Positions 1 through 64,000 of a stretch of 64,000 nucleotides of DNA are shown piece by piece (within the stretch, counting starts at the first letter, position 1; each line of letters begins with the position of its first letter). The DNA is from Planctomycetota bacterium (lineage in GTDB: Bacteria > Planctomycetota > UBA1135 > UBA2386): NCBI GenBank assembly GCA_965223545.1, contig OZ245006.1, positions 1,856,001 through 1,920,000 of the forward strand, written 5' to 3'. The notes under the pieces were generated by a model. It saw only the letters and a list, made by a program, of their open reading frames with translations. It did not search any database and had not been told where the DNA came from. The position numbers and the translations under genes were made by a program.

Positions 1-2
1 GC

Positions 3-911
3 CAGGACGTGCGACCGGGCGGCGAGAGCTACTTCCTGCGCGTGGCCGCCAACACCTCGAGCGCGCGAAAGCTGGATTGGACCATCAACAATGGCAGCGG
101 CAGCAGCACGCTCTCCTACTCGTTCGGCATCGGCGAGTTCAAGACCTGGACCCACATCGCCGCGACCTACGACGGCCGCAACTCGGCCCTGTACGTGAAC
201 GGTGTGCAAGTCGCGCGCCGCGGCGTCGGCGGCGACCTGCGCGACAACCAAGGCGTCCTGCGCATCGGTGAGGGCGACTCGAGCACGCCGGGGTTGGAGT
301 GCTGGCACGGCGCCATCGACGAGTTCCGCATCTGGCCGTTCGCCCGCTCGGCGCCCGAGATCCTCGAGGGCATGCAGTACGGCATCCGCGGTCTGCCCGG
401 AATCACCTCGTTCAACCTGGACAACGGCACGGTCGCCGACTCGTCGGGCGGGCGGAGCGGCACCCTGGTCGGCGGCACCTGGGTCGCCGGCGTGCCCAAC
501 ATGCCGACTCGCTGGAGCGGCGCGGTCAGCCACGGTGCGGAGACCAACTTCTGCAACCAGACCTCGGTGATGACCGCGGGCTCACTACCGGTCAGCGGCA
601 ACAACGAGTTCTCGTTGGCGGTCTACGACGGTCCGTCGGGCTTCGCCACCGCGCTGTTCGCGGCGCAGCTGTTGCAGACCCCCATCGTCGGCGGCGGCAT
701 CGCGTTCCACTTGGATCCGAGCACCCTCTTGGTGGCCTCCACGCCCGGCCTCGCCCTCACGTCCGGGATCACCCGCTACAAGCTGTCGATCCCCAGCACT
801 CCAGCGCTGATCGGCAAACCGCTGGCCGCCCAGTTCGCCTATCGCGACACCGTCGGTTGCGGCAGCAACGGGGTCATGGCGACCCGGGGCTTCGGCTTCG
901 TGGTGCAGTGA
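3..911 (+). CDS. LamG/concanavalin-like domain protein with shared C-terminal domain (5'-partial)
   Basis: WTHIAATYDG..LYVNG, LRIG, HGAIDEFRIW LamG motifs; frame open to the window edge. Confidence 0.8.
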   Translation, partial: QDVRPGGESYFLRVAANTSSARKLDWTINNGSGSSTLSYSFGIGEFKTWTHIAATYDGRNSALYVNGVQVARRGVGGDLRDNQGVLRIGEGDSSTPGLECWHGAIDEFRIWPFARSAPEILEGMQYGIRGLPGITSFNLDNGTVADSSGGRSGTLVGGTWVAGVPNMPTRWSGAVSHGAETNFCNQTSVMTAGSLPVSGNNEFSLAVYDGPSGFATALFAAQLLQTPIVGGGIAFHLDPSTLLVASTPGLALTSGITRYKLSIPSTPALIGKPLAAQFAYRDTVGCGSNGVMATRGFGFVVQ

Positions 912-1614
912 CCTGCGCACCGCCACCCCGCAGCCGCAACGCGGCCAATGGGTGGAACGCGCCATCCGCGAAGCTGTAGTAGTGGGCATCGCCCACCACC
1001 ACGTGGTCGAGCAGCTCGATGCCCAAGAGCTCACCCGCCGCGCGCAGGCGCTCGGTGACGCGGCGATCGTCTTCGCTCGGCTGCGGATCCCCGCTGGGGT
1101 GGTTGTGCGCCAGGACCACCGCGGCGGCGCCGGCGCGGACCGCTCGGCCGAAGACCTCGCGCGGATGCACCGGTGCGGACGACAGGCCGCCAGTGCTGAC
1201 CACGGCCATGCCCAGGACCCGGTGGCGCGCGTCCAGCGTCGCGACCAAGAAGGCCTCCTGTGCCATCGCACGGGTGTGCTCCCGCACCAGCCGGGCGATG
1301 TCCCGGCCATCCCGGACCGCGGTCCCGATCCGCATCCGCGCGGCACTCAGCCGCCGTGCCAAGCCGAACGCGGCGACCAGCGCAGCGGCGCGCACCTCGC
1401 CGATCCCCGCACAGCGGCCCAGCTCGCGGACGTCGGCGCGGGCCAACGAAGCCAGCCCGCCAAATGTCCCGAGCAGTCGCTCCGCCAGCTGTTGGACCCC
1501 CTCACCCCGCCGGCCTGTGCGGAGCAGCACGGCCAGGCACTCGGTGTCCGAGAGCTGCTGCTCGCCGAACAGCAGCATCCGCTCTCGCGGCCCGGTTTGC
1601 ATCGGTCGTCGCAT
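874..1614 (-). CDS. radC: RadC/JAB (UPF0758) family protein
   Basis: PRERML..LSDTECLAVLLRTG N-terminus, HhH motif GIGEVRA, JAB motif HNHPSGDPQPSEDD, LLDHVVVG; ATG at 1614 or 1602. Confidence 0.92.
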   Translation of the reverse strand: MRRPMQTGPRERMLLFGEQQLSDTECLAVLLRTGRRGEGVQQLAERLLGTFGGLASLARADVRELGRCAGIGEVRAAALVAAFGLARRLSAARMRIGTAVRDGRDIARLVREHTRAMAQEAFLVATLDARHRVLGMAVVSTGGLSSAPVHPREVFGRAVRAGAAAVVLAHNHPSGDPQPSEDDRRVTERLRAAGELLGIELLDHVVVGDAHYYSFADGAFHPLAALRLRGGGAQVTAPRSRSPGSP

Positions 1615-1795
1615 TTGGCGGGGGGTCCTCCACCGTGTTGTGGCGTGCGGGCCCGTGCCGGTGACGCATGCACGGCAATTCCACTCAGGCCGCGGCGACA
1701 GATCGGCCCGCCGCGGGTACACCAGAGGGCACGGGCGCCGGCCGCCGGCCGGGCCTCCCCGATCCCCTTGAAGCGCCAGCCGCGCTTTTTTCGCA

Positions 1796-2722
1796 ATGCA
1801 CTCCAACTACCGTTTCGCCCTCGCGCTGGTCGCGAGCCTCACCCCGTCGCTCGCCGCGCAAGACGCCGCGACCGCTACCGAAGCGCACCTGCTGCGCCAC
1901 ACGTTCAAGGAGGGCGCGACCGCGCACTTCTCGGTCACCAACAACGCCAGCATGCTGATGGAGGCCGGCGGGCAGGAGATGGAGATGACGACGGTCATGC
2001 AGACCTTCTACACGCTGAACGTCGTCAGCGTCGGCGAAGACGGCAACGCCCGCGTCGAGCAGACGTGCTTTCGCGTCAAGGGCTCCTTCGAGCACCCGAT
2101 GATGGGCTCGCTGGCGTTCGACAGCGACGACGAGGAGTCGGACGCGGGCCCGATGGAGCAGATGCTGGACCTGGTCGGCAGCAAGATGAGCGCCACCATC
2201 GACCCGCGCGGCCAGACCAGCGACGTCGAGGTGCCCGGCTTCGTCGAGAACCTCGGCGCCGGCGACGTGTCCCAGACCCTCGCCCGCCTGTTCCCCACGT
2301 TCCCGGAAGAGCCGATCGAGATCGGCGCCACCTGGAAGGTCGACAGCGAGCAGCGCATGGGGCAGATGGGTGCGGTCAGCATGCAGACCACCAACAAGCT
2401 GACCGCCGTCGACGGCAACGCCATCACCATCGAGCAGCAGATCGCGGGCTCCACCGATGCGGAGAGCGAGTTCCAGATGACGACCAACAAGGGCGTCGGC
2501 ACCATCCAGCTGGAGCGCTTCGAGCTGCTGCCGACCGTGGCGGAAGCCGAGCTCGAGCTCGAGTTCGACTCGATGATGGCCGGCGGTCAGGTGCACACCA
2601 AGGTGTCGGTCGCGGCGTGCGAGCCGCCGGCGGCAAAGGAAGCCGAGAGCACCGGCGAGGAGAAGCCGGCCACGGACGCCGGTAACACGCCGGACAAGAC
2701 CGGCGGCGGCGACGACCGCTGA
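1796..2722 (+). CDS. Secreted hypothetical protein (DUF6263-like)
   Basis: Signal peptide ending SLAA-Q; beta-rich body with FPEEPIEIGATWK motif; strong GC3 codon bias. Confidence 0.65.
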   Translation: MHSNYRFALALVASLTPSLAAQDAATATEAHLLRHTFKEGATAHFSVTNNASMLMEAGGQEMEMTTVMQTFYTLNVVSVGEDGNARVEQTCFRVKGSFEHPMMGSLAFDSDDEESDAGPMEQMLDLVGSKMSATIDPRGQTSDVEVPGFVENLGAGDVSQTLARLFPTFPEEPIEIGATWKVDSEQRMGQMGAVSMQTTNKLTAVDGNAITIEQQIAGSTDAESEFQMTTNKGVGTIQLERFELLPTVAEAELELEFDSMMAGGQVHTKVSVAACEPPAAKEAESTGEEKPATDAGNTPDKTGGGDDR

Positions 2723-2783
2723 CCGCCCGCCGGGCGCGGCCCTTCGCCGCGGCGCCGGGGTAGGGTAAGTAGTGTCGCCGCCC

Positions 2784-3842
2784 ATGCCCTCGCCCTCGCC
2801 CAGCGCCCGCCGTCTGCGGCTCAACCTGTCCCGGCTGCTGCCGTTCTGGTGGTGGCTGGTCTGGTTCTACAGCGCGTGGCTGGCGCTGGTCTTGCTCGGC
2901 GAGCTGTGGCCGACGGTGCTGCAGCACTGGCCGATCGCGGCGGCGATGGCCGCCGGATCGTACGTCGCCGGCTCGACGCCGATGGGCGGCGGCACGGTCG
3001 GCTTTCCGGTGCTGGTCCTGCTGTTCGACGGCCCGGCGGCTCTGGGCCGCGGCTTCAGCTACTGCATCCAGTCGATCGGCATGACCTCGGCAGGCCTGTT
3101 CCTGCTCTCGAGCCGGGCACCGATCGGCGGCCGGCTGTTGCTGTGGACCATGCTCGGCATGACCGTCAGCATTCCGCTGACGCTGCGCCACATCGCGCCG
3201 CTGGCCTCGGACCTCACCGTCAAGCTGCTGTTCGCCTGCCTCTGGGCGGCGTTCGGCCTGGCCACGTTGGTGCGCCTGCGCCAGCTGCTGCGCGCCCACC
3301 ACATGCCGCACCTGTCGCACGGTTGGGACATGGCGCTGGGCACGACTGCCGGCGTGCTCGGCGGAGTCGCGACCGGGCTGACCGGCGTCGGCGTCGACAT
3401 GATGCTCTACATGGTGATGGTGCTGCTCTACCGCTGTGACCTCCGCGCGGCGATCGGCACCAGCGTGTTGGCGATGGCGTACGGCTCGATGGTCGGCGTC
3501 GTGGCCAGCGCCGGCGGCGGGCAGCTCGACCGCGTCGTCTTCGACCACTGGGTCGCGGCGGCGCCGGTGGTCGCGATCGGCGCCCCGATCGGCGTCCTGA
3601 TGATGCGCATCATCCCGCGCACGCTCACCCTCGTGCTGGTCTCGTGCCTCTGCGTCCTACAGCTGATCTGGACCTGCATCGACCAGCAGCTCTCCGCACC
3701 GATGTGGGGCCTCGCCATCGCCGCGGTGCTGGCCGCCAACCTGCTGTTCCACGTGCTCTACCGGTGTGGCAAGCGCCTGGTGCCGGAACGGCCGGTCACG
3801 GCCGAGGAGGCGGAGCCCCATGCCGCCGAGGCCATCTCTTGA
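2784..3842 (+). CDS. TauE/SafE family (sulfite exporter-like) membrane protein
   Basis: GSYVAGSTPMGGGTVGFPVL motif, about 10 hydrophobic segments, second repeat GLTGVGVD, AAIGTSV. Confidence 0.85.
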   Translation: MPSPSPSARRLRLNLSRLLPFWWWLVWFYSAWLALVLLGELWPTVLQHWPIAAAMAAGSYVAGSTPMGGGTVGFPVLVLLFDGPAALGRGFSYCIQSIGMTSAGLFLLSSRAPIGGRLLLWTMLGMTVSIPLTLRHIAPLASDLTVKLLFACLWAAFGLATLVRLRQLLRAHHMPHLSHGWDMALGTTAGVLGGVATGLTGVGVDMMLYMVMVLLYRCDLRAAIGTSVLAMAYGSMVGVVASAGGGQLDRVVFDHWVAAAPVVAIGAPIGVLMMRIIPRTLTLVLVSCLCVLQLIWTCIDQQLSAPMWGLAIAAVLAANLLFHVLYRCGKRLVPERPVTAEEAEPHAAEAIS

Positions 3843-3857
3843 CCCCTTGACGCGCGG

Positions 3858-3891
3858 CGGTGCTGTCGCGACGGTGGCGCCGACAGCACCG
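3858..3891. terminator. 11-bp perfect inverted repeat downstream of tauE-like gene
   Basis: CGGTGCTGTCG (3858-3868) / CGACAGCACCG (3881-3891), 12-nt loop; no U-tract. Confidence 0.4.
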
Positions 3892-4058
3892 GTGCTTCCG
3901 CCGCGCGCTCAGCCTCGCCACCACCACCGCGGCGTCCCGACGCCACGGTCGTGTCGGGCAATCGAGGTGCCGGAGGCAACGCCATGGTGTTAGCTTGGAC
4001 GTGGGCTGCCGCGCTGCGCGCCGCTCTCGTCCGCCTCTTCGACGCTCTCCCAACCCGC

Positions 4059-5576
4059 ATGCCCCAAACGTCCGACGTCCTCGTCATCGGCGGCGGCCCG
4101 GCCGGCTCGACCGCCGCCTGCCTCCTCGCCAAGAAAGGCCACAACGTCACCGTGCTCGAGAAGGAGCGGTTCCCGCGCGAGCACGTCGGCGAGTCGCTGC
4201 TGCCGTACTGCTACGGCCTGTTCAAGAAGCTCGGCGTGCTGAGCAACATGAAGAAGAGCTGGGTGCGCAAGCCCGGCGTCCGCTTCCTCGACACCGACGG
4301 CCGGCAGTTCACCACCTGGTGCTTCGGCCACGTCCTCAAGGACCCCAGCCACCTGTCGTTCCACGTGGTGCGCGCGCAGTTCGACCAGATGCTGCTCAAC
4401 AACGCGCGCGACAACGGAGTCCACGTCCGCGAGCAAACCAAAGTCACCAAGGTCGACCTGAGCGACCCTGAGTCGGTCACGGTGCACGCCAAGGGCCCGC
4501 GCGGCGGGGAGCAGGTCCACCGCGCCCGCTTCTTGATCGACGCCAGTGGTCGCGACACGTTCCTCGCCAAACGGCACAAGTGGAAGTCGCCCCACCCGGA
4601 CCTCGACCGCTCCGCCCTGTCGACGCACTGGCTCGGCGGCAAGTTCGTCGGCGGCATCGACGAGGGCCTGCTGCAGATCTGCTATCTCGGTGGCGAGAAG
4701 AAGGGCTGGATCTGGGTGATCCCGGTCGCCGAGGGCCGCCTCAGCATCGGCGTCGTGCTCAACCACAGCTACATCCGCAAGCAGAAGGCCAAGCTGCAGA
4801 AGAAGGGCGTGCGCGATTGGAAGCGCGCGCTGTACGTGCAGGAGCTGCAGACCGCCGACTTCGTGCGCGACATCCTCGCCGACGCGCGCATCGCGCAGCC
4901 CCTGATGTTCAACGGCGACTACTCCTACTTCGTCGACCCCGACAAGAAGTGGGGCGCCAACTACGCGCTGGTCGGCGACGCGTCGGCGTTCATCGACCCG
5001 ATCTTCGCCAGCGGCGTGTACTTGTCGATGAACACCGCCAACCTGGTCTCGGAGGCCCTGCACAAGCGCTTGCGCGGCCGCGACAACAGCGTGGCCGAAG
5101 ACGCGATGGCGAACGCCTACAGCAAGGTCAATGGCGCGTACCGCCTCGTCGACAAGGCGATCCGCATGTTCTACAACCCGGGCGCGATCAACTTCGCGCA
5201 GGCGGGGAGCGCGACCTCGATCATCCATTCGCGGCACGAGGATGCGATGGCGCTCGGCCACTACCTGCTGGCCGGCGACTTCTTCGACCGGCACCAGGAG
5301 TACAGCGACTTCATCGACACGCTGCAGGACCCCAAGCTGTTCGCGAAATACAAGTCGTTCGTCATCGACCGGCCGGACTTCCAGGCGACCACCTGCCACG
5401 TCCAGCGGTCGACCGTGTTCCACTCGCTGATGGAGGAGCACCGCGCCCACGCCGCGTTGCATCCGTCCACGCCGAAGCCAACGCCGAAGAACGGCAGTGG
5501 CACGACGGCCAAGAAGCCGCGAAAGAAGAAGGCCGGCAAGAGCGCCGCCAAGTCCGTGGCACGCCGCGCGCGCTGA
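4059..5576 (+). CDS. Flavin-dependent halogenase family protein
   Basis: GGGPAG FAD motif, FPREHVGESL, RKPG (catalytic Lys position), GWIWVIP (WxWxIP), GDASAFIDPIFASGV; Lys-rich C-terminal tail. Confidence 0.85.
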   Translation: MPQTSDVLVIGGGPAGSTAACLLAKKGHNVTVLEKERFPREHVGESLLPYCYGLFKKLGVLSNMKKSWVRKPGVRFLDTDGRQFTTWCFGHVLKDPSHLSFHVVRAQFDQMLLNNARDNGVHVREQTKVTKVDLSDPESVTVHAKGPRGGEQVHRARFLIDASGRDTFLAKRHKWKSPHPDLDRSALSTHWLGGKFVGGIDEGLLQICYLGGEKKGWIWVIPVAEGRLSIGVVLNHSYIRKQKAKLQKKGVRDWKRALYVQELQTADFVRDILADARIAQPLMFNGDYSYFVDPDKKWGANYALVGDASAFIDPIFASGVYLSMNTANLVSEALHKRLRGRDNSVAEDAMANAYSKVNGAYRLVDKAIRMFYNPGAINFAQAGSATSIIHSRHEDAMALGHYLLAGDFFDRHQEYSDFIDTLQDPKLFAKYKSFVIDRPDFQATTCHVQRSTVFHSLMEEHRAHAALHPSTPKPTPKNGSGTTAKKPRKKKAGKSAAKSVARRAR

Positions 5577-5624
5577 CGCTCAGCCACGCTTTTCGCCCCG
5601 CTGGGAATCACGGATTTGCCCGCG

Positions 5625-8198
5625 ATGAGCCTCCCCTCGCTATCAGGCTGGCTGTCGACGCCGGTGGACGTCGACGTCGAGCAGCGGTCGGCGCGCCTGC
5701 CGGCCACGGCTGCCGAGTGGCAGCGCTTCGCGCTGGTCGTCGTCCAGCTGTTCTTGCTGGCCTGGGTCATCGACCGCTGGCAGATCGAGAGCCGCGCCTT
5801 CAGCCGCGTCTTCACCCTGGCCGCCGGCGGCGCGGTGATCCACGCGCTGCTGCCGCTGCGCTTCCGCATGGCGTTCTTCGTCGCTCTGTCGGGCGCCGGC
5901 CTGGTGTCGGTGCTCGGCCCGCGCGGCGCCGGCGTGGTGATCGGCATCGGCGTCGCGTTCCTCGCCATCTGCTGCGCGCCACTGAAGACCCTCACCAAAG
6001 TGGTCACGCTGCTGGCCGCCGGCACCGCGCTGACGTTGCTGCGCAACGACACCATCTCGGCGCCGTGGTCGAGCGCGCTCTGGCCGGTGATCGGCTCGCT
6101 GCTGATGTTCCGGGTCGCGATCTTCGTCTACGACCTGACCCACAACATCCGCCCGCGGTCGGTGTGGGAGGCGCTGGCCTACTTCTTCATGCTGCCCAAC
6201 GTGGCGATGGTGCTGTTTCCCGTCGTCGACTTCGCCACGTTCCGCAAGACCTACTACGCCGAGAATGCGTGGCAGTGCTGCCAAACCGGCCTGCGCTGGA
6301 TCGTGCGTGGTGTGGTGCAGCTGCTGCTCTACCGCCTGATCTACTACTACGGCGTGCTGGCCCCCGAGGAGGTGCACGGCGCGGGCGACATCTTCCGGTA
6401 CGTGGTGGCGACCTTCGGGCTCTACTTCCGCGTCTCCGGCATCTTCCACGTCGCGATCGGCATCCTGCGCCTGTTCGGCTTCGGCTTGCCCGAGACCCAC
6501 TTCCTGTATTGGCTTTCGGCGAGCGTCAACGACTTCTGGCGGCGGGCGAACATCTACTGGAAGGACTTCATGCTGAAGCTCTTCTACCTGCCCGCCTTCT
6601 TCCGGCTGCGCAAGCAGGGCCAGACCCAGGCCTTCGTGCTGGCCACCGCGTGGGTGGTGTTCTCCACCTGGTGGCTGCACTCGTACCAGTGGTTCTGGCT
6701 GCGCGGCGAATTCCCGGTCAAGTGGCAAGACGGCGTGTTCTGGTGCGTGATCGGCGCGCTCATGGTGTGGAACACGCTCCGCGAGCAACGGCTGTCACGC
6801 GCCCGCGGACGCCGGGCGGCGGCCCAGGGCATGCGCGCATTCCTGACGCGCACGGGCGGCATCCTGGCTACCTTCGCCTTCATCTCCCTGCTGTGGTCGG
6901 TGTGGACCTGCGAGTCGGCCAGCACATGGGTGGCGATGTGGGGCACGATCGGCACCGAGGGCACGCCCGCAACGCCACCCGCGGTGGCGTGGGCCATGGT
7001 GATCGGCGTGCTGGCCATCCTGATCGGCGGCAGCGCCATCGGCCACCGGCTGACCGACGCCACCACCGGCAGCGCGGACGACACGCGCAACTTCGTCACC
7101 AACGCCGTCACCACCGTGGCCAGCGCGGGCATCCTGTTGGTGCTGAGCACGTCCTGGCTGCATGCCAAGCTGCCGCAGGACGCCTCGGAGGTGATGCAGT
7201 CGCTGCGCGTCGCCCGCCTCAACCGCCTGGACGCCGAGAAGCTGCAGCGCGGCTACTACGAGGACCTGCTCGACGTGGACCGCTTCAACTCCGAGCTGTG
7301 GAACGCGTTCAAGTCGAAGCCGCGCGACTGGGTCAACCTCGACAAGACGCCGGCCATGCAGCCCACCGACGACTTCGCCCTGACCGAGCTCCGGCCCGGA
7401 ATCGAGATCGAGTACCACGGCGCCACCCTGCGCACCAACGCTTTCGGGCTGCGCGACCGCGACTACGCCGAGACCAAGCCGGACGGCACCTGGCGGGCGG
7501 CGCTGATCGGCGCCTCCTACGTGATGGGCTCCGGCGTCGGCAACGATCAGACCTTCGAAAACCTCATCGAGGATCGCCTCAACGCCGAGCCCCCCGCCGG
7601 CGGTGCCCAGCGCTACGAGATCCTCAACTTCTCCGTCGCCGGCTACGGCCCGATGCAGCGTGTTTGGGCGTTCGAGCACCGCGCGCTCCGCTTCGCGCCC
7701 GACGTTGTCATCTACATCGGCCACGAGAACGAGGAGTACCGCATCAAGCGGCACCTCGCCTCGGCGCGCGAGCGCGGACTCACGCTGCCCTATCCCGAGC
7801 TGCAGCGCATCTACGAGCAGGCCGGGATCACGGACGAGATGGCGACCGAGGCCTTCGAGAACGCGCTCGATCCGCACGTGCGTGACATCATCGCCTTGAT
7901 CTACCGCCGGCTCGGGGAGACCGCCCGGGCAGCGGGCGTTCGCCCGGTGTGGGTGCTGCTGCCGACGCTGGAGATGGCGGGCGAGCGCGATGAGCTCGCC
8001 TGGCTGACGGCCTTGGCGACCGACGCCGACCTCGAAGTCATCGAGCTGTTCGGCGTGTACGACGGCCACGACATCTTCACCATTCGCCTCGCCGACTGGG
8101 ACTACCACCCCAACCCGACCGGCCACGAAATCATCGCCGAGCGGCTGCTCACCGAGCTCCGGGCAAGACCCGAGCTGCTCCAACCTCGTGCGCAGTGA
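5625..8198 (+). CDS. MBOAT O-acyltransferase fused to C-terminal SGNH/GDSL-like domain
   Basis: Multi-TM N-half with SVNDFWRRANIYW and STWWLH; soluble C-half with IGASYVMG, NFSVAGYG, DYHPN. Confidence 0.8.
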   Translation: MSLPSLSGWLSTPVDVDVEQRSARLPATAAEWQRFALVVVQLFLLAWVIDRWQIESRAFSRVFTLAAGGAVIHALLPLRFRMAFFVALSGAGLVSVLGPRGAGVVIGIGVAFLAICCAPLKTLTKVVTLLAAGTALTLLRNDTISAPWSSALWPVIGSLLMFRVAIFVYDLTHNIRPRSVWEALAYFFMLPNVAMVLFPVVDFATFRKTYYAENAWQCCQTGLRWIVRGVVQLLLYRLIYYYGVLAPEEVHGAGDIFRYVVATFGLYFRVSGIFHVAIGILRLFGFGLPETHFLYWLSASVNDFWRRANIYWKDFMLKLFYLPAFFRLRKQGQTQAFVLATAWVVFSTWWLHSYQWFWLRGEFPVKWQDGVFWCVIGALMVWNTLREQRLSRARGRRAAAQGMRAFLTRTGGILATFAFISLLWSVWTCESASTWVAMWGTIGTEGTPATPPAVAWAMVIGVLAILIGGSAIGHRLTDATTGSADDTRNFVTNAVTTVASAGILLVLSTSWLHAKLPQDASEVMQSLRVARLNRLDAEKLQRGYYEDLLDVDRFNSELWNAFKSKPRDWVNLDKTPAMQPTDDFALTELRPGIEIEYHGATLRTNAFGLRDRDYAETKPDGTWRAALIGASYVMGSGVGNDQTFENLIEDRLNAEPPAGGAQRYEILNFSVAGYGPMQRVWAFEHRALRFAPDVVIYIGHENEEYRIKRHLASARERGLTLPYPELQRIYEQAGITDEMATEAFENALDPHVRDIIALIYRRLGETARAAGVRPVWVLLPTLEMAGERDELAWLTALATDADLEVIELFGVYDGHDIFTIRLADWDYHPNPTGHEIIAERLLTELRARPELLQPRAQ

Positions 8199-8225
8199 GC
8201 GGGGACCGGCCGGACGGCGGCGCGG

Positions 8226-9320
8226 TCAGGCCGGGAACACGGCGTAGCTGTGGCCCAAGCTGGGACGCCGACCGAGCGCGAACACCGCGTGCCAAGCGAC
8301 CACGTCGGCCGCGTGGCTCGGCAACAGCAGCGCATCCCCGGCGCGCAGCAAGTACAGGGCGCCGCGCGCGACCAAGCGCGCGGTGAACGCCGGCTCGAAA
8401 TTGAGTAGACGCCACAGCTCGGCGTCGTCCGGGTCGGCGAGAGCCGCGAGCGCGTCGTCGACAGACGCCAGCCGCGCTGCCAGCGGCGTGCCGGCGGCGT
8501 GCTCGACGAGCACTGCGGCCAGCTCGCGCACCGGCAACGCCAGCCAAGCCGTCCAACCCGACATCTGACCGTAGACCACCGCGCGCTGGCCGGGGTCGGC
8601 GTCGTGGTGAAACACGGCGCCGCCGAGCGGCGCGTTGGAGTAGACGATGCGCTCGGACAACCGCACCGGCCCGCCGACCAGCGCGCGCAACGCCGCCAGC
8701 AGGTCGGGGTGCTCGGCCACGATCGCGCACTCGGGAAACACCGCGGTCGCCAGCCGGTCGGCCCAGAGCGCGCCGACGTTATCCCCGACCCACTCCTCCA
8801 GCCGCTCGACGCCACAGGAGAACCGAATCCGCAGCGACACGTCGGTGTCGTCGTCGGCGATCCAGCTCAGCTTGGCCCAGACGTCGCGCGCCAGCAGCAC
8901 GTCGCCGTCGCGTGCATCGGTGTACACCTTCTCGATCTCCCGCATGTCGAGCAGGTCGACCGTGCTGCTGGTGATCTGCAGCCCGGTCTCGTCGGAGGCG
9001 AGCAGCCGGTCACGCAGCTCGGGCAGGAACCGCCGGCCGCGGCGCAGGCGGTCGAACATCTCCAAGCTGTCCCGCACCAAGCCGGCGCCGGCCTCGAGGT
9101 ACGGAGTCAGGACACCTGGGACGTAAACCGGCCGGGCCGCCCGCCAACGCTCCTCGACATCCTCGGGAGGCGCGGAGTCCGGCGGCATCGCCACCCAGCC
9201 GTGGTGCACCCCCCGCCGCCGCAGGGCGACGACCAGGCCGGCGACGCGCTCCCGCTCCAGCGCGGTGCGCGAGGTATCCGGGGGTAGATAGCGCGGTGCT
9301 GTCGAGAATTCGGCGGACAT
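8226..9320 (-). CDS. Cupin/JmjC-like hypothetical protein (putative Fe(II)/2OG oxygenase)
   Basis: GAVFHHDAD (HxD), GQMSGWTAW, LRAGDALLLPS...WHAV. Confidence 0.55.
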   Translation of the reverse strand: MSAEFSTAPRYLPPDTSRTALERERVAGLVVALRRRGVHHGWVAMPPDSAPPEDVEERWRAARPVYVPGVLTPYLEAGAGLVRDSLEMFDRLRRGRRFLPELRDRLLASDETGLQITSSTVDLLDMREIEKVYTDARDGDVLLARDVWAKLSWIADDDTDVSLRIRFSCGVERLEEWVGDNVGALWADRLATAVFPECAIVAEHPDLLAALRALVGGPVRLSERIVYSNAPLGGAVFHHDADPGQRAVVYGQMSGWTAWLALPVRELAAVLVEHAAGTPLAARLASVDDALAALADPDDAELWRLLNFEPAFTARLVARGALYLLRAGDALLLPSHAADVVAWHAVFALGRRPSLGHSYAVFPA

Positions 9321-9435
9321 CGGGAGGCGCGGACCATACGCCGCCGCAACCCCGGCCACCACACCCGGCGACCGCCAACTGCCATTGGCCGAGTGTTTTT
9401 GTCACGCTCCACGCTGACAGACATCCTTCGCCCCG

Positions 9436-11955
9436 ATGGCCGACAGCAGTGGACTCACCTGGGATCCGGACGCGCTGCGCGCCAACGCCGCGTGGTTGCG
9501 GCCGTTGGTCCGCTCGCTGGTCGCCGAGGACGAGGTCGACGACGTCTTGCAGGACACCTGGCTGCGGGCATTGCAGACGCCACCGCGCCAACAGCGTGCG
9601 TGGCGGAGCTGGCTGCGGCGGGTCGCCACCAACGCCGCCCGCGGCCGGCGGCGCGCCGACGCGCGCCGGCACCGGCACGAGGCCCGCGCGGCGCGCGCCG
9701 ACGAAGCTCCGTCGACGGCTGCGCTGGTCGATCGACTGGCAGCACAGCGGGCGGTGACCGACGCCGTCCTGCAGCTCGCCGAGCCCTACCGCTCCGCGGT
9801 GCTGCTGCGGCACGACCGCGGCATGAGCATGGCGGAGATCGCGCGCCACACCGGCGTCTCCGAGGCCAACGCCCGCCAGCGGGTGCACCGCGGTCTGCAG
9901 CAGATGCGCGCCCAGCTCGAGCGGAGCCTCGGCGCGCGCTGGCGGCAGAGCCCCGCGCTGCTGGCGATGGCCCGGCCCGCTCCAACCGTTCCCGGCCCGT
10001 CGGCCGGCGCCTCGACCGCGGCGCCGGCGGGGGGCCTGACCCTGACCTGGATCGCCGTGAACAAAGCTCCTCTGCTCGCCGCCGTCGGCATTGCGCTGGC
10101 GGGTGTCGCCACGTGGTTCGCCATCGCCCCCGGTGACACTCCTCCGGTCTCCGATTCCACCATCGCGGCGGAGGGGGCGCAGCTGCACGACGACACGCCG
10201 GCGCCGGCGGCTCCCGCTGCGGACCCCAGCGGCCGCCGCGCTGTGCTCTCGCCGCAGGAGACCGGATCGAGCACTGCGGCGCCGACCAGCCGCCGCGCGG
10301 GCCGCGTGCTCGACACCCGCGGCCAACCCGTGGGTCAGGTGCCGCTCGGCGCCCGGCCGCACCGGACGTGGACGACGTTCAATCCCCTGACCCGCAGCGA
10401 TGCCAACGGTGCGTTCCAGCTGGAGGGCGCGCCCCAGGACGGCATCCTGACGGCCGGCGCACCGTGGGTCGAGCTGCACACACACTCGTTCCACACCGCA
10501 CCGGGCGCCGACGTCCTGGTCGTGGTGGCGCCGGCGGTCGAGCTGCGCGGCACCGTCGCCGACGCAGGCGGGACTCCCCTCGAAGAGGTCGACGTCTTGA
10601 TCGAGCACGCCCGGCTGGTCGACTTCCCCCAGCAGCTCGAACACACCGTGCGCCCGACTCCACCGCGGCTCACGACCGACGACCGCGGCGCGTTCGTCGC
10701 GCTGCGCGTGCCGCGCGGCATGGCCACCCTGGTGTTCCGCAAGCCGGGCTTCGCCACGGTGCGGCTGCCGGTCGACGCAACCACGCCGACCACGCCGCAC
10801 GTCGTCCTGCAGGCGATCGAGGGTGGTGCTCGTCACATCGCCGGCCGGGTCTTCGACCACCGTGGTGCGCCGATGGCGAACGCGACGGTCGGGCTCGGCG
10901 GGCGGCAGACCACCACCGACGCCAACGCCGCCTACCGGCTCATCCTCCCGCCAGGCAGCACGATCCACTCCGATGCCGTCCTCTGGGCGGCCGCCGCCGG
11001 CCATCGGCCGGCGCGCGTCGACGGCTTCGGCGCGCGCGTCGCCGACCGGACCAACGTGGAGCACGACCTGCACCTCGAGGGTCCGCCGCTGACTCTGCAC
11101 GGCGTGGTCGTCGATGCCGAGGACACCCCGATGTCACAGCTGCTGGTGTTCCCGTTCGGCGAGCCGACGCTCAACGGCATGGACCGCGCCGAGGATCTGG
11201 CGATGCCGGCGGACGCCAAACCGATCACCCTGAGTGGTCCCCGGTACCGCGCGATCACCCGGACCGGAGGCGACGGCGCTTTCGCGCTCGGCGGCCTCGG
11301 CGACCGGCCGTACCGGCTGCACATCTACGATCCCCGCGACGGGTGGGCGTTTACCACGAGCCCATTGCGACCGCGCGCGCACGCACACCGGATCCCGCTA
11401 CCGGCCGACGTGTTCATCGACGTCGAAGGACGGGTCGTCGACCGCGACGGCAACGGGCTGGGAGGAGTCACGGTGCACCGATGGGTGCTGGTGCACGCCG
11501 CTGACGGTGGCCGCACGCACCGCGGTGGAGAGCAACTCGGCACAACCGACGGCGACGGCCACTTTCGCTTCGCGCGCGTGCCGCGCTGTGGCGTCCGCCT
11601 CGACTTCGGCGGCGTGGCGCTGGTGTCGCGCTCGGTGGAGCTCGAACACAACCCCTCGGGGCGCGCGTTGCAGGTCGAGCTGTTGCGGCGTTGCCACGTC
11701 CGCGTGCAGCTGACCGACCCGCGGTGGGCCAGCGCCTCGATCTCGTTCGTCGACGCCCACGACCGGACGCTCGGCATTCAAATGGAGCTGGCCACGTCGA
11801 GCGCGAGCTACACCGTCACCGACCTCGTCGAGGGCAAGTCCGAGGTGCTCGCCGTCAGCGAAGACGCCGCGGCCGCCATCGCCGAGCTGGGCGGCGAACG
11901 GCTGCGCATCCCGATCCGGCTGGTCCCGGGCGAGATCACCCAAGTGGTGCACTGA
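9436..11955 (+). CDS. ECF sigma-70 factor fused to TM helix and carboxypeptidase-regulatory-like repeats
   Basis: DEVDDVLQDTWL / RSWLRRVATN (sigma2); LAEPYRSAVLLRH..MSMAEIA (sigma4); TM; repeated GRVLD..G.P..D..G.F motifs. Confidence 0.88.
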   Translation: MADSSGLTWDPDALRANAAWLRPLVRSLVAEDEVDDVLQDTWLRALQTPPRQQRAWRSWLRRVATNAARGRRRADARRHRHEARAARADEAPSTAALVDRLAAQRAVTDAVLQLAEPYRSAVLLRHDRGMSMAEIARHTGVSEANARQRVHRGLQQMRAQLERSLGARWRQSPALLAMARPAPTVPGPSAGASTAAPAGGLTLTWIAVNKAPLLAAVGIALAGVATWFAIAPGDTPPVSDSTIAAEGAQLHDDTPAPAAPAADPSGRRAVLSPQETGSSTAAPTSRRAGRVLDTRGQPVGQVPLGARPHRTWTTFNPLTRSDANGAFQLEGAPQDGILTAGAPWVELHTHSFHTAPGADVLVVVAPAVELRGTVADAGGTPLEEVDVLIEHARLVDFPQQLEHTVRPTPPRLTTDDRGAFVALRVPRGMATLVFRKPGFATVRLPVDATTPTTPHVVLQAIEGGARHIAGRVFDHRGAPMANATVGLGGRQTTTDANAAYRLILPPGSTIHSDAVLWAAAAGHRPARVDGFGARVADRTNVEHDLHLEGPPLTLHGVVVDAEDTPMSQLLVFPFGEPTLNGMDRAEDLAMPADAKPITLSGPRYRAITRTGGDGAFALGGLGDRPYRLHIYDPRDGWAFTTSPLRPRAHAHRIPLPADVFIDVEGRVVDRDGNGLGGVTVHRWVLVHAADGGRTHRGGEQLGTTDGDGHFRFARVPRCGVRLDFGGVALVSRSVELEHNPSGRALQVELLRRCHVRVQLTDPRWASASISFVDAHDRTLGIQMELATSSASYTVTDLVEGKSEVLAVSEDAAAAIAELGGERLRIPIRLVPGEITQVVH

Positions 11956-13423
11956 CCGTCACGGCACGGTCGGCGGCACGCCGCCCGAGCAGCTCGCCCA
12001 CCGCCGCTCCCCCGGCGATCCACAACAGCAAGGGCAACGGCGGCTCGCGGCGCGCAGCATCGCCGGCAAACATCGCGACACACAGCACGGCCAGCCCGCC
12101 GCCAGCGGCGACGACCAACCATCGCTCTACGCCACGTCGTCGCGGCCAGCCGCGCGCCACCGCCAACCCCACCGGCAAGAACCACAGCAAGCCGACCGAA
12201 CGCGCACTCGCACCGGTGAGCGGCCGCTCGCCGGCCAACGCCGCGCGCAGCGAGTGGCGGCGACCCCACGGCAGGCCGTCGCGATACAGCGCGAACGTCC
12301 CACGGTCGTAGACCAGAGCCAAGTGCAACTCCTCGCCGCGGCGGAACACCGGCGACCAGCGGGCTGCCAGGCGGGCATCGCGACGACCGGTCTTTGCGCA
12401 AGCAACGCGGAACACCAGCGCCGCGCCGTCCTGGCCGATGGTGAAGTTGCGCTCGTGGACATCGGTGGACGAGGTCACGATGCGCGCCGGCCCGCCCTGC
12501 GCCGTGCTGTCGAGTGCACAGCGGAACTCGATCGAGAACGCGTCGTCCTGCGCCAGCGCGCCCGTCAACATCGCGGTATCGCCGCGCACCTGCCACGGGT
12601 TCGCCTCGCCGTCGATCACGCGCAGAGCACCCGCCGCGACCTCCGCCGACCCGGGCACGGCCGGCGCCAACATCAGCGCCGATCCCACCGGCGCATCTCC
12701 GGCCAAGTCGAACGCGGCGATCATGCCGCGCCCGGCCCGCACCGCCCGGCCGGCGGCCGAACGCAGCGGCGTCGCCGCCAGCGCGGCGGCAGCGTCCGCC
12801 GGCAGCGCTCCCTCGAAGAAGACCAGGTCGCCGAGCCGCCCGCGCCACGGTCGCTGACCATCGGCCTCGTTGCCCACCGTGAGCGGCGCGTCGCGCTGCC
12901 ACGGGTCCAGCCCGTAGCCCGTGTGCGCACGCCACACGCAGACGACGCAGCCGACAAGCCACGCCACCGCCGACAACCACCACAGCACAGGCAACCGGCG
13001 GTCGGCCGGACGCGCCAGAATCGGCTGCAGTTGGCGCCCGACCATCAGTCCAACCAGCACGGCCAGCCAGTTGGTGGCCCAATCCCACGCGGTCGCGTGT
13101 CGACCCGGCACCCACAGCTGGGCCAGCTCCAACACCGAGCACAGGCCGCCGGCGAACACCGCCGCGACGCCCCCCCGCCGCAACACACCGCCCGCGGCGA
13201 GCATCAGTCCCAGCGCACCGAAGGCGAGCACGTGCTCCCCGACCCCCCGTGGCGTCGGCGCCGTCGCGATGTCGATGGCCTGCGCGGCGGGCACGCCGCC
13301 CATCGCCACCCGCGCCTCGCGGAACGGCAGGACGCTCAGCACCACGACCACGCACAGCAGCACGCGCGCCAGCCCGTCGGCCAAATCGGACCAGGTCGCG
13401 CACGCGACCGGCGCCTTGGTCAC
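11936..13423 (-). CDS. VanZ family membrane protein with LamG-like insert
   Basis: HVLAFGALG, LELAQLWVPGRHATAWDWATN (VanZ); HLALVYD..LYRDG (LamG); GTG overlaps the upstream stop (GTGA). Confidence 0.75.
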   Translation of the reverse strand: MTKAPVACATWSDLADGLARVLLCVVVVLSVLPFREARVAMGGVPAAQAIDIATAPTPRGVGEHVLAFGALGLMLAAGGVLRRGGVAAVFAGGLCSVLELAQLWVPGRHATAWDWATNWLAVLVGLMVGRQLQPILARPADRRLPVLWWLSAVAWLVGCVVCVWRAHTGYGLDPWQRDAPLTVGNEADGQRPWRGRLGDLVFFEGALPADAAAALAATPLRSAAGRAVRAGRGMIAAFDLAGDAPVGSALMLAPAVPGSAEVAAGALRVIDGEANPWQVRGDTAMLTGALAQDDAFSIEFRCALDSTAQGGPARIVTSSTDVHERNFTIGQDGAALVFRVACAKTGRRDARLAARWSPVFRRGEELHLALVYDRGTFALYRDGLPWGRRHSLRAALAGERPLTGASARSVGLLWFLPVGLAVARGWPRRRGVERWLVVAAGGGLAVLCVAMFAGDAARREPPLPLLLWIAGGAAVGELLGRRAADRAVTVSAPLG

Positions 13424-13830
13424 CGTGCCTCGTCCGGCGCGAGGAGCTCGATGCCCGGACAAAAGCGGCGCGCCTGCTCGACCACCGCGGGGATCCGCAT
13501 GCCCGGCCAGTAGGGCCAGCTGCGGCACTGCGCGGGCCGCGCCTCGTAGACGGTGCAGCGCGCCACTGCGCCGTCGGCGAGCATCGGACACCGCCCCCCC
13601 GGCCCGTCGCGCAGTCGATCCCCGCGCGGATCGACGAAGCGCGAGCGGAACCCGGCGGTGCTCATCGACCGCGCCGCCGCCATCGCTCCCACCTCCGCGT
13701 CAGTGACGCGGACGACGCCGGCGGGCCGCGCGCAGCAGTTGCCCGAGCGCCGGCAGCGGAAACGAAAGCCGAACGTGCGCGCGCGCTCCGCGTCGCCGTC
13801 GGTCTCGCTCTTGCCGTCGAACTCGCGCAT
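13420..13830 (-). CDS. YkgJ family cysteine-cluster (CxxCxxCC) protein
   Basis: FRCRRSGNCC, CPML, CTVYEARPAQCRSWPYW, CPGI. Confidence 0.88.
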   Translation of the reverse strand: MREFDGKSETDGDAERARTFGFRFRCRRSGNCCARPAGVVRVTDAEVGAMAAARSMSTAGFRSRFVDPRGDRLRDGPGGRCPMLADGAVARCTVYEARPAQCRSWPYWPGMRIPAVVEQARRFCPGIELLAPDEAR

Positions 13831-13840
13831 CGACGCCCGC

Positions 13841-14905
13841 TCACATGAAGCGCCGCATGCGGCGCTTCCCCTTGCCGCGCCGGGCGACACCCCGCTCGGC
13901 ATCGCGCTCGCGCGCCCGCGCGTCGAGGTGGTTGCGGATCTCGGCCACCAGATCGTCGGGGCTCTGGAAGCGGATCTCCTTGTCCTTCGCCATCATCTTC
14001 TCGATGAAGTAGTGCGTCTGGGGACTGAGCTGCAGCGCGCGGATCGCGTCACCGGACAACGCCTCGCGCACCTGCTTGGCCATGATCTCCTCGCCCGACT
14101 CGCCGGCGAACGGCAACGAGCCGGTGACCAAGTGATAGAGCGTGGCACCGAGCGAGTAGATATCGGCGCGCACGTCGAGCTCGCGCTGCCCCTTGGCTTG
14201 CTCGGGCGAGATGTAGGCCACCGTACCCGCGGTGGTCGCCGCTTCGTCCGCCGCGCCGGCATCGGTGGTCGCGACCGCGAAGCCGAGGTCGATGAGCACC
14301 GCACGCCCATCGCCGGTCAGCATGATGTTCCCCGGCTTGACGTCCCGGTGCACCAGACCACGGCCCTGCAGATAGCCCAGCGCGGCACCGATCTGCATCA
14401 CCACGTCCAGCGCTAGGTCCTCGTCCAAGCGGCGGTCATCGCCGACCTCGTCCTGCAGACAGCGGCCGTCGATGCACTCCATGGCGCAGAAGAAGACGTC
14501 TCCCTCGCGCGCCACCCGCAATCCCTTGACGATGTGCGGACAGTCGAGCTCGAGCAACAGCTTGGACTCGCGCACGAACGACTCGAGTGCTGTCCGATCG
14601 GCGGCGAGCTGCGACTTGAGTACTTTCAGCGCAACATTGTTTCCGCTCTTTCGGTCGCGCGCACGGAACACGCGCGCGGTACCGCCTTCGCCGAGCAGGT
14701 CGCCGAGTTCGTATCGCGACAGCTCGGGGCGCGTGCCGGCATCGGTACGCATCCAGGTCGCCCATTGCTCGTCGCTGACCGTGCCACCCCGCACCAAGAA
14801 CTCACGCGGAGTCCCCGACGCCACCGCCTTGGCGGCGATGTCCCGCGGCAGCAGACCACGGTGCACCAGCAGCGCCAGGAGCTTGGTTTCGGCCGGATCA
14901 GTCAT
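13841..14905 (-). CDS. Cytoplasmic Ser/Thr protein kinase
   Basis: GEGGTARV, VALK, HRDVKPGN, DLG, YISPEQ, DIYSLG; no TM. Confidence 0.92.
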   Translation of the reverse strand: MTDPAETKLLALLVHRGLLPRDIAAKAVASGTPREFLVRGGTVSDEQWATWMRTDAGTRPELSRYELGDLLGEGGTARVFRARDRKSGNNVALKVLKSQLAADRTALESFVRESKLLLELDCPHIVKGLRVAREGDVFFCAMECIDGRCLQDEVGDDRRLDEDLALDVVMQIGAALGYLQGRGLVHRDVKPGNIMLTGDGRAVLIDLGFAVATTDAGAADEAATTAGTVAYISPEQAKGQRELDVRADIYSLGATLYHLVTGSLPFAGESGEEIMAKQVREALSGDAIRALQLSPQTHYFIEKMMAKDKEIRFQSPDDLVAEIRNHLDARARERDAERGVARRGKGKRRMRRFM

Positions 14906-15003
14906 CGTCTCAGACCCCGCTCGCACACTGCCTTGCAGCGAGCGTCAAGTCCAGCTGCAGGCCGGCCGAAGTAGAAACCAAGGCGCGAAACTGGGGGGGA
15001 ACG

Positions 15004-16338
15004 GTGAAGCAAGCGGACAACCACGTCGTGGTGAAGTACTTCGACCTGATCGACGAGTTCATCAAGATCCGCAGCTGCTCGGAAGACGTGCTCAGTGAGC
15101 TGGCCCGCTCGCCGGTGCACAACAAGGCCAGCTACCGCCGCCGTATTGTCGAGGTCTGCGTCCCGGACTTCGAGACGGAAATCCTCCACGCGCTGGAGAA
15201 GCTCGACGAGGAGTACGACGCCGAGATCGTCGAGGAGCTGCTCTACCAGATCTGCATCGACGTCAACCCGGCCCTGGAGATCCACCAGGTCAACCTACCG
15301 ACCAATCCGGATAGCGAGGCCGGGGACGTCCTGCCACGGGAAGGCCAGCGCGACCGGCAGCAGCTGTTTCGCAAGGTGATGGGTCTGGAGCGGACGCTGC
15401 GCGGACAGATCGTCGGCCAGGACGAGGCGATCTCGACCTTCGTGCGCGCGATCAAGAAGGCGGCGGTCGGCCTCAAGCCACCGACGACTCCAGTGGGCAC
15501 GTTCTTCTTGGTCGGGCGCACCGGCACCGGCAAGACCGAGCTCGCCAAGGCAATCGCGCGCACGCTCTACGACGATCCGGGCCGGATGGTGCGCATCGAC
15601 TGCTCGGAGTACGCCCTGCCGCACGAGTACGCCAAGCTGATCGGTTCGCCGCCGGGCTACATCGGTCACAGCGAGGGCGGCTTCCTCACCGAGGCAGTGC
15701 GCAAGAAGAAGAACTGCGTCGTGTTGTTCGACGAGATCGAGAAGGCGCACCCCAAGGTGCACAATCTGCTGCTGCAGCTGCTCGACGAGGGCATCCTCAC
15801 CGACAGCAAAGGGCAAGTGGTGTCCTTCGCCAAGACGTTGGTCATCCTGACCAGCAACCTGGGCATCGAGAAGATCGACGCGATCCGCTCGCGAATGGGC
15901 TTCCGCCGCCCGGAAGACGCCGGCCTCGCCGGCACCGACCTGAAGACCGCGACCCTGGAAGCCTTCAAGGAGGCCTTCCGCCCCGAGTTCGTCAACCGCA
16001 TCGACGAGCTCGTCGTGTTCAACCCGCTCGATCTCAAGGTGTGCGCGCGCATCGCCCAACGCATGCTGCGCGACGTCGCCGAGCTGCTGTCGCGGCACGG
16101 CATCAAAGTCGACTTCTCCCCCGGCGTGCGTCACGCGTTGTCGCGCGAGGGTTTCTCGGAGGAGTACGGCGCGCGCGAGCTGCGGCGGCTGGTCAAGCGG
16201 CGCATCGAAGACCCACTGACCGAGTTGATCCTGTCGGACTCGCTGGGCGTGGGTGCCCGGCTGTCGGTGCGCATCAAGAGCGGCACGCCGCAGATCGCCG
16301 TGGTCGAGAACGGCCGCCCGGCGATGCAGTCGGTCTAA
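15004..16338 (+). CDS. ClpC/ClpB NBD2-like single-domain AAA+ ATPase
   Basis: IVGQDEAI, GRTGTGKTEL, LIGSPPGYIG, VLFDEIEKAH, MGF loop, FRPEFVNRID, YGARELRR. Confidence 0.88.
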   Translation: MKQADNHVVVKYFDLIDEFIKIRSCSEDVLSELARSPVHNKASYRRRIVEVCVPDFETEILHALEKLDEEYDAEIVEELLYQICIDVNPALEIHQVNLPTNPDSEAGDVLPREGQRDRQQLFRKVMGLERTLRGQIVGQDEAISTFVRAIKKAAVGLKPPTTPVGTFFLVGRTGTGKTELAKAIARTLYDDPGRMVRIDCSEYALPHEYAKLIGSPPGYIGHSEGGFLTEAVRKKKNCVVLFDEIEKAHPKVHNLLLQLLDEGILTDSKGQVVSFAKTLVILTSNLGIEKIDAIRSRMGFRRPEDAGLAGTDLKTATLEAFKEAFRPEFVNRIDELVVFNPLDLKVCARIAQRMLRDVAELLSRHGIKVDFSPGVRHALSREGFSEEYGARELRRLVKRRIEDPLTELILSDSLGVGARLSVRIKSGTPQIAVVENGRPAMQSV

Positions 16339-16429
16339 ACAGCGATCGCAACGCGGAGTCGGGCACCTCGCCCGAATGCGGTGGCGCCCACCTATCGCGC
16401 GCGCAGGCCGGCGGTAGGCTGTAGCGGCG

Positions 16430-16978
16430 ATGAACCTCGCCGTCCTCGTCTCCGGCGCCGCGGCCGCCGCGGTGGCTGCGCTGTGCCTGGCACCGCAGCA
16501 GGACCCCGTCACGCCGACCTCATCCGACCCTGCCGTCGGCACACCGCGCGTCGCGACGATCACCGCGAACCCCGGTGGCGGTCAAACCGACGCCGCCCCC
16601 CGCCTACCACCGGAGCTGCACCTCCCGCTGCCGCCGCATGCACGCATCGCGCTGCGCCTGCCGCGAGGGTTGCGTTCCGGCCTGCGCTGTCCGGACGGCA
16701 GCTTTTTGCCCCTGCTCAACGGAGTGCCGCACGCCAGCCCGATCCATCGGTCGCCGCACGACGGCCCGCTGCCGCCAGTCGTGGCCAGGCGGACCGACGC
16801 CGATGGCGATGACTGGTACGAGCACGCGGACGGCTCGCTGACCACGACGCGCTGGGTCGACGTCGAAGTCGGCGGCGTGGTGCGCCCAGACGTCGTCACC
16901 AGCCACCACGCGCCGGTTGACGCGCACGCGCGACCGCTGCCCTCCTCCAAAATCCCGGCGCCGACCACCCAACGATGA
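16430..16978 (+). CDS. Hypothetical exported protein
   Basis: Hydrophobic N-terminus; CPDGSFLPLLNGV and WYEHADGS; stop overlaps next ATG (ATGA). Confidence 0.6.
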   Translation: MNLAVLVSGAAAAAVAALCLAPQQDPVTPTSSDPAVGTPRVATITANPGGGQTDAAPRLPPELHLPLPPHARIALRLPRGLRSGLRCPDGSFLPLLNGVPHASPIHRSPHDGPLPPVVARRTDADGDDWYEHADGSLTTTRWVDVEVGGVVRPDVVTSHHAPVDAHARPLPSSKIPAPTTQR

Positions 16979-18156
16979 TCCACACCCGACCGGTCATGGC
17001 CGCCCTGCTGCTCGCGGGCACCGTCTTCGCTCAGTCGACCTACGACGAGGTCGTGCGCAGCAACGAACCCTGGGTGGTCTTCGCCTCCGCCACCAGCACC
17101 GCCACCGGGCTTCCCTACAACTACGACGCGGTCAACCCTCCGGAGTACTCGGCCGGGACGCTGGGCAGTCCGGTCGGTGTACCGGCGAACACCTGGAGCT
17201 GGCGGATCATCCCGGGCTCTGCGAACTTCCGCGCCGGCGTCCGGCGCGTCGCTGGCTTCCGCCACTCACAGGTCATGTCGGGCGAGACCCAGCCGGCCAA
17301 CTACGGCGGCGCTTACGAAGCCGAGACGGTTCTGGCCGGCGTCGTCGCCCGACCGTCGGCGCCCGCCGGGGCCCGCAACCCGGACTGGAGCAAAGTGCTG
17401 GTGCGGATCCCCGCGCTGGCCGCGGCGGGAGCCCCCTCGCAGCTGTACCGCGTGACCCGCACGCTGGCGTCGCCGATCGCGGTGTCCAGCAGCCCGGGGG
17501 CGAGCGGCACCATCGACCTGGCGCTCGCCGTCAAGTTCAACGGGGGCGAGAGCAAGTGGATCGACGGAGCGCAGGGATTCGCCGCCACTTGGTGGGACGG
17601 CCCGACGCCATGGAACACGAGCGGCTTCTACTACCCGGGTACGAACACCACGACGTTCAACACGGACCCGCGCTTCGTGCTCTACCTGAACTACCTCGAG
17701 GCGGAGCCGGCGATCGCCCTGCACTCGGACTGGGGTCACTGGCAGAGCACCGGCGCGGGGGGCTTGCCCGGGCCGATCCTCGGCCACTCGATCGGCACCT
17801 ACTTCGGCAATCTGGCGAGCACCGCCGGCAACCTCGGCGTCAGCGTGCGCGCCGGCAACTACCCCAACGGCATCGCGCTGGTGCTGCTCAACTTCGGCCC
17901 CTACTTCGCCGGCTCGTTCCAGTTCTTCGGTCAAACCCTCGAGCTCAACCCCACCGATCCGGTGCTGACGCTGTTGTTGGGTCTACCGGGCATCGGCCTG
18001 CTGCCACTCGACGGCGCCGGCAACACCGACGGTGCCAAGATCCCGATTCCGCAGAACGCCGCCTGGCTCGGCACGACGCTGGGCTTCGAGGCCTTCATCG
18101 CCGACCGGACCGGCCAGGTGCGGGCCAGCACGGGCTCGGCTTTCGTTCGCAACTGA
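16975..18156 (+). CDS. Secreted hypothetical protein with shared C-terminal domain
   Basis: Signal peptide ending VFA-Q; C-terminus IPIPQNAAWLGTTLGFEAFIAD. Confidence 0.75.
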   Translation: MIHTRPVMAALLLAGTVFAQSTYDEVVRSNEPWVVFASATSTATGLPYNYDAVNPPEYSAGTLGSPVGVPANTWSWRIIPGSANFRAGVRRVAGFRHSQVMSGETQPANYGGAYEAETVLAGVVARPSAPAGARNPDWSKVLVRIPALAAAGAPSQLYRVTRTLASPIAVSSSPGASGTIDLALAVKFNGGESKWIDGAQGFAATWWDGPTPWNTSGFYYPGTNTTTFNTDPRFVLYLNYLEAEPAIALHSDWGHWQSTGAGGLPGPILGHSIGTYFGNLASTAGNLGVSVRAGNYPNGIALVLLNFGPYFAGSFQFFGQTLELNPTDPVLTLLLGLPGIGLLPLDGAGNTDGAKIPIPQNAAWLGTTLGFEAFIADRTGQVRASTGSAFVRN

Positions 18157-18166
18157 TGGTGTCACG

Positions 18167-19288
18167 ATGCTGATGCGCACAACGCTCACGGCGACCGCCC
18201 TGGCCGCGACCATGGTCGCGCAAGGGCCGGCGTTCCAATGCAGCTCCAGGGTGCACTACTCCGCACTTTGGCAGCACCTCCACGCGCGCTACGACGCCGA
18301 CGGCGATGGCCGCATCAGCCGCGACGAGTACCCGCGCGGCGATGTGCGGTTCGCCAACTTCGACCGCAACGGGGACGGCGTGCTGAACGTCACCGACTTC
18401 CCGGCCGACCGGCAGTTCAACGCGTTCAGCCCATCGCTGGCGCGCATGGCGGACGCCGACGGGGACAATGCGGTCTCGCGGGGCGAGTGGTCGACGTTCT
18501 GCGACGCGATCGACGGCGACAGCGACGGCGAACCCGACCGGACCGGCCTGGCGGCGACGCTGCGCGGTTGGCCGCTGGACAGCGACAAGGACTGGAACCT
18601 CTTCCTGCTGGCGTTCGACCAGGACGAGAATGGCCGCTTCACCGCAGAGGATCTCGGCCACCTCTTCCACGACCTGGACGCCGACGGCGACGGCACCGTG
18701 GCCGAGGCCGAGATGCAACGGCACCGGCGGACGATGCAGCGGCCCGATGCACCGCTGCCGGCGGTTGGTGAGCCGGCGCCCGACTTCGAGCTGCCGATCG
18801 CCGGCGATCCGGCAAACACGGTCTCCCTGTCGAGCTTCGAGGGCGACCGCCCGGTCGCCTTGCTCTTCGGCTCCTACACTTGACCCCCGTTCCGCGAGTC
18901 AGCCGGTCGGCTGGCGCAGCTGCACGAGACCTACGGCGATCGCGTCGCGTTCTTGCTGGTCTACATTCGCGAAGCGCATGCCATCGACAGCGAGCTGCCG
19001 ATGGAGTTCGGCATGATCGAGGACCCGGTGACCGACCGCGGGCGGCACGCGCTGGCCGAACGCTGCACGACCGAACTCGGTCTGACCATGCCAGCGCTGG
19101 TCGACGGCATCGACGACGCGGTCAACCGCCGCTGGCACGCCTGGCCCGAGCGGCTCTACCTGATCAACGCAGACGGAACGGTCGCCTACGCCGGCGGGCC
19201 GGGTCCGTTCGAGTTCCACCCCGACGAGCTGGAGACCGCGATCCGCGCCGTGTTGGACCCGGAAGGCGCACCGAGCACCGGCGGCTGA
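18167..19288 (+). CDS. Secreted EF-hand / iodothyronine-deiodinase-like selenoprotein (Sec = TGA 18881-18883, residue 239 of 373)
   Basis: In-frame TGA in FGSYT*PPF; frame continues without stop to 19288 through VYIREAH, AWPERLYLI, YAGGPGPF; six DxDxDG-type loops. Confidence 0.9.
18894..18917 (+). promoter_or_regulatory. Putative bacterial SECIS hairpin
   Basis: GTCAGCC-GGTC-GGCTGGC stem-loop (18898-18915), G-initiated apical loop about 21 nt after the UGA. Confidence 0.7.
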
Positions 19289-19296
19289 TCCCGGCC

Positions 19297-21513
19297 CTAC
19301 CAGCCGAGATCGAGCCGCAGGGCGTGGCTGAGATCCCAGCGCGCCGCGGCGCCCGGGTCTTGGATCGCGGCCTGCGCGAAGACCGAAACCCCGGCCAACG
19401 CCGGCAGACTCGGCAACGGCAACGGAAACGAAGCCCCGCCCCCGGTTCCGGTCCCCGACAGAAAGCTCGCCGCCAGAGGCAGAACCGCGAGCTGGCCGCA
19501 CGCGAAGGTGGCCCGATTGCCGACCGCGCTGAGCAACAGCACCGCCGGTTGCCGGATCAGGCCGCTGCGCACCTCGAGCTCGTAGCTGCGACTCCCCAAC
19601 ACGGGCTCGCCGAAGCTGAGCAGAGCGGCGCTGCAACCGGCGGGCACGTAGCTCGCCGCGGCTGGCCGGTCCAGGAGCGAGAACAGGTCGGCCGTCGGCC
19701 GCGCCGCGTCGGGGCCGCCGCCGTAGACCAGGACTTGGCCGCGCCGAGCGTCGTGCACCATGGCGTGTCCCCCGCGCGGCGTCGCCAGCGGCGCCGCCCG
19801 CGTCCACGAAGCGCCGCCGAACTCCCAGGCGTCGGCGAGAGCGACGCCACCCGCGCGCCCTCCGACCAGCAGAACACGCCCGGTGCCGGGGTCGAACGCC
19901 ATCGCGTGGCCACTGCGCGCGGGCGGACTGCCGGCGACCGCGATTCCCCGCCACGCGACTCCATCCCACTCGAGAGTATCCGCGCGTTCGAACCCGGCGG
20001 CATCGATGCCACCGAACAGAACAACCCGCGCGCGGGACGGATCATACGCGACCGCATGTCCCCGGCGCGCTGGCATGCTCGCCGGCGCGACGGACCAAGC
20101 CGTGCCGTCGTACGACCAGGTGTCGCCCAACACCCCGCCCGAGCTCTCGCCTCCGGCCAGCAAGACACGGCCGCGGGCGGCGTCGTAGACCATCGCCGCG
20201 CCATGCCGCGCGGCGGGCGCGGACGCGGCACTCTGCTGCCACGCCACTCCGTCCCACTCCCAGGTGTCGGCCAGCGCCGCCCCGCTGGGGAGCCGACCGC
20301 CGAAGAGCACGGCGCGACCGCGCCGTGCGTCGAATGCCAGCGCACTGCCCCGTCGCGCCGACGGGCCGGACGGTGTCGCACGCCACGCGGCACCGTTCCA
20401 CAGCCATGCGACCGCCTGCTCGGGCCGCCCGTTGCCGCCGCCCACCAGCAGGGTCTCACCGCGCTTGGCATCGAAAAGCATGGCGTGCCCGTCGCGAACG
20501 TTGGGCGTGAAATCGCGTGGCGCGAAGCCGCTGCCGTCGCCCACCCAAGTGTGCGCGGCATGCACCGGCTGCACCTTGTGCACCGTGCTCGTGCCGCCAT
20601 GTATCACGACGCGCCGCAGATCGGCGTCGTAGAAGCCAACGTGGTCGACCAACGCGAAGCCCGTGCCGATTGCCGGTTGCCAAGTGGCGCCGTCCCATTC
20701 CCAAGCATCGGCGAGACCCGTCGAGCCCGCGCGGCCGCCGACCATCAGCGTGCGCCCCCGACCCGGGTCATGGACCAGAACGTGGCCACAGCGGCCGGCC
20801 GGCGCCCCCTGCCCCATCGCCTGCCACTGCTGCCCATCGAACTCCCACGTGTCCGCGAAGAACGAGGTGCTCTGACCGGTCGCGCAACCGCCGAACAGTA
20901 CGAGTCGCCCGCGGGCTCGATCGAGCACCATCGCTGCATCGGTCCTCGGCGGCGGAGCAACGGGCGTCGTCAATCGGGCCCACTGCGCACCGTCCCACAA
21001 CCACGTGTCCCCGAGCTCTCCCAGCCAACCGCGACCGCCGAACAGCAACACGCCCCTGCCGAGCGGATCGGCGGCCATCGCATGCCCCGCGCGCGACGGC
21101 GGCCGCACGCCCGGACCGTGGACGCGCCACGCGCCATCGGTGCATTCCCACGTATCGTCGAGCAAGAGCTGTCCGTCACTGCCGCCGAACACGACAACAC
21201 TCCTGCGGGCCGCGTCCCAGGCCGCGCCCGCACCAACGCGCGGCGGCGGTTCCACGAACGCGCCCGGCCCCGAGGCACGCCATGCGTCGCCGTTCCACTC
21301 CACGGCTCCGGCGACGGCGGAAGCAAAGCCGGGCGCCGCCCCACCGACCATGACACCTCGGCCTCTCGCGACGTCGAACGCCGCACACGCTCCGGCGCGC
21401 AGCACTGGCTGTTGCAGGGCCTTCCACCGCGCCGACTGACCGGCGGCAAGACCGGCGAGGACGCACACACCGACCGCGACCAACACGCTCTGCTCTCGCT
21501 TCGGTTCACTCAT
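19297..21513 (-). CDS. Secreted Kelch-repeat protein with shared C-terminal domain
   Basis: About 12 repeats of P.AR.GHAM.YD..RGRVLLFGG...DTWEWDG..W; signal peptide; GGAG upstream of ATG 21513. Confidence 0.88.
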   Translation of the reverse strand: MSEPKREQSVLVAVGVCVLAGLAAGQSARWKALQQPVLRAGACAAFDVARGRGVMVGGAAPGFASAVAGAVEWNGDAWRASGPGAFVEPPPRVGAGAAWDAARRSVVVFGGSDGQLLLDDTWECTDGAWRVHGPGVRPPSRAGHAMAADPLGRGVLLFGGRGWLGELGDTWLWDGAQWARLTTPVAPPPRTDAAMVLDRARGRLVLFGGCATGQSTSFFADTWEFDGQQWQAMGQGAPAGRCGHVLVHDPGRGRTLMVGGRAGSTGLADAWEWDGATWQPAIGTGFALVDHVGFYDADLRRVVIHGGTSTVHKVQPVHAAHTWVGDGSGFAPRDFTPNVRDGHAMLFDAKRGETLLVGGGNGRPEQAVAWLWNGAAWRATPSGPSARRGSALAFDARRGRAVLFGGRLPSGAALADTWEWDGVAWQQSAASAPAARHGAAMVYDAARGRVLLAGGESSGGVLGDTWSYDGTAWSVAPASMPARRGHAVAYDPSRARVVLFGGIDAAGFERADTLEWDGVAWRGIAVAGSPPARSGHAMAFDPGTGRVLLVGGRAGGVALADAWEFGGASWTRAAPLATPRGGHAMVHDARRGQVLVYGGGPDAARPTADLFSLLDRPAAASYVPAGCSAALLSFGEPVLGSRSYELEVRSGLIRQPAVLLLSAVGNRATFACGQLAVLPLAASFLSGTGTGGGASFPLPLPSLPALAGVSVFAQAAIQDPGAAARWDLSHALRLDLGW

Positions 21514-21605
21514 ATCGCTTCTCCAAGTTTCTCCCGCGGAGCGATGCGCCCATGGTATCCGATCACTGCCACCGCCGCTCACCCGACGCCGACGATGCGG
21601 TCCGA

Positions 21606-23024
21606 TCACGGCGAGGCGCCGATGACGATGCCGCGGAAGCTGCCGACTTCGAGCGGCGTCAGCGCGTAGCGGGCGGTCAGGTGCGCGTGCAGCGCCGGCG
21701 CGCGCGCGGCGACGCTGTCCATCGCGCGCCGCGTCATGATCACCGCGAAGCCGCGCCGGGTCAGCTCGCGATGCATCGCATCACAGGCCGACGGCAGCCC
21801 AGCGACCGATGTCACGCCACTGTACAGCTCCTCGACGCGCATCACCGGCGCACCGGCATCGGCGCGCAGGATCGGATCGATCTCCGCCCGACCGCTGCCC
21901 AGGAGAATGGCATTGTGCGCGGCGGTCGCCCGCAGCGCGTCGCCGGCGTCGATCGGATCGACGAGCCGGTCGTGCGCCGAGACCAGCAGCACCCCGATGC
22001 CGAGCCCGGCACACGCGGCTGCCGCGACCACCGGTGGCCGCCACCAACGCACGGCCAGCACGGCCCCCGGGAACACCACGGGCATCAGGTAGCCGCCGCG
22101 CTCGTCTTGCACGCCGCGCAGCAACACGTGCGACAGCACGAGGTAGCCCGCCATCAGCACGGCGTACGCCGCCCAGGGCCGCCGCGGCCCGCGCAACAGG
22201 CCGTACAGGCACAGCCCCGAGAGCGGTGCCAGCGGAACCAACCCCTCGTTCCACAGCGTTCGCGGCAGCGACGCAAACGAGCCCACGGTGACGGCGTAGG
22301 ACCACAGCGTGCCGGCACCGAGCGCGTCCGTCTCGGGCCAACCGAGACCGATCCGCACCAGGACCGCGGTGGCCCCATGCGCCAAGACCGTGACCGCGAC
22401 GTATCGCGCGACGCGCGCGGCGCGTTCGTCCCCGTTGCCGGCGGCGAGCACCGCGACCGGCACGATGATCGACAGCAAGTGCCCGCTGGCGTGCACCCCG
22501 GCACCGACCGCCGTCGCGACTCCCAGCGCGGCGGCGCGCGACGCGGATGGCCGCACCCGAAGTCGACAACCGAGCCACCACGCCACCGCGACGCAGCCGA
22601 CGAACACGCCGGGGATCTCGATGATCGTGGCGAAGAACACCACGCTCGGAGTCCAACCGCACAGCAATGCCGCAGCCGCTGCAGAACGCCGCTCCAACCC
22701 CAGGCAACCCGCCGCGCGGTGCGAGGCCGCCACCGACAGCGCCGCGCCCAGCGCACTCACCGCCTGCATCGACCGAAACGTCGACACGCCCAGCGGCTCC
22801 AGCCACCCAGCGACCACGCGATTGAGGGGGACGTAGAGCGCATGCGCGCCGCCCGGATCCGCGCCGGTGGCCACCGCCCGCAGGAACCGATACGCATCCG
22901 AGGTGAAGACCGAGCCGAAGAACACGTCTTGCGCGAGCGCCCAATAGCTGCCCAAAGCGATCGCGACCAAGACCGCGGTATCGCGAAGCGGCAAGCCACT
23001 CCGGTTCGCGTCGGCCGCGGTCAC
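21606..23024 (-). CDS. Multi-pass membrane protein, GT-C/PMT-like
   Basis: About 11 TM; HALY, PSVVFFATIIEI, DERGGYLMP; GTG overlaps ECF stop; paralog at 41881-43296. Confidence 0.65.
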   Translation of the reverse strand: MTAADANRSGLPLRDTAVLVAIALGSYWALAQDVFFGSVFTSDAYRFLRAVATGADPGGAHALYVPLNRVVAGWLEPLGVSTFRSMQAVSALGAALSVAASHRAAGCLGLERRSAAAAALLCGWTPSVVFFATIIEIPGVFVGCVAVAWWLGCRLRVRPSASRAAALGVATAVGAGVHASGHLLSIIVPVAVLAAGNGDERAARVARYVAVTVLAHGATAVLVRIGLGWPETDALGAGTLWSYAVTVGSFASLPRTLWNEGLVPLAPLSGLCLYGLLRGPRRPWAAYAVLMAGYLVLSHVLLRGVQDERGGYLMPVVFPGAVLAVRWWRPPVVAAAACAGLGIGVLLVSAHDRLVDPIDAGDALRATAAHNAILLGSGRAEIDPILRADAGAPVMRVEELYSGVTSVAGLPSACDAMHRELTRRGFAVIMTRRAMDSVAARAPALHAHLTARYALTPLEVGSFRGIVIGASP

Positions 23025-23626
23025 TGCGGTCGCCTGCGCACCCCTGCGTCCGGCTCGTCCGGCTCGCCTTGCTGCATGCGCCGGCGCAACCACGCGCGCG
23101 CCATGCGCAGCTCGCGCACGACGGTGTTGCGGTGCACGCCCAGTTGTTCGGCGATCTCTTGACCGGACATCCCGGCAAAGAAGCACATCTCGACGATCTC
23201 CGCCTGGCGGCGGTCGAGCTGTTCGAGCTCCTCCAACGCCTCGTGCAGATCGAGCACCTCGAGGTCCTCGGCATCACTGGAACTGACTCCGCCGAGGGTG
23301 ATCCTTTGCCACGCGCCGCCGCGCTTGTCGGTGCGGCGCCCGCGGGCGTGGTCCACCAGCATGTGCCGCATCGCCTTGGCCGCGACCGCCAGAAACTCGC
23401 GCCGGCCCCGCCCGAGGGCCGCTTCGCCCTGCGCCAAGCGGACGAACACCTCGTGCACCAAGGCGGTCGGCTGCAGGGTGTGATCGCCGCGTTCGACCCG
23501 CATCAGGTCGTCGGCGACGGCGCGCAGCTCGTCGTAGATCACCGGCATCAGCGCCGAAAAGGGCAGCCGGCCGGCCTCGATGCCGGCCAGCAGCTGGGTC
23601 GGGCAGTCACCGTGGTCGGAGGCCAT
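23021..23626 (-). CDS. ECF sigma factor (TIGR02999-like)
   Basis: IYDELRAVA, HTLQPTALVHEVFVRL, AMRHMLVDHAR..KRGG, IVEMCFFAGMS..EIAEQLGV. Confidence 0.92.
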   Translation of the reverse strand: MASDHGDCPTQLLAGIEAGRLPFSALMPVIYDELRAVADDLMRVERGDHTLQPTALVHEVFVRLAQGEAALGRGRREFLAVAAKAMRHMLVDHARGRRTDKRGGAWQRITLGGVSSSDAEDLEVLDLHEALEELEQLDRRQAEIVEMCFFAGMSGQEIAEQLGVHRNTVVRELRMARAWLRRRMQQGEPDEPDAGVRRRPQ

Positions 23627-23698
23627 GGTCCGATTCTGCCAAAAAAGAGCCGACTTTCGTTGTGCAGAGACGGCGCCCCCACCGCTGCGGGGACAGCC

Positions 23699-23983
23699 AT
23701 GACCAACATCATCGCCCTGCCAGCCACCGTCACGGCGACCCCGCGAGTGCCGCGCGCATCGGTCTCGCACCGCGCCATCGCCGCCGTTTCGGTCCGCGCC
23801 GCACGGAGCTTCGCGCGGGTCGCGGAAGCGCTGTGTGTGCTCGCCATTGTGGCGCCGCTGGCGTGGTATGGCGGTCTCGGCCTCTGGCTCCTCGGCCAAG
23901 AGCTGGCCGATCTCCTGCAACTGCTCGTCGAGGCCCTCTGGACCAGCCTGACGTCGACGACTCGCTTCGCAGGACCGCAATAA
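23699..23983 (+). CDS. Small membrane protein (94 aa)
   Basis: GGGGA 5 nt upstream of ATG; hydrophobic ALCVLAIVAPLAWYGGLGLWLL; fills the gap between ECF and kinase. Confidence 0.55.
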   Translation: MTNIIALPATVTATPRVPRASVSHRAIAAVSVRAARSFARVAEALCVLAIVAPLAWYGGLGLWLLGQELADLLQLLVEALWTSLTSTTRFAGPQ

Positions 23984-24035
23984 GGACGGCGGGGTGGCAG
24001 CCCCGGCCCGCACGGCGGCATGATCGCCCAGGCCC

Positions 24036-27000
24036 ATGGACCAGGACCGCTACCGACGCATCAAGCAGCTGTTCGATGCGGCCTGCGCGCGGCCGGCCTC
24101 GGACCGCGCCGCGTTCTTGGCCGAACAATGCGGTGACGACGCGGCCTTGCGGCGGTCCGTCGAGGAGCTCTTGCAGATCGACGGCACCGACGCCGGGGAC
24201 GCCCTGGACCAGGCGGTTGCACGCACTACCGGCGAAGCGCGCGCCGAGGTGGCCACGATGCCGGGTCAGATCGGTCGCTACCGGGTCGTCGGCGTCTGCG
24301 GCATTGGCGGCATGGGGACGGTGTACGAAGCCGAGCAGGACGCGCCGCGTCGCCGCGTGGCGATCAAGGTGGTACAGCGCGGCATGCCGCACCGTGGCGT
24401 CATCCGCCGCTTCCACCGTGAAGCCGAGATCCTGGGCCGCCTCCAACATCCCGGCATCGCCCAGATCTTCGAGGCCGGTGAGTTCGAGCAAGACGGTCTC
24501 CGCCGGCCGTTCTTCGCCATGGAGTTCGTGCAGGGCCCGTCGGTGCTCGAGTTCGCGCGACGCCACCGGCTGACGCCGGCGGCACGCCAGAGGCTGTTTC
24601 TGCGCATCTGTGACGCGGTGCACTACGCCCACGAGCACGGCGTCGTGCACCGCGACCTGAAGCCCGACAACATCCTCGTCCTCGAGCAGGCCGACCCATC
24701 CGATGGCTCGCGCGCGCCGGATGGCCAACCGATCGTCCTCGACTTCGGTGTCGCCCGACTGGTCGACGGCGAAGCGCACACGCTCGCCACCGGCGAAGGC
24801 CAGCTGATAGGCTCGCTGCCCTACATGAGCCCCGAGCAAGCCGCCGGCGACAACAGCGCCGTCGATGCCCGCAGCGACGTCTACTCGCTTGGCGTGGTGC
24901 TGTTCGAGCTGCTGACCGGGAAACTGCCCTACGACGTGCGCACCGCCCCCCTGGTCGAGGCGTTGCGCATCATCCGCGAGCGCGAGCCGACCCGCTTGGC
25001 CAGCGCGGATCCGCGACTGCGCGGCGATCTCGAGATCATCACCGCCAAGACCCTCGAGAAGGACCCGGCGCGCCGCTACGAGTCGGCACAGGCGCTGGCG
25101 GAGGACCTGCGACGGCACCTCGAACGGCAACCGATCCGAGCGCGCGCACCGAGCACGTGGTACCAGCTGCGCAAGTTCGCGCACCGCAACCGGGCGGTGG
25201 TCGGCGGAGTCGTCGCCAGCTTCCTGGCGTTGGTCGTCGGCCTGATCGTTGCGGTGATCTTCGCGATCCACGCCACCGAGAACGAACAGCGTGCCGTCAG
25301 GAATGCGTACCGCTCGGCCCTTGCCGCCGCCAACGCCCTGCTCCACCGCGACCCGCTCGCCGCGCGCTCGACCCTGGACGATGTGCCGCCACCGCAACGC
25401 GGCTGGGAATGGCGGTATCTCGACAGCCGACTGCGCCCAAAGCTGCTCGAGTTCGGCACTACGACCGGCGACGGCCCGTTGGTGGTCATCGCCGATGGCG
25501 GTCAAGTGCTTGCACCCCGCGACGATCGCCGGCTCAGCCGCTGGGAACTCGCAACCGGCGCCGAGCTCGGTTCGCGGACCGCGCCGGGAGTGGTGCAGCG
25601 GTGGGGGGCCAGCCCCGACGGAGACCGCGTGGCCGCGGCACTGCAGGACGGCTCCGTGGTTGTCAGCGAAGGCGAAGATGACTCCGCCTGGCAGCAGTGG
25701 CTTCGCTGCGAGGCCCCCGTCGATCAGCTCGTGTTCTCGCCCGACGGCTCGACTCTGGCGGTCTTGGAGCACGACAGGCTGTGGCTGGGCAACCGCGACC
25801 GGAACTTCACGCAAGCCGCCCTGCCCAAACGCCGCTTCCCATTGCGGGCAGCCTTTGACCCGACCGGCACGCGTTTGATCGTGTTGACCAACGGCCGTTC
25901 CTCGATGTTCCACACCACCGATCTCACTCGACTGGCGACGAGGTACGAACCCGACGGACCGCGCTCGGTGACGTTCTCCCCCGACGGGACGCGCATCGTG
26001 ATCGGCACGACCCAGCGAACGATCCGCAGCCTCGATGGGCGCGATCTGCAGCGGCGCCAGCTCCTCGCCGGCCACAGCCGACCGGTCATCGACCTCGCCT
26101 CGGCGGCCGACGGCCGACTCCTCTCGGCGTCGACGGACGGCACGATCAGGGTGTGGACGGACGACGAGGCAACGTCGGTTCTGCCGGCACCGGGCGTGCT
26201 CCGCGCGACGTTCGCGACCGCAGACCGGATCGTCTCGTCCAACGGAAAACAGCTGAGCTTGTGGACTTTGGCGACCGACGAGCGGCGCACGCTGCGCGGG
26301 CATGGCGGGTATGTGTACGAACTCGCGTTCTCGGGCGACGGCAGCCTGCTGGCCTCGCACGCGCCATTCCGCAAGGAGCTGATGCTGTGGGACACGGCAT
26401 CGGGCCGTTTGTTGGCACAACACGCCACTGACCTCCAGCACATCGACAGTTTGTTCTTCGAAGAGGGCGGCGGCCTTCGGCTCGGCTTGAGTCCGCGCAA
26501 CTTCACTCAACCGTGGCACGGGGGGGTCGCCGTCGAGCAGCCACGGCCCGCATCGATCACCCACGGTTGGTTCGCCCGACACGACGTCTTCACCACCGCT
26601 GAGACCAGCCTGCCGTGGCCTACGCCCCACGCGGTGCACTCGTTTCGCATCGAGCACGGAGTCCACGCGGACGGCACGCCGGCGCGCGTCTTCGTCGACG
26701 GTTCGGCACGCACCACCGAGCCTCGAAACCTCTCGTATTCCCCCCGACCTGCCGAACGACCGGTTCTTCTGGTCGGCAGCGGGGGCCCCCACCCGGCGCC
26801 GATGCTCGGCTGGATCGGTGACCTGATCGTGATCGACGACTGGCTGACCGAAGACGACGCGGCCACGGTGGAGGCCTATCTGCGACAGCGGCGCAGCGGA
26901 GCGGACGTCGCGTTGCCGCCGCTCGCCGACGCCGAAGTCATCGCCCACTTTCGCGCGGATGACGAGACGGTGGCGACGCTCGACGACGGCGACACTCCCA

Positions 27001-27974
27001 CGACCTCGGTGCACACCTGGCGCGCCACCAACGATCCCCGCCTGGTGCTGTTGGCCACCGGCGATCCACCGCGCTCGATCCGGTTCCTCGACGCGAGTGA
27101 TTCCCTCCCCCAACGCGTCGAGTTCTCCAATCTCCACAGCCATGCGCGCTGGCTCGAAACCCCACTGCCAGCTGCTGCCGGCCGACCGCGCATCACCGTC
27201 TGCTGGCAAGGCCAGCACACGGACTCGTGGCTCAGCCCGCGCTCGACGACGTACGCGATCCGCGACATGTGCGTGCATTCCAATGGCTGGCAGAACGCCT
27301 CGACTCGCCGGATCAGCATGGGTCGATCGCGCAGCGCCGATGGCCGCTTCATCGCGCAGAGCACGACCAAGTGGCCCCGCACGGCACGGCTGCGCGACGC
27401 TCGCACCGGCGCGCTGCTGGCCGACTACCGCACCGACGAGACACGCTACTACGGCGTTGCCCTCGCTCCCCAAGGCGACGTCCTGGCCTGTGGCGGTGCC
27501 AATGGCAGACTCGACATCTGGGACACGAGCACCCACCAGCGGCGGGCATCGATTGCGGCCCACGACGGCCCGGTCTACGCCGTCGACTGGTCACCCGACG
27601 GCAGCCGGATCGCCACCGGCGGCAACGACACGTCGATCCGGATCTGGGACGCGACGACCCTGGAGCCGCTGCTCGACTTGCGCGATCACGACCTCTACGT
27701 CAAGGCCGTCGCCTTCAGCCCCGACGGCTCCATGCTGGCATCCGCCTCCGGCGACGGAACCGTGCGCCTCTGGGACTCGGTGCCCGCAACCGTGCGTTAC
27801 GACAAGGTGCGCGCCGCGCTGCCGCTGGAGGCGGAGGTCGCGCCGCGAGTGCGCGCCTGGATCGCGGAACTCGGCAAACACGAGGCGATCGCGATGGCGA
27901 TCGACGAACACTACGCCGGCGATGCGGCGCGGCGGCAAGCAGCCCTGACGGTGCTGGCCTTGAGTCGGCGTTGA
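24036..27974 (+). CDS. Ser/Thr kinase with TM, WD40 repeats and LamG-like insert
   Basis: GIGGMGTVY, HRDLKPDN, DFG, YMSPEQ; RGWEWRYL; GH...FSPDG..LASAS.DGTVRLWD repeats. Confidence 0.93.
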   Translation: MDQDRYRRIKQLFDAACARPASDRAAFLAEQCGDDAALRRSVEELLQIDGTDAGDALDQAVARTTGEARAEVATMPGQIGRYRVVGVCGIGGMGTVYEAEQDAPRRRVAIKVVQRGMPHRGVIRRFHREAEILGRLQHPGIAQIFEAGEFEQDGLRRPFFAMEFVQGPSVLEFARRHRLTPAARQRLFLRICDAVHYAHEHGVVHRDLKPDNILVLEQADPSDGSRAPDGQPIVLDFGVARLVDGEAHTLATGEGQLIGSLPYMSPEQAAGDNSAVDARSDVYSLGVVLFELLTGKLPYDVRTAPLVEALRIIREREPTRLASADPRLRGDLEIITAKTLEKDPARRYESAQALAEDLRRHLERQPIRARAPSTWYQLRKFAHRNRAVVGGVVASFLALVVGLIVAVIFAIHATENEQRAVRNAYRSALAAANALLHRDPLAARSTLDDVPPPQRGWEWRYLDSRLRPKLLEFGTTTGDGPLVVIADGGQVLAPRDDRRLSRWELATGAELGSRTAPGVVQRWGASPDGDRVAAALQDGSVVVSEGEDDSAWQQWLRCEAPVDQLVFSPDGSTLAVLEHDRLWLGNRDRNFTQAALPKRRFPLRAAFDPTGTRLIVLTNGRSSMFHTTDLTRLATRYEPDGPRSVTFSPDGTRIVIGTTQRTIRSLDGRDLQRRQLLAGHSRPVIDLASAADGRLLSASTDGTIRVWTDDEATSVLPAPGVLRATFATADRIVSSNGKQLSLWTLATDERRTLRGHGGYVYELAFSGDGSLLASHAPFRKELMLWDTASGRLLAQHATDLQHIDSLFFEEGGGLRLGLSPRNFTQPWHGGVAVEQPRPASITHGWFARHDVFTTAETSLPWPTPHAVHSFRIEHGVHADGTPARVFVDGSARTTEPRNLSYSPRPAERPVLLVGSGGPHPAPMLGWIGDLIVIDDWLTEDDAATVEAYLRQRRSGADVALPPLADAEVIAHFRADDETVATLDDGDTPTTSVHTWRATNDPRLVLLATGDPPRSIRFLDASDSLPQRVEFSNLHSHARWLETPLPAAAGRPRITVCWQGQHTDSWLSPRSTTYAIRDMCVHSNGWQNASTRRISMGRSRSADGRFIAQSTTKWPRTARLRDARTGALLADYRTDETRYYGVALAPQGDVLACGGANGRLDIWDTSTHQRRASIAAHDGPVYAVDWSPDGSRIATGGNDTSIRIWDATTLEPLLDLRDHDLYVKAVAFSPDGSMLASASGDGTVRLWDSVPATVRYDKVRAALPLEAEVAPRVRAWIAELGKHEAIAMAIDEHYAGDAARRQAALTVLALSRR

Positions 27975-27992
27975 GTTGCGCGTGGCTGGCCA

Positions 27993-29264
27993 TCAGACCG
28001 AAGCGCGCCGCCACTCCAGCACGCGGTCGGCGCACTCGTCCGCCGCCTGTAGGCACTCGGCGATCAGCCAGTAGCGGAACAGGCCGGTGCGGCCGGAGAG
28101 AAACAGGTTGGGGACCGCGGTCTCGTGCTGCAGTCCCTGAAAGATGCGCTCGTCGGCGGCGGCCATGATCGGATACGCATTCGGCTGCCACGCGGTATCG
28201 ACACCGCGCACGGCCGCGACAGGGATGCCGTAGAACCGGCACAACTGCTCGACCACGACGTCCTCTGCCGGCTCGTTGACGGGCTCGCCGTCATGACCGA
28301 GCTCGGCACAAACGACGAACTCATCGGCCTCGCAGTGCTCGGGCCAGTAGGTCTTCGGGATGCCGATACGGTAGAAGCTGTAGTCGGTCTCGGGGACGTA
28401 GGCCAGCATGCTCGGCCGGAAGTGCCCCATCGCCACCCGACACATGACGAAGCGCAAGTGCCGGTAGCGCAGGCTCGCCAACGACGCCATCTCGGGAACC
28501 GCCGCCAACAGCCGCCCGAGCGCATCGAGTGGAATCGTCGAGACGACGACGTCGGGTCGCAGCACGTGCTCGCCGGCAACGACGCGGACGATGCGGCCGC
28601 CTTCGGTGTCGATGCGGGTCACCGGGCTGCGCAAGTGGACCGCGCCCGACACGTCGCGGATCAGCGGTTGGAGCGCGTCGACGATGCCGCGCCGCGGCTG
28701 ATAGGCCTCGGCGTAGTGGTAGATGTTGCCGCGCGGCAGCCGCAGCTGCCGCACCATCGCGCCGATCCGCGGCGCGCGCAAGCGCTGCAGCGCCCACTGC
28801 CGTGACAGACTGCGCAGCGACTTGCCGAGCCATTTCGTGACGATCGGCTCCAGGACTTCGTCGACGACCGCGCGGCCGTAGTTCTGGCAGAGGTAGTCGT
28901 AGCTGTTGTCCTCGGGGCGGGCGCGGACCGCGCGCTTCGCCTGCGCACCGATCGCCGAGACGAGGTAGCGCGGCCGCTTGAGCAAGCCCTTCGGGTAGTC
29001 GACCAGGCCGTTCGGCAACCGGCATTGCTGGCGAAAGTCGACGGCGACGCAGTCTTCGAGACACTCGAGCCGGCGAGCGGTCGCGGCGCGCAGCGAGTGC
29101 ATTCCGATGTCGACGAAGGCACGCGAGTTGCGGAGGTGGTGGGTCTTGGCGAGGCCGCCGGTCTCGCCAGCGGCCTCGACGACGTCGACGTGCATGCCGG
29201 CAAGGCTCAGCCGCTGAGCCACCGCCAAGCCGGATACGCCGGCGCCCAGGACCAAGCACTGCAC
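27993..29264 (-). CDS. FAD-dependent oxidoreductase (HemY / UDP-galactopyranose mutase-like)
   Basis: GAGVSG, EAAGETGGL, NAYPI, LSGRTGLFRY. Confidence 0.8.
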   Translation of the reverse strand: MQCLVLGAGVSGLAVAQRLSLAGMHVDVVEAAGETGGLAKTHHLRNSRAFVDIGMHSLRAATARRLECLEDCVAVDFRQQCRLPNGLVDYPKGLLKRPRYLVSAIGAQAKRAVRARPEDNSYDYLCQNYGRAVVDEVLEPIVTKWLGKSLRSLSRQWALQRLRAPRIGAMVRQLRLPRGNIYHYAEAYQPRRGIVDALQPLIRDVSGAVHLRSPVTRIDTEGGRIVRVVAGEHVLRPDVVVSTIPLDALGRLLAAVPEMASLASLRYRHLRFVMCRVAMGHFRPSMLAYVPETDYSFYRIGIPKTYWPEHCEADEFVVCAELGHDGEPVNEPAEDVVVEQLCRFYGIPVAAVRGVDTAWQPNAYPIMAAADERIFQGLQHETAVPNLFLSGRTGLFRYWLIAECLQAADECADRVLEWRRASV

Positions 29265-29380
29265 GGGGCCATCGTCGCAGGGACGCGGCGGCGGGAACAG
29301 GCCACCGAGAAGGTCGACCGAGAAGGTCGATCCCTGGGACGTTTCGGCGCCAGCCTACCGGTCTCCTGGAGTGCCTCTTC

Positions 29381-29609
29381 ATGCGCATCGCACCCACGAC
29401 CCTCGCCTCCCTCCTCGCCACCAGGGGCCTGTTGGCGCAGGCCGTCGACCTTCGGCGCGCGGCCCGGGCACCGACAGGCGGTGGCGACCGCGATCAACGC
29501 GAGCGGCGAGATCGTCGGGACGTTGACGCTGCAGGCGTTGGTGCTGGATGGTGCGGCGCCGAACGGTCTATTCAGCGCGACGCAGGGCCTCGAGGTGGAG
29601 GTTCGGTGA
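29381..29609 (+). pseudogene. Collapsed remnant of a secreted HAF-repeat protein
   Basis: Signal peptide, frameshift near 29450-29453, one HAF-like repeat, then only the last ~29 aa of the shared C-terminal domain. Confidence 0.7.
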
Positions 29610-29704
29610 GGGTGTGGTGCCGCTTCGCTACTTCTCGCGGTGCAGTCGAAACGAGCCCGTCTCTTCGGCGATCCTGAGATCGGGCCGCCGTCGAGCCGCA
29701 GCGA

Positions 29705-30532
29705 TCAGCGCCGCCTGTCGAACCACCATCCTGTCATCGCGTCGCCGGTCACGATGCCGTGGACACCACCCTCGTGGTCGGAGAAGCCGACGACGACGTG
29801 GTTGCCGAAGACACGTGCCGTGCATGGTGACACCGGGAACCCCGACAGAGCGAGCCGCGCGGAGACCGGCGCACTCGGATCGCCATCATCGATCGCAAGT
29901 GCGCACGGCATCTTTCCTTCCCGATCTGCCGAGCTGTGGGCCTCACCGGTCCAGCGTGACGCGAACAGTTGTTCTGCGGCGGCCGGGTCGGCCAGTTCAA
30001 TCGTGAAGTCGCCCTCGAACGACCCGCTCTCGGTGTACCAAGCTCCGCAGATCGCGGACGGGGTGAACTTGCCGCGATAGACGGCTCGATCTCGGCTGAG
30101 AGCGTCCTCGAAGTCGACCACGATGCGAACGTGGCCTTCGTCGAAGCGCGAGTTGAACCCCGCTCCACTCGGGAACGCGGCGTTGTAAAGGGTCCCGATC
30201 GCCACCGCAGAGTCCGGCGGAGCTTCGAAGCGAAACACGATGGGGGCAGCGTGCTCGACACCGTTCGTGCTCGCGAGCCCGACCCAGATCGGCTCTGGGG
30301 CCTCGGCCGGGTCTGGAACGGCATCCCCGGACGGCGACTTGGAGAAGGCACTGGCCGCGCCGAAGATCTTGCTCAGCGCATCCGTGAACTGTCCAACGCC
30401 AATCACGATCACGGCAACGACGATGATCACGCTCCACACTTTGTGGTTTCGAAACCACGCGATGAGGGCGGCATCACGCGTCTGCGTAGGGTCGGCACCC
30501 CTGCGACCGGGATCTCGATGCTCTGCACTCAT
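29705..30532 (-). CDS. Hypothetical membrane-anchored protein
   Basis: Single N-terminal TM (VWSVIIVVAVIVIGVG); directly downstream of maeB. Confidence 0.6.
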   Translation of the reverse strand: MSAEHRDPGRRGADPTQTRDAALIAWFRNHKVWSVIIVVAVIVIGVGQFTDALSKIFGAASAFSKSPSGDAVPDPAEAPEPIWVGLASTNGVEHAAPIVFRFEAPPDSAVAIGTLYNAAFPSGAGFNSRFDEGHVRIVVDFEDALSRDRAVYRGKFTPSAICGAWYTESGSFEGDFTIELADPAAAEQLFASRWTGEAHSSADREGKMPCALAIDDGDPSAPVSARLALSGFPVSPCTARVFGNHVVVGFSDHEGGVHGIVTGDAMTGWWFDRRR

Positions 30533-30556
30533 GGCTTCGGTGGCGAGAAAATCGAG

Positions 30557-32905
<2,349 letters not shown>

Positions 32906-33224
32906 GTCGACGCTACTTTGCGCTCGACCCGCGCACTGCGCCAGGGGCGGCGGGTGGAAGACCATGCGCGCGGCGTGACCGCGCGACCGTTCCGCCTTCG
33001 AGCCGGACGCGCAGCAGCGCGCTGCCCGCCTCCGGGATCACCACTTCTTCCCTGGAGACCGTCGCGCCCCCGTCGGTCCGCGCGCACGCGACAGCTCCCC
33101 GTTGGCACGCCCACTCGGACGCACCGGCCCCGTCCCCGGTATCTGCCTCCTGAATTGAGTGCCAGCCCAGGCGGCGAACCCACCGTTCGCGCCGCCGCAA
33201 GCCGCCGCGTAGACTCCGGCGACG

Positions 33225-34613
33225 ATGTACGACCCTCACCCGCCCGCCGGACCGGTCCACCCCCACCGGCACCTCCCGCGCCGCACCGCGCTCTGCGCCG
33301 CGGCCCTGCTTTGCGTGCCGATCCAGGCGCAAGGCACCCAAGGCGAGGTCATCGCGCGCTACCAGGGCCCCGACCGCGCCGAGATCGTCTCGCGCGACGA
33401 CCTCGCGCTCGAGCTGTGCCGGCGCTTCGGCCGCACCGAGCAGGGCACGGCGGCGCTGCAGTTCGCGGTCGACGTCGCGTTGATCCGCGACGCGGCGGTC
33501 GCCGCCGGGGTGATGCCCGACGCCGACGCCACCCGGCGCTGGATCGAGAAGCTGAGCGCCCAGTTGCGCGGCGCAGGCATGAACCTTCGCCAACTGCGCG
33601 AACAAAAGGGAATGTCGATGGCGGCGTTCGCCGAGTACGCCGCGGTGCAGCTGGCGCAGGAACGCTTGGTGCGGCGCGCGCTGGGGCTGGGTGCCGACGA
33701 GCCGGTGACACCCGCGATGCTCAAGCTGTGGATCGAGGAGGCGCGCGCCAAGCACCCGGTGATCACCGAGGGCGACCGGTTGCCCGCGGGGGCGATGGCG
33801 CGCTATGGCGACCGCACGCTCTCAGCCCTCGACCTCGGCCGCGTGCTTATGCGCAGCATCGACCCCGAGGTGCGCGAGCAGCAGACGCGCCAGCTGATCC
33901 TGCAGCGCTTGCTCGCCCACGAAGCCGCGCGGCACGAGATCGAAGTCAGCGCCGCGGAGATGGCGCGCGAGGTCGAACAACGCCGCGCGGAGGCGGAGGC
34001 CAACCCCACGTACCAGGGCATCGCCTTCGACGATCTACTGGCCTCGCAAGGCACCAGCGTGGAGGAGTTGCGGCGGTCGCCGGTGCTGCGCGCCCAGATC
34101 CAAGAACGCAAGCTGCTCGATCGGCTGGCGCCGGACGCAGTGCTCGAGCGGCGGCTGGCCGAAGAGCGCGACACCGTGCTGCGCGAATTCGGCCCTCGGC
34201 GTCAGCTGCAGGTGATTCAGCTGAAGGATGGAGCGAGCGCCGGCGACGCGATGGCGCGCGCCGCGACGCTGCGGCAGAGCATCGTCGACGGCCTGCCGTT
34301 CGAGGACGCCGCCACCAAACACAGCGACGATCCGTACACGCGGGTGTCGGGCGGTAACGCGGGCTGGCTGCACCGCGATGACTCCACGCTGCCGGCGGCG
34401 GTGCGCGAGGCCGCGTTCGCCGCCGAGCCGCACGAGCTGTCGGCGCCGATCGCCACAGCCGAGGGGGCCTACCTCTTCCGCGTCACCGGCATCGAGCCGA
34501 CGCCGAACGACGCCACTCTCAAGTTCCGCATGCGACAGCAGCGCGCGCTGCAGCTCCGCGGCGAGCTGCTCGAGCGCGCGCGGATCGAGATCGTCGGCGG
34601 AGCGGGCTCGTGA
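33225..34613 (+). CDS. SurA/PrsA-like parvulin peptidyl-prolyl isomerase
   Basis: Signal peptide; helical chaperone repeats; FEDAATKHSDDP..SGGNAGW..AF..LSAPIAT..G.YLFRV. Confidence 0.85.
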   Translation: MYDPHPPAGPVHPHRHLPRRTALCAAALLCVPIQAQGTQGEVIARYQGPDRAEIVSRDDLALELCRRFGRTEQGTAALQFAVDVALIRDAAVAAGVMPDADATRRWIEKLSAQLRGAGMNLRQLREQKGMSMAAFAEYAAVQLAQERLVRRALGLGADEPVTPAMLKLWIEEARAKHPVITEGDRLPAGAMARYGDRTLSALDLGRVLMRSIDPEVREQQTRQLILQRLLAHEAARHEIEVSAAEMAREVEQRRAEAEANPTYQGIAFDDLLASQGTSVEELRRSPVLRAQIQERKLLDRLAPDAVLERRLAEERDTVLREFGPRRQLQVIQLKDGASAGDAMARAATLRQSIVDGLPFEDAATKHSDDPYTRVSGGNAGWLHRDDSTLPAAVREAAFAAEPHELSAPIATAEGAYLFRVTGIEPTPNDATLKFRMRQQRALQLRGELLERARIEIVGGAGS

Positions 34614-35398
34614 GCGCTCCCCGTCCCGTCGCCGTCGCGACCGAAGCCGATGGCATCGCCACCGCGCGCTTCGCCGAGGCCGAGTGGCTGCGCGCGGCGC
34701 GCCTCCTCACCGCCGACCGCACGCCGCTCGAGCTGCGCATCGGCGAGGACGAGGAAGCCTTTGCCCTGGTCTTGTCCGGGACCCACGACCTCGAGGCCAA
34801 CAGCGGTTCATGGGTGAGCCGCGGCGTCCGCGCGACGCCGTTCGACGGCCGCCCCGTGGCGCTCTACCTGCCGCCCAAGACGCGCTTTCGCACCAGCGGC
34901 GGCCAGGGACAGCTCGTGGTCGCCTCGGTCCGGCGACCGACGCCACCGCCGGCGCCGGCAGCCGAGGCGACCGAAGCTGCGGCGGCCAAGCCGCTGCTGC
35001 CGCTCGCCGGCAGCAACAAGGCCTTCGACAGTGCCACCGGGTCGTGGCGGCCGATCGAGAGCTTTCCCGACTCACCCGAGGCGATCCTGCCCCGCCGCAT
35101 CGAGCAGCACACCGCCGGCGGCTGCCGCGCGGAGCGCGTGTTTCCACCGGCCTACAAGGCGTTCGGGCTGACGCTGCTGGAGGCGGTGCTCGAACCAGGC
35201 GCCGCGCTCGCGCTGCCCGCCTACGGCGAGGCCCCTCTCTCCGAGTGGGCCGTGGTGCTGCGCACCGAGGGAACCGCGCGCGTCGGCGACGCCGAGTGCG
35301 ACGCGGACGCGGTGCTCTGGGGACGCGACGCCGCGACGCTCACGGCATGCGCCGGACGCTGCCACGCAGTGGTGATCGGCGCCGGCCCGAAGGCCTGA
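34610..35398 (+). CDS. IolB/KduI-like cupin protein (divergent)
   Basis: EEAFALVLSG, RATPFDGRPVALYLP resemble the IolB N-half; GTGA overlap with PPIase. Confidence 0.6.
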   Translation: MSAPRPVAVATEADGIATARFAEAEWLRAARLLTADRTPLELRIGEDEEAFALVLSGTHDLEANSGSWVSRGVRATPFDGRPVALYLPPKTRFRTSGGQGQLVVASVRRPTPPPAPAAEATEAAAAKPLLPLAGSNKAFDSATGSWRPIESFPDSPEAILPRRIEQHTAGGCRAERVFPPAYKAFGLTLLEAVLEPGAALALPAYGEAPLSEWAVVLRTEGTARVGDAECDADAVLWGRDAATLTACAGRCHAVVIGAGPKA

Positions 35399-35475
35399 CG
35401 CCGGTTCGCCTCAGCGCGGCGGCACTGTCTCTCCGAGCCTCCGGCGCGGCCGCGTTGTCGCCAGAGCAGCGACGT

Positions 35476-35514
35476 CGCCTCGAAAATGTTGTCGAAGCTC
35501 TACGATTCGAGGCG
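35476..35514. terminator. Inverted repeat between convergent genes
   Basis: CGCCTCGAA (35476-35484) / TTCGAGGCG (35506-35514). Confidence 0.35.
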
Positions 35515-35522
35515 CCGGAGCC

Positions 35523-36440
35523 TCAGCGCACACGCGCCGCGCGACCGTCGAGACTCACAAGCCAGACGCGCTGCCCGGCCTGCGCCAGCTCGCCGGGCAA
35601 GTAGCCCAGCGCGAGCGATCGCTGCTCGCCCGCCACCGGCGCCGCGCTCATCACCCGTCCGACCGGATCGCCCTCGTCCGGCTCGAGCAAGGGCGTGGCG
35701 CGGGCAACCTCCTCCTCGCCGTCGATCTCGAGCAGGCACAGCTGGCGGTTGACGTGGCCGTAGGTGTGGATGCGCGCGACGATCTCTTGACCGGTGTAGC
35801 AGCCCTTGGTGGTCGACACGTGGTCGTCGAGCCCGGCCTCGAGTGCCAGCGTGCTGGCCTCGGTGTCGACGCCGATGCGCGGGATGCGCGCGGCGATCCG
35901 CAGCAGCTCGGCGGTGGCGTCGTCGAGCGGGGGCAGGTCCAGCTCGGGTGCCACGCCGTGCGCCCGCCCCCACTGCAGTCCGGCGCGCTGGTGCGCGATC
36001 ACCACGCCATCGGCAGTGGCGTCGACACCAGCGGCAGCCGCGGCCGGCCGCAGCGCGGCGAACGCGCCGGGCCCCACGACCTCGACACAGCGACCGGGCC
36101 AGAGCACCTCGATCTCCACGCGCTCGGTGAAGTGGTAGCGCTCGAGGAGCTCGGCGAGCGGGTCGCGCTGATCCTCCTGGGTCTCGACCCACACTTGGTC
36201 TTCACCGCGGCCGAGGACCGCGGTGGTGATCAACTTGCCCTTCGCGTTGAGGAACGCACCCAGCCCAGTTTCGCCCGGGCGCATCGCCACGACGTCTTGA
36301 CTGCACAGCCGTTGGACGAAGTCGAGCGCGTCCGGTCCCCGCACCGAGATCAGGCCGAAAGGGGCTGGATGCCGCGTGCGCGCCGTATCGAGACCGAGAC
36401 CGGCGGCGCCGGTGGCATCGGGAGTTGGGAAGTTGTCCAC
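35523..36440 (-). CDS. ygfZ: YgfZ/Iba57 family Fe-S maturation protein
   Basis: Signature KGCYTGQEIVAR; VRGPDALDFVQRLCSQD. Confidence 0.92.
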   Translation of the reverse strand: MDNFPTPDATGAAGLGLDTARTRHPAPFGLISVRGPDALDFVQRLCSQDVVAMRPGETGLGAFLNAKGKLITTAVLGRGEDQVWVETQEDQRDPLAELLERYHFTERVEIEVLWPGRCVEVVGPGAFAALRPAAAAAGVDATADGVVIAHQRAGLQWGRAHGVAPELDLPPLDDATAELLRIAARIPRIGVDTEASTLALEAGLDDHVSTTKGCYTGQEIVARIHTYGHVNRQLCLLEIDGEEEVARATPLLEPDEGDPVGRVMSAAPVAGEQRSLALGYLPGELAQAGQRVWLVSLDGRAARVR

Positions 36441-36502
36441 ACCAGTTTCCAGAGTTTGCCCACAGAATGAGACCCGGATTGGGGCGCTTTTTGACGACAG
36501 AC

Positions 36503-36531
36503 TTGAAAGAGCCCCGTTTCGGTTCTAGTTT
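36503..36531 (+). promoter_or_regulatory. Sigma70-type promoter of isc operon
   Basis: TTGAAA (36503-36508), 17 nt, TAGTTT (36526-36531). Confidence 0.6.
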
Positions 36532-36616
36532 CATCCAAGGCACGGCGCCGGGCAAGAGCAGTTTCTCGCCATGCCGTCCAACCCGCCTCTGCGAACGACA
36601 AACCTGCGAATCCGAC

Positions 36617-37102
36617 GTGCTGCGCATCTCCAAGAAAGGTGACTACGCGGTCTTCATCATGGGCTACCTCGCCCAGAACGGAGCCGTGCCCGACGGCGAC
36701 GTCGTCAGTGCCCAGGAGATCGCCGACCGCTCCGGCCTGCACAAGTCGGTGGTCGCCAACCTGCTCAAGGACCTGACCCGGGCCGCGCTGCTCGAGTCGG
36801 TGCGCGGCATCCGCGGCGGCTACCGGCTGGCCCAGCCGGCCGCCGACATCAGCCTCGGCCGCATCCTGCAAGTGGTCGAGGGACCGTTCGCGTTCGTCGA
36901 CTGCGCCACCCCCGATTCCGACAGCGCCTGCGCGCTGATGAGCTTCTGCCCTTCCAAGCGGCCGATGCAGGTGCTGCACGACCGCATCGCCGCGCTGCTG
37001 GAAGACCTGCGCCTGCCCGAGCTGACCGGCGAGACGCTGCAGCCGGCGTTCGCGAAGGCCTCCTCCCCCTCCCCTCGCTCCGACTCGACCGCTACGCGAT
37101 GA
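36617..37102 (+). CDS. Rrf2 family Fe-S transcriptional regulator
   Basis: [22 protein letters not shown], three Cys (C-x8-C-x5-C). Confidence 0.9.
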
Positions 37103-38319
37103 CCATCAAGCTCCCGATCTACATGGACTACAGCGCCACCACGCCGTGCGACCCGCGGGTGGTGGAGAAGATGGTGCCGTTCTTCGGCGAGACCTTCGGC
37201 AACGCCGCCAGCCGCAATCACGCGTTCGGTTGGGCGGCCGAGACCGCGGTCGACACCGCGCGCGAGGAGGTCGCCCGCCTGATCGGCGCCGTGGCCAAGG
37301 AGATCATCTGGACCAGCGGCTCGACCGAGGCCAACAACTTGGCGATCAAGGGCGTCGCCGAGATGTACGCGCCCAAGGGCAACCATCTGATCACCTGCGT
37401 CACCGAGCACAAGGCGGTGCTCGATCCGATGAAGCACCTCGAGGCGAACGGCTTCGAGGTGACCTACCTGCCGGTGGACGGCGTCGGCCGGATCGACCTC
37501 GACGCCCTGCGCGCGGCGATCACCGACAAGACGATTCTGATCTCGCTGATGGCGGCCAACAACGAGATCGGCACCGCCCACCCGCTGGCCGAGATCGGTG
37601 CGCTGGCCAAGGAAAAGGGCGTTCTGTTCCACAGCGACGCCACCCAGGCCGCCGGCAAGCTGCCGCTCGACGTCATCGCGCAGAACGTCGACCTGCTGTC
37701 GCTGTCGGCGCACAAGTTCTACGGGCCCAAGGGGGTCGGCTGCCTGTACGTCCGCCGCAAGGGCCCGCGCGTGCGGCTGACGCCGATCATCGACGGCGGC
37801 GGCCACGAGCGCGGCATGCGCTCGGGCACTCTGAACGTCACCGGCATCGTCGGCATGGGCGAGGCGGCGCGGCTGGCGCGCGTCGAGTTCGACACCGAGG
37901 TGCCGCGGCTGCGCGCCCTGCGCGACCGTCTCGACGACCGCGTGCGCGCGCGCATCGCCGACGTCGTGCTCAATGGCGACGCCGAGCACCGGCTGCCGCA
38001 TCTGACCAACCTCTCCTTCCCCTACGTCGAGGGCGAGTCGCTGATCATGGGCGTGCGTGAGCTGGCGGTCTCGTCCGGTTCGGCGTGCACGTCGGCGAGT
38101 CTGGAGCCGAGCTACGTGCTCAAGGCTCTCGGCTTGGGCGACGAGCTCGCGCACAGCTCCATCCGCTTCTCCCTCGGCCGGTTCACCACCGAGGCCGAAG
38201 TCGACTACGCGGTCGACAAGGTCTGCCACGAGGTCGAGCGCCTGCGCGCCATGTCTCCGCTCTGGGAGATGGTGCAGGAGGGAGTCGATCTCTCCAAGGT
38301 GCAGTGGACCATGCACTGA
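37099..38319 (+). CDS. iscS: Cysteine desulfurase
   Basis: [42 protein letters not shown]. Confidence 0.97.
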
Positions 38320-38369
38320 GCGCCCTCGAACGAGGCCACTTGATCCAACGAACACCCAACTGACTTGCC

Positions 38370-38792
38370 ATGGCTTACAGCGACAAAGTTCTCGATCACT
38401 ACAACAACCCGCGCAACGTCGGCTCGCTCGACAAGAGCAGCCGCGACGTCGGCACCGGCATTGTCGGCGCACCCGAGTGCGGTGACGTCATGAAGCTGCA
38501 GATCCAAGTCGACGATGCGGGCAAGATCGTCGACGCCAAGTTCAAGACCTACGGCTGCGGTTCGGCGATCGCGTCCTCGTCGCTGGCGACCGAGTGGCTC
38601 AAGGGCGCCTCGATCGACGACGCGGACAAGATCAAGAACACCCAGATCGTCGAGGAGCTGTCGCTGCCGCCGGTGAAGATCCACTGCTCGGTGCTCGCCG
38701 AAGACGCGATCAAGGCGGCCATCGCGGACTACCGATCCAAGCGCGATGCCGCCGCGCCAGCGGTGGCGAGCAGCGAGGAGAAGCAGTCGTGA
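38370..38792 (+). CDS. iscU: Fe-S scaffold protein
   Basis: GAPECGDVM, KTYGCGSAIAS, LPPVKIHC. Confidence 0.97.
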   Translation: MAYSDKVLDHYNNPRNVGSLDKSSRDVGTGIVGAPECGDVMKLQIQVDDAGKIVDAKFKTYGCGSAIASSSLATEWLKGASIDDADKIKNTQIVEELSLPPVKIHCSVLAEDAIKAAIADYRSKRDAAAPAVASSEEKQS

Positions 38793-39193
38793 CCGAAGCC
38801 AAGACCAACACCGATCCGGAAGCGGCGGCGGTGGCGCCGACCGCGCCCAAGGAGGGCCGCGGTGTGGTGGTGACCGAGCGCGCCGCGTTGGAGATCCAGC
38901 GCGTCATCGAAGAGAACCAGTTTCCCGCCGGCGAGACCTGGGTTCGCATCGGTGCCAAGGGCGGCGGCTGCAGCGGCTTCAGCTACGTGCTCGACTTCGA
39001 CAAGACCGGGCCGACCGAGTTCGACCTCGCCTACGAGATGCACGGCGTGCGCTACATGGTCGACAAGAAGAGCGAGTTCTTCATGGCCGGCACGATCCTC
39101 GACTTCAACGACGACCTGCTCAACCGCGGGTTCGCGTTCAAGAACCCGTCGGCCACCGGCACCTGCGGCTGCGGCACGTCGTTCTCGGCCTGA
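38789..39193 (+). CDS. iscA: A-type Fe-S carrier
   Basis: GGGCSGFSY, CGCGTSF; GTGA overlap with iscU. Confidence 0.93.
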   Translation: MTEAKTNTDPEAAAVAPTAPKEGRGVVVTERAALEIQRVIEENQFPAGETWVRIGAKGGGCSGFSYVLDFDKTGPTEFDLAYEMHGVRYMVDKKSEFFMAGTILDFNDDLLNRGFAFKNPSATGTCGCGTSFSA

Positions 39194-39212
39194 AGCAAAA
39201 GAGCTCTTGGCC

Positions 39213-39692
39213 GTGGATCCGTTTGCCGTGCTCGGGCTCGAGCCCGACCTGGAGCTCGCCGAGACGGCGCTGGAGCAGCGCTATCTGCAGCTGTCGCGCG
39301 AAACCCATCCCGACCACCACGGCACGGCCGACGCCACCGAGCAGGTGGCGATCCTGACCCGCGCCGCGCAGATCAACGACGCCTACCGGGCACTGCGCGA
39401 TCGCTGGCGGCGCGCCGAAGCGCTGCTCGAGCTGCGCGCGCCGGGCGTGATCGAGGCGCACAAGAAGCTCGATCCGCTGTTTCTCGCCGAGGCGATGGAG
39501 CTGGCCGAGGCAGTCGCCGAAGCCGACGGCGACGACCCGGCGCTGCGCGCCCGCGCCGAAGCAGAACGCGATGCGCGCTGGTCGACGCTGTGTGCCGCCG
39601 CGGCGGCCGACGACTGGCCGCGCGCCGCGACCGCGCTGCACGAGGCGCGCTACTTCCACAAGGCGATCGCCGACCTCGGAGACAAGACGTGA
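39213..39692 (+). CDS. hscB: Fe-S co-chaperone HscB
   Basis: DPFAVLGL, HPD, INDAYRAL..RAEALL, FLAEAME. Confidence 0.9.
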   Translation: MDPFAVLGLEPDLELAETALEQRYLQLSRETHPDHHGTADATEQVAILTRAAQINDAYRALRDRWRRAEALLELRAPGVIEAHKKLDPLFLAEAMELAEAVAEADGDDPALRARAEAERDARWSTLCAAAAADDWPRAATALHEARYFHKAIADLGDKT

Positions 39693-41539
39693 GCGATACT
39701 CCCGCGACTCCGACCGGCCAGGCGCCGGCGGGCCTGGTGCTCGGCATCGACCTCGGCACCACGAACAGCTTGGCCGCGGTGATGACGGCGGACGGGCCGC
39801 GCGTGCTGCGCGATGCGCAGGGCGAGGCGTTGATCCCATCGGTGGTGACCTATCTCGAGGGCGGCGGCCACGTGGTGGGCCGCGAGGCGCGCGCCCTGAC
39901 TTTGGAGCTGCCGGCGCGCACGGTGTCCTCGGTCAAGCGACTGATCGGCCGCGCCGGCGACGAGGTCGACGATGAGGCGCGCCACCTCGCCTACCCGGTG
40001 CGGCAGGGCGAGCGCGGCCTGGCGCGCATCGTCATCGATGATCGAGAGATCTCACCCGAAGAGGTCTCGGCGCTGGTGCTGCAGAAGGTGCGCGCCGTCG
40101 CCGAGGCGGCCCTCGACCAGCCGATCCGCGGTGCGGTCATCACCGTGCCGGCATACTTCGACGACGCGCAGCGGCAGGCGACCAAGGACGCGGCGGCGCT
40201 GGCCGGCATCGAGTGCCTGCGCATCGTCAACGAGCCCACCGCGGCTGCCCTCGGCTACGGCCTCGGCGGCCGGCACGAGGGCACCGTGATGGTCTACGAC
40301 TTGGGCGGCGGCACCTTCGACGTCACCGTCCTCAAGATCCAGAACTGCGTGTTCCAGGTGCTGGCGACGGCGGGCGACACCCACCTCGGCGGCGACGACT
40401 TCGACCGGTTGTTGGTGGAACGGATTCTCGACGTGCTGCGCCAGAACGACGCCGACGCCGACACGCTGTCGCCTTACGTGCGCCAGGCCGTGCACCGCTC
40501 GGCCGAGCAGCTGAAGATGCGGCTGTCGACGGAAGACAGCGCCGCGCTGCAACTCGACCTCGGCGACGGGCGGCAGACCGAGCTCGTCGTCACCCGCGCC
40601 GAATTCGAGGCGGCGATCGCCCCGCTGGTCGACAAGACCCTGCAGAGCTGCCGGCGCGCGATGGCGGACGCCGGCCTCGAGTTCTCGCAGCTCGACGACG
40701 TGGTGCTGGTCGGTGGTTCGACTCGGGTACCGATGGTGCGCGCCGCCCTCGCCGAGCTGACCGACAAACAGCCGCACACCGAGATCGATCCCGACCAGGC
40801 AGTCGCGTTCGGCGCCGCGGTGCAGGCCGACGTGCTCTCGGGCGGGTCCAAGGCGGTGCTGCTGCTCGACGTCATTCCGTTGTCGCTCGGCATCGAGACC
40901 ATGGGCGGCGTGGTCAGCAAGCTGATCCTGCGTAACTCGACGATCCCGACCGCCGTCACCGAGGAGTTTTCGACGCAGGTCGACAACCAGACCGGGGTCG
41001 ACATCAACATCTACCAGGGCGAGCGCGAGAAGGTCGAGGACTGCCGCAAGCTCGGCGCCTTCAAGCTCACCGGCATTCCGCCGGCGCCGGCGGGACTGCC
41101 CCGCGTCGCAGTGACCTTCATGGTCGATGCCGACGGCGTGCTGCGCGTCAACGCCACCGAGCAGCGCAGTGGTGCCGCGGCCAGCATCAGCGTGCTGCCG
41201 TCGTTCGGGCTGACGCGCGACGAAGTGCGCCGCATGATGCACGAGTCGATCGAGCACGCCGGCGAGGACATGGCGGCGCGCGAGGCGGCCGAGCTGCGCA
41301 ACAAGGCGACCGCGATGGTGCGCGGCACCAGGAAGGCGCTCGAGCTGTCCGATCTACCGCCTGACCAGACCTACTCGGTCAAGAGGGCCGTGCGCGCCAC
41401 GCAGAAAGCCCTCGACGACGGCGACGACGACGCTCTGCGCCAGCACGTCGACACCCTGTCCAAGCTCACCGCGCAGATCGCCGACGACGTCGTCAGCTCG
41501 GCGGTGACCAAGTCCCTGTTGGGCCCGGAAACCCAGTAG
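39689..41539 (+). CDS. hscA: Fe-S chaperone HscA (Hsp70)
   Basis: [40 protein letters not shown]; position between hscB and fdx. Confidence 0.93.
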
Positions 41540-41545
41540 ACAACG

Positions 41546-41884
41546 ATGACCGACCCCACGGTGAAGATCACGTTCGACGGTCGCGAGATCGAGGCCCGGC
41601 TCGGGCAATCGATGCTCGAGCTCGCCGGCGAGCACGGCATCGACCTCGACCACGCCTGTGGCGGGGTGTGCGCGTGCTCGACGTGCCACGTCAAGATCGT
41701 CGCCGGCGCGGACGCGTTCAACGAAGCCTCCGAAGACGAGGAGGACCAGCTCGACGAAGCGCGCGGCGTCGACCTGACCAGCCGGCTCGGCTGCCAAGCA
41801 CGGCTCGAGCGGGTGCCGCGGGAAGGACGGATCGCGGTCGAGATCCCGGCGTGGAACGTCAATCTCGTCAAGGAAGGCCACTGA
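41546..41884 (+). CDS. fdx: ISC 2Fe-2S ferredoxin
   Basis: HACGGVCACSTCHV, SRLGCQ. Confidence 0.95.
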   Translation: MTDPTVKITFDGREIEARLGQSMLELAGEHGIDLDHACGGVCACSTCHVKIVAGADAFNEASEDEEDQLDEARGVDLTSRLGCQARLERVPREGRIAVEIPAWNVNLVKEGH

Positions 41885-43296
41885 CGAAGAGTCGGAGCCT
41901 GGCTCCGTACTTTCACTCCGTCGCGATTGGCGTCGCAGCGGTCGCGGTGTACCTGGTGAACTTGCAGCCGGTGCTGCACAGCGATGGGCCCCGGCTGCTG
42001 GCTGGGGATGGTGCGCCGGGGGCCGTGCATCTGCTGTATGCGCCGGGGCTCGCGCTTTGGCGCTCGGTGTGGGAGCCGCTGGGGGTCTCGGGGTTGGCCG
42101 CGGCCGCGTCGTTGAGCGCGGTGTGTGCAGGGATCGGGGTCGGGTGTCTGTACGGCGCCACGCGGTGGCTCGCGGCAACCGCGGTCGCGGGCTGGACGGC
42201 AGCGCTCGCCGCCTCGTGCCCGGCGGTGTTCTTCTTCGCGACGACGGTCGAGATTCACGCGATGTTCTTCGCCACCTGCGGGCTCGTCGCAGTGGCCACG
42301 GCCGCGCTGTGCTCGCGGCCGGGCGCGCGGGCCGCGCTGCTGGCCGGTGCCGCCTGCGGGTTGTCGTATCTCGTGCACCGCACCGGGGCGTTGCTGCCGC
42401 TGTTGCCCATCGCGCTGCTGGCGGCGCGTGGCACGACAGCGCCCAAGCAGCTGGCGGTTCTGACCACCGTGCTCCTCGCCGCCCACGGGCTGATCGCGAT
42501 GGCCGGGAGCGCGCTGCTGGCACCGTCCCAGCCCGACCTCGCCGCCGACCTCCTGCTACGCAATGCGCGCGCCAGTCTGGCCAACTGGCCGGAGCTCGTA
42601 GGGGTGCTGGCGCGCGAATGGGTGTGGGCCTATCTGCCACTCTCGCTGGCGTTCGTCGCGGGATGGTGGACCGGACAGCGCCGCTTGGTCCTCGCGGTCG
42701 CGGTCGTGGCGGTGCCGTACGCGGTGCTGACGTTCTTGCTGTTGGCGTTCGAGACGCCGACCGGCACGCCGGCCCACGAGAAGGGCGCCTACTTCTTGCC
42801 GTTGGTGTGGCCGTGCGCGTGGTTGGTCGCCCGAGCTTTGCCGCGGACCGCGCTCATCGGCTGCGTTCTGCTCGCGCTGGGCGTGGGCCAGCTGCAGATC
42901 CGCTGGGGCGTCGATCTTCGCCGCAACGTCGAGTTCGCCGCCGGCCTGCAGGAAGCGTTTCGCGATCGGCCGCCGTTGCTGATCATCGGCGACTGGCGCG
43001 ACTGGGAGGCCTGTCTGTTGACCGAGCCGTCACCGCCATGCGCATTCGTCACCGAGTCGTTCGTCGGCGTCGCAGACCTCGATTCCGCAATCCAGGTCGC
43101 GGAGCAGCGCCTGCTCGCCCTGCTCGACACCGGGCAGGCGATCGTCATCACCGAGCGCGCGTTGGCGATGCTGCATCGGGCAGCCGAGCGCGGAGTGCCG
43201 AACGCGGCGCGCTTCCGCACTTGGTTCGACGAGCGGTTCGCCCGCACGCCCATCGCCCATCGCGGTCTGCGGGGCGAGCGCCTGTCGGCGCGATGA
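41881..43296 (+). CDS. Multi-pass membrane protein, GT-C/PMT-like (start uncertain)
   Basis: HLLY, PAVFFFATTVEI, HEKGAYFLP; paralog of 21606-23024. Confidence 0.65.
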   Translation: MTKSRSLAPYFHSVAIGVAAVAVYLVNLQPVLHSDGPRLLAGDGAPGAVHLLYAPGLALWRSVWEPLGVSGLAAAASLSAVCAGIGVGCLYGATRWLAATAVAGWTAALAASCPAVFFFATTVEIHAMFFATCGLVAVATAALCSRPGARAALLAGAACGLSYLVHRTGALLPLLPIALLAARGTTAPKQLAVLTTVLLAAHGLIAMAGSALLAPSQPDLAADLLLRNARASLANWPELVGVLAREWVWAYLPLSLAFVAGWWTGQRRLVLAVAVVAVPYAVLTFLLLAFETPTGTPAHEKGAYFLPLVWPCAWLVARALPRTALIGCVLLALGVGQLQIRWGVDLRRNVEFAAGLQEAFRDRPPLLIIGDWRDWEACLLTEPSPPCAFVTESFVGVADLDSAIQVAEQRLLALLDTGQAIVITERALAMLHRAAERGVPNAARFRTWFDERFARTPIAHRGLRGERLSAR

Positions 43297-43334
43297 CGCA
43301 GCGAAAGAACTGGTCTCGGCTGCGCGCGGTGCAG

Positions 43335-44498
43335 TCAGAACGTAACCTGCTCGAAGATTGGGCGGGACAGGAGCGCCTGGCTGGCCCACACGGTGGCGAC
43401 TTGCGCGGCGAACTCGACGCCGAGCACTGCGGTCTGCGTCGGCACCGGGAACGACACCGGCGTCTGGCTGCCGAGGGCGACACAGCTGTAGACGCCGTTG
43501 GGGTCGATGCAGAGCCAGCCGGCGCCGGCGAACGGCTGCGGCGCGGCCGGATCGCCGACCACCAGCGCCGAGGCCGACCCGAACACCGGCACGAACTGCA
43601 GCGACCACATCTGGCCGAGCCGCGGCGGCGCCGTCGCACTGATCGAGAACCCCAACGAGTCGACGCTGTTGGCGATGACCGGTTGCCCGTCGGGTTGCTG
43701 GCCCCAGCTGACTCCCAACACGAACACGCGGCCGCCGCGGCCGGGGACCTCGGTGGTGTCGGCGTGCCAGTACTCGTCGGCGACGACCGCGTCGCCTCCG
43801 TAGCTCATCGTTCCCCACGCGCAGGGGCACGCGGTCGGCTGCACGGGTGAGATCAAGAAGCTGTCCCCGCCGTCACCGGCGGTCAGCGTGCTGCCGACCG
43901 CGACCACCGAAGCACCCGGAGCATCGATGGCGGCTCCTCCCTGGGGCGTCGGGGTCTGTGTGCCATCGGAATCGGATGCCGTGCCGTCCACTACGCAATC
44001 GCTGAGCACGATGAGCGGCGCGCCCGTCGGCACGTGGATGCCCGGAGCGCTGACCAGGATGCCAGTGAGCACACCCGTGTAGACGTGCCCCGTGATCGAG
44101 CTACGGTACACGCGCAGCTCGGCCAACCCGGTCGCGCTGATACCCGCGCCGGGCGTGCAGGTGGGCCAGGTCGCGGTACCGCCGATCGTCAGCCCGCTGA
44201 TCGACACTCGGTCCGCACCGCCGCCGCGAATCGTGATCGCCGGCGGCTGAGTGCAGCCGCCATTCGGCGCCGAGGCGATGGTCGCGCCCTGGTCACCGAT
44301 CAGCGTGATCGACTTCGTAATGACGACCGCGCCGTGCGAGCCGCCGGCGATGCCAAGCCGAGCACCGGAGTTGGCGGCATCGATCGCGGCCTGCAGCGCG
44401 GTGTACTGAGCGCCGGTGTCGAGGTTGGTGATCGACTGCGCGGCGGTGGATCCGGCGAGGGCCAATCCCAAGACCGGCAAGAGAGTGCGATGGTGCAT
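43335..44498 (-). CDS. Secreted beta-helix-like protein with shared C-terminal domain
   Basis: CAGGAG RBS, signal peptide, YTALQAAIDAA..G...ITKSITLIG. Confidence 0.8.
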   Translation of the reverse strand: MHHRTLLPVLGLALAGSTAAQSITNLDTGAQYTALQAAIDAANSGARLGIAGGSHGAVVITKSITLIGDQGATIASAPNGGCTQPPAITIRGGGADRVSISGLTIGGTATWPTCTPGAGISATGLAELRVYRSSITGHVYTGVLTGILVSAPGIHVPTGAPLIVLSDCVVDGTASDSDGTQTPTPQGGAAIDAPGASVVAVGSTLTAGDGGDSFLISPVQPTACPCAWGTMSYGGDAVVADEYWHADTTEVPGRGGRVFVLGVSWGQQPDGQPVIANSVDSLGFSISATAPPRLGQMWSLQFVPVFGSASALVVGDPAAPQPFAGAGWLCIDPNGVYSCVALGSQTPVSFPVPTQTAVLGVEFAAQVATVWASQALLSRPIFEQVTF

Positions 44499-44670
44499 GT
44501 TGGACTCCTGCTTGGGGCTCCCGAAGACGGACCAGCATAGCGAAGCGCGCACCGCGCGGGCGGCACCGTGGCACGGGTCGGGCGCAGCGCGCTCTCGATC
44601 GTTACGCCAGATCCCGCCGGGCGATCGAGAAACCCGCGTAACGGCCGGACCGCGCGCACCACCCCCGAGC

Positions 44671-45318
44671 ATGGTCGATGCTGCCGATGGCGTCCGAGAT
44701 CCCGCCGAAGACTCCGATCTGATGCGCGCACGGCGCGGCGATGCCGCGGCGCTGGACCGCCTGCTCCGGCGCCTGCGCCCGTGGCTCGCGGCGGCCGCCC
44801 ACCGACGGCTCGGCGCGCGCCTGGCCGCGCGCGTACATACGTCCGACATCCTGCAATCGACCCTGCTCGAGCTGGTCGAGTCACTGCGCGCGTTCCGCGG
44901 TCGCACGGTCCACCAGCTGAACGCGTGGGCGGCGCAGATGCTGGAGAACAACCTGCGCGATGCCCACCGCCACTACCATGCAGGCAAGCGCGGCGCGTCC
45001 AAGCTCGTCCCGCTGGACCCGAGTCTCTGCGGCGAATCGACGGTGACCCCGAGCCGCGAAGCAATCGCCCGTGAGCAGCTGCTGCTGGTCGGCGAGGCGA
45101 TGGCCCACCTGAGTCCCGACCAGCGTCACGTGCTGATCCTGCGCATGCAACCGAACTTCACGCACGATCGCGCCGCGCACGTGCTCGACCGCTCGACAGG
45201 AGCCTGCCGTATCCTGTTAGCGCGCGCCCGGGCGCGGCTGACGATCGAGCTGGCCCGCCTGTGCGCCGCCGGGGGTGAGTCCGTCACAAAAAGTGACGGT
45301 GGGGAGAATTCCGCGTAA
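44671..45318 (+). CDS. ECF sigma factor (TIGR02984-like)
   Basis: RARRGDAAALDRL, HTSDILQST, FRG..LNAW, TPSR, LSPDQRHVLILR. Confidence 0.88.
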   Translation: MVDAADGVRDPAEDSDLMRARRGDAAALDRLLRRLRPWLAAAAHRRLGARLAARVHTSDILQSTLLELVESLRAFRGRTVHQLNAWAAQMLENNLRDAHRHYHAGKRGASKLVPLDPSLCGESTVTPSREAIAREQLLLVGEAMAHLSPDQRHVLILRMQPNFTHDRAAHVLDRSTGACRILLARARARLTIELARLCAAGGESVTKSDGGENSA

Positions 45319-45389
45319 CGTGTCGGAATGTCGCGCAACCACCGGACAAAGGTGGTGCCCGACCAGCGGGCCCCCGAGGAGATTCACCA

Positions 45390-46607
45390 ATGCACACTCA
45401 TTCCCTCGCGATCGTCGTTCTCGCCTCCGCGACCCTGATCCCGGCTCAAACCCCGCCCGTGCTGTCGGGCCCCTTGGTGCTCGACTGGCGCGCCCCCTCC
45501 CAGACGACTTTCATCCCAGCCGCGACAGTCGACTCGACGTTCTACGACTTTCTAGAGTTCCAAGTCTCCGGCGACCCCGACGTGGTCGGCTCATACGTGC
45601 TGTTGGGGTACCGCTTGACGTGCTCGCAAGCCTGGTTCGACGCGGCCCCCCCGCCGCCGTGGAACGACACGACGGCCCTGGGCCACCACCCCCCGATCGG
45701 GGTGAAAGCCGCCGGCGCAAACCGCATTCCCGCTTGGGATCCCACCGACATGATGCCTCCCTGCATCCTGCCGCAGAGCCAGTTGGACGCGATCTTCGAT
45801 GCCGTGAGCGCCGGCCACGCAAGCAACCCGGCAGTCGTCAACGACACCTGCCAGCCGATTCTCCAACAGCAGAACTCACCGGCGACCCGCTTGATCCGCG
45901 GCGACTACCCACACTGGAATAGCGCAACAAAGGATCGCTGGGCATCCGTCGCAATGGGTTTCGACGGAGTCCAGATGACGATGCCTGCCCTACTCAAGCT
46001 CGCGTTGTTAGAGCAGATCCAGGAAGTCGACCCAACTATGACCGCCACCCAGGTCAACGCTTTCACGGACTCCCTATTCTGGAGGAACCACGCCGCCGGC
46101 AACATCTACATCGACATACAAGCGTTGCAGTTCTGGGGCGATGGAATTGACGCATCTAGGATCGGGTTCCCCTCGAATGACACAGACCCACCACCGGGAG
46201 CGGCAGGCACGACCTTGACCGTCGGCACATCAAACGACCGTCGATATACGTGGACCGGGACTTCAGGGGGCAAGCCCCCGTACTACATCCCGATGCCGTG
46301 GATGAACCCGATTGCCAAGGCATTGGCGCCGTGGCCAAACCAGGGCAACAGTTACGCGCCGGGAAGTCCCTTCTACACCGAAATCATCGGGCTAGAGCAC
46401 GAGACGACTGCTGTCGTCGAGTTCAACAACAACCCGAACACTCGAGTGGAGTGCGACATGTTCCCCGGCAGTGGACTGCACGGCGCTGGGTTGATGCTGC
46501 CTTCCTGGGCACTGTCGGGGTGGCAATTCGCGATCGTCGGCTACTACAAAGGGCTCGACTTCACCGCGGTGCCACCGAACTTTCGGGACTGGGGTTTCAT
46601 CCAATGA
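45390..46607 (+). CDS. Secreted orphan protein
   Basis: GAGGAG RBS, signal peptide ending IPA-Q; no family recognised. Confidence 0.75.
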   Translation: MHTHSLAIVVLASATLIPAQTPPVLSGPLVLDWRAPSQTTFIPAATVDSTFYDFLEFQVSGDPDVVGSYVLLGYRLTCSQAWFDAAPPPPWNDTTALGHHPPIGVKAAGANRIPAWDPTDMMPPCILPQSQLDAIFDAVSAGHASNPAVVNDTCQPILQQQNSPATRLIRGDYPHWNSATKDRWASVAMGFDGVQMTMPALLKLALLEQIQEVDPTMTATQVNAFTDSLFWRNHAAGNIYIDIQALQFWGDGIDASRIGFPSNDTDPPPGAAGTTLTVGTSNDRRYTWTGTSGGKPPYYIPMPWMNPIAKALAPWPNQGNSYAPGSPFYTEIIGLEHETTAVVEFNNNPNTRVECDMFPGSGLHGAGLMLPSWALSGWQFAIVGYYKGLDFTAVPPNFRDWGFIQ

Positions 46608-46614
46608 AGCGGGG

Positions 46615-49338
46615 TCAGCGGCCATAGTTCCGAACTTGCAACTCCTGGAGCTCGGCCAGCTGGCGCTGCCAATTGGCCTGCTCGGGACCTGGCCCGCTGC
46701 GCTCGACCAGGAACCGCAGAGCAGTCTCTGCACCACTCCAGTCCTCGAGCTCGCGCATGACCTCCAACGCCGCCACGAGCACGCGAGTAGCCGTCTCAGG
46801 AGCGAGGGAGCCTGACGGTCTACACAGCGGCACCAGAATCCGCAGATGGTCGCGGGCCCGCAGCGCAGCGTTGCGCGCCATCGGCTCGTTGAGCCTGCTC
46901 GGATCGCGGCCGAGATCGCGGATCTGAAGCAAGAGCTCGACCAAGTGCCGGCGCGCGTCGACGACCATCGGGGCCCACTCGATCGAAGTCTCGAACCAGC
47001 GCATCGCAGCCGCAGGCTCCCCGCGGGCAGCCGCGACCTGCGCCAACCGCCGCGCCACCTTCGCGCGTGCACGCCGATAACGCATCGAGTCGAGCAGTGC
47101 AATGCCCTCGTTGACGAGCTCATCCCAGGCTGCTGGTCGGTGCCCACGCAGTGCTCCGAGCACCCGAAGCTCGTAGGCATCGGCCGCCGCACCGTCACGC
47201 ACCCAGAACTGCCGTGTATCGCGCTCGACTTGCTCGAGCATCGCCAGCACACGCGGGACATCGCCGGTCGCCACTAGCACGTGGTGCGCCTCTGCCCAGC
47301 GCAACGCCGGACCGTCCGCCCCCGTACTCCGGTGGGCGGCCAGGCGCGAACCAAACGCCGCATCGTCACCAGCGCGGTGCGCGATTTCGAGATCCAGAAC
47401 GCGCTCAACGATCGACCACCTGTGCAGAGGGATCGCGTCCAGCGTCGCCTTGGCCCTAGCGAAGTCGCCCGCCCACATCTCTGCGCGGGCAAGGTTGCGA
47501 CGCACGTGCCGCGACTGCGGCGCGCGCGCCACCAGGTCGCGCAACCGCGCGCGCGCACGCGCGGGCTCACCCGCATCCAACTCCAACACCGCCTCGAGCA
47601 AGTGCGCGCGCCGCCTCGGAGCGCCTGACGCCAAAGTAGCCGGAGCGAGCGCACGCGCGGTCTCCGACCAGCTCCGCGGGATTGCCCGCATCGCCGCCGC
47701 CGCGACGACGTGGTCGTCGGGATGCCCCGCTTCGACTCCGAGGACGTCACGGCGCTGGCCATCGAAGAGCTCGGCCAACGCCTGCGCGGCCGGTGACGAA
47801 CCAGCCTCCCCGAGCTCGACGGCAGCCAAGTGCGCCTTGGCGTCCTCGACGCGGTCGGTAGCCCAACACGCCAGCGCCAACGCGAGTCGCGCGCGGTGTG
47901 GGTGGCGCTCCAACACCGCCGGGCGCTCGACGGCGGCGATGCCGCGCTGCAGGACCTCGGCATCCGCGGCACCGGTGGCGTGGATCGCTTCGTCGAGCAG
48001 CGTGCGCAGCGCGACGTCGGCGTCGACCGTCGCCGCGAGATGTAGGATGCGCGGGTCGTCGGGCGCGAGCGCGACCAAGTCGGCCAGGCGCGCGACCGCC
48101 TCGTCGATCTCCCCTCTCGACAGCGCGCTCTCGATGCGCGCGCTGCCCCGACGCACTTCGCCATCCAGCTGTACGCCGCGGACTGCAGCCAATCCACCGG
48201 CGATCCCGAGCACTGCCACGGCAGCCACGGCAGCCGCAGTGGTCCGCGGGTGACGGAAGCACCGCCTCCACATCCGCGCAACCACCGACACCGGCCGCAC
48301 ACCGAGGGGCTCGCCGGCGAGGTAGCGCCGCAGCTCGTCGCGGAGCTGGCCCGCGCTCGAGAACCGATGCCGCAGGTCTTTCTCCAGCGCCTTCGCGATC
48401 ACCGTGCCGAGGTCGCGCTCCCCGGGCGGCAGCCGGAGCGGCGGGGGATCTTCCAACATGATCTTGGCCACCATGCGCTGCGGTTCGTCGGAGTCGACGA
48501 CCGGCCGTCCCGCTGCCAGCTCGTAGAGCGTCGCGCCGACCGCGTACACGTCCATCCGCGGCTCGGGGCGCACGTGCGCGCCCGCCAGCACCTCCGGCGC
48601 GAGATAGGCCAGCGTGCCGGGGACCGTTCCCGCCCGCGTCACGGTGGCGTCGTCGACCGCCCGCGCCAGACCGAAATCGACCAGCACCGGCACGTTCCCG
48701 TCCATCAGGATGTTGGCTGGCTTGACGTCGCGGTGTACCACGCCGCAACGATGCGCGGCATCGAGAGCGTCGGCGATGGCAACGCCGATGCGCGCCACTT
48801 CGCGCGGCGCCAGCGGCAACTCCGCGCGATCGAGCGGCGGGCCGCTGAGCCGTTTCATCGCCAAGAAGGCAAAGCCCTGCTCCGCACCCGTCGCGTAGAC
48901 CGGCACCACGTTCGGATGCTCGATGGCCGCCGCGAGCTCAGCTTCGCGGCGAAACCGCAGCATCGCGCGCTCGTCCGTCCAGCGATCGGCGTCGATGAGC
49001 TTGAGCGCGACCTCCCGCCCGAGCGAGAGCTGCCGCGCCGAGTAGACCACCCCCATCCCGCCCCGGCCGAGGGGGAATAGGAGCTCGAAATCGTCGATCC
49101 GGTCGAACGGCGGCGGCAGCGCTTTCGCCCCCGCCCTCGCCGCGCGCGGCGGCGTTACCGAGGCAATCGTGGGCGCGTGCTCCTCGATCGCTGCCAGAGC
49201 GCGCGCCCGCAGCACCTCGTCGCCCGGACAAAGAGCGGCGAGGTCGATCTCTTCGCCCCGCTCCTGCGCCAAGAACCACTCGGTCAGCACATCCAACAGC
49301 CGGGTGTCGCCACCGTCGATTCGGGTCGGCTCACTCAT
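46615..49338 (-). CDS. Ser/Thr kinase with TM and TPR-like helical region
   Basis: GRGGMGVVY, VALK, HRDVKPAN, DFG, YLAPE. Confidence 0.92.
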   Translation of the reverse strand: MSEPTRIDGGDTRLLDVLTEWFLAQERGEEIDLAALCPGDEVLRARALAAIEEHAPTIASVTPPRAARAGAKALPPPFDRIDDFELLFPLGRGGMGVVYSARQLSLGREVALKLIDADRWTDERAMLRFRREAELAAAIEHPNVVPVYATGAEQGFAFLAMKRLSGPPLDRAELPLAPREVARIGVAIADALDAAHRCGVVHRDVKPANILMDGNVPVLVDFGLARAVDDATVTRAGTVPGTLAYLAPEVLAGAHVRPEPRMDVYAVGATLYELAAGRPVVDSDEPQRMVAKIMLEDPPPLRLPPGERDLGTVIAKALEKDLRHRFSSAGQLRDELRRYLAGEPLGVRPVSVVARMWRRCFRHPRTTAAAVAAVAVLGIAGGLAAVRGVQLDGEVRRGSARIESALSRGEIDEAVARLADLVALAPDDPRILHLAATVDADVALRTLLDEAIHATGAADAEVLQRGIAAVERPAVLERHPHRARLALALACWATDRVEDAKAHLAAVELGEAGSSPAAQALAELFDGQRRDVLGVEAGHPDDHVVAAAAMRAIPRSWSETARALAPATLASGAPRRRAHLLEAVLELDAGEPARARARLRDLVARAPQSRHVRRNLARAEMWAGDFARAKATLDAIPLHRWSIVERVLDLEIAHRAGDDAAFGSRLAAHRSTGADGPALRWAEAHHVLVATGDVPRVLAMLEQVERDTRQFWVRDGAAADAYELRVLGALRGHRPAAWDELVNEGIALLDSMRYRRARAKVARRLAQVAAARGEPAAAMRWFETSIEWAPMVVDARRHLVELLLQIRDLGRDPSRLNEPMARNAALRARDHLRILVPLCRPSGSLAPETATRVLVAALEVMRELEDWSGAETALRFLVERSGPGPEQANWQRQLAELQELQVRNYGR

Positions 49339-49909
49339 CGTCCGACCGCGGCTTGCCGAGCTCGATCACGAGCGCCGCGCGGGCACGCGCCAGCAGCACA
49401 CGGCACGCACCCGCCGACCGGCCCATCACCGCGCCCGACTGCGCGTGGGTTTGTTCGGGATCCATGTGCAACGTGAGAATGCGCACGTGGTCCGGGGACA
49501 AGCGCGCCATGGCGCGGGCGACCAGCACCAGCTCCTCGGCGGCGGCGACCTCCGAGCTGGGCGTCGCTTGTGCCGCCGACACGGCGCCCGGGTCGGCGGC
49601 TTCCTCGCGGCGCGCATCCCTGCGCCCGGCGAGCACCCGCCGCCACCGCTGGCGCACCGTGCGTTCGAGAATCCGGAACACCCAGGCGGCGAACTCGCCT
49701 TCGCTCTTGCCGCGAAAACTCGGCAGCGAGGACAACACCTGCAGGTAGGTCGACTGCAGGATGTCCGACGAATCGGCGTGCGGCCGCATCACCGGTCCGA
49801 TCTCGCGGCGCACTGCACTCTGCAGCGGTCGGCGGATGCGCGCCAGGAGTTGCTCGAGCGCGGCGCGGTCTCCGCTGCGCGCGCGCTCCAACGCGTCGCC
49901 CGCACTCAC
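49331..49909 (-). CDS. ECF sigma factor (TIGR02984-like), paralog of 44671-45318
   Basis: DSSDILQST, FRG..EFAAW, TPSS, GACRVLLARARAALVIEL; overlaps kinase start. Confidence 0.88.
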   Translation of the reverse strand: MSAGDALERARSGDRAALEQLLARIRRPLQSAVRREIGPVMRPHADSSDILQSTYLQVLSSLPSFRGKSEGEFAAWVFRILERTVRQRWRRVLAGRRDARREEAADPGAVSAAQATPSSEVAAAEELVLVARAMARLSPDHVRILTLHMDPEQTHAQSGAVMGRSAGACRVLLARARAALVIELGKPRSDDE

Positions 49910-50014
49910 CGCGCAGTCCTTCGCGCACAGCCACGGCGCGGTGGCTCGGTCGACACGGACGAGAACGGCATCGGTCCATTGTAACGCGTTCCCGACCGTG
50001 CCGAACCGTGGCTG

Positions 50015-51337
50015 TCACGGGACGATCGTGTACTTGGGGTTGCTGGCGACCGCCGTGAGCATGGCGGCATAGGTCCCGTGGGTTTGGCCTTCGGCCACGC
50101 ATTCGCCTGTGATGTTGTTGCTCTGCGACAGCACGATCGAACCGGGAATCGGCAAGCCCGTGTCGGTCTCACCGACCGCGGGGCCGATCACGAGCGCCTC
50201 ACGCGCGCCCGGCGACTGGGTAATCGTGGTGCCCGTGATCTCCAGAAACTTGCAGTGCGAGATGTTGACGTTGGGGCGGCGTGCCGAGCCGACGCCGACG
50301 AACACCGGCCCGACCTGGAAGTCGCAATCGCGGATGACCAGCGCATCGGTACCCGTGGGCGCGTTCGAGCCCCGGCTCATCACGAGCGCCCCGGTGATGT
50401 TGCCCGAGACGTTCGGGTGCAGGTTAGGGTTGGCGCCCAGCCGGACGACAGTGTCTTCGATGATGACCGTCCCGCTGTGGTTGCCCTTGAACGTGAGTGC
50501 CGACCCGCCGCCTCCCTGCTCGAGGCATACGTCCTCGATGTAGCAACCCCGCACCAGGATCGTACCGCGACCCTTGGGTCCCTCGGTGGTACGGGCGGTA
50601 ACCTGCACGACGGTGCGCCCCAGCCAACAGAACTCGGCATCCTCAATCGAGACCGCCATGCTGTTCGCGTCCGGTGCCTGCACGTTGTGGTGATAGAACG
50701 CATGCTCTTCTCCGATGCCCTTCACCTCACCGCCCTTGAAGACGAAGTCGTCCACGTAGTACGTCAGGAACCCCCATTTCCCCCTGAAGCCACTGTCCGT
50801 CTCAGCGTTCCAGCCGACGCCCGAGCCTAACCCGACCTTGCAGTTTTCGAAGTGCAAACGCGAGTGCACCGTGGTGTTGGACAGCATCACCGCGGCGCGA
50901 TCGTCGGGCTCGATCAGAAGATTGCTGAACAGAATGTCGTTACCGCGCTTGATCTCCAGCGTGTCGCTGCCGCCCACAGGATTCATGGTCCACACCACCA
51001 TGCCCGGATTGTTCGGCAGGATGCGCGTTGTCGCGCCGCCCTGGACCCGGTCGAGACTGAGGTGCGGGTAGCTGCCGTTGCGCACGGCGATACGGTCACC
51101 GGGCACGGCGATCCCCTGGTTCCACAACACCTCGACCGGGTTGTTGCCGGGCGTGTCGGTCCAAGAGAAGTTGGGATAGGGGCTGTAGCCCAGAGGATTC
51201 GCGCGCACGACCCAGTCGGGTGGAACCGCGACCGGAGGTTGCTGGCCCACCTGCGCGGCGGACATGGCGGCGAGCGTCGTGATGGAGAGTGCGAGCGCGG
51301 CGACGTGCCGCGTTCGGATCGGATGTGCGTTGTGCAT
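50015..51337 (-). CDS. Secreted right-handed beta-helix (pectin lyase-like) protein
   Basis: AAGGAG RBS, signal peptide, PGDRIAVRNGSY, EHAFYHHN, repeated I..C.(F/I) rungs. Confidence 0.7.
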   Translation of the reverse strand: MHNAHPIRTRHVAALALSITTLAAMSAAQVGQQPPVAVPPDWVVRANPLGYSPYPNFSWTDTPGNNPVEVLWNQGIAVPGDRIAVRNGSYPHLSLDRVQGGATTRILPNNPGMVVWTMNPVGGSDTLEIKRGNDILFSNLLIEPDDRAAVMLSNTTVHSRLHFENCKVGLGSGVGWNAETDSGFRGKWGFLTYYVDDFVFKGGEVKGIGEEHAFYHHNVQAPDANSMAVSIEDAEFCWLGRTVVQVTARTTEGPKGRGTILVRGCYIEDVCLEQGGGGSALTFKGNHSGTVIIEDTVVRLGANPNLHPNVSGNITGALVMSRGSNAPTGTDALVIRDCDFQVGPVFVGVGSARRPNVNISHCKFLEITGTTITQSPGAREALVIGPAVGETDTGLPIPGSIVLSQSNNITGECVAEGQTHGTYAAMLTAVASNPKYTIVP

Positions 51338-51501
51338 GTTGAGCTCCTTTCGAGGGAGTCCAGCGCAGCATCGGCCGAAGCGTTACGCGTCGCGCGCCAT
51401 GCGCAGCACGCTCCGTAACGCCAGCGCGATCTCGGCGCCAAGCGTGCGCGCGCGGCCTCGATGCCGGCGCACACGAGTCCACGACCCAAAGAGAGAACCA
51501 C

Positions 51502-52365
51502 ATGCACAGCAGAGCCTCACTGTTGGCGACCGCCGGCGCGGTCGCGCTCACCGCCGCCACCATCACCGCTCAGGCCAGCGCGCCGCCGGCCTCGCCGAGC
51601 CAGCCTCCGCAGCAGATCAACCCACAGACCATCCTCGGTTCGCTGCTGTGGGCTTGGGGTTGGGCCGGCGCCAACGGGCAGCACGTCGTCATCGTGCCCG
51701 GCCCGCGCGGCCCGCTGATCGAGTTCCTCGCCGATCTCTCCGGCAACGGCCACCACTGGTTCCGCTACGGCACCAACCAGCCGGGGTATCAGGTTGGCCT
51801 CGATCTGCCGGCCACGACGAAGGGGGGCGCCTACCAAACCTCGCTCCCGCTGATCGGCCTCGACAAGTACTCACCGCCCTGTCCCTCGGGCTGCGAGCTG
51901 TACGGCAACGTCTATGACCAGGAGCAAAGCCTGAATGCCAATGGCGCGTTCTACCTGGCCGTGGTGTCCATGAACACGCGCACGGGAGGCACGCGCGAGC
52001 TCCTCGGGCGCACCGCGCTGGACGTCGTGCGCTGCGACCAGAGCCGCGACAACGTATCCCTCACGGTGCACGGCACGACGCGCGAGATCGCTCCGGACGG
52101 CACCTTGCCGGCGGGGATCAGCCTGCTCGAGATCTGGCGCAAGGCCAGCGGAGAGATCGTCTGCGTCGCCAATGGCAACGTGGTGTCGCCACCCGGGATC
52201 TTCATGCCCGGCGTCTTCGCCCTGTCGGGATTCGGTTACGACGGCGCCGGCACCTCGCAGCACGACGACTATTTGTGCGAGCTGGTGATCTGCGATGGCT
52301 TGCCGACTGCGACGCAGCGCAACGCGCTGCGGACGCATCTCAGCGGCAAGTGGGGCGTTCAGTAG
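51502..52365 (+). CDS. Secreted LamG-like protein
   Basis: Signal peptide; DLSGNGHH ... LCELVICDGLPTATQRNALRTHLSGKWGV. Confidence 0.7.
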   Translation: MHSRASLLATAGAVALTAATITAQASAPPASPSQPPQQINPQTILGSLLWAWGWAGANGQHVVIVPGPRGPLIEFLADLSGNGHHWFRYGTNQPGYQVGLDLPATTKGGAYQTSLPLIGLDKYSPPCPSGCELYGNVYDQEQSLNANGAFYLAVVSMNTRTGGTRELLGRTALDVVRCDQSRDNVSLTVHGTTREIAPDGTLPAGISLLEIWRKASGEIVCVANGNVVSPPGIFMPGVFALSGFGYDGAGTSQHDDYLCELVICDGLPTATQRNALRTHLSGKWGVQ

Positions 52366-52381
52366 ACGACCCGGGCCGCGG

Positions 52382-54583
52382 TCACGATCCGACGACGCAG
52401 GTCGCGGCTGTAGACAGGGTGAATCCCGCCGAAACCGCGGGGTCCGGCACTACGGCCTGCAGATGAAACTCCGCGCCCAAATAGATCGGGTTCGAGGGAA
52501 TCGGGATGGCGAGATGCGCGGTGCCCGCGCTGCCCTGCATCGGCACGCTGGCCACCGGCGCAATCCGCAGCCAGCAGTTCGGCGACCCGAGTGCGCCCAG
52601 GTTGATCGGCAGAAGGCTCGGCCCCAGCGCCGTGTTGCTGCTGCCGATCATCGCCACCGCGGAGTGGCGCGGCAGGTAGCCCAGCCCGACAATCAGTCGA
52701 CCACCGAGCCGCGGCTCGAACGCACCAGACGCACCCCAAGTCGCCCCGCCGCAGCCGGAGCCGCCGAAATTGAGCACGGAACCGGATTGCGTGTAGGCCA
52801 TCGTCCGCGCCCCACCCGCGGCGATGACCGAGAAGCGATCTCCGGCCGGCAGCTGGAACTCCTCCGCCTGGCCCGAGCCGTTGGCACCCCAGGCCGCGAT
52901 CGTTCCGTCGCTCCGCAGCGCAACCGAGTGATCCCGGCCGGCGGCGATCGCGATGAACGGCTTGCCCGCGCTGACCGGGGGCACCCGCGTCTGCCCCGCG
53001 CGCCCCGAACCCCAAGCGACCACCGCGCCATCACTGCGCAACGCGATCGAGTGATCCCAGCCCGCGTCGATCGCGGTGTAGACCAATTGCGGCGGCAACG
53101 CGGGCACGTTGGTCTGTGACAGGCGGTTGTCGCCCCACGCCGACACGGTGCCATCACTGCGCAGCGCCACCGTGTGCGTGCGGCCGGCGCGGACGTCGAC
53201 GCAGCGCACGCCCGCGGGCAACGCGGGCACGCTGGTCTGGCCATAGGTGTTGTCTCCCCAGGCCACGACCGTGCCATCGCTGAGAACAGCGGCATCGTGA
53301 AACACGCCGACCGTCACCCTGCCAAAGGTCTTCCCCGGCGGCTTCGCCGGAGGCGGCGCCGTGAAGGCCCCCCAAGCGAACAGCGAGCCATCGTTGCCCG
53401 ACCCCAGAGCGCGGCCATCCCCCGCCGCAACCCGCAGCCAACGCACGCCTCTCGGCAGGGTCGGGATGTTGAGCTGCCCCCGGTCGTTCGCGCCCCAGGC
53501 CGTGACGTTGCCGTCGCTGTACCGCGTGATCGTGAAGTCCGTCCCGACCGCGAACTCCCACGGCTGGACCGGGCCCGGCAACGGTGAGCGGTACTCAGGC
53601 ACGTTGGTCTGGCCAGAGCTGTTGTTGCCCCAGCCCAACACGACCCCATCGCTCTGCCGCGCGAGGGAGTGGAACCCCCCGGCCGCGACTTCCACCGCGG
53701 TCTGCCCGCTCGACAGCGGCGGCACCGTCACCTGTCCGAGCGAGTCGGCGCCCCAAGCCACGACCGCGCCATCGCTCCGCCGCGCCACCGTATGCAAGAG
53801 ACCGGCGGCGACCGCGTCATAGCGCGTGCCGGCCGGCAACGGCGGCACCGCGGTCTGCCCGGCGAAGTTGGCGCCCCACGCCACGATCGCGCCATCGCTG
53901 CGCACCGCGGCCGAGTGATCCTGGCCGGCGGCGACCGCCGTGTACGCGAGTCCCGCCGGCAGCGGTGGAACGTTGGTCTGACCGTTGCGGTTGAGCCCCC
54001 AGGCGATGACCGAGCCATCGCTGCGGCGGGCCACGTTGTGGTGCCAACCGGCCGCGATCTCGACGTAGCTCAGTCCCGGTGGAAGAGCCGGCACCGCGAG
54101 CTGGCCGTAGAGATCCGAACCCCAGGCGACCACCGCGCCGTCACTGCGCACCGCGGCGGCGTGGAAGCTCCCCGCTGCCACGGCCACATACCGCATCCCC
54201 GCGGGCAGGGCGGGCACGGGGCCGACGCTGGCGCCCCAGGCGACGACCGCGCCATCGCTGCGGACCGCCAGCGACTGGCTTCCACCCGCCGCGATGCGCA
54301 CGTAGGTTTGGCCTTGCGGCAACGGCGGTGCCGTACATTGCCCGGCCGCGTCGTATCCCCAACCCACCACCGAGCCATCGGCGCGCACCGCGAGGGTGTG
54401 GTGAAGCCCCCCGGCGACCTGGGTGAACGACTCGCTCCGCCACGCGCCGTTGAACGTCTGGTCACCCCAGCCGACGACTTGCGCGGAGAGAGCGGAAGCC
54501 GTCAGCATGACGGCGGCCGCGCCCCGGCAGGACCGCAGGCAGGAGAAAGGACCGCGGGGAGCGATCAGCCTGGACTCCATCAT
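52382..54583 (-). CDS. Secreted RCC1/BLIP-II repeat protein with shared C-terminal domain
   Basis: About 13 repeats AAG..H..A.RSDG.VVAWG.N..GQT.VP. Confidence 0.9.
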   Translation of the reverse strand: MMESRLIAPRGPFSCLRSCRGAAAVMLTASALSAQVVGWGDQTFNGAWRSESFTQVAGGLHHTLAVRADGSVVGWGYDAAGQCTAPPLPQGQTYVRIAAGGSQSLAVRSDGAVVAWGASVGPVPALPAGMRYVAVAAGSFHAAAVRSDGAVVAWGSDLYGQLAVPALPPGLSYVEIAAGWHHNVARRSDGSVIAWGLNRNGQTNVPPLPAGLAYTAVAAGQDHSAAVRSDGAIVAWGANFAGQTAVPPLPAGTRYDAVAAGLLHTVARRSDGAVVAWGADSLGQVTVPPLSSGQTAVEVAAGGFHSLARQSDGVVLGWGNNSSGQTNVPEYRSPLPGPVQPWEFAVGTDFTITRYSDGNVTAWGANDRGQLNIPTLPRGVRWLRVAAGDGRALGSGNDGSLFAWGAFTAPPPAKPPGKTFGRVTVGVFHDAAVLSDGTVVAWGDNTYGQTSVPALPAGVRCVDVRAGRTHTVALRSDGTVSAWGDNRLSQTNVPALPPQLVYTAIDAGWDHSIALRSDGAVVAWGSGRAGQTRVPPVSAGKPFIAIAAGRDHSVALRSDGTIAAWGANGSGQAEEFQLPAGDRFSVIAAGGARTMAYTQSGSVLNFGGSGCGGATWGASGAFEPRLGGRLIVGLGYLPRHSAVAMIGSSNTALGPSLLPINLGALGSPNCWLRIAPVASVPMQGSAGTAHLAIPIPSNPIYLGAEFHLQAVVPDPAVSAGFTLSTAATCVVGS

Positions 54584-54704
54584 CTCGCACTCGCTTGTTC
54601 TTCGCCGACTCCTCACCGGGTCAGTGTATGCGCTGCGCTGAACGGCTGCCAGCCGCTCGCGATCTGCCCCTTGGCGAGGCGCTCGAAGGAATCGACGCAG
54701 CCCG

Positions 54705-57152
54705 CTACTCGCCGCCAGAGCTCGTCCAGAACAGCAGCACCGATCCTCCGACGAAGAGCGAGCCCGAGTCGGCCGGGTGGACCGCCAGAGCGCGCGGGCT
54801 ACTGAGCCCGGTGATCCCGGTGCTGGCGGCGAGCCAGGTCGCGCCGCCGTCGATCGACTTGTTGAGGATCGTATGGCCGGTGTAGAGGGTCTGCGGCGAT
54901 TGTGGGTCGATGCAGAGCGTGCGCAGGTCGGTGCCGCCCACCAGGCCGCTGTTGCGCTCGAGCCAACTCGCGCCGCCATCGGTCGAGACGAACACGCCGC
55001 CCGCGGTCACGACGTAGAGCCGCAACGAGTCGGTCGGATCGACGACGACGTGGCGGGCGTCGAGGTTGGTCAAGCCGGAGTTGATCGCCGCCCAGCTGTC
55101 GGCGCCGTCGAGGGAACGGTAGACCCCGCCGGCGGTCGCCGCGTACACGGTTGCGGGAGCGCTGGGATCGACGGCCAACCCGCTCACGTCGGCACTGCCG
55201 AGACCGGTGCTGCGGAACACCCAGCTCGCGGCGCCATCGGTCGTCTTGTAGACGCCCTCCAGCCGACTACCCGTGTACAGCGTCAGCGGATCGGAGGGAT
55301 CGATCGCCAGGGCGACGACCCGGGTCGAGAAGCCAAACAGGCCGGAGTACGCCGCCGTCCAGCTCGCGCCGCCGTCCGTCGTCTTGAAAACGCCGATGTC
55401 GTCGGTGCCGACGTACAGAGTCTGCGGATCGAGTGGATCGATGACGAGCACCTCCACTCTGAGGCTCGCCAGCCCGTTGCTCACCAGAGCCCAGGTGCGC
55501 CCGCCGTCGTGCGAGACCGACACCCCCGAGCCCTTCGACGCGACGTACACCGTCGCCGGCGCGACTGGATCGAAGACCACGGATCGACTGGCGCTGCCGC
55601 GGATCCCCGTCGTCACCGGGGTCCATGTCGTGGCGCCGTCGGTCGACTTGGCGACGCCCACGCCCTCGGTGCCGACGTAGATTGTCGAAGGCGCGCTGGG
55701 CGACAGGTCGATGCCGGTCGCGCCCCCCGGCAGCAAGCCCGCGCCCGCCGCGGCCCAAGAGTCGCCGCCGTCCGTGGAGCGGAACACACCCGACGTTTTC
55801 GTCGCGTACAGCGTGCCGGGCGCCATCGGGTCGGCCAGCACGCGCCGGACCGCGGTGAAACCGATTCCGCTGCTGATCTCGGCCCAGTTCGCACCACCGT
55901 CCACGCTGCGGAACATGCCACGCCTCGTACTCGCCGCGTACAGCCGAGCCGGAGCAACCGGATCGACCGCCAAGTCGAGAATCTGGCCCGCGCTGTTGAG
56001 CCCAGTGTTGCTCGAGCTCCACGACGCACCGCCGTCGGTGCTGATGTAGAACGAGTCGAACAGCAACGCGGAAGCGTACACCGTCGAGGGCGTGTGGGGG
56101 TCGACCCAGACGCGGATCGTGGCGGGCGACATGCCGGAGCCCGTCGGATTCCAGGTTGCGCCGGCATCGGTCGACTTGAACACGCCACCGAACATCGCGG
56201 CATACAACGTCGACGTGGTCACCGGATCGATGGCCAGATCCATGACGGCGAGAGTCGGCAGCCCGGCGCTGGCACCGTTCCAGGTCGCCCCCCCGTCAAC
56301 CGTCTTGAACACCCCGTGGTTCAGGACCGACACGTAGAGCGTGTTCGGGTCCGCGCGGTCGCGCGCGATCGCGCCCGTGTCGGGTGACGGCAAACCACCA
56401 TCGACCACGGACCAGAGGCTCCCCCCGTCGGCGGTGTGGTAGAGCCCGCTGCCGGTCGAGGCAAACGCATCGTCGGGGTCCAACGGGTGCGCAGCCACGT
56501 CGCGCACGCTGGCCCGGAAGAGGTCGACGGCAACCCACGGCTGGAAATCGAACGCGTTGGCGAGCGTCGCCGCCGCGAGCTCGTTGGTGACGACCACGTC
56601 CTGAGTGCCAGAGCCCATCGGCGACACTCCGGTCAGCGTGGTTTCGTTGACGATCACCACACTGGTCGCGGGCACGCCGCCGATCGCAACCGTGGTCTTT
56701 GCGGTGAAGCCCGAACCGACGACCACGAACGGCGTGCCGCCGCCGCTGGTGCCGACCGTCGGCGCGATCGACGCGGCGGTCGGTGGCCGCAAGTAAGCGA
56801 ACCCATCGGTCAAGGTCCCGACCTCCGCTCCGCGCTGCACGACGACGTCGACCGCACCCATCGAACCCGCTGGAGTCAGACCCGTGATCGTGGTGTCGTC
56901 CACCACGGCCACGCTCTGCAGCGCAACACCGCCCATCGTCACGGCCACGGTGGTGTCGAACGATGCGCCGGTGATCGTGACCCCGGTGCCACCGGCGACG
57001 TGCCCGACGACGGGGCTCACGCTGGTGATCGCGAGCGGCGGCGCGGATGGAGCGCCGGAGTTCGAACATGCCGCGCCGCTCAACCACAGCGCGACGGAAA
57101 CGACGACGGACACCACACCTCGACCGATCACGGCAAACCTCCGCGCGCTCAT
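54705..57152 (-). CDS. Lipoprotein with IPT/TIG domains and BNR/Asp-box beta-propeller
   Basis: Lipobox-like GAAC; two TIG repeats; many GVFKSTDGGA.W repeats. Confidence 0.85.
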   Translation of the reverse strand: MSARRFAVIGRGVVSVVVSVALWLSGAACSNSGAPSAPPLAITSVSPVVGHVAGGTGVTITGASFDTTVAVTMGGVALQSVAVVDDTTITGLTPAGSMGAVDVVVQRGAEVGTLTDGFAYLRPPTAASIAPTVGTSGGGTPFVVVGSGFTAKTTVAIGGVPATSVVIVNETTLTGVSPMGSGTQDVVVTNELAAATLANAFDFQPWVAVDLFRASVRDVAAHPLDPDDAFASTGSGLYHTADGGSLWSVVDGGLPSPDTGAIARDRADPNTLYVSVLNHGVFKTVDGGATWNGASAGLPTLAVMDLAIDPVTTSTLYAAMFGGVFKSTDAGATWNPTGSGMSPATIRVWVDPHTPSTVYASALLFDSFYISTDGGASWSSSNTGLNSAGQILDLAVDPVAPARLYAASTRRGMFRSVDGGANWAEISSGIGFTAVRRVLADPMAPGTLYATKTSGVFRSTDGGDSWAAAGAGLLPGGATGIDLSPSAPSTIYVGTEGVGVAKSTDGATTWTPVTTGIRGSASRSVVFDPVAPATVYVASKGSGVSVSHDGGRTWALVSNGLASLRVEVLVIDPLDPQTLYVGTDDIGVFKTTDGGASWTAAYSGLFGFSTRVVALAIDPSDPLTLYTGSRLEGVYKTTDGAASWVFRSTGLGSADVSGLAVDPSAPATVYAATAGGVYRSLDGADSWAAINSGLTNLDARHVVVDPTDSLRLYVVTAGGVFVSTDGGASWLERNSGLVGGTDLRTLCIDPQSPQTLYTGHTILNKSIDGGATWLAASTGITGLSSPRALAVHPADSGSLFVGGSVLLFWTSSGGE

Positions 57153-57232
57153 TGCCGGCCGTGGGTCCCCGTTCCACGATTCCACAAACTCGGGTCGAAA
57201 TCCCCGCCCGCAAGCAGTGGATTCGGATCGGT

Positions 57233-58354
57233 TCAGATCCGGACGTCGAGCAGCTGGCGCAGCCGCTTCTCCACGTCGCCGGCGGGCGGTCGCTCGCCGG
57301 GGTCGTCGCGCAGCATGGCGCCGACGAGCTTGGCGAGGATGTTGGGCACCTCGGGCCGCAGCTGCCGAACGTCGCGCCGAGGCCGCCCGCGCGCCGCGAC
57401 CCGCGTCTCGCCGGCTCCCCCGGCCTCGAGCGACCACGGCAACTGCCCCGTCAACAGACCGAACAGAGTCACGCCGAGGCCGAAGACATCCGCCGCCGGA
57501 GTCACGTCCTTGGCGTTCTCGAGCTGCTCGGGCGCGGCGTACGCGAGCGTGCCCAACGCAGTGCCGGTCGCGGTCAACGCGGTGAGGTCCTCGCCGAGAT
57601 CCTTGACCAGCCCGAAGTCGGTCAGCTTGGCCGAACCCTCCGCACCGACCAGGACGTTCTCCAGCTTGACGTCGCGATGGACGAGGTGACGCTCACCGAG
57701 CCACGCCAGAGCGGACGCGACGTCGGCCGCGATCGCGACCGCCCTCTCGATCGGCAGACGAGCCCCGCGCACCAATGCCGCGGCGTCCTGCCCGTCGACC
57801 AGCTCGAGGGCGACCCACGGCGGCGTGTCGTCGACGCCGATCTCGAGCACGCGGGAGATCGCGGGGTGGTCGAGCGCCAGACAGGTCGCGGCCTCGCGGC
57901 GCAGCCGCTCGAGGTGTCGCGGCCGGGCCCAGTGCAGTAACTTCAGCGCGACGCGCGCGCCGTCGGCGGCGCGTCGCGCCGAGTACACGATGCCGGCGCC
58001 GCCGCGGCCGAGCTCGCGCTCGAGCTCGAAGCCGGCGGGTGCCGCCAAAGGACCACGCGGCGCAGTCCGCGTGACGACCAGCTCGTGCGGCCCGACCGCG
58101 ACGTGATCGCCGCAGCGCAGCTCGAGCCAGGTTCCCACCGCCACCACCTGGCCGTTGATCCGGCCGGCGACGAGGAGCTGCACCTCGAGCCGGCGGGTGC
58201 GGCGGAAGACCGCGGCCCTGCCCGGCAAGTCGCCCAAGCGCCACGAGAGCCGGTGGTCGCTGCCCAGGACCCGCACCTGCCGCGGCGGCAGCCGAAAGAC
58301 CGATCCCGCGCGCGGCCCTCGCTGCACGGTGACGACGACACCGTCGTCACTCAC
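57233..58354 (-). CDS. FHA-like domain Ser/Thr kinase
   Basis: N-terminal GP..G..F.L...INGQ..L..GD.V.VG; HRDVKLEN, DFG, YAAPEQ; GTGA overlap with ECF. Confidence 0.85.
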   Translation of the reverse strand: MSDDGVVVTVQRGPRAGSVFRLPPRQVRVLGSDHRLSWRLGDLPGRAAVFRRTRRLEVQLLVAGRINGQVVAVGTWLELRCGDHVAVGPHELVVTRTAPRGPLAAPAGFELERELGRGGAGIVYSARRAADGARVALKLLHWARPRHLERLRREAATCLALDHPAISRVLEIGVDDTPPWVALELVDGQDAAALVRGARLPIERAVAIAADVASALAWLGERHLVHRDVKLENVLVGAEGSAKLTDFGLVKDLGEDLTALTATGTALGTLAYAAPEQLENAKDVTPAADVFGLGVTLFGLLTGQLPWSLEAGGAGETRVAARGRPRRDVRQLRPEVPNILAKLVGAMLRDDPGERPPAGDVEKRLRQLLDVRI

Positions 58355-58992
58355 CGCAGGTGTGGTCCGAGAAAGCCGCTCAGGTACTTCACCTCGGCGT
58401 CGACGTCCGCGGCCGCGTGGCCGTAGCACCAGATCTCCTGCTCGACGAGCCCAGCGAGGTGGCGCCGACCGCGCATCACGCGCTTGCGCAGCGCGCCTTC
58501 GGACACGCCGAGCTCCGCGCTCAGCCCCGCGTAGGTGCGCCCGGCGACGACCACGGCGTGCAGCGCCTGGTACAGCGCGGGCTGCTCGGCACGCAGCTGG
58601 TCGAAGCAGCGATCGACCAGTGCACTGATCCACTCGCGGTCGAACCCGTCGTCGGCGTCCTCCGCCACGAGCGGGGCCGGCCCCCCCGGTCGCGCCTGCG
58701 CGGAGCGTTCGCGGAGGTAGTAGAGCAGCTTGTTCCGCGAGATCGACTGGACCAGGGCGCGGAAGCTGCCGGCGGACGGATCGAGGTCATCCAGCGCGGC
58801 CAGGAGTCCGATCATGGCCTCCTGGGCGAGATCCTCCGCGTCGTCTCCGAGACCGCGCCGCCGCAAGTACGCGAGGACGACCGGACGATACTTGGCGCAC
58901 AACAGGTCGAGCGCTTCCGCGTCGCCGCCGCGCGCCTCCCACACGTTCGTCCAACGCGTGTTCGAAACCACCGCTGCGCATCGTACGGCCAT
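58351..58992 (-). CDS. ECF sigma factor
   Basis: TRWTNV..A, LCAKYRPV, DDAEDLAQE, GSFRAL, FDREW, YAGLSAELGVSEGA; start may be GTG 58971. Confidence 0.85.
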   Translation of the reverse strand: MAVRCAAVVSNTRWTNVWEARGGDAEALDLLCAKYRPVVLAYLRRRGLGDDAEDLAQEAMIGLLAALDDLDPSAGSFRALVQSISRNKLLYYLRERSAQARPGGPAPLVAEDADDGFDREWISALVDRCFDQLRAEQPALYQALHAVVVAGRTYAGLSAELGVSEGALRKRVMRGRRHLAGLVEQEIWCYGHAAADVDAEVKYLSGFLGPHLR

Positions 58993-59061
58993 GCCGACGG
59001 TCCTGGAAGCCCCGGACACTCGCACTACACTCGGCTGTCCTCCTCTGGCGCCCCGACTGCC

Positions 59062-61863
59062 GTGACGGTCCCCGACGCTTCCGACACGAATCCGCGCTTC
59101 GACCCCGTCCCCGCCAGGGTGGGTCGGTATCGAGTCGAGCAGGAGATCGCGCGCGGCGCCACCGGCGTGGTGTACGCCGCCGTCGATCCGGACAGCGGCA
59201 AACGCGTCGCGATCAAGCTCCTCTCCACCCCGGCCGACCGCGAGCGCGAGCGCCGCGTCCGGCTCGAAGCGCGCGCGATGGCGCGGCTGCGCCACTCCCA
59301 CATCGTCTCGGTGGTCGAGTTCGGCACCGACGGCGAGCGCTCCTTCTTGGTCATGGAGCTGGTCGAGGGCGAGTCGCTGCAGGATGCGATCCAACGGCGC
59401 GGACCGCTGCCCGTGTCCGAGGTCATCCGCATCGGCATCGCGCTGGCCCGTGCCATCGCGCACGCGCACCGCGCCGGCGTGCTGCACCGCGACATCAAGC
59501 CGGAGAACGTGCTTCTCGACGGCAACGGCGTTGCCCGCATCGCCGACTTCGGCTTGGCGAAGTTGACCGGCGCCGCGAGCCCGAGCCTGATCGGCTCGGC
59601 CCACCCCGGCACCATCGACGGTCAGCTGCTCGGCACGCCGCCCTACATGTCGCCCGAGCAGGTCGATGGTGACACGGCCGAGTACGACGAGCGTTCCGAC
59701 GTCTACGGGCTGGGCGCGACGCTGTACGCGATGATGACCGGCGGGCCGCCGTTCGCCTCGGTCGAGACGTTGATCCAGCTCTTGAACGCGATCGCGCGAC
59801 ACCCGCCGGCGGACCCTTCCTCGCTGCGGGGAGACCTGCCGCGCTCCCTGGTACAGGTCGTGATGCGCTGTCTCGAGAAGGACAAGAAGGCGCGCTTCCG
59901 CTCGGCGGACGAGCTCGCCCAGGCGCTCGAGCGCTCTGACCCCGACCGTGCGCACGCCCGTGCGGGCCGCGCCACGGCGCGCCGCGGCCTGGCGTGGGCG
60001 GGACTGCTATTGATCTGCTGCGCCAGTCTCGCCTGGGGTGTCGCCGCTTGGGGTAGGGGACCCGCGGAGCCAACCCCCGAACGGACCGGCGACGGCTCCG
60101 CCTGGCGCACCACTGTCGGTCTCGGCGACGTCAAGGCGCGCGCATGGCGGGGTTCCGAGGTGCTGGTTCGGGGGCAGGACGACACCGGCTTCCGCTGGGC
60201 CGCGGTCGACCCGGAGACCGGTGCGCACCGGCCGCTGCCGGCGTTGCGCGACTGGCAGACTCCGGCGCACGATCCGGCGACGGGGCAGCTCACCGGTGCC
60301 GGACAGGACCACCGCGTCGTGCTGCTCGGCGAGACCGTGCGCGATCTCGGCGCAGCGGACACCGCCCACTCGTTCGGCTTCGCGGCAAACCAGACCATCG
60401 TCGGCCAGGCCGACGGGAGCTTGTTCGCCCTCGTGCCGGACCGCGATGCGCCCGTTTGGCAACACCGCTTGGTCGGTCGGGTAGAGACCCGGCCGCTGCC
60501 GCTCGACCTCGACGGCGATGAGCAGACCGAGCACGTACTCGCCGGCAGCTGCGCGGGAGAGCTCCTGCTGGTCCGCTGCGGTGACGGCGCCGTGATCGGA
60601 AGGGAGCAAGCGGGCGGACCACTGCAAGAGCACGCGTTCCAGCTCTTCGGACGCGCGGCCGACGGCGCGCAGCGTGTCCTGGTCAGCTCGCCCAACGGCA
60701 CCCTGCTCGTGCTGCGGACCACGCGCGAAGGCTTGGTGCAGGAGTCGACGCGGCGCTATGGATCACCGTTCTTCACCGCCGCGCAAGTTGTGGGTGGGCC
60801 CGACGGCGGGCCCGCCCAGGTCGTCGTCGCGACCGCTCTCGGCATCACCTCGTTTGGCCAAGACCTCAGCGTCGCCTGGGTCACGGGCTCCTTCGAAGCG
60901 GCCTCTCCCCGCGGCGAGATCGCCCTGGTTGACCTCGATGGCGACCGCCAGCGCGAGATCGCCGTCGCCATGCGCCAGCGCGCACCGCATCCCGCGACGA
61001 CCATCGTCGTCTACGACGCACGCGGCCGGCGCCGGCACACGCTGCCGATGGGCGACCGCGACGTGGTCCTCCTGGGCGGGCCGGCGCCTCGTATCATCGG
61101 GCACGACCGGCGCGAGGTCGCCGCGTGGGGCCCGTTCGCCCAGCTGTCGGCGGCTCCCGCGCCAGCCACCGACGACCTGATCGCGAACGTGATCGGTGGA
61201 GCCTACGCGCGCGCGCAGACGCTGGCACAGCAGCTAGCGGCGGACGATGAGGCTCGGCTGTGGGACGCCATCGCCGCGTGGTACCGCGGCCACACCGAAC
61301 CGTTGGCGACGCTTTCCGCGGGCCGCGAGCGAGAGCTCGGCCAGCAGCTCGCCGAGACCCTGGCGGAGTACCCGCTGACCTATGCGCAATCCGTCGTCCT
61401 GGCGAGCCTCCCCTTCTTGGCCCCGCTGGCGCCATACCCCGAGCCAGTCGCGATCCCCTCGACCCAACCGAGCCAGAACGTGGTGCGCGGCGTCGATCTC
61501 ACGGTCACGCCCTACGCAGTCTCTGGCGTGCAAGTGACGACCTGCAACGATCGCGGCGGCGGGCTCTTCGACGCCCACGGCTGGCTCGAGATGGAGCTCT
61601 TCCTCGACGCACCGGCACGGTTCACGCTCGCGTTCCACCACCAGTCTTGGGAAGACCACAACCTCGCGTGGTCCGAGGTCCGGGTTCTGTTGAACGGCGA
61701 GCCCGCCGTGCCGCAGTGGTGCGCAACGGAGCGCGGCACCTTCGATCGAATCCCGCTCGGCCGACTCGACGCGGGATCACACCGGATCCGGCTGATGTCG
61801 ACCCAGCGTTCGCTGACGGTGTGGCGGCTGTACTACGCGTTCCTCGAACAAGACGACGGATGA
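59062..61863 (+). CDS. Ser/Thr kinase with TM and FG-GAP/PQQ-like propeller
   Basis: ARGATGVVY, HRDIKPEN, DFG, YMSPEQ; DLDGD repeats; C-terminal beta-sandwich. Confidence 0.9.
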   Translation: MTVPDASDTNPRFDPVPARVGRYRVEQEIARGATGVVYAAVDPDSGKRVAIKLLSTPADRERERRVRLEARAMARLRHSHIVSVVEFGTDGERSFLVMELVEGESLQDAIQRRGPLPVSEVIRIGIALARAIAHAHRAGVLHRDIKPENVLLDGNGVARIADFGLAKLTGAASPSLIGSAHPGTIDGQLLGTPPYMSPEQVDGDTAEYDERSDVYGLGATLYAMMTGGPPFASVETLIQLLNAIARHPPADPSSLRGDLPRSLVQVVMRCLEKDKKARFRSADELAQALERSDPDRAHARAGRATARRGLAWAGLLLICCASLAWGVAAWGRGPAEPTPERTGDGSAWRTTVGLGDVKARAWRGSEVLVRGQDDTGFRWAAVDPETGAHRPLPALRDWQTPAHDPATGQLTGAGQDHRVVLLGETVRDLGAADTAHSFGFAANQTIVGQADGSLFALVPDRDAPVWQHRLVGRVETRPLPLDLDGDEQTEHVLAGSCAGELLLVRCGDGAVIGREQAGGPLQEHAFQLFGRAADGAQRVLVSSPNGTLLVLRTTREGLVQESTRRYGSPFFTAAQVVGGPDGGPAQVVVATALGITSFGQDLSVAWVTGSFEAASPRGEIALVDLDGDRQREIAVAMRQRAPHPATTIVVYDARGRRRHTLPMGDRDVVLLGGPAPRIIGHDRREVAAWGPFAQLSAAPAPATDDLIANVIGGAYARAQTLAQQLAADDEARLWDAIAAWYRGHTEPLATLSAGRERELGQQLAETLAEYPLTYAQSVVLASLPFLAPLAPYPEPVAIPSTQPSQNVVRGVDLTVTPYAVSGVQVTTCNDRGGGLFDAHGWLEMELFLDAPARFTLAFHHQSWEDHNLAWSEVRVLLNGEPAVPQWCATERGTFDRIPLGRLDAGSHRIRLMSTQRSLTVWRLYYAFLEQDDG

Positions 61864-61940
61864 GGACTGCGATGAATTCTCGCGTTACGCGACATCCTCG
61901 CGCGTAGGCCATCGAACCGGCCAACGCGCCGCCAGCGCGC

Positions 61941-61968
61941 TTGCACCATCGGTCGATCCCCCTAATCT
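61941..61968 (+). promoter_or_regulatory. Possible sigma70-type promoter
   Basis: TTGCAC, 16 nt, TAATCT. Confidence 0.35.
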
Positions 61969-62045
61969 GCGACATCATGGGCAAGCCAGCGCGCGAGTCC
62001 CTCTTCTGCCCCAACGGCTGCAGAGTTCCCGTCAAAACATGGCGG

Positions 62046-62405
62046 ATGCGTTCCCCGACAGCGTTGGCCTTCACAGCCGTCTTCCTCGGCTGCCAGCACT
62101 CGAACCAGCCCGTGTCCACCCCACAAACCCCGTTCGTCCTCACCGTCGAGGCGTTATCGCGGGGCAAGGGCGTGCCCGAGGCGGCGCGCGAAGCATTCGG
62201 AGAATGCCGCGCGCTGGTCGAGTCCGCCGTCGCCGAGGGGGCGGGGATCGACGTCTCCCAAAACACCATCGGCCTCGAAGGCGAGGTCCAGCTGCGACTG
62301 GAGTTCGCCGACCACAAGGTCGGGCAAGCGCTGGCCGAGCGGCTGCGCGCCGTCGTCGAGGGGGTCGAGCTGATCAACGTCGCCCAGGTGCCCCCCGGCT
62401 CCTGA
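62046..62405 (+). CDS. Small lipoprotein
   Basis: Lipobox FLGC after hydrophobic stretch. Confidence 0.65.
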   Translation: MRSPTALAFTAVFLGCQHSNQPVSTPQTPFVLTVEALSRGKGVPEAAREAFGECRALVESAVAEGAGIDVSQNTIGLEGEVQLRLEFADHKVGQALAERLRAVVEGVELINVAQVPPGS

Positions 62406-62484
62406 GGCTCTCCTGCCGAGGGCGTGGGCTGTCTCCGCGCCCGGCTTTCTCCGACAGCCCCGAAGAGAACGCGCGAGGTCGCCC

Positions 62485-63783
62485 GTGAAGTCCCCCACGC
62501 TCCCCTTTCTCACTCTCTGCTGCGCCGCCTTGATCGGCTGTGGCGGTATCCCCCGCGTCACCCCGGAACCGACCGAGGCCCAGGGCCCGAGCCAATCGCC
62601 GGACCAAGGCCTCGAGATGCTCGAGCAGAACGCCCGCAACGCGCGGTCGCGGTTCGCCAACATGACGTTCGAGCAGTTCGCGGCCACCGTGTTCCGCGAG
62701 CCGGAAGAGATCGGCGGCAAGTACCTCGTCAACGGCGACACGCCGATCCTCAACGAGAAGCAGCTGCGCGAGTTCTTCGAGCGCGAGGTGCAGCAGGAAC
62801 CGCCGACGCGCGGCATGCAGGACGTGCGCGCCCTGACGCTGGCCACGCACGGCGGCCAGGACGACATCTGGCCCGACACCGTGCAGCACAGCTTGACCTA
62901 CTGCGTCAGCACCGAGTTCGGCGCGCGCTACAACCAGGTCGTGCAGGCCATGCAGGATGCCGCCGCCGCGTGGGAAGCCGCCGCCGACATCGACTTCATC
63001 CACAGCGCCTCCGAGGACGGCAACTGCACGGCGGGCAACGCCGCGATCGTGTTCGACGTGCGGCCGGTCGACGTCAACGGCAACTACCTGGCGCGCGCGT
63101 TCTTCCCCAACGAGCCGCGCGCGGCCCGCAACGTGCTGATCGACGAGTCGGCCTTCAACCTGAACCCGAACGGCAACCTCACTCTGCTGGGCATCCTGCG
63201 GCACGAGCTCGGCCACGCGCTGGGCTTCCGCCACGAGCACACCCGGCCCGAGGCCGGCCGCTGCTTCGAGGACAACAACTGGCGGCCGGTCACCGACTAC
63301 GACCCGTTCTCGGTGATGCACTACCCGCAGTGCAACGGCGAGGGCGACTGGTCGCTGACGCTGACCGACCTGGACCGCGCCGGCGTGGCGTGCGTCTACG
63401 GGCCGGCCGAGGGCTTTGCGCCCGCTCCGGGCATTCAGCTCAACGGCTGCCGCGAAGTCGTGGGTGCGGCGTGCGCACCGCGCACGCAGACCTTCTCCGG
63501 CAGCGTCGGCCAAGGTGAGGAGCGCATCCACGGGCCCTTCGCCGTGACGCCGGGGACCACGTTCGAAGCGCACATGGTCGGCAGCGGCGACCCCGATCTG
63601 TACGTCCGCTTCGACCAGGCGCCGACGACGTCGTTCTTCGACTGCCGGCCCTATCTGGACGGCGCCACCGAGAGCTGCGACCTCAACGTGCCATCCCCCG
63701 AGACCCAGGCGTTCGTCATGGTGCGCGGCTTCCGCGCCGGCACCTACTCGCTGGTGGTCTCGCACACCGGCGCGACGCCGTGA
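62485..63783 (+). CDS. Metzincin (M57/matrixin-like) lipoprotein protease with PPC domain
   Basis: Lipobox LIGC; HELGHALGFRHEH; Met-turn SVMHY; GSGDPDLYVRF..FDCRPY. Confidence 0.9.
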   Translation: MKSPTLPFLTLCCAALIGCGGIPRVTPEPTEAQGPSQSPDQGLEMLEQNARNARSRFANMTFEQFAATVFREPEEIGGKYLVNGDTPILNEKQLREFFEREVQQEPPTRGMQDVRALTLATHGGQDDIWPDTVQHSLTYCVSTEFGARYNQVVQAMQDAAAAWEAAADIDFIHSASEDGNCTAGNAAIVFDVRPVDVNGNYLARAFFPNEPRAARNVLIDESAFNLNPNGNLTLLGILRHELGHALGFRHEHTRPEAGRCFEDNNWRPVTDYDPFSVMHYPQCNGEGDWSLTLTDLDRAGVACVYGPAEGFAPAPGIQLNGCREVVGAACAPRTQTFSGSVGQGEERIHGPFAVTPGTTFEAHMVGSGDPDLYVRFDQAPTTSFFDCRPYLDGATESCDLNVPSPETQAFVMVRGFRAGTYSLVVSHTGATP

Positions 63784-63802
63784 GCGGCACGCCTTGCCGG
63801 CG

Positions 63803-64000
63803 ATGAGCGCGCGCAGCGGGCGCTACGAGTGGAGCGCCGCGGCGGACGACGCCGGCGGCGCGGGCTGGCCCTGGGCCCGGGCCACGCTCCGGCTCGACGT
63901 CGACGGCGACGCGCCACAGCAGGTGGCCAGCGGCACGCTGACCGCCGGCGTGCACACCGCGGTGGACTGGATCGCGACGCTCGCCGGCGACAGTGACGGC
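63803..64000 (+). CDS. Hypothetical protein (3'-partial)
   Basis: ATG 19 nt after protease stop; frame open to the window end (..ATLRLDVDGDAPQQVASG..). Confidence 0.55.
   Translation, partial: MSARSGRYEWSAAADDAGGAGWPWARATLRLDVDGDAPQQVASGTLTAGVHTAVDWIATLAGDSDG

Follow-up and report, generated by a model that had tools for sequence, protein, structure and literature searches.

Here, we propose that positions 18167-19288 of the window (the whole 64,000-nucleotide stretch of DNA analysed) almost certainly form one selenoprotein gene, read through an in-frame UGA, whose product would be exported and would join calcium-binding loops to a deiodinase-related redox domain. We draw a distinction between this reading of the gene and the chemistry of its product, for which we tentatively favour a peroxidase-type cycle in the cell envelope. 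The features on which the argument turns are as follows.

18167-19288 (+): whole gene, 373 aa with the TGA read as selenocysteine; M3 (18173) is an alternative start
18167-18220 (+): probable Sec-pathway signal peptide, with cleavage likely between A18 and Q19
18239-18241 (+): Cys25, in a C-x-x-R-V motif found in 14/15 aligned subclade sequences
18293-18712 (+): EF-hand domain, matched by Pfam EF-hand families over cut-off; loops start at D43 (18293), D66 (18362), D96 (18452), D116 (18512), D151 (18617) and D171 (18677)
18752-19255 (+): deiodinase-like thioredoxin-fold domain, residues about 196-363, by PF00837 and structure match
18881-18883 (+): in-frame TGA, selenocysteine 239, aligned with the Dio2/Dio3 Sec/Cys and the GPx peroxidatic Cys
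18898-18915 (+): SECIS-like hairpin with a 7-bp stem and a GGUC loop (18905-18908), 21 nt after the TGA
18962-18979 (+): YIREAH, in which Tyr266, Glu269 and His271 correspond to Dio3 Tyr197, Glu200 and His202
19064-19066 (+): Cys300 in helix alphaD, a candidate resolving cysteine, aligned with the bacterial GPx helix Cys
19142-19153 (+): WPER loop, with Pro327 as in Dio1 and Glu328-Arg329 as in all Dio isoforms
G000:C1:1264004-1266329 (-), source genome: adjacent selA and selD, profile matches over curated cut-offs
C1:7664772-7666646 (+) and C1:7952888-7952986, source genome: selB and tRNA-Sec, away from selA/selD
G000:C1:6712913-6713950 (+), source genome: EF-hand/deiodinase-like paralog of about 370 aa (loci L007/L037/L114)

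Selenocysteine at codon 239

Translation of the frame gives a single internal TGA, at codon 239 directly after FGSYT, and closure at a TGA at 19286-19288; between them the motifs FGSYT-U-PPF, YIREAH, ERLY and YAGGPGP follow in order. The first-pass annotation had read this as one frame that absorbs the ORF starting at 18953, and had suggested a search of the Pfam deiodinase family with the TGA translated as U. Such a search matches PF00837 across residue 239 (residues 201-358, E 1e-20, 74.5 bits against a gathering score of 27), and the alignment with mouse Dio3 also crosses the TGA (E 1.2e-14), with the cysteines that replace Sec in mouse Dio3 and Dio2 falling on residue 239; the single frame is thus upheld. 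The case for the gene rests on homology, because an open frame of at least 134 codons after an in-frame TGA is common in the source genome, which is 70% GC (21,576/135,032, or 16%). As that annotation had foreseen, standard annotation breaks the gene: the product in the protein collection (P0002) has 238 aa and ends at FGSYT. It had also raised an assembly error at 18881, and contigs from two sequencing runs, which cover the whole stretch with zero letter differences, carry no Cys codon there; the two runs were part of a single study, their contigs may be the very DNA that the stretch derives from, and the contigs of two other runs do not reach the TGA.

The source genome encodes the means of reading UGA as selenocysteine, with selA, selB and selD above curated cut-offs and a tRNA-Sec (selC), so that the full set of sel genes for which the first-pass annotation had proposed to look is present. 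An in-frame TGA also lies inside selD itself, in the motif GG-U-AAK. The paralog shares 45% identity, the same TGA and a near-identical hairpin, and is without Cys25. Among 35 distinct homologous loci (after removal of two duplicate rows), the codon in the motif column is TGA in 32 and Cys in three. At the protein level, 191 of 266 fetched homologs carry the motif, 130 with Cys, 54 ending exactly there and seven with other residues; the expectation that homologs would have Cys or Sec at this column was thereby borne out. Ser, Trp or Leu stands at the Sec column in P0003, P0017, P0025, P0124, P0156 and P0242, whose codons can be one base from TGA and which may be sequence errors or true losses.

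The TGA form also tracks selA. All 41 related genomes (close relatives) have selA. Across 301 genomes of the same phylum, PF00837 is matched in 98, six of which were dropped from the count of TGA and selA because their matches were weak only (E above 1e-10), and selA in 219. The TGA form occurs in 82/301, and selA accompanies it in 80/82 against 219/301 overall, whereas 7/10 genomes with stop-free matches only are without selA, six of these seven having a Cys codon and one Glu at the Sec column. We treat this as a pattern and not as a probability, because kin are not independent. Two genomes (G132 and G151; loci L149 and L150) have the TGA form with no selA match; their assemblies are 90% and 92% complete, and incomplete assembly is the simplest reading.

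The bacterial SECIS model calls for a loop of 3-9 nt containing G, a stem of 4-16 bp, a spacing of 16-37 nt and an energy of -7.5 kcal/mol or lower, as given in a recent review (PMC13188914). The hairpin after the UGA, at -10.8 kcal/mol, lies within all of these limits. Its pairing is kept in 96% of cells in 18 related sequences, with 9 compensatory two-sided changes (0/500 shuffles), one of which forces Arg to Gln in three sequences; slid controls are 9-59% paired, and two of five covariation measures in these 18 sequences are not above shuffles. No hairpin within the energy limit was found in the three Cys-codon loci, and Rfam gave no match in the window. The hairpin supports selenocysteine and does not prove it, because the structure was drawn from the same sequences and because a model-conforming hairpin also follows 14.9% of 3000 TGAs picked at random. 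A genome-wide scan for a TGA with a GGUC hairpin gave 79 matches, among which only the two deiodinase-like genes looked gene-like by eye; the scan is no survey of the selenoproteome, because it missed selD.

Might the TGA instead be a real stop, with the locus split into two genes, decayed into a pseudogene or misassembled? The frequency of model-conforming hairpins at random TGAs makes the hairpin alone weak, and 48-86 nt around the UGA fold no better than shuffles, which are the points in favour of a stop. A stop here would nevertheless cut the fold at its catalytic residue and leave the ORF from 18953 onward without the active-site helix, and it would have to explain why the paralog and 32 of the 35 distinct loci carry a TGA in that very column, why this TGA tracks selA and why it alternates with Cys among homologs. 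We regard a real stop as very improbable, and it is strongly supported, close to certainty, that SelB would read the hairpin after the UGA and insert Sec239.

Architecture of the predicted protein

The first-pass annotation described a signal peptide, six calcium-binding loops and a Sec-containing thioredoxin fold in one protein, and this architecture is supported. At the N-terminus a hydrophobic stretch begins at residue 7 (KD11 1.7), and relatives have either an AQ-type site that aligns with this one or a Cys resembling that of a lipobox. The protein is probably exported. No 19-residue segment in its whole length exceeds KD 1.6 (maximum 0.99), and a membrane anchor is absent. An AlphaFold2 model of residues 20-373 has a pLDDT of 94.4 and a pTM of 0.91.

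PF13499 matches the EF-hand domain at 44.3 bits against a cut-off of 30, and the domain modelled alone reaches a pLDDT of 92.5. All six of the loops that had been counted are there, but not all are DxDxDG loops: position 12 is Glu in the loops at D43, D96 and D171, Asp in those at D66 and D151, and Gly in that at D116, which is degenerate. Of the traits of calmodulin-type Ca2+ sensors, Glu12 is found in 3/6 loops, and solved EF-hand proteins are matched weakly (Z no higher than 6.2, Foldseek TM up to about 0.3). ESM Atlas matches for the N-terminal half are to unnamed EF-hand clusters only. HMM matches to XopAW, lanmodulin and transaldolase were rejected, being far below cut-off and reflecting the EF-hand loops only.

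The enzyme had also been suggested to be possibly calcium-modulated. Relatives vary from 0 to 6 loops and one loop is degenerate here, and calcium regulation is unsupported, although the whole-chain pTM may be compatible with coupling between the domains and hence with such regulation. We consider it most likely that Ca2+ is bound constitutively by the EF-hand domain, which would stabilise or position the protein rather than act as a switch; the variable number of loops among relatives speaks for this.

Cys25 marks a subclade. In a quick tree the window protein falls within a group of 16 rows (SH-aLRT 99), each of them either a TGA form or a product cut short at the motif, and an N-(G/A)-F motif follows the second loop in 15/15 aligned members. 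Since no other cysteine of the N-terminal half is conserved across the clade, Cys25 is without an obvious structural partner in that half. The first 10-residue block has a pLDDT of 67 in the model of residues 20-373 and of 64 when the EF-hand domain is modelled alone, values that are uninformative on contact between Cys25 and the active site.

The best structural match of the catalytic domain is mouse Dio3 (4tr4; Z 19.8, rmsd 3.1, 175 aligned), and 4tr3 and 9h48 take the top Foldseek ranks; AhpE (Z 18.4), Bcp (18.0), ResA (17.6) and DsbE (also 17.6) come after Dio3. Compared with the deiodinases, Ser236, Thr238, Tyr266, Glu269, His271, Arg293 and Arg329 are kept (74-87 of 88 homologs), including Tyr266 in 87/88, Glu269 in 87/88 and His271 in 86/88 aligned catalytic domains. 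The WPER loop retains its Pro in 87/88 and its Arg in 86/88 homologs. In Dio numbering the preserved positions are Ser167, Thr169, Tyr197, Glu200, His202, Arg225 and the Glu-Arg pair, a network to which two papers on Dio assign the anchoring of the omega-loop or a part in proton relay (PMC7506546, PMC9141512). Missing are the proximal Cys168, the distal Cys239, His219, Trp207 and Arg275; Met308, Pro287 and Glu276 align to Dio Cys239, His219 and Trp207, respectively, and the His219 equivalent is absent in 87/88 homologs. Cys300 is present in 67/88 homologs, with nine more having a Cys one column later.

The glutathione peroxidases (GPx) have the catalytic tetrad Sec/Cys-Gln-Trp-Asn. When the protein is aligned by profile with 12 GPx taken from related genomes (probability 96, E 4.5e-9, about 22% identity), U239 pairs with the peroxidatic Cys, C300 with the helix Cys and W326 with the Trp of the WNF loop. 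The protein has no match to PF00255 at E 0.1.

Candidate chemistry of Sec239

In light of this architecture, what might the protein do? The first-pass annotation had offered a reductive dehalogenase or a peroxidase, and the pattern of residues leans towards a cycle of the peroxidase type. The reading we favour over dehalogenation and over protein disulfide exchange, with a confidence that falls a little short of even, is that Sec239 and Cys300 carry out such a cycle in the envelope. The exported protein would be a two-electron reductase working beyond the cytoplasmic membrane. Its Sec239 selenolate, positioned by a Ser236/Thr238/Tyr266/Glu269/His271 network, would attack a small oxidant, for which an organic hydroperoxide or similar electrophile is the likeliest candidate; Cys300 would then resolve the oxidised selenium after local unfolding of helix alphaD, in the manner of thioredoxin-dependent 2-Cys glutathione peroxidases, and an envelope thiol system would re-reduce the enzyme. 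We infer both the Sec239-Cys300 bond and any substrate. This cycle is favoured because U239 and C300 align with the GPx peroxidatic and helix cysteines and because in poplar GPX5 the resolving Cys92 is likewise located in alphaD, Dio3 Cys239 lying further downstream (PMC7506546). That the next-best folds are AhpE, Bcp and ResA lends it further support.

Several observations stand against a peroxidase-type cycle. The GPx Gln and Asn positions are not kept, being Glu/Asp and Pro here. The YxxEAH network, which is specific to deiodinases, hardly varies among homologs, nor does Arg293, and Dio3 rather than a peroxidase has the nearest fold. Cys300 is missing at its column in 21/88 homologs, no reductant partner is encoded near the gene, and genomes with the family are not clearly without GPx (31/92 against 92/209, p 0.10; p 0.24 when restricted to selA genomes). 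The idea that the family replaces GPx, drawn from close relatives (6/9 against 3/12), was rejected, as it was not upheld in the 301 genomes, and in neither sample are kin independent; the source genome has no GPx at E 1e-15.

The resemblance to animal deiodinases suggests a true reductive dehalogenase, in which Sec239 would strip I or Br off a phenol or diaryl ether that carries halogen, with Cys300 or some external thiol regenerating it. In sequence and in structure alike Dio3 and Dio2 match best, the network from Ser167 to the Glu-Arg pair is kept, Thr125 is essential in DIO1 (PMC9141512), Pro327 and Pro345 match Dio1-type residues credited with a wider site, and Dio2, also without the proximal Cys, still turns over with DTT (PMC11592359). 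Yet the His219 equivalent is missing from nearly every homolog, Trp207 and Arg275 are absent here, no halogen-metabolism gene occurs among 51 neighbours scanned, and the paper that described the family itself expects a different function in bacteria (PMC1088965); a bacterial member with deiodinating activity was not found in the literature covered, which takes in few subscription papers. That Trp207, His219 and Arg275, which are implicated in thyronine binding or proton relay, are not kept counts in favour of the peroxidase-type cycle, and we consider dehalogenation rather unlikely.

A different use of the same fold would be a monothiol-type (U-P-P-F) envelope thiol-disulfide oxidoreductase, similar to TlpA, ResA or DsbE, whose substrate would be another protein docked onto the EF-hand domain. 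U239 takes the place of the first Cys in CxxC redoxins, the fold matches include ResA and DsbE, the near-invariant Pro327 occupies the place of the thioredoxin cis-proline, and members of the family are fused to TPR repeats and other modules. Against this, the motif is without a second Cys, the site is bordered, as it is in Dio, by an omega-loop containing YxxEAH, and there is no conserved partner gene. We regard it as an unlikely option. Least probable of these, and in our view a long shot, is a widespread, exported, Se-only reductive dehalogenase of natural iodo- or bromo-aromatics whose activity would be the one from which the thyroid deiodinases derive. In the subclade, Cys25 would be held by the EF-hand domain and would relay to Sec239/Cys300 in a Ca2+-dependent way; were that relay real, the enzyme would be calcium-gated.

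The neighbourhood offers no substrate clue, as Pfam assigns unrelated functions to the 51 neighbours. Over 21 loci no real neighbour family recurs in more than three (kinases; an M20 peptidase beside three short forms), and a cluster seen at 17 loci proved to be the antisense shadow of the deiodinase-like gene itself. Immediately upstream, two genes at window 16430-18156 (+), of 182 aa and 393 aa, have signal-peptide-like starts, overlap or abut, and end 10 nt before the deiodinase-like gene, with which they are possibly co-transcribed. The pair has no Pfam or NCBIfam match and is not seen beside the 20 other loci; no match to a sigma-70 promoter was found in 16300-19500.

Place among known families

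The first-pass annotation implied that the fusion was new, a suggestion that does not hold: a deiodinase-like fusion with the EF-hand family PF13499 was reported from GOS marine metagenomes in 2021 (PMC9402790, Fig. 2B), in a paper that also remarks on an extra conserved Cys of unclear role. By the legend and text of that paper, both have the same two domains in one Sec-containing frame; 12 of its 17 supplement files hold no mention of EF-hands that we could find. The wider group of deiodinase-like selenoproteins in bacteria, including its Cys homologs and its SECIS elements of the bacterial type, goes back further, to 2005 (PMC1088965), and is tabulated in a 2026 review with the motif UxxC (PMC13188914). 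With this family the gene shares PF00837, a UGA at the catalytic column, a bacterial SECIS and Cys-form homologs; it differs in having UPPF where the table has UxxC, and in adding a signal peptide and EF-hands. The gene is therefore an ordinary new member of an already described family and fusion. In the literature covered, again with few subscription papers, we found no characterisation of a bacterial member, no work joining deiodinase, EF-hand and Planctomycet, and none on NF038285.

That NCBIfam model, 'deiodinase family protein' (347 positions), covers an EF-hand-like N-terminal half and a catalytic domain, as here. The window protein scores 214.5 and the paralog 214.9, below its cut-off of 250, which is passed by 6/7 Cys-form homologs tested and by 0/4 Sec forms; NF038285 is an EF-hand Cys-form sister clade. 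Many Cys-form deiodinase-like domains (several in P0022-P0087) are preceded by TPR repeats to which they are fused; these proteins are about 440-560 aa long, and some are labelled Acidobacteria.

With Dio1-3 (4tr3/4tr4, 9h48) the protein shares the thioredoxin fold with the Dio insertion, S-x-T-U-P-P-F, YxxEAH, ERLY and GxGP. Unlike them it has no membrane anchor, Cys168, Cys239, His219, Trp207 or Arg275, and it has EF-hands, Cys300 and Cys25. With 2-Cys GPx of the poplar GPX5 type it has in common, by alignment, the catalytic position, the alphaD Cys and the Trp of the WNF loop, but only the Trp of the tetrad is kept, PF00255 is not matched and the Dio omega-loop is present. By their defining residues, then, it is a member of neither Dio1-3 nor GPx, though it may work like either.

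Other genes with an in-frame TGA came to light in the related genomes. In genome G012, locus L036 at about 1521-2030 (+) holds an exported redoxin-like frame with an in-frame TGA in WGTR-U-GPC (UxxC), which is probably another selenoprotein. Loci L026-L032 are weaker matches (36-41% identity over residues about 195-340) with one TGA and no EAH motif found, and likely belong to another redoxin selenoprotein family. Within the phylum, 11 GPx matches (G165, G177, G189, G202, G211, G223, G270, G283, G285, G290 and G291) contain one in-frame TGA and are probably Sec-GPx.

What our analysis adds to the described family is its prevalence in the phylum, the correspondence of Cys300 with GPx as a testable mechanism, and the Cys25 subclade. 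It also corrects a systematic mis-annotation, since 54 of the 266 fetched homologs, EF-hand proteins that end at the Sec codon, are truncated in this way, and the TGA form is present in 82 of the 301 genomes. As a soluble, single-chain bacterial relative of the deiodinases with natural Cys versions, the protein offers a practical test system for the function of the family and for the origin of deiodinase chemistry.
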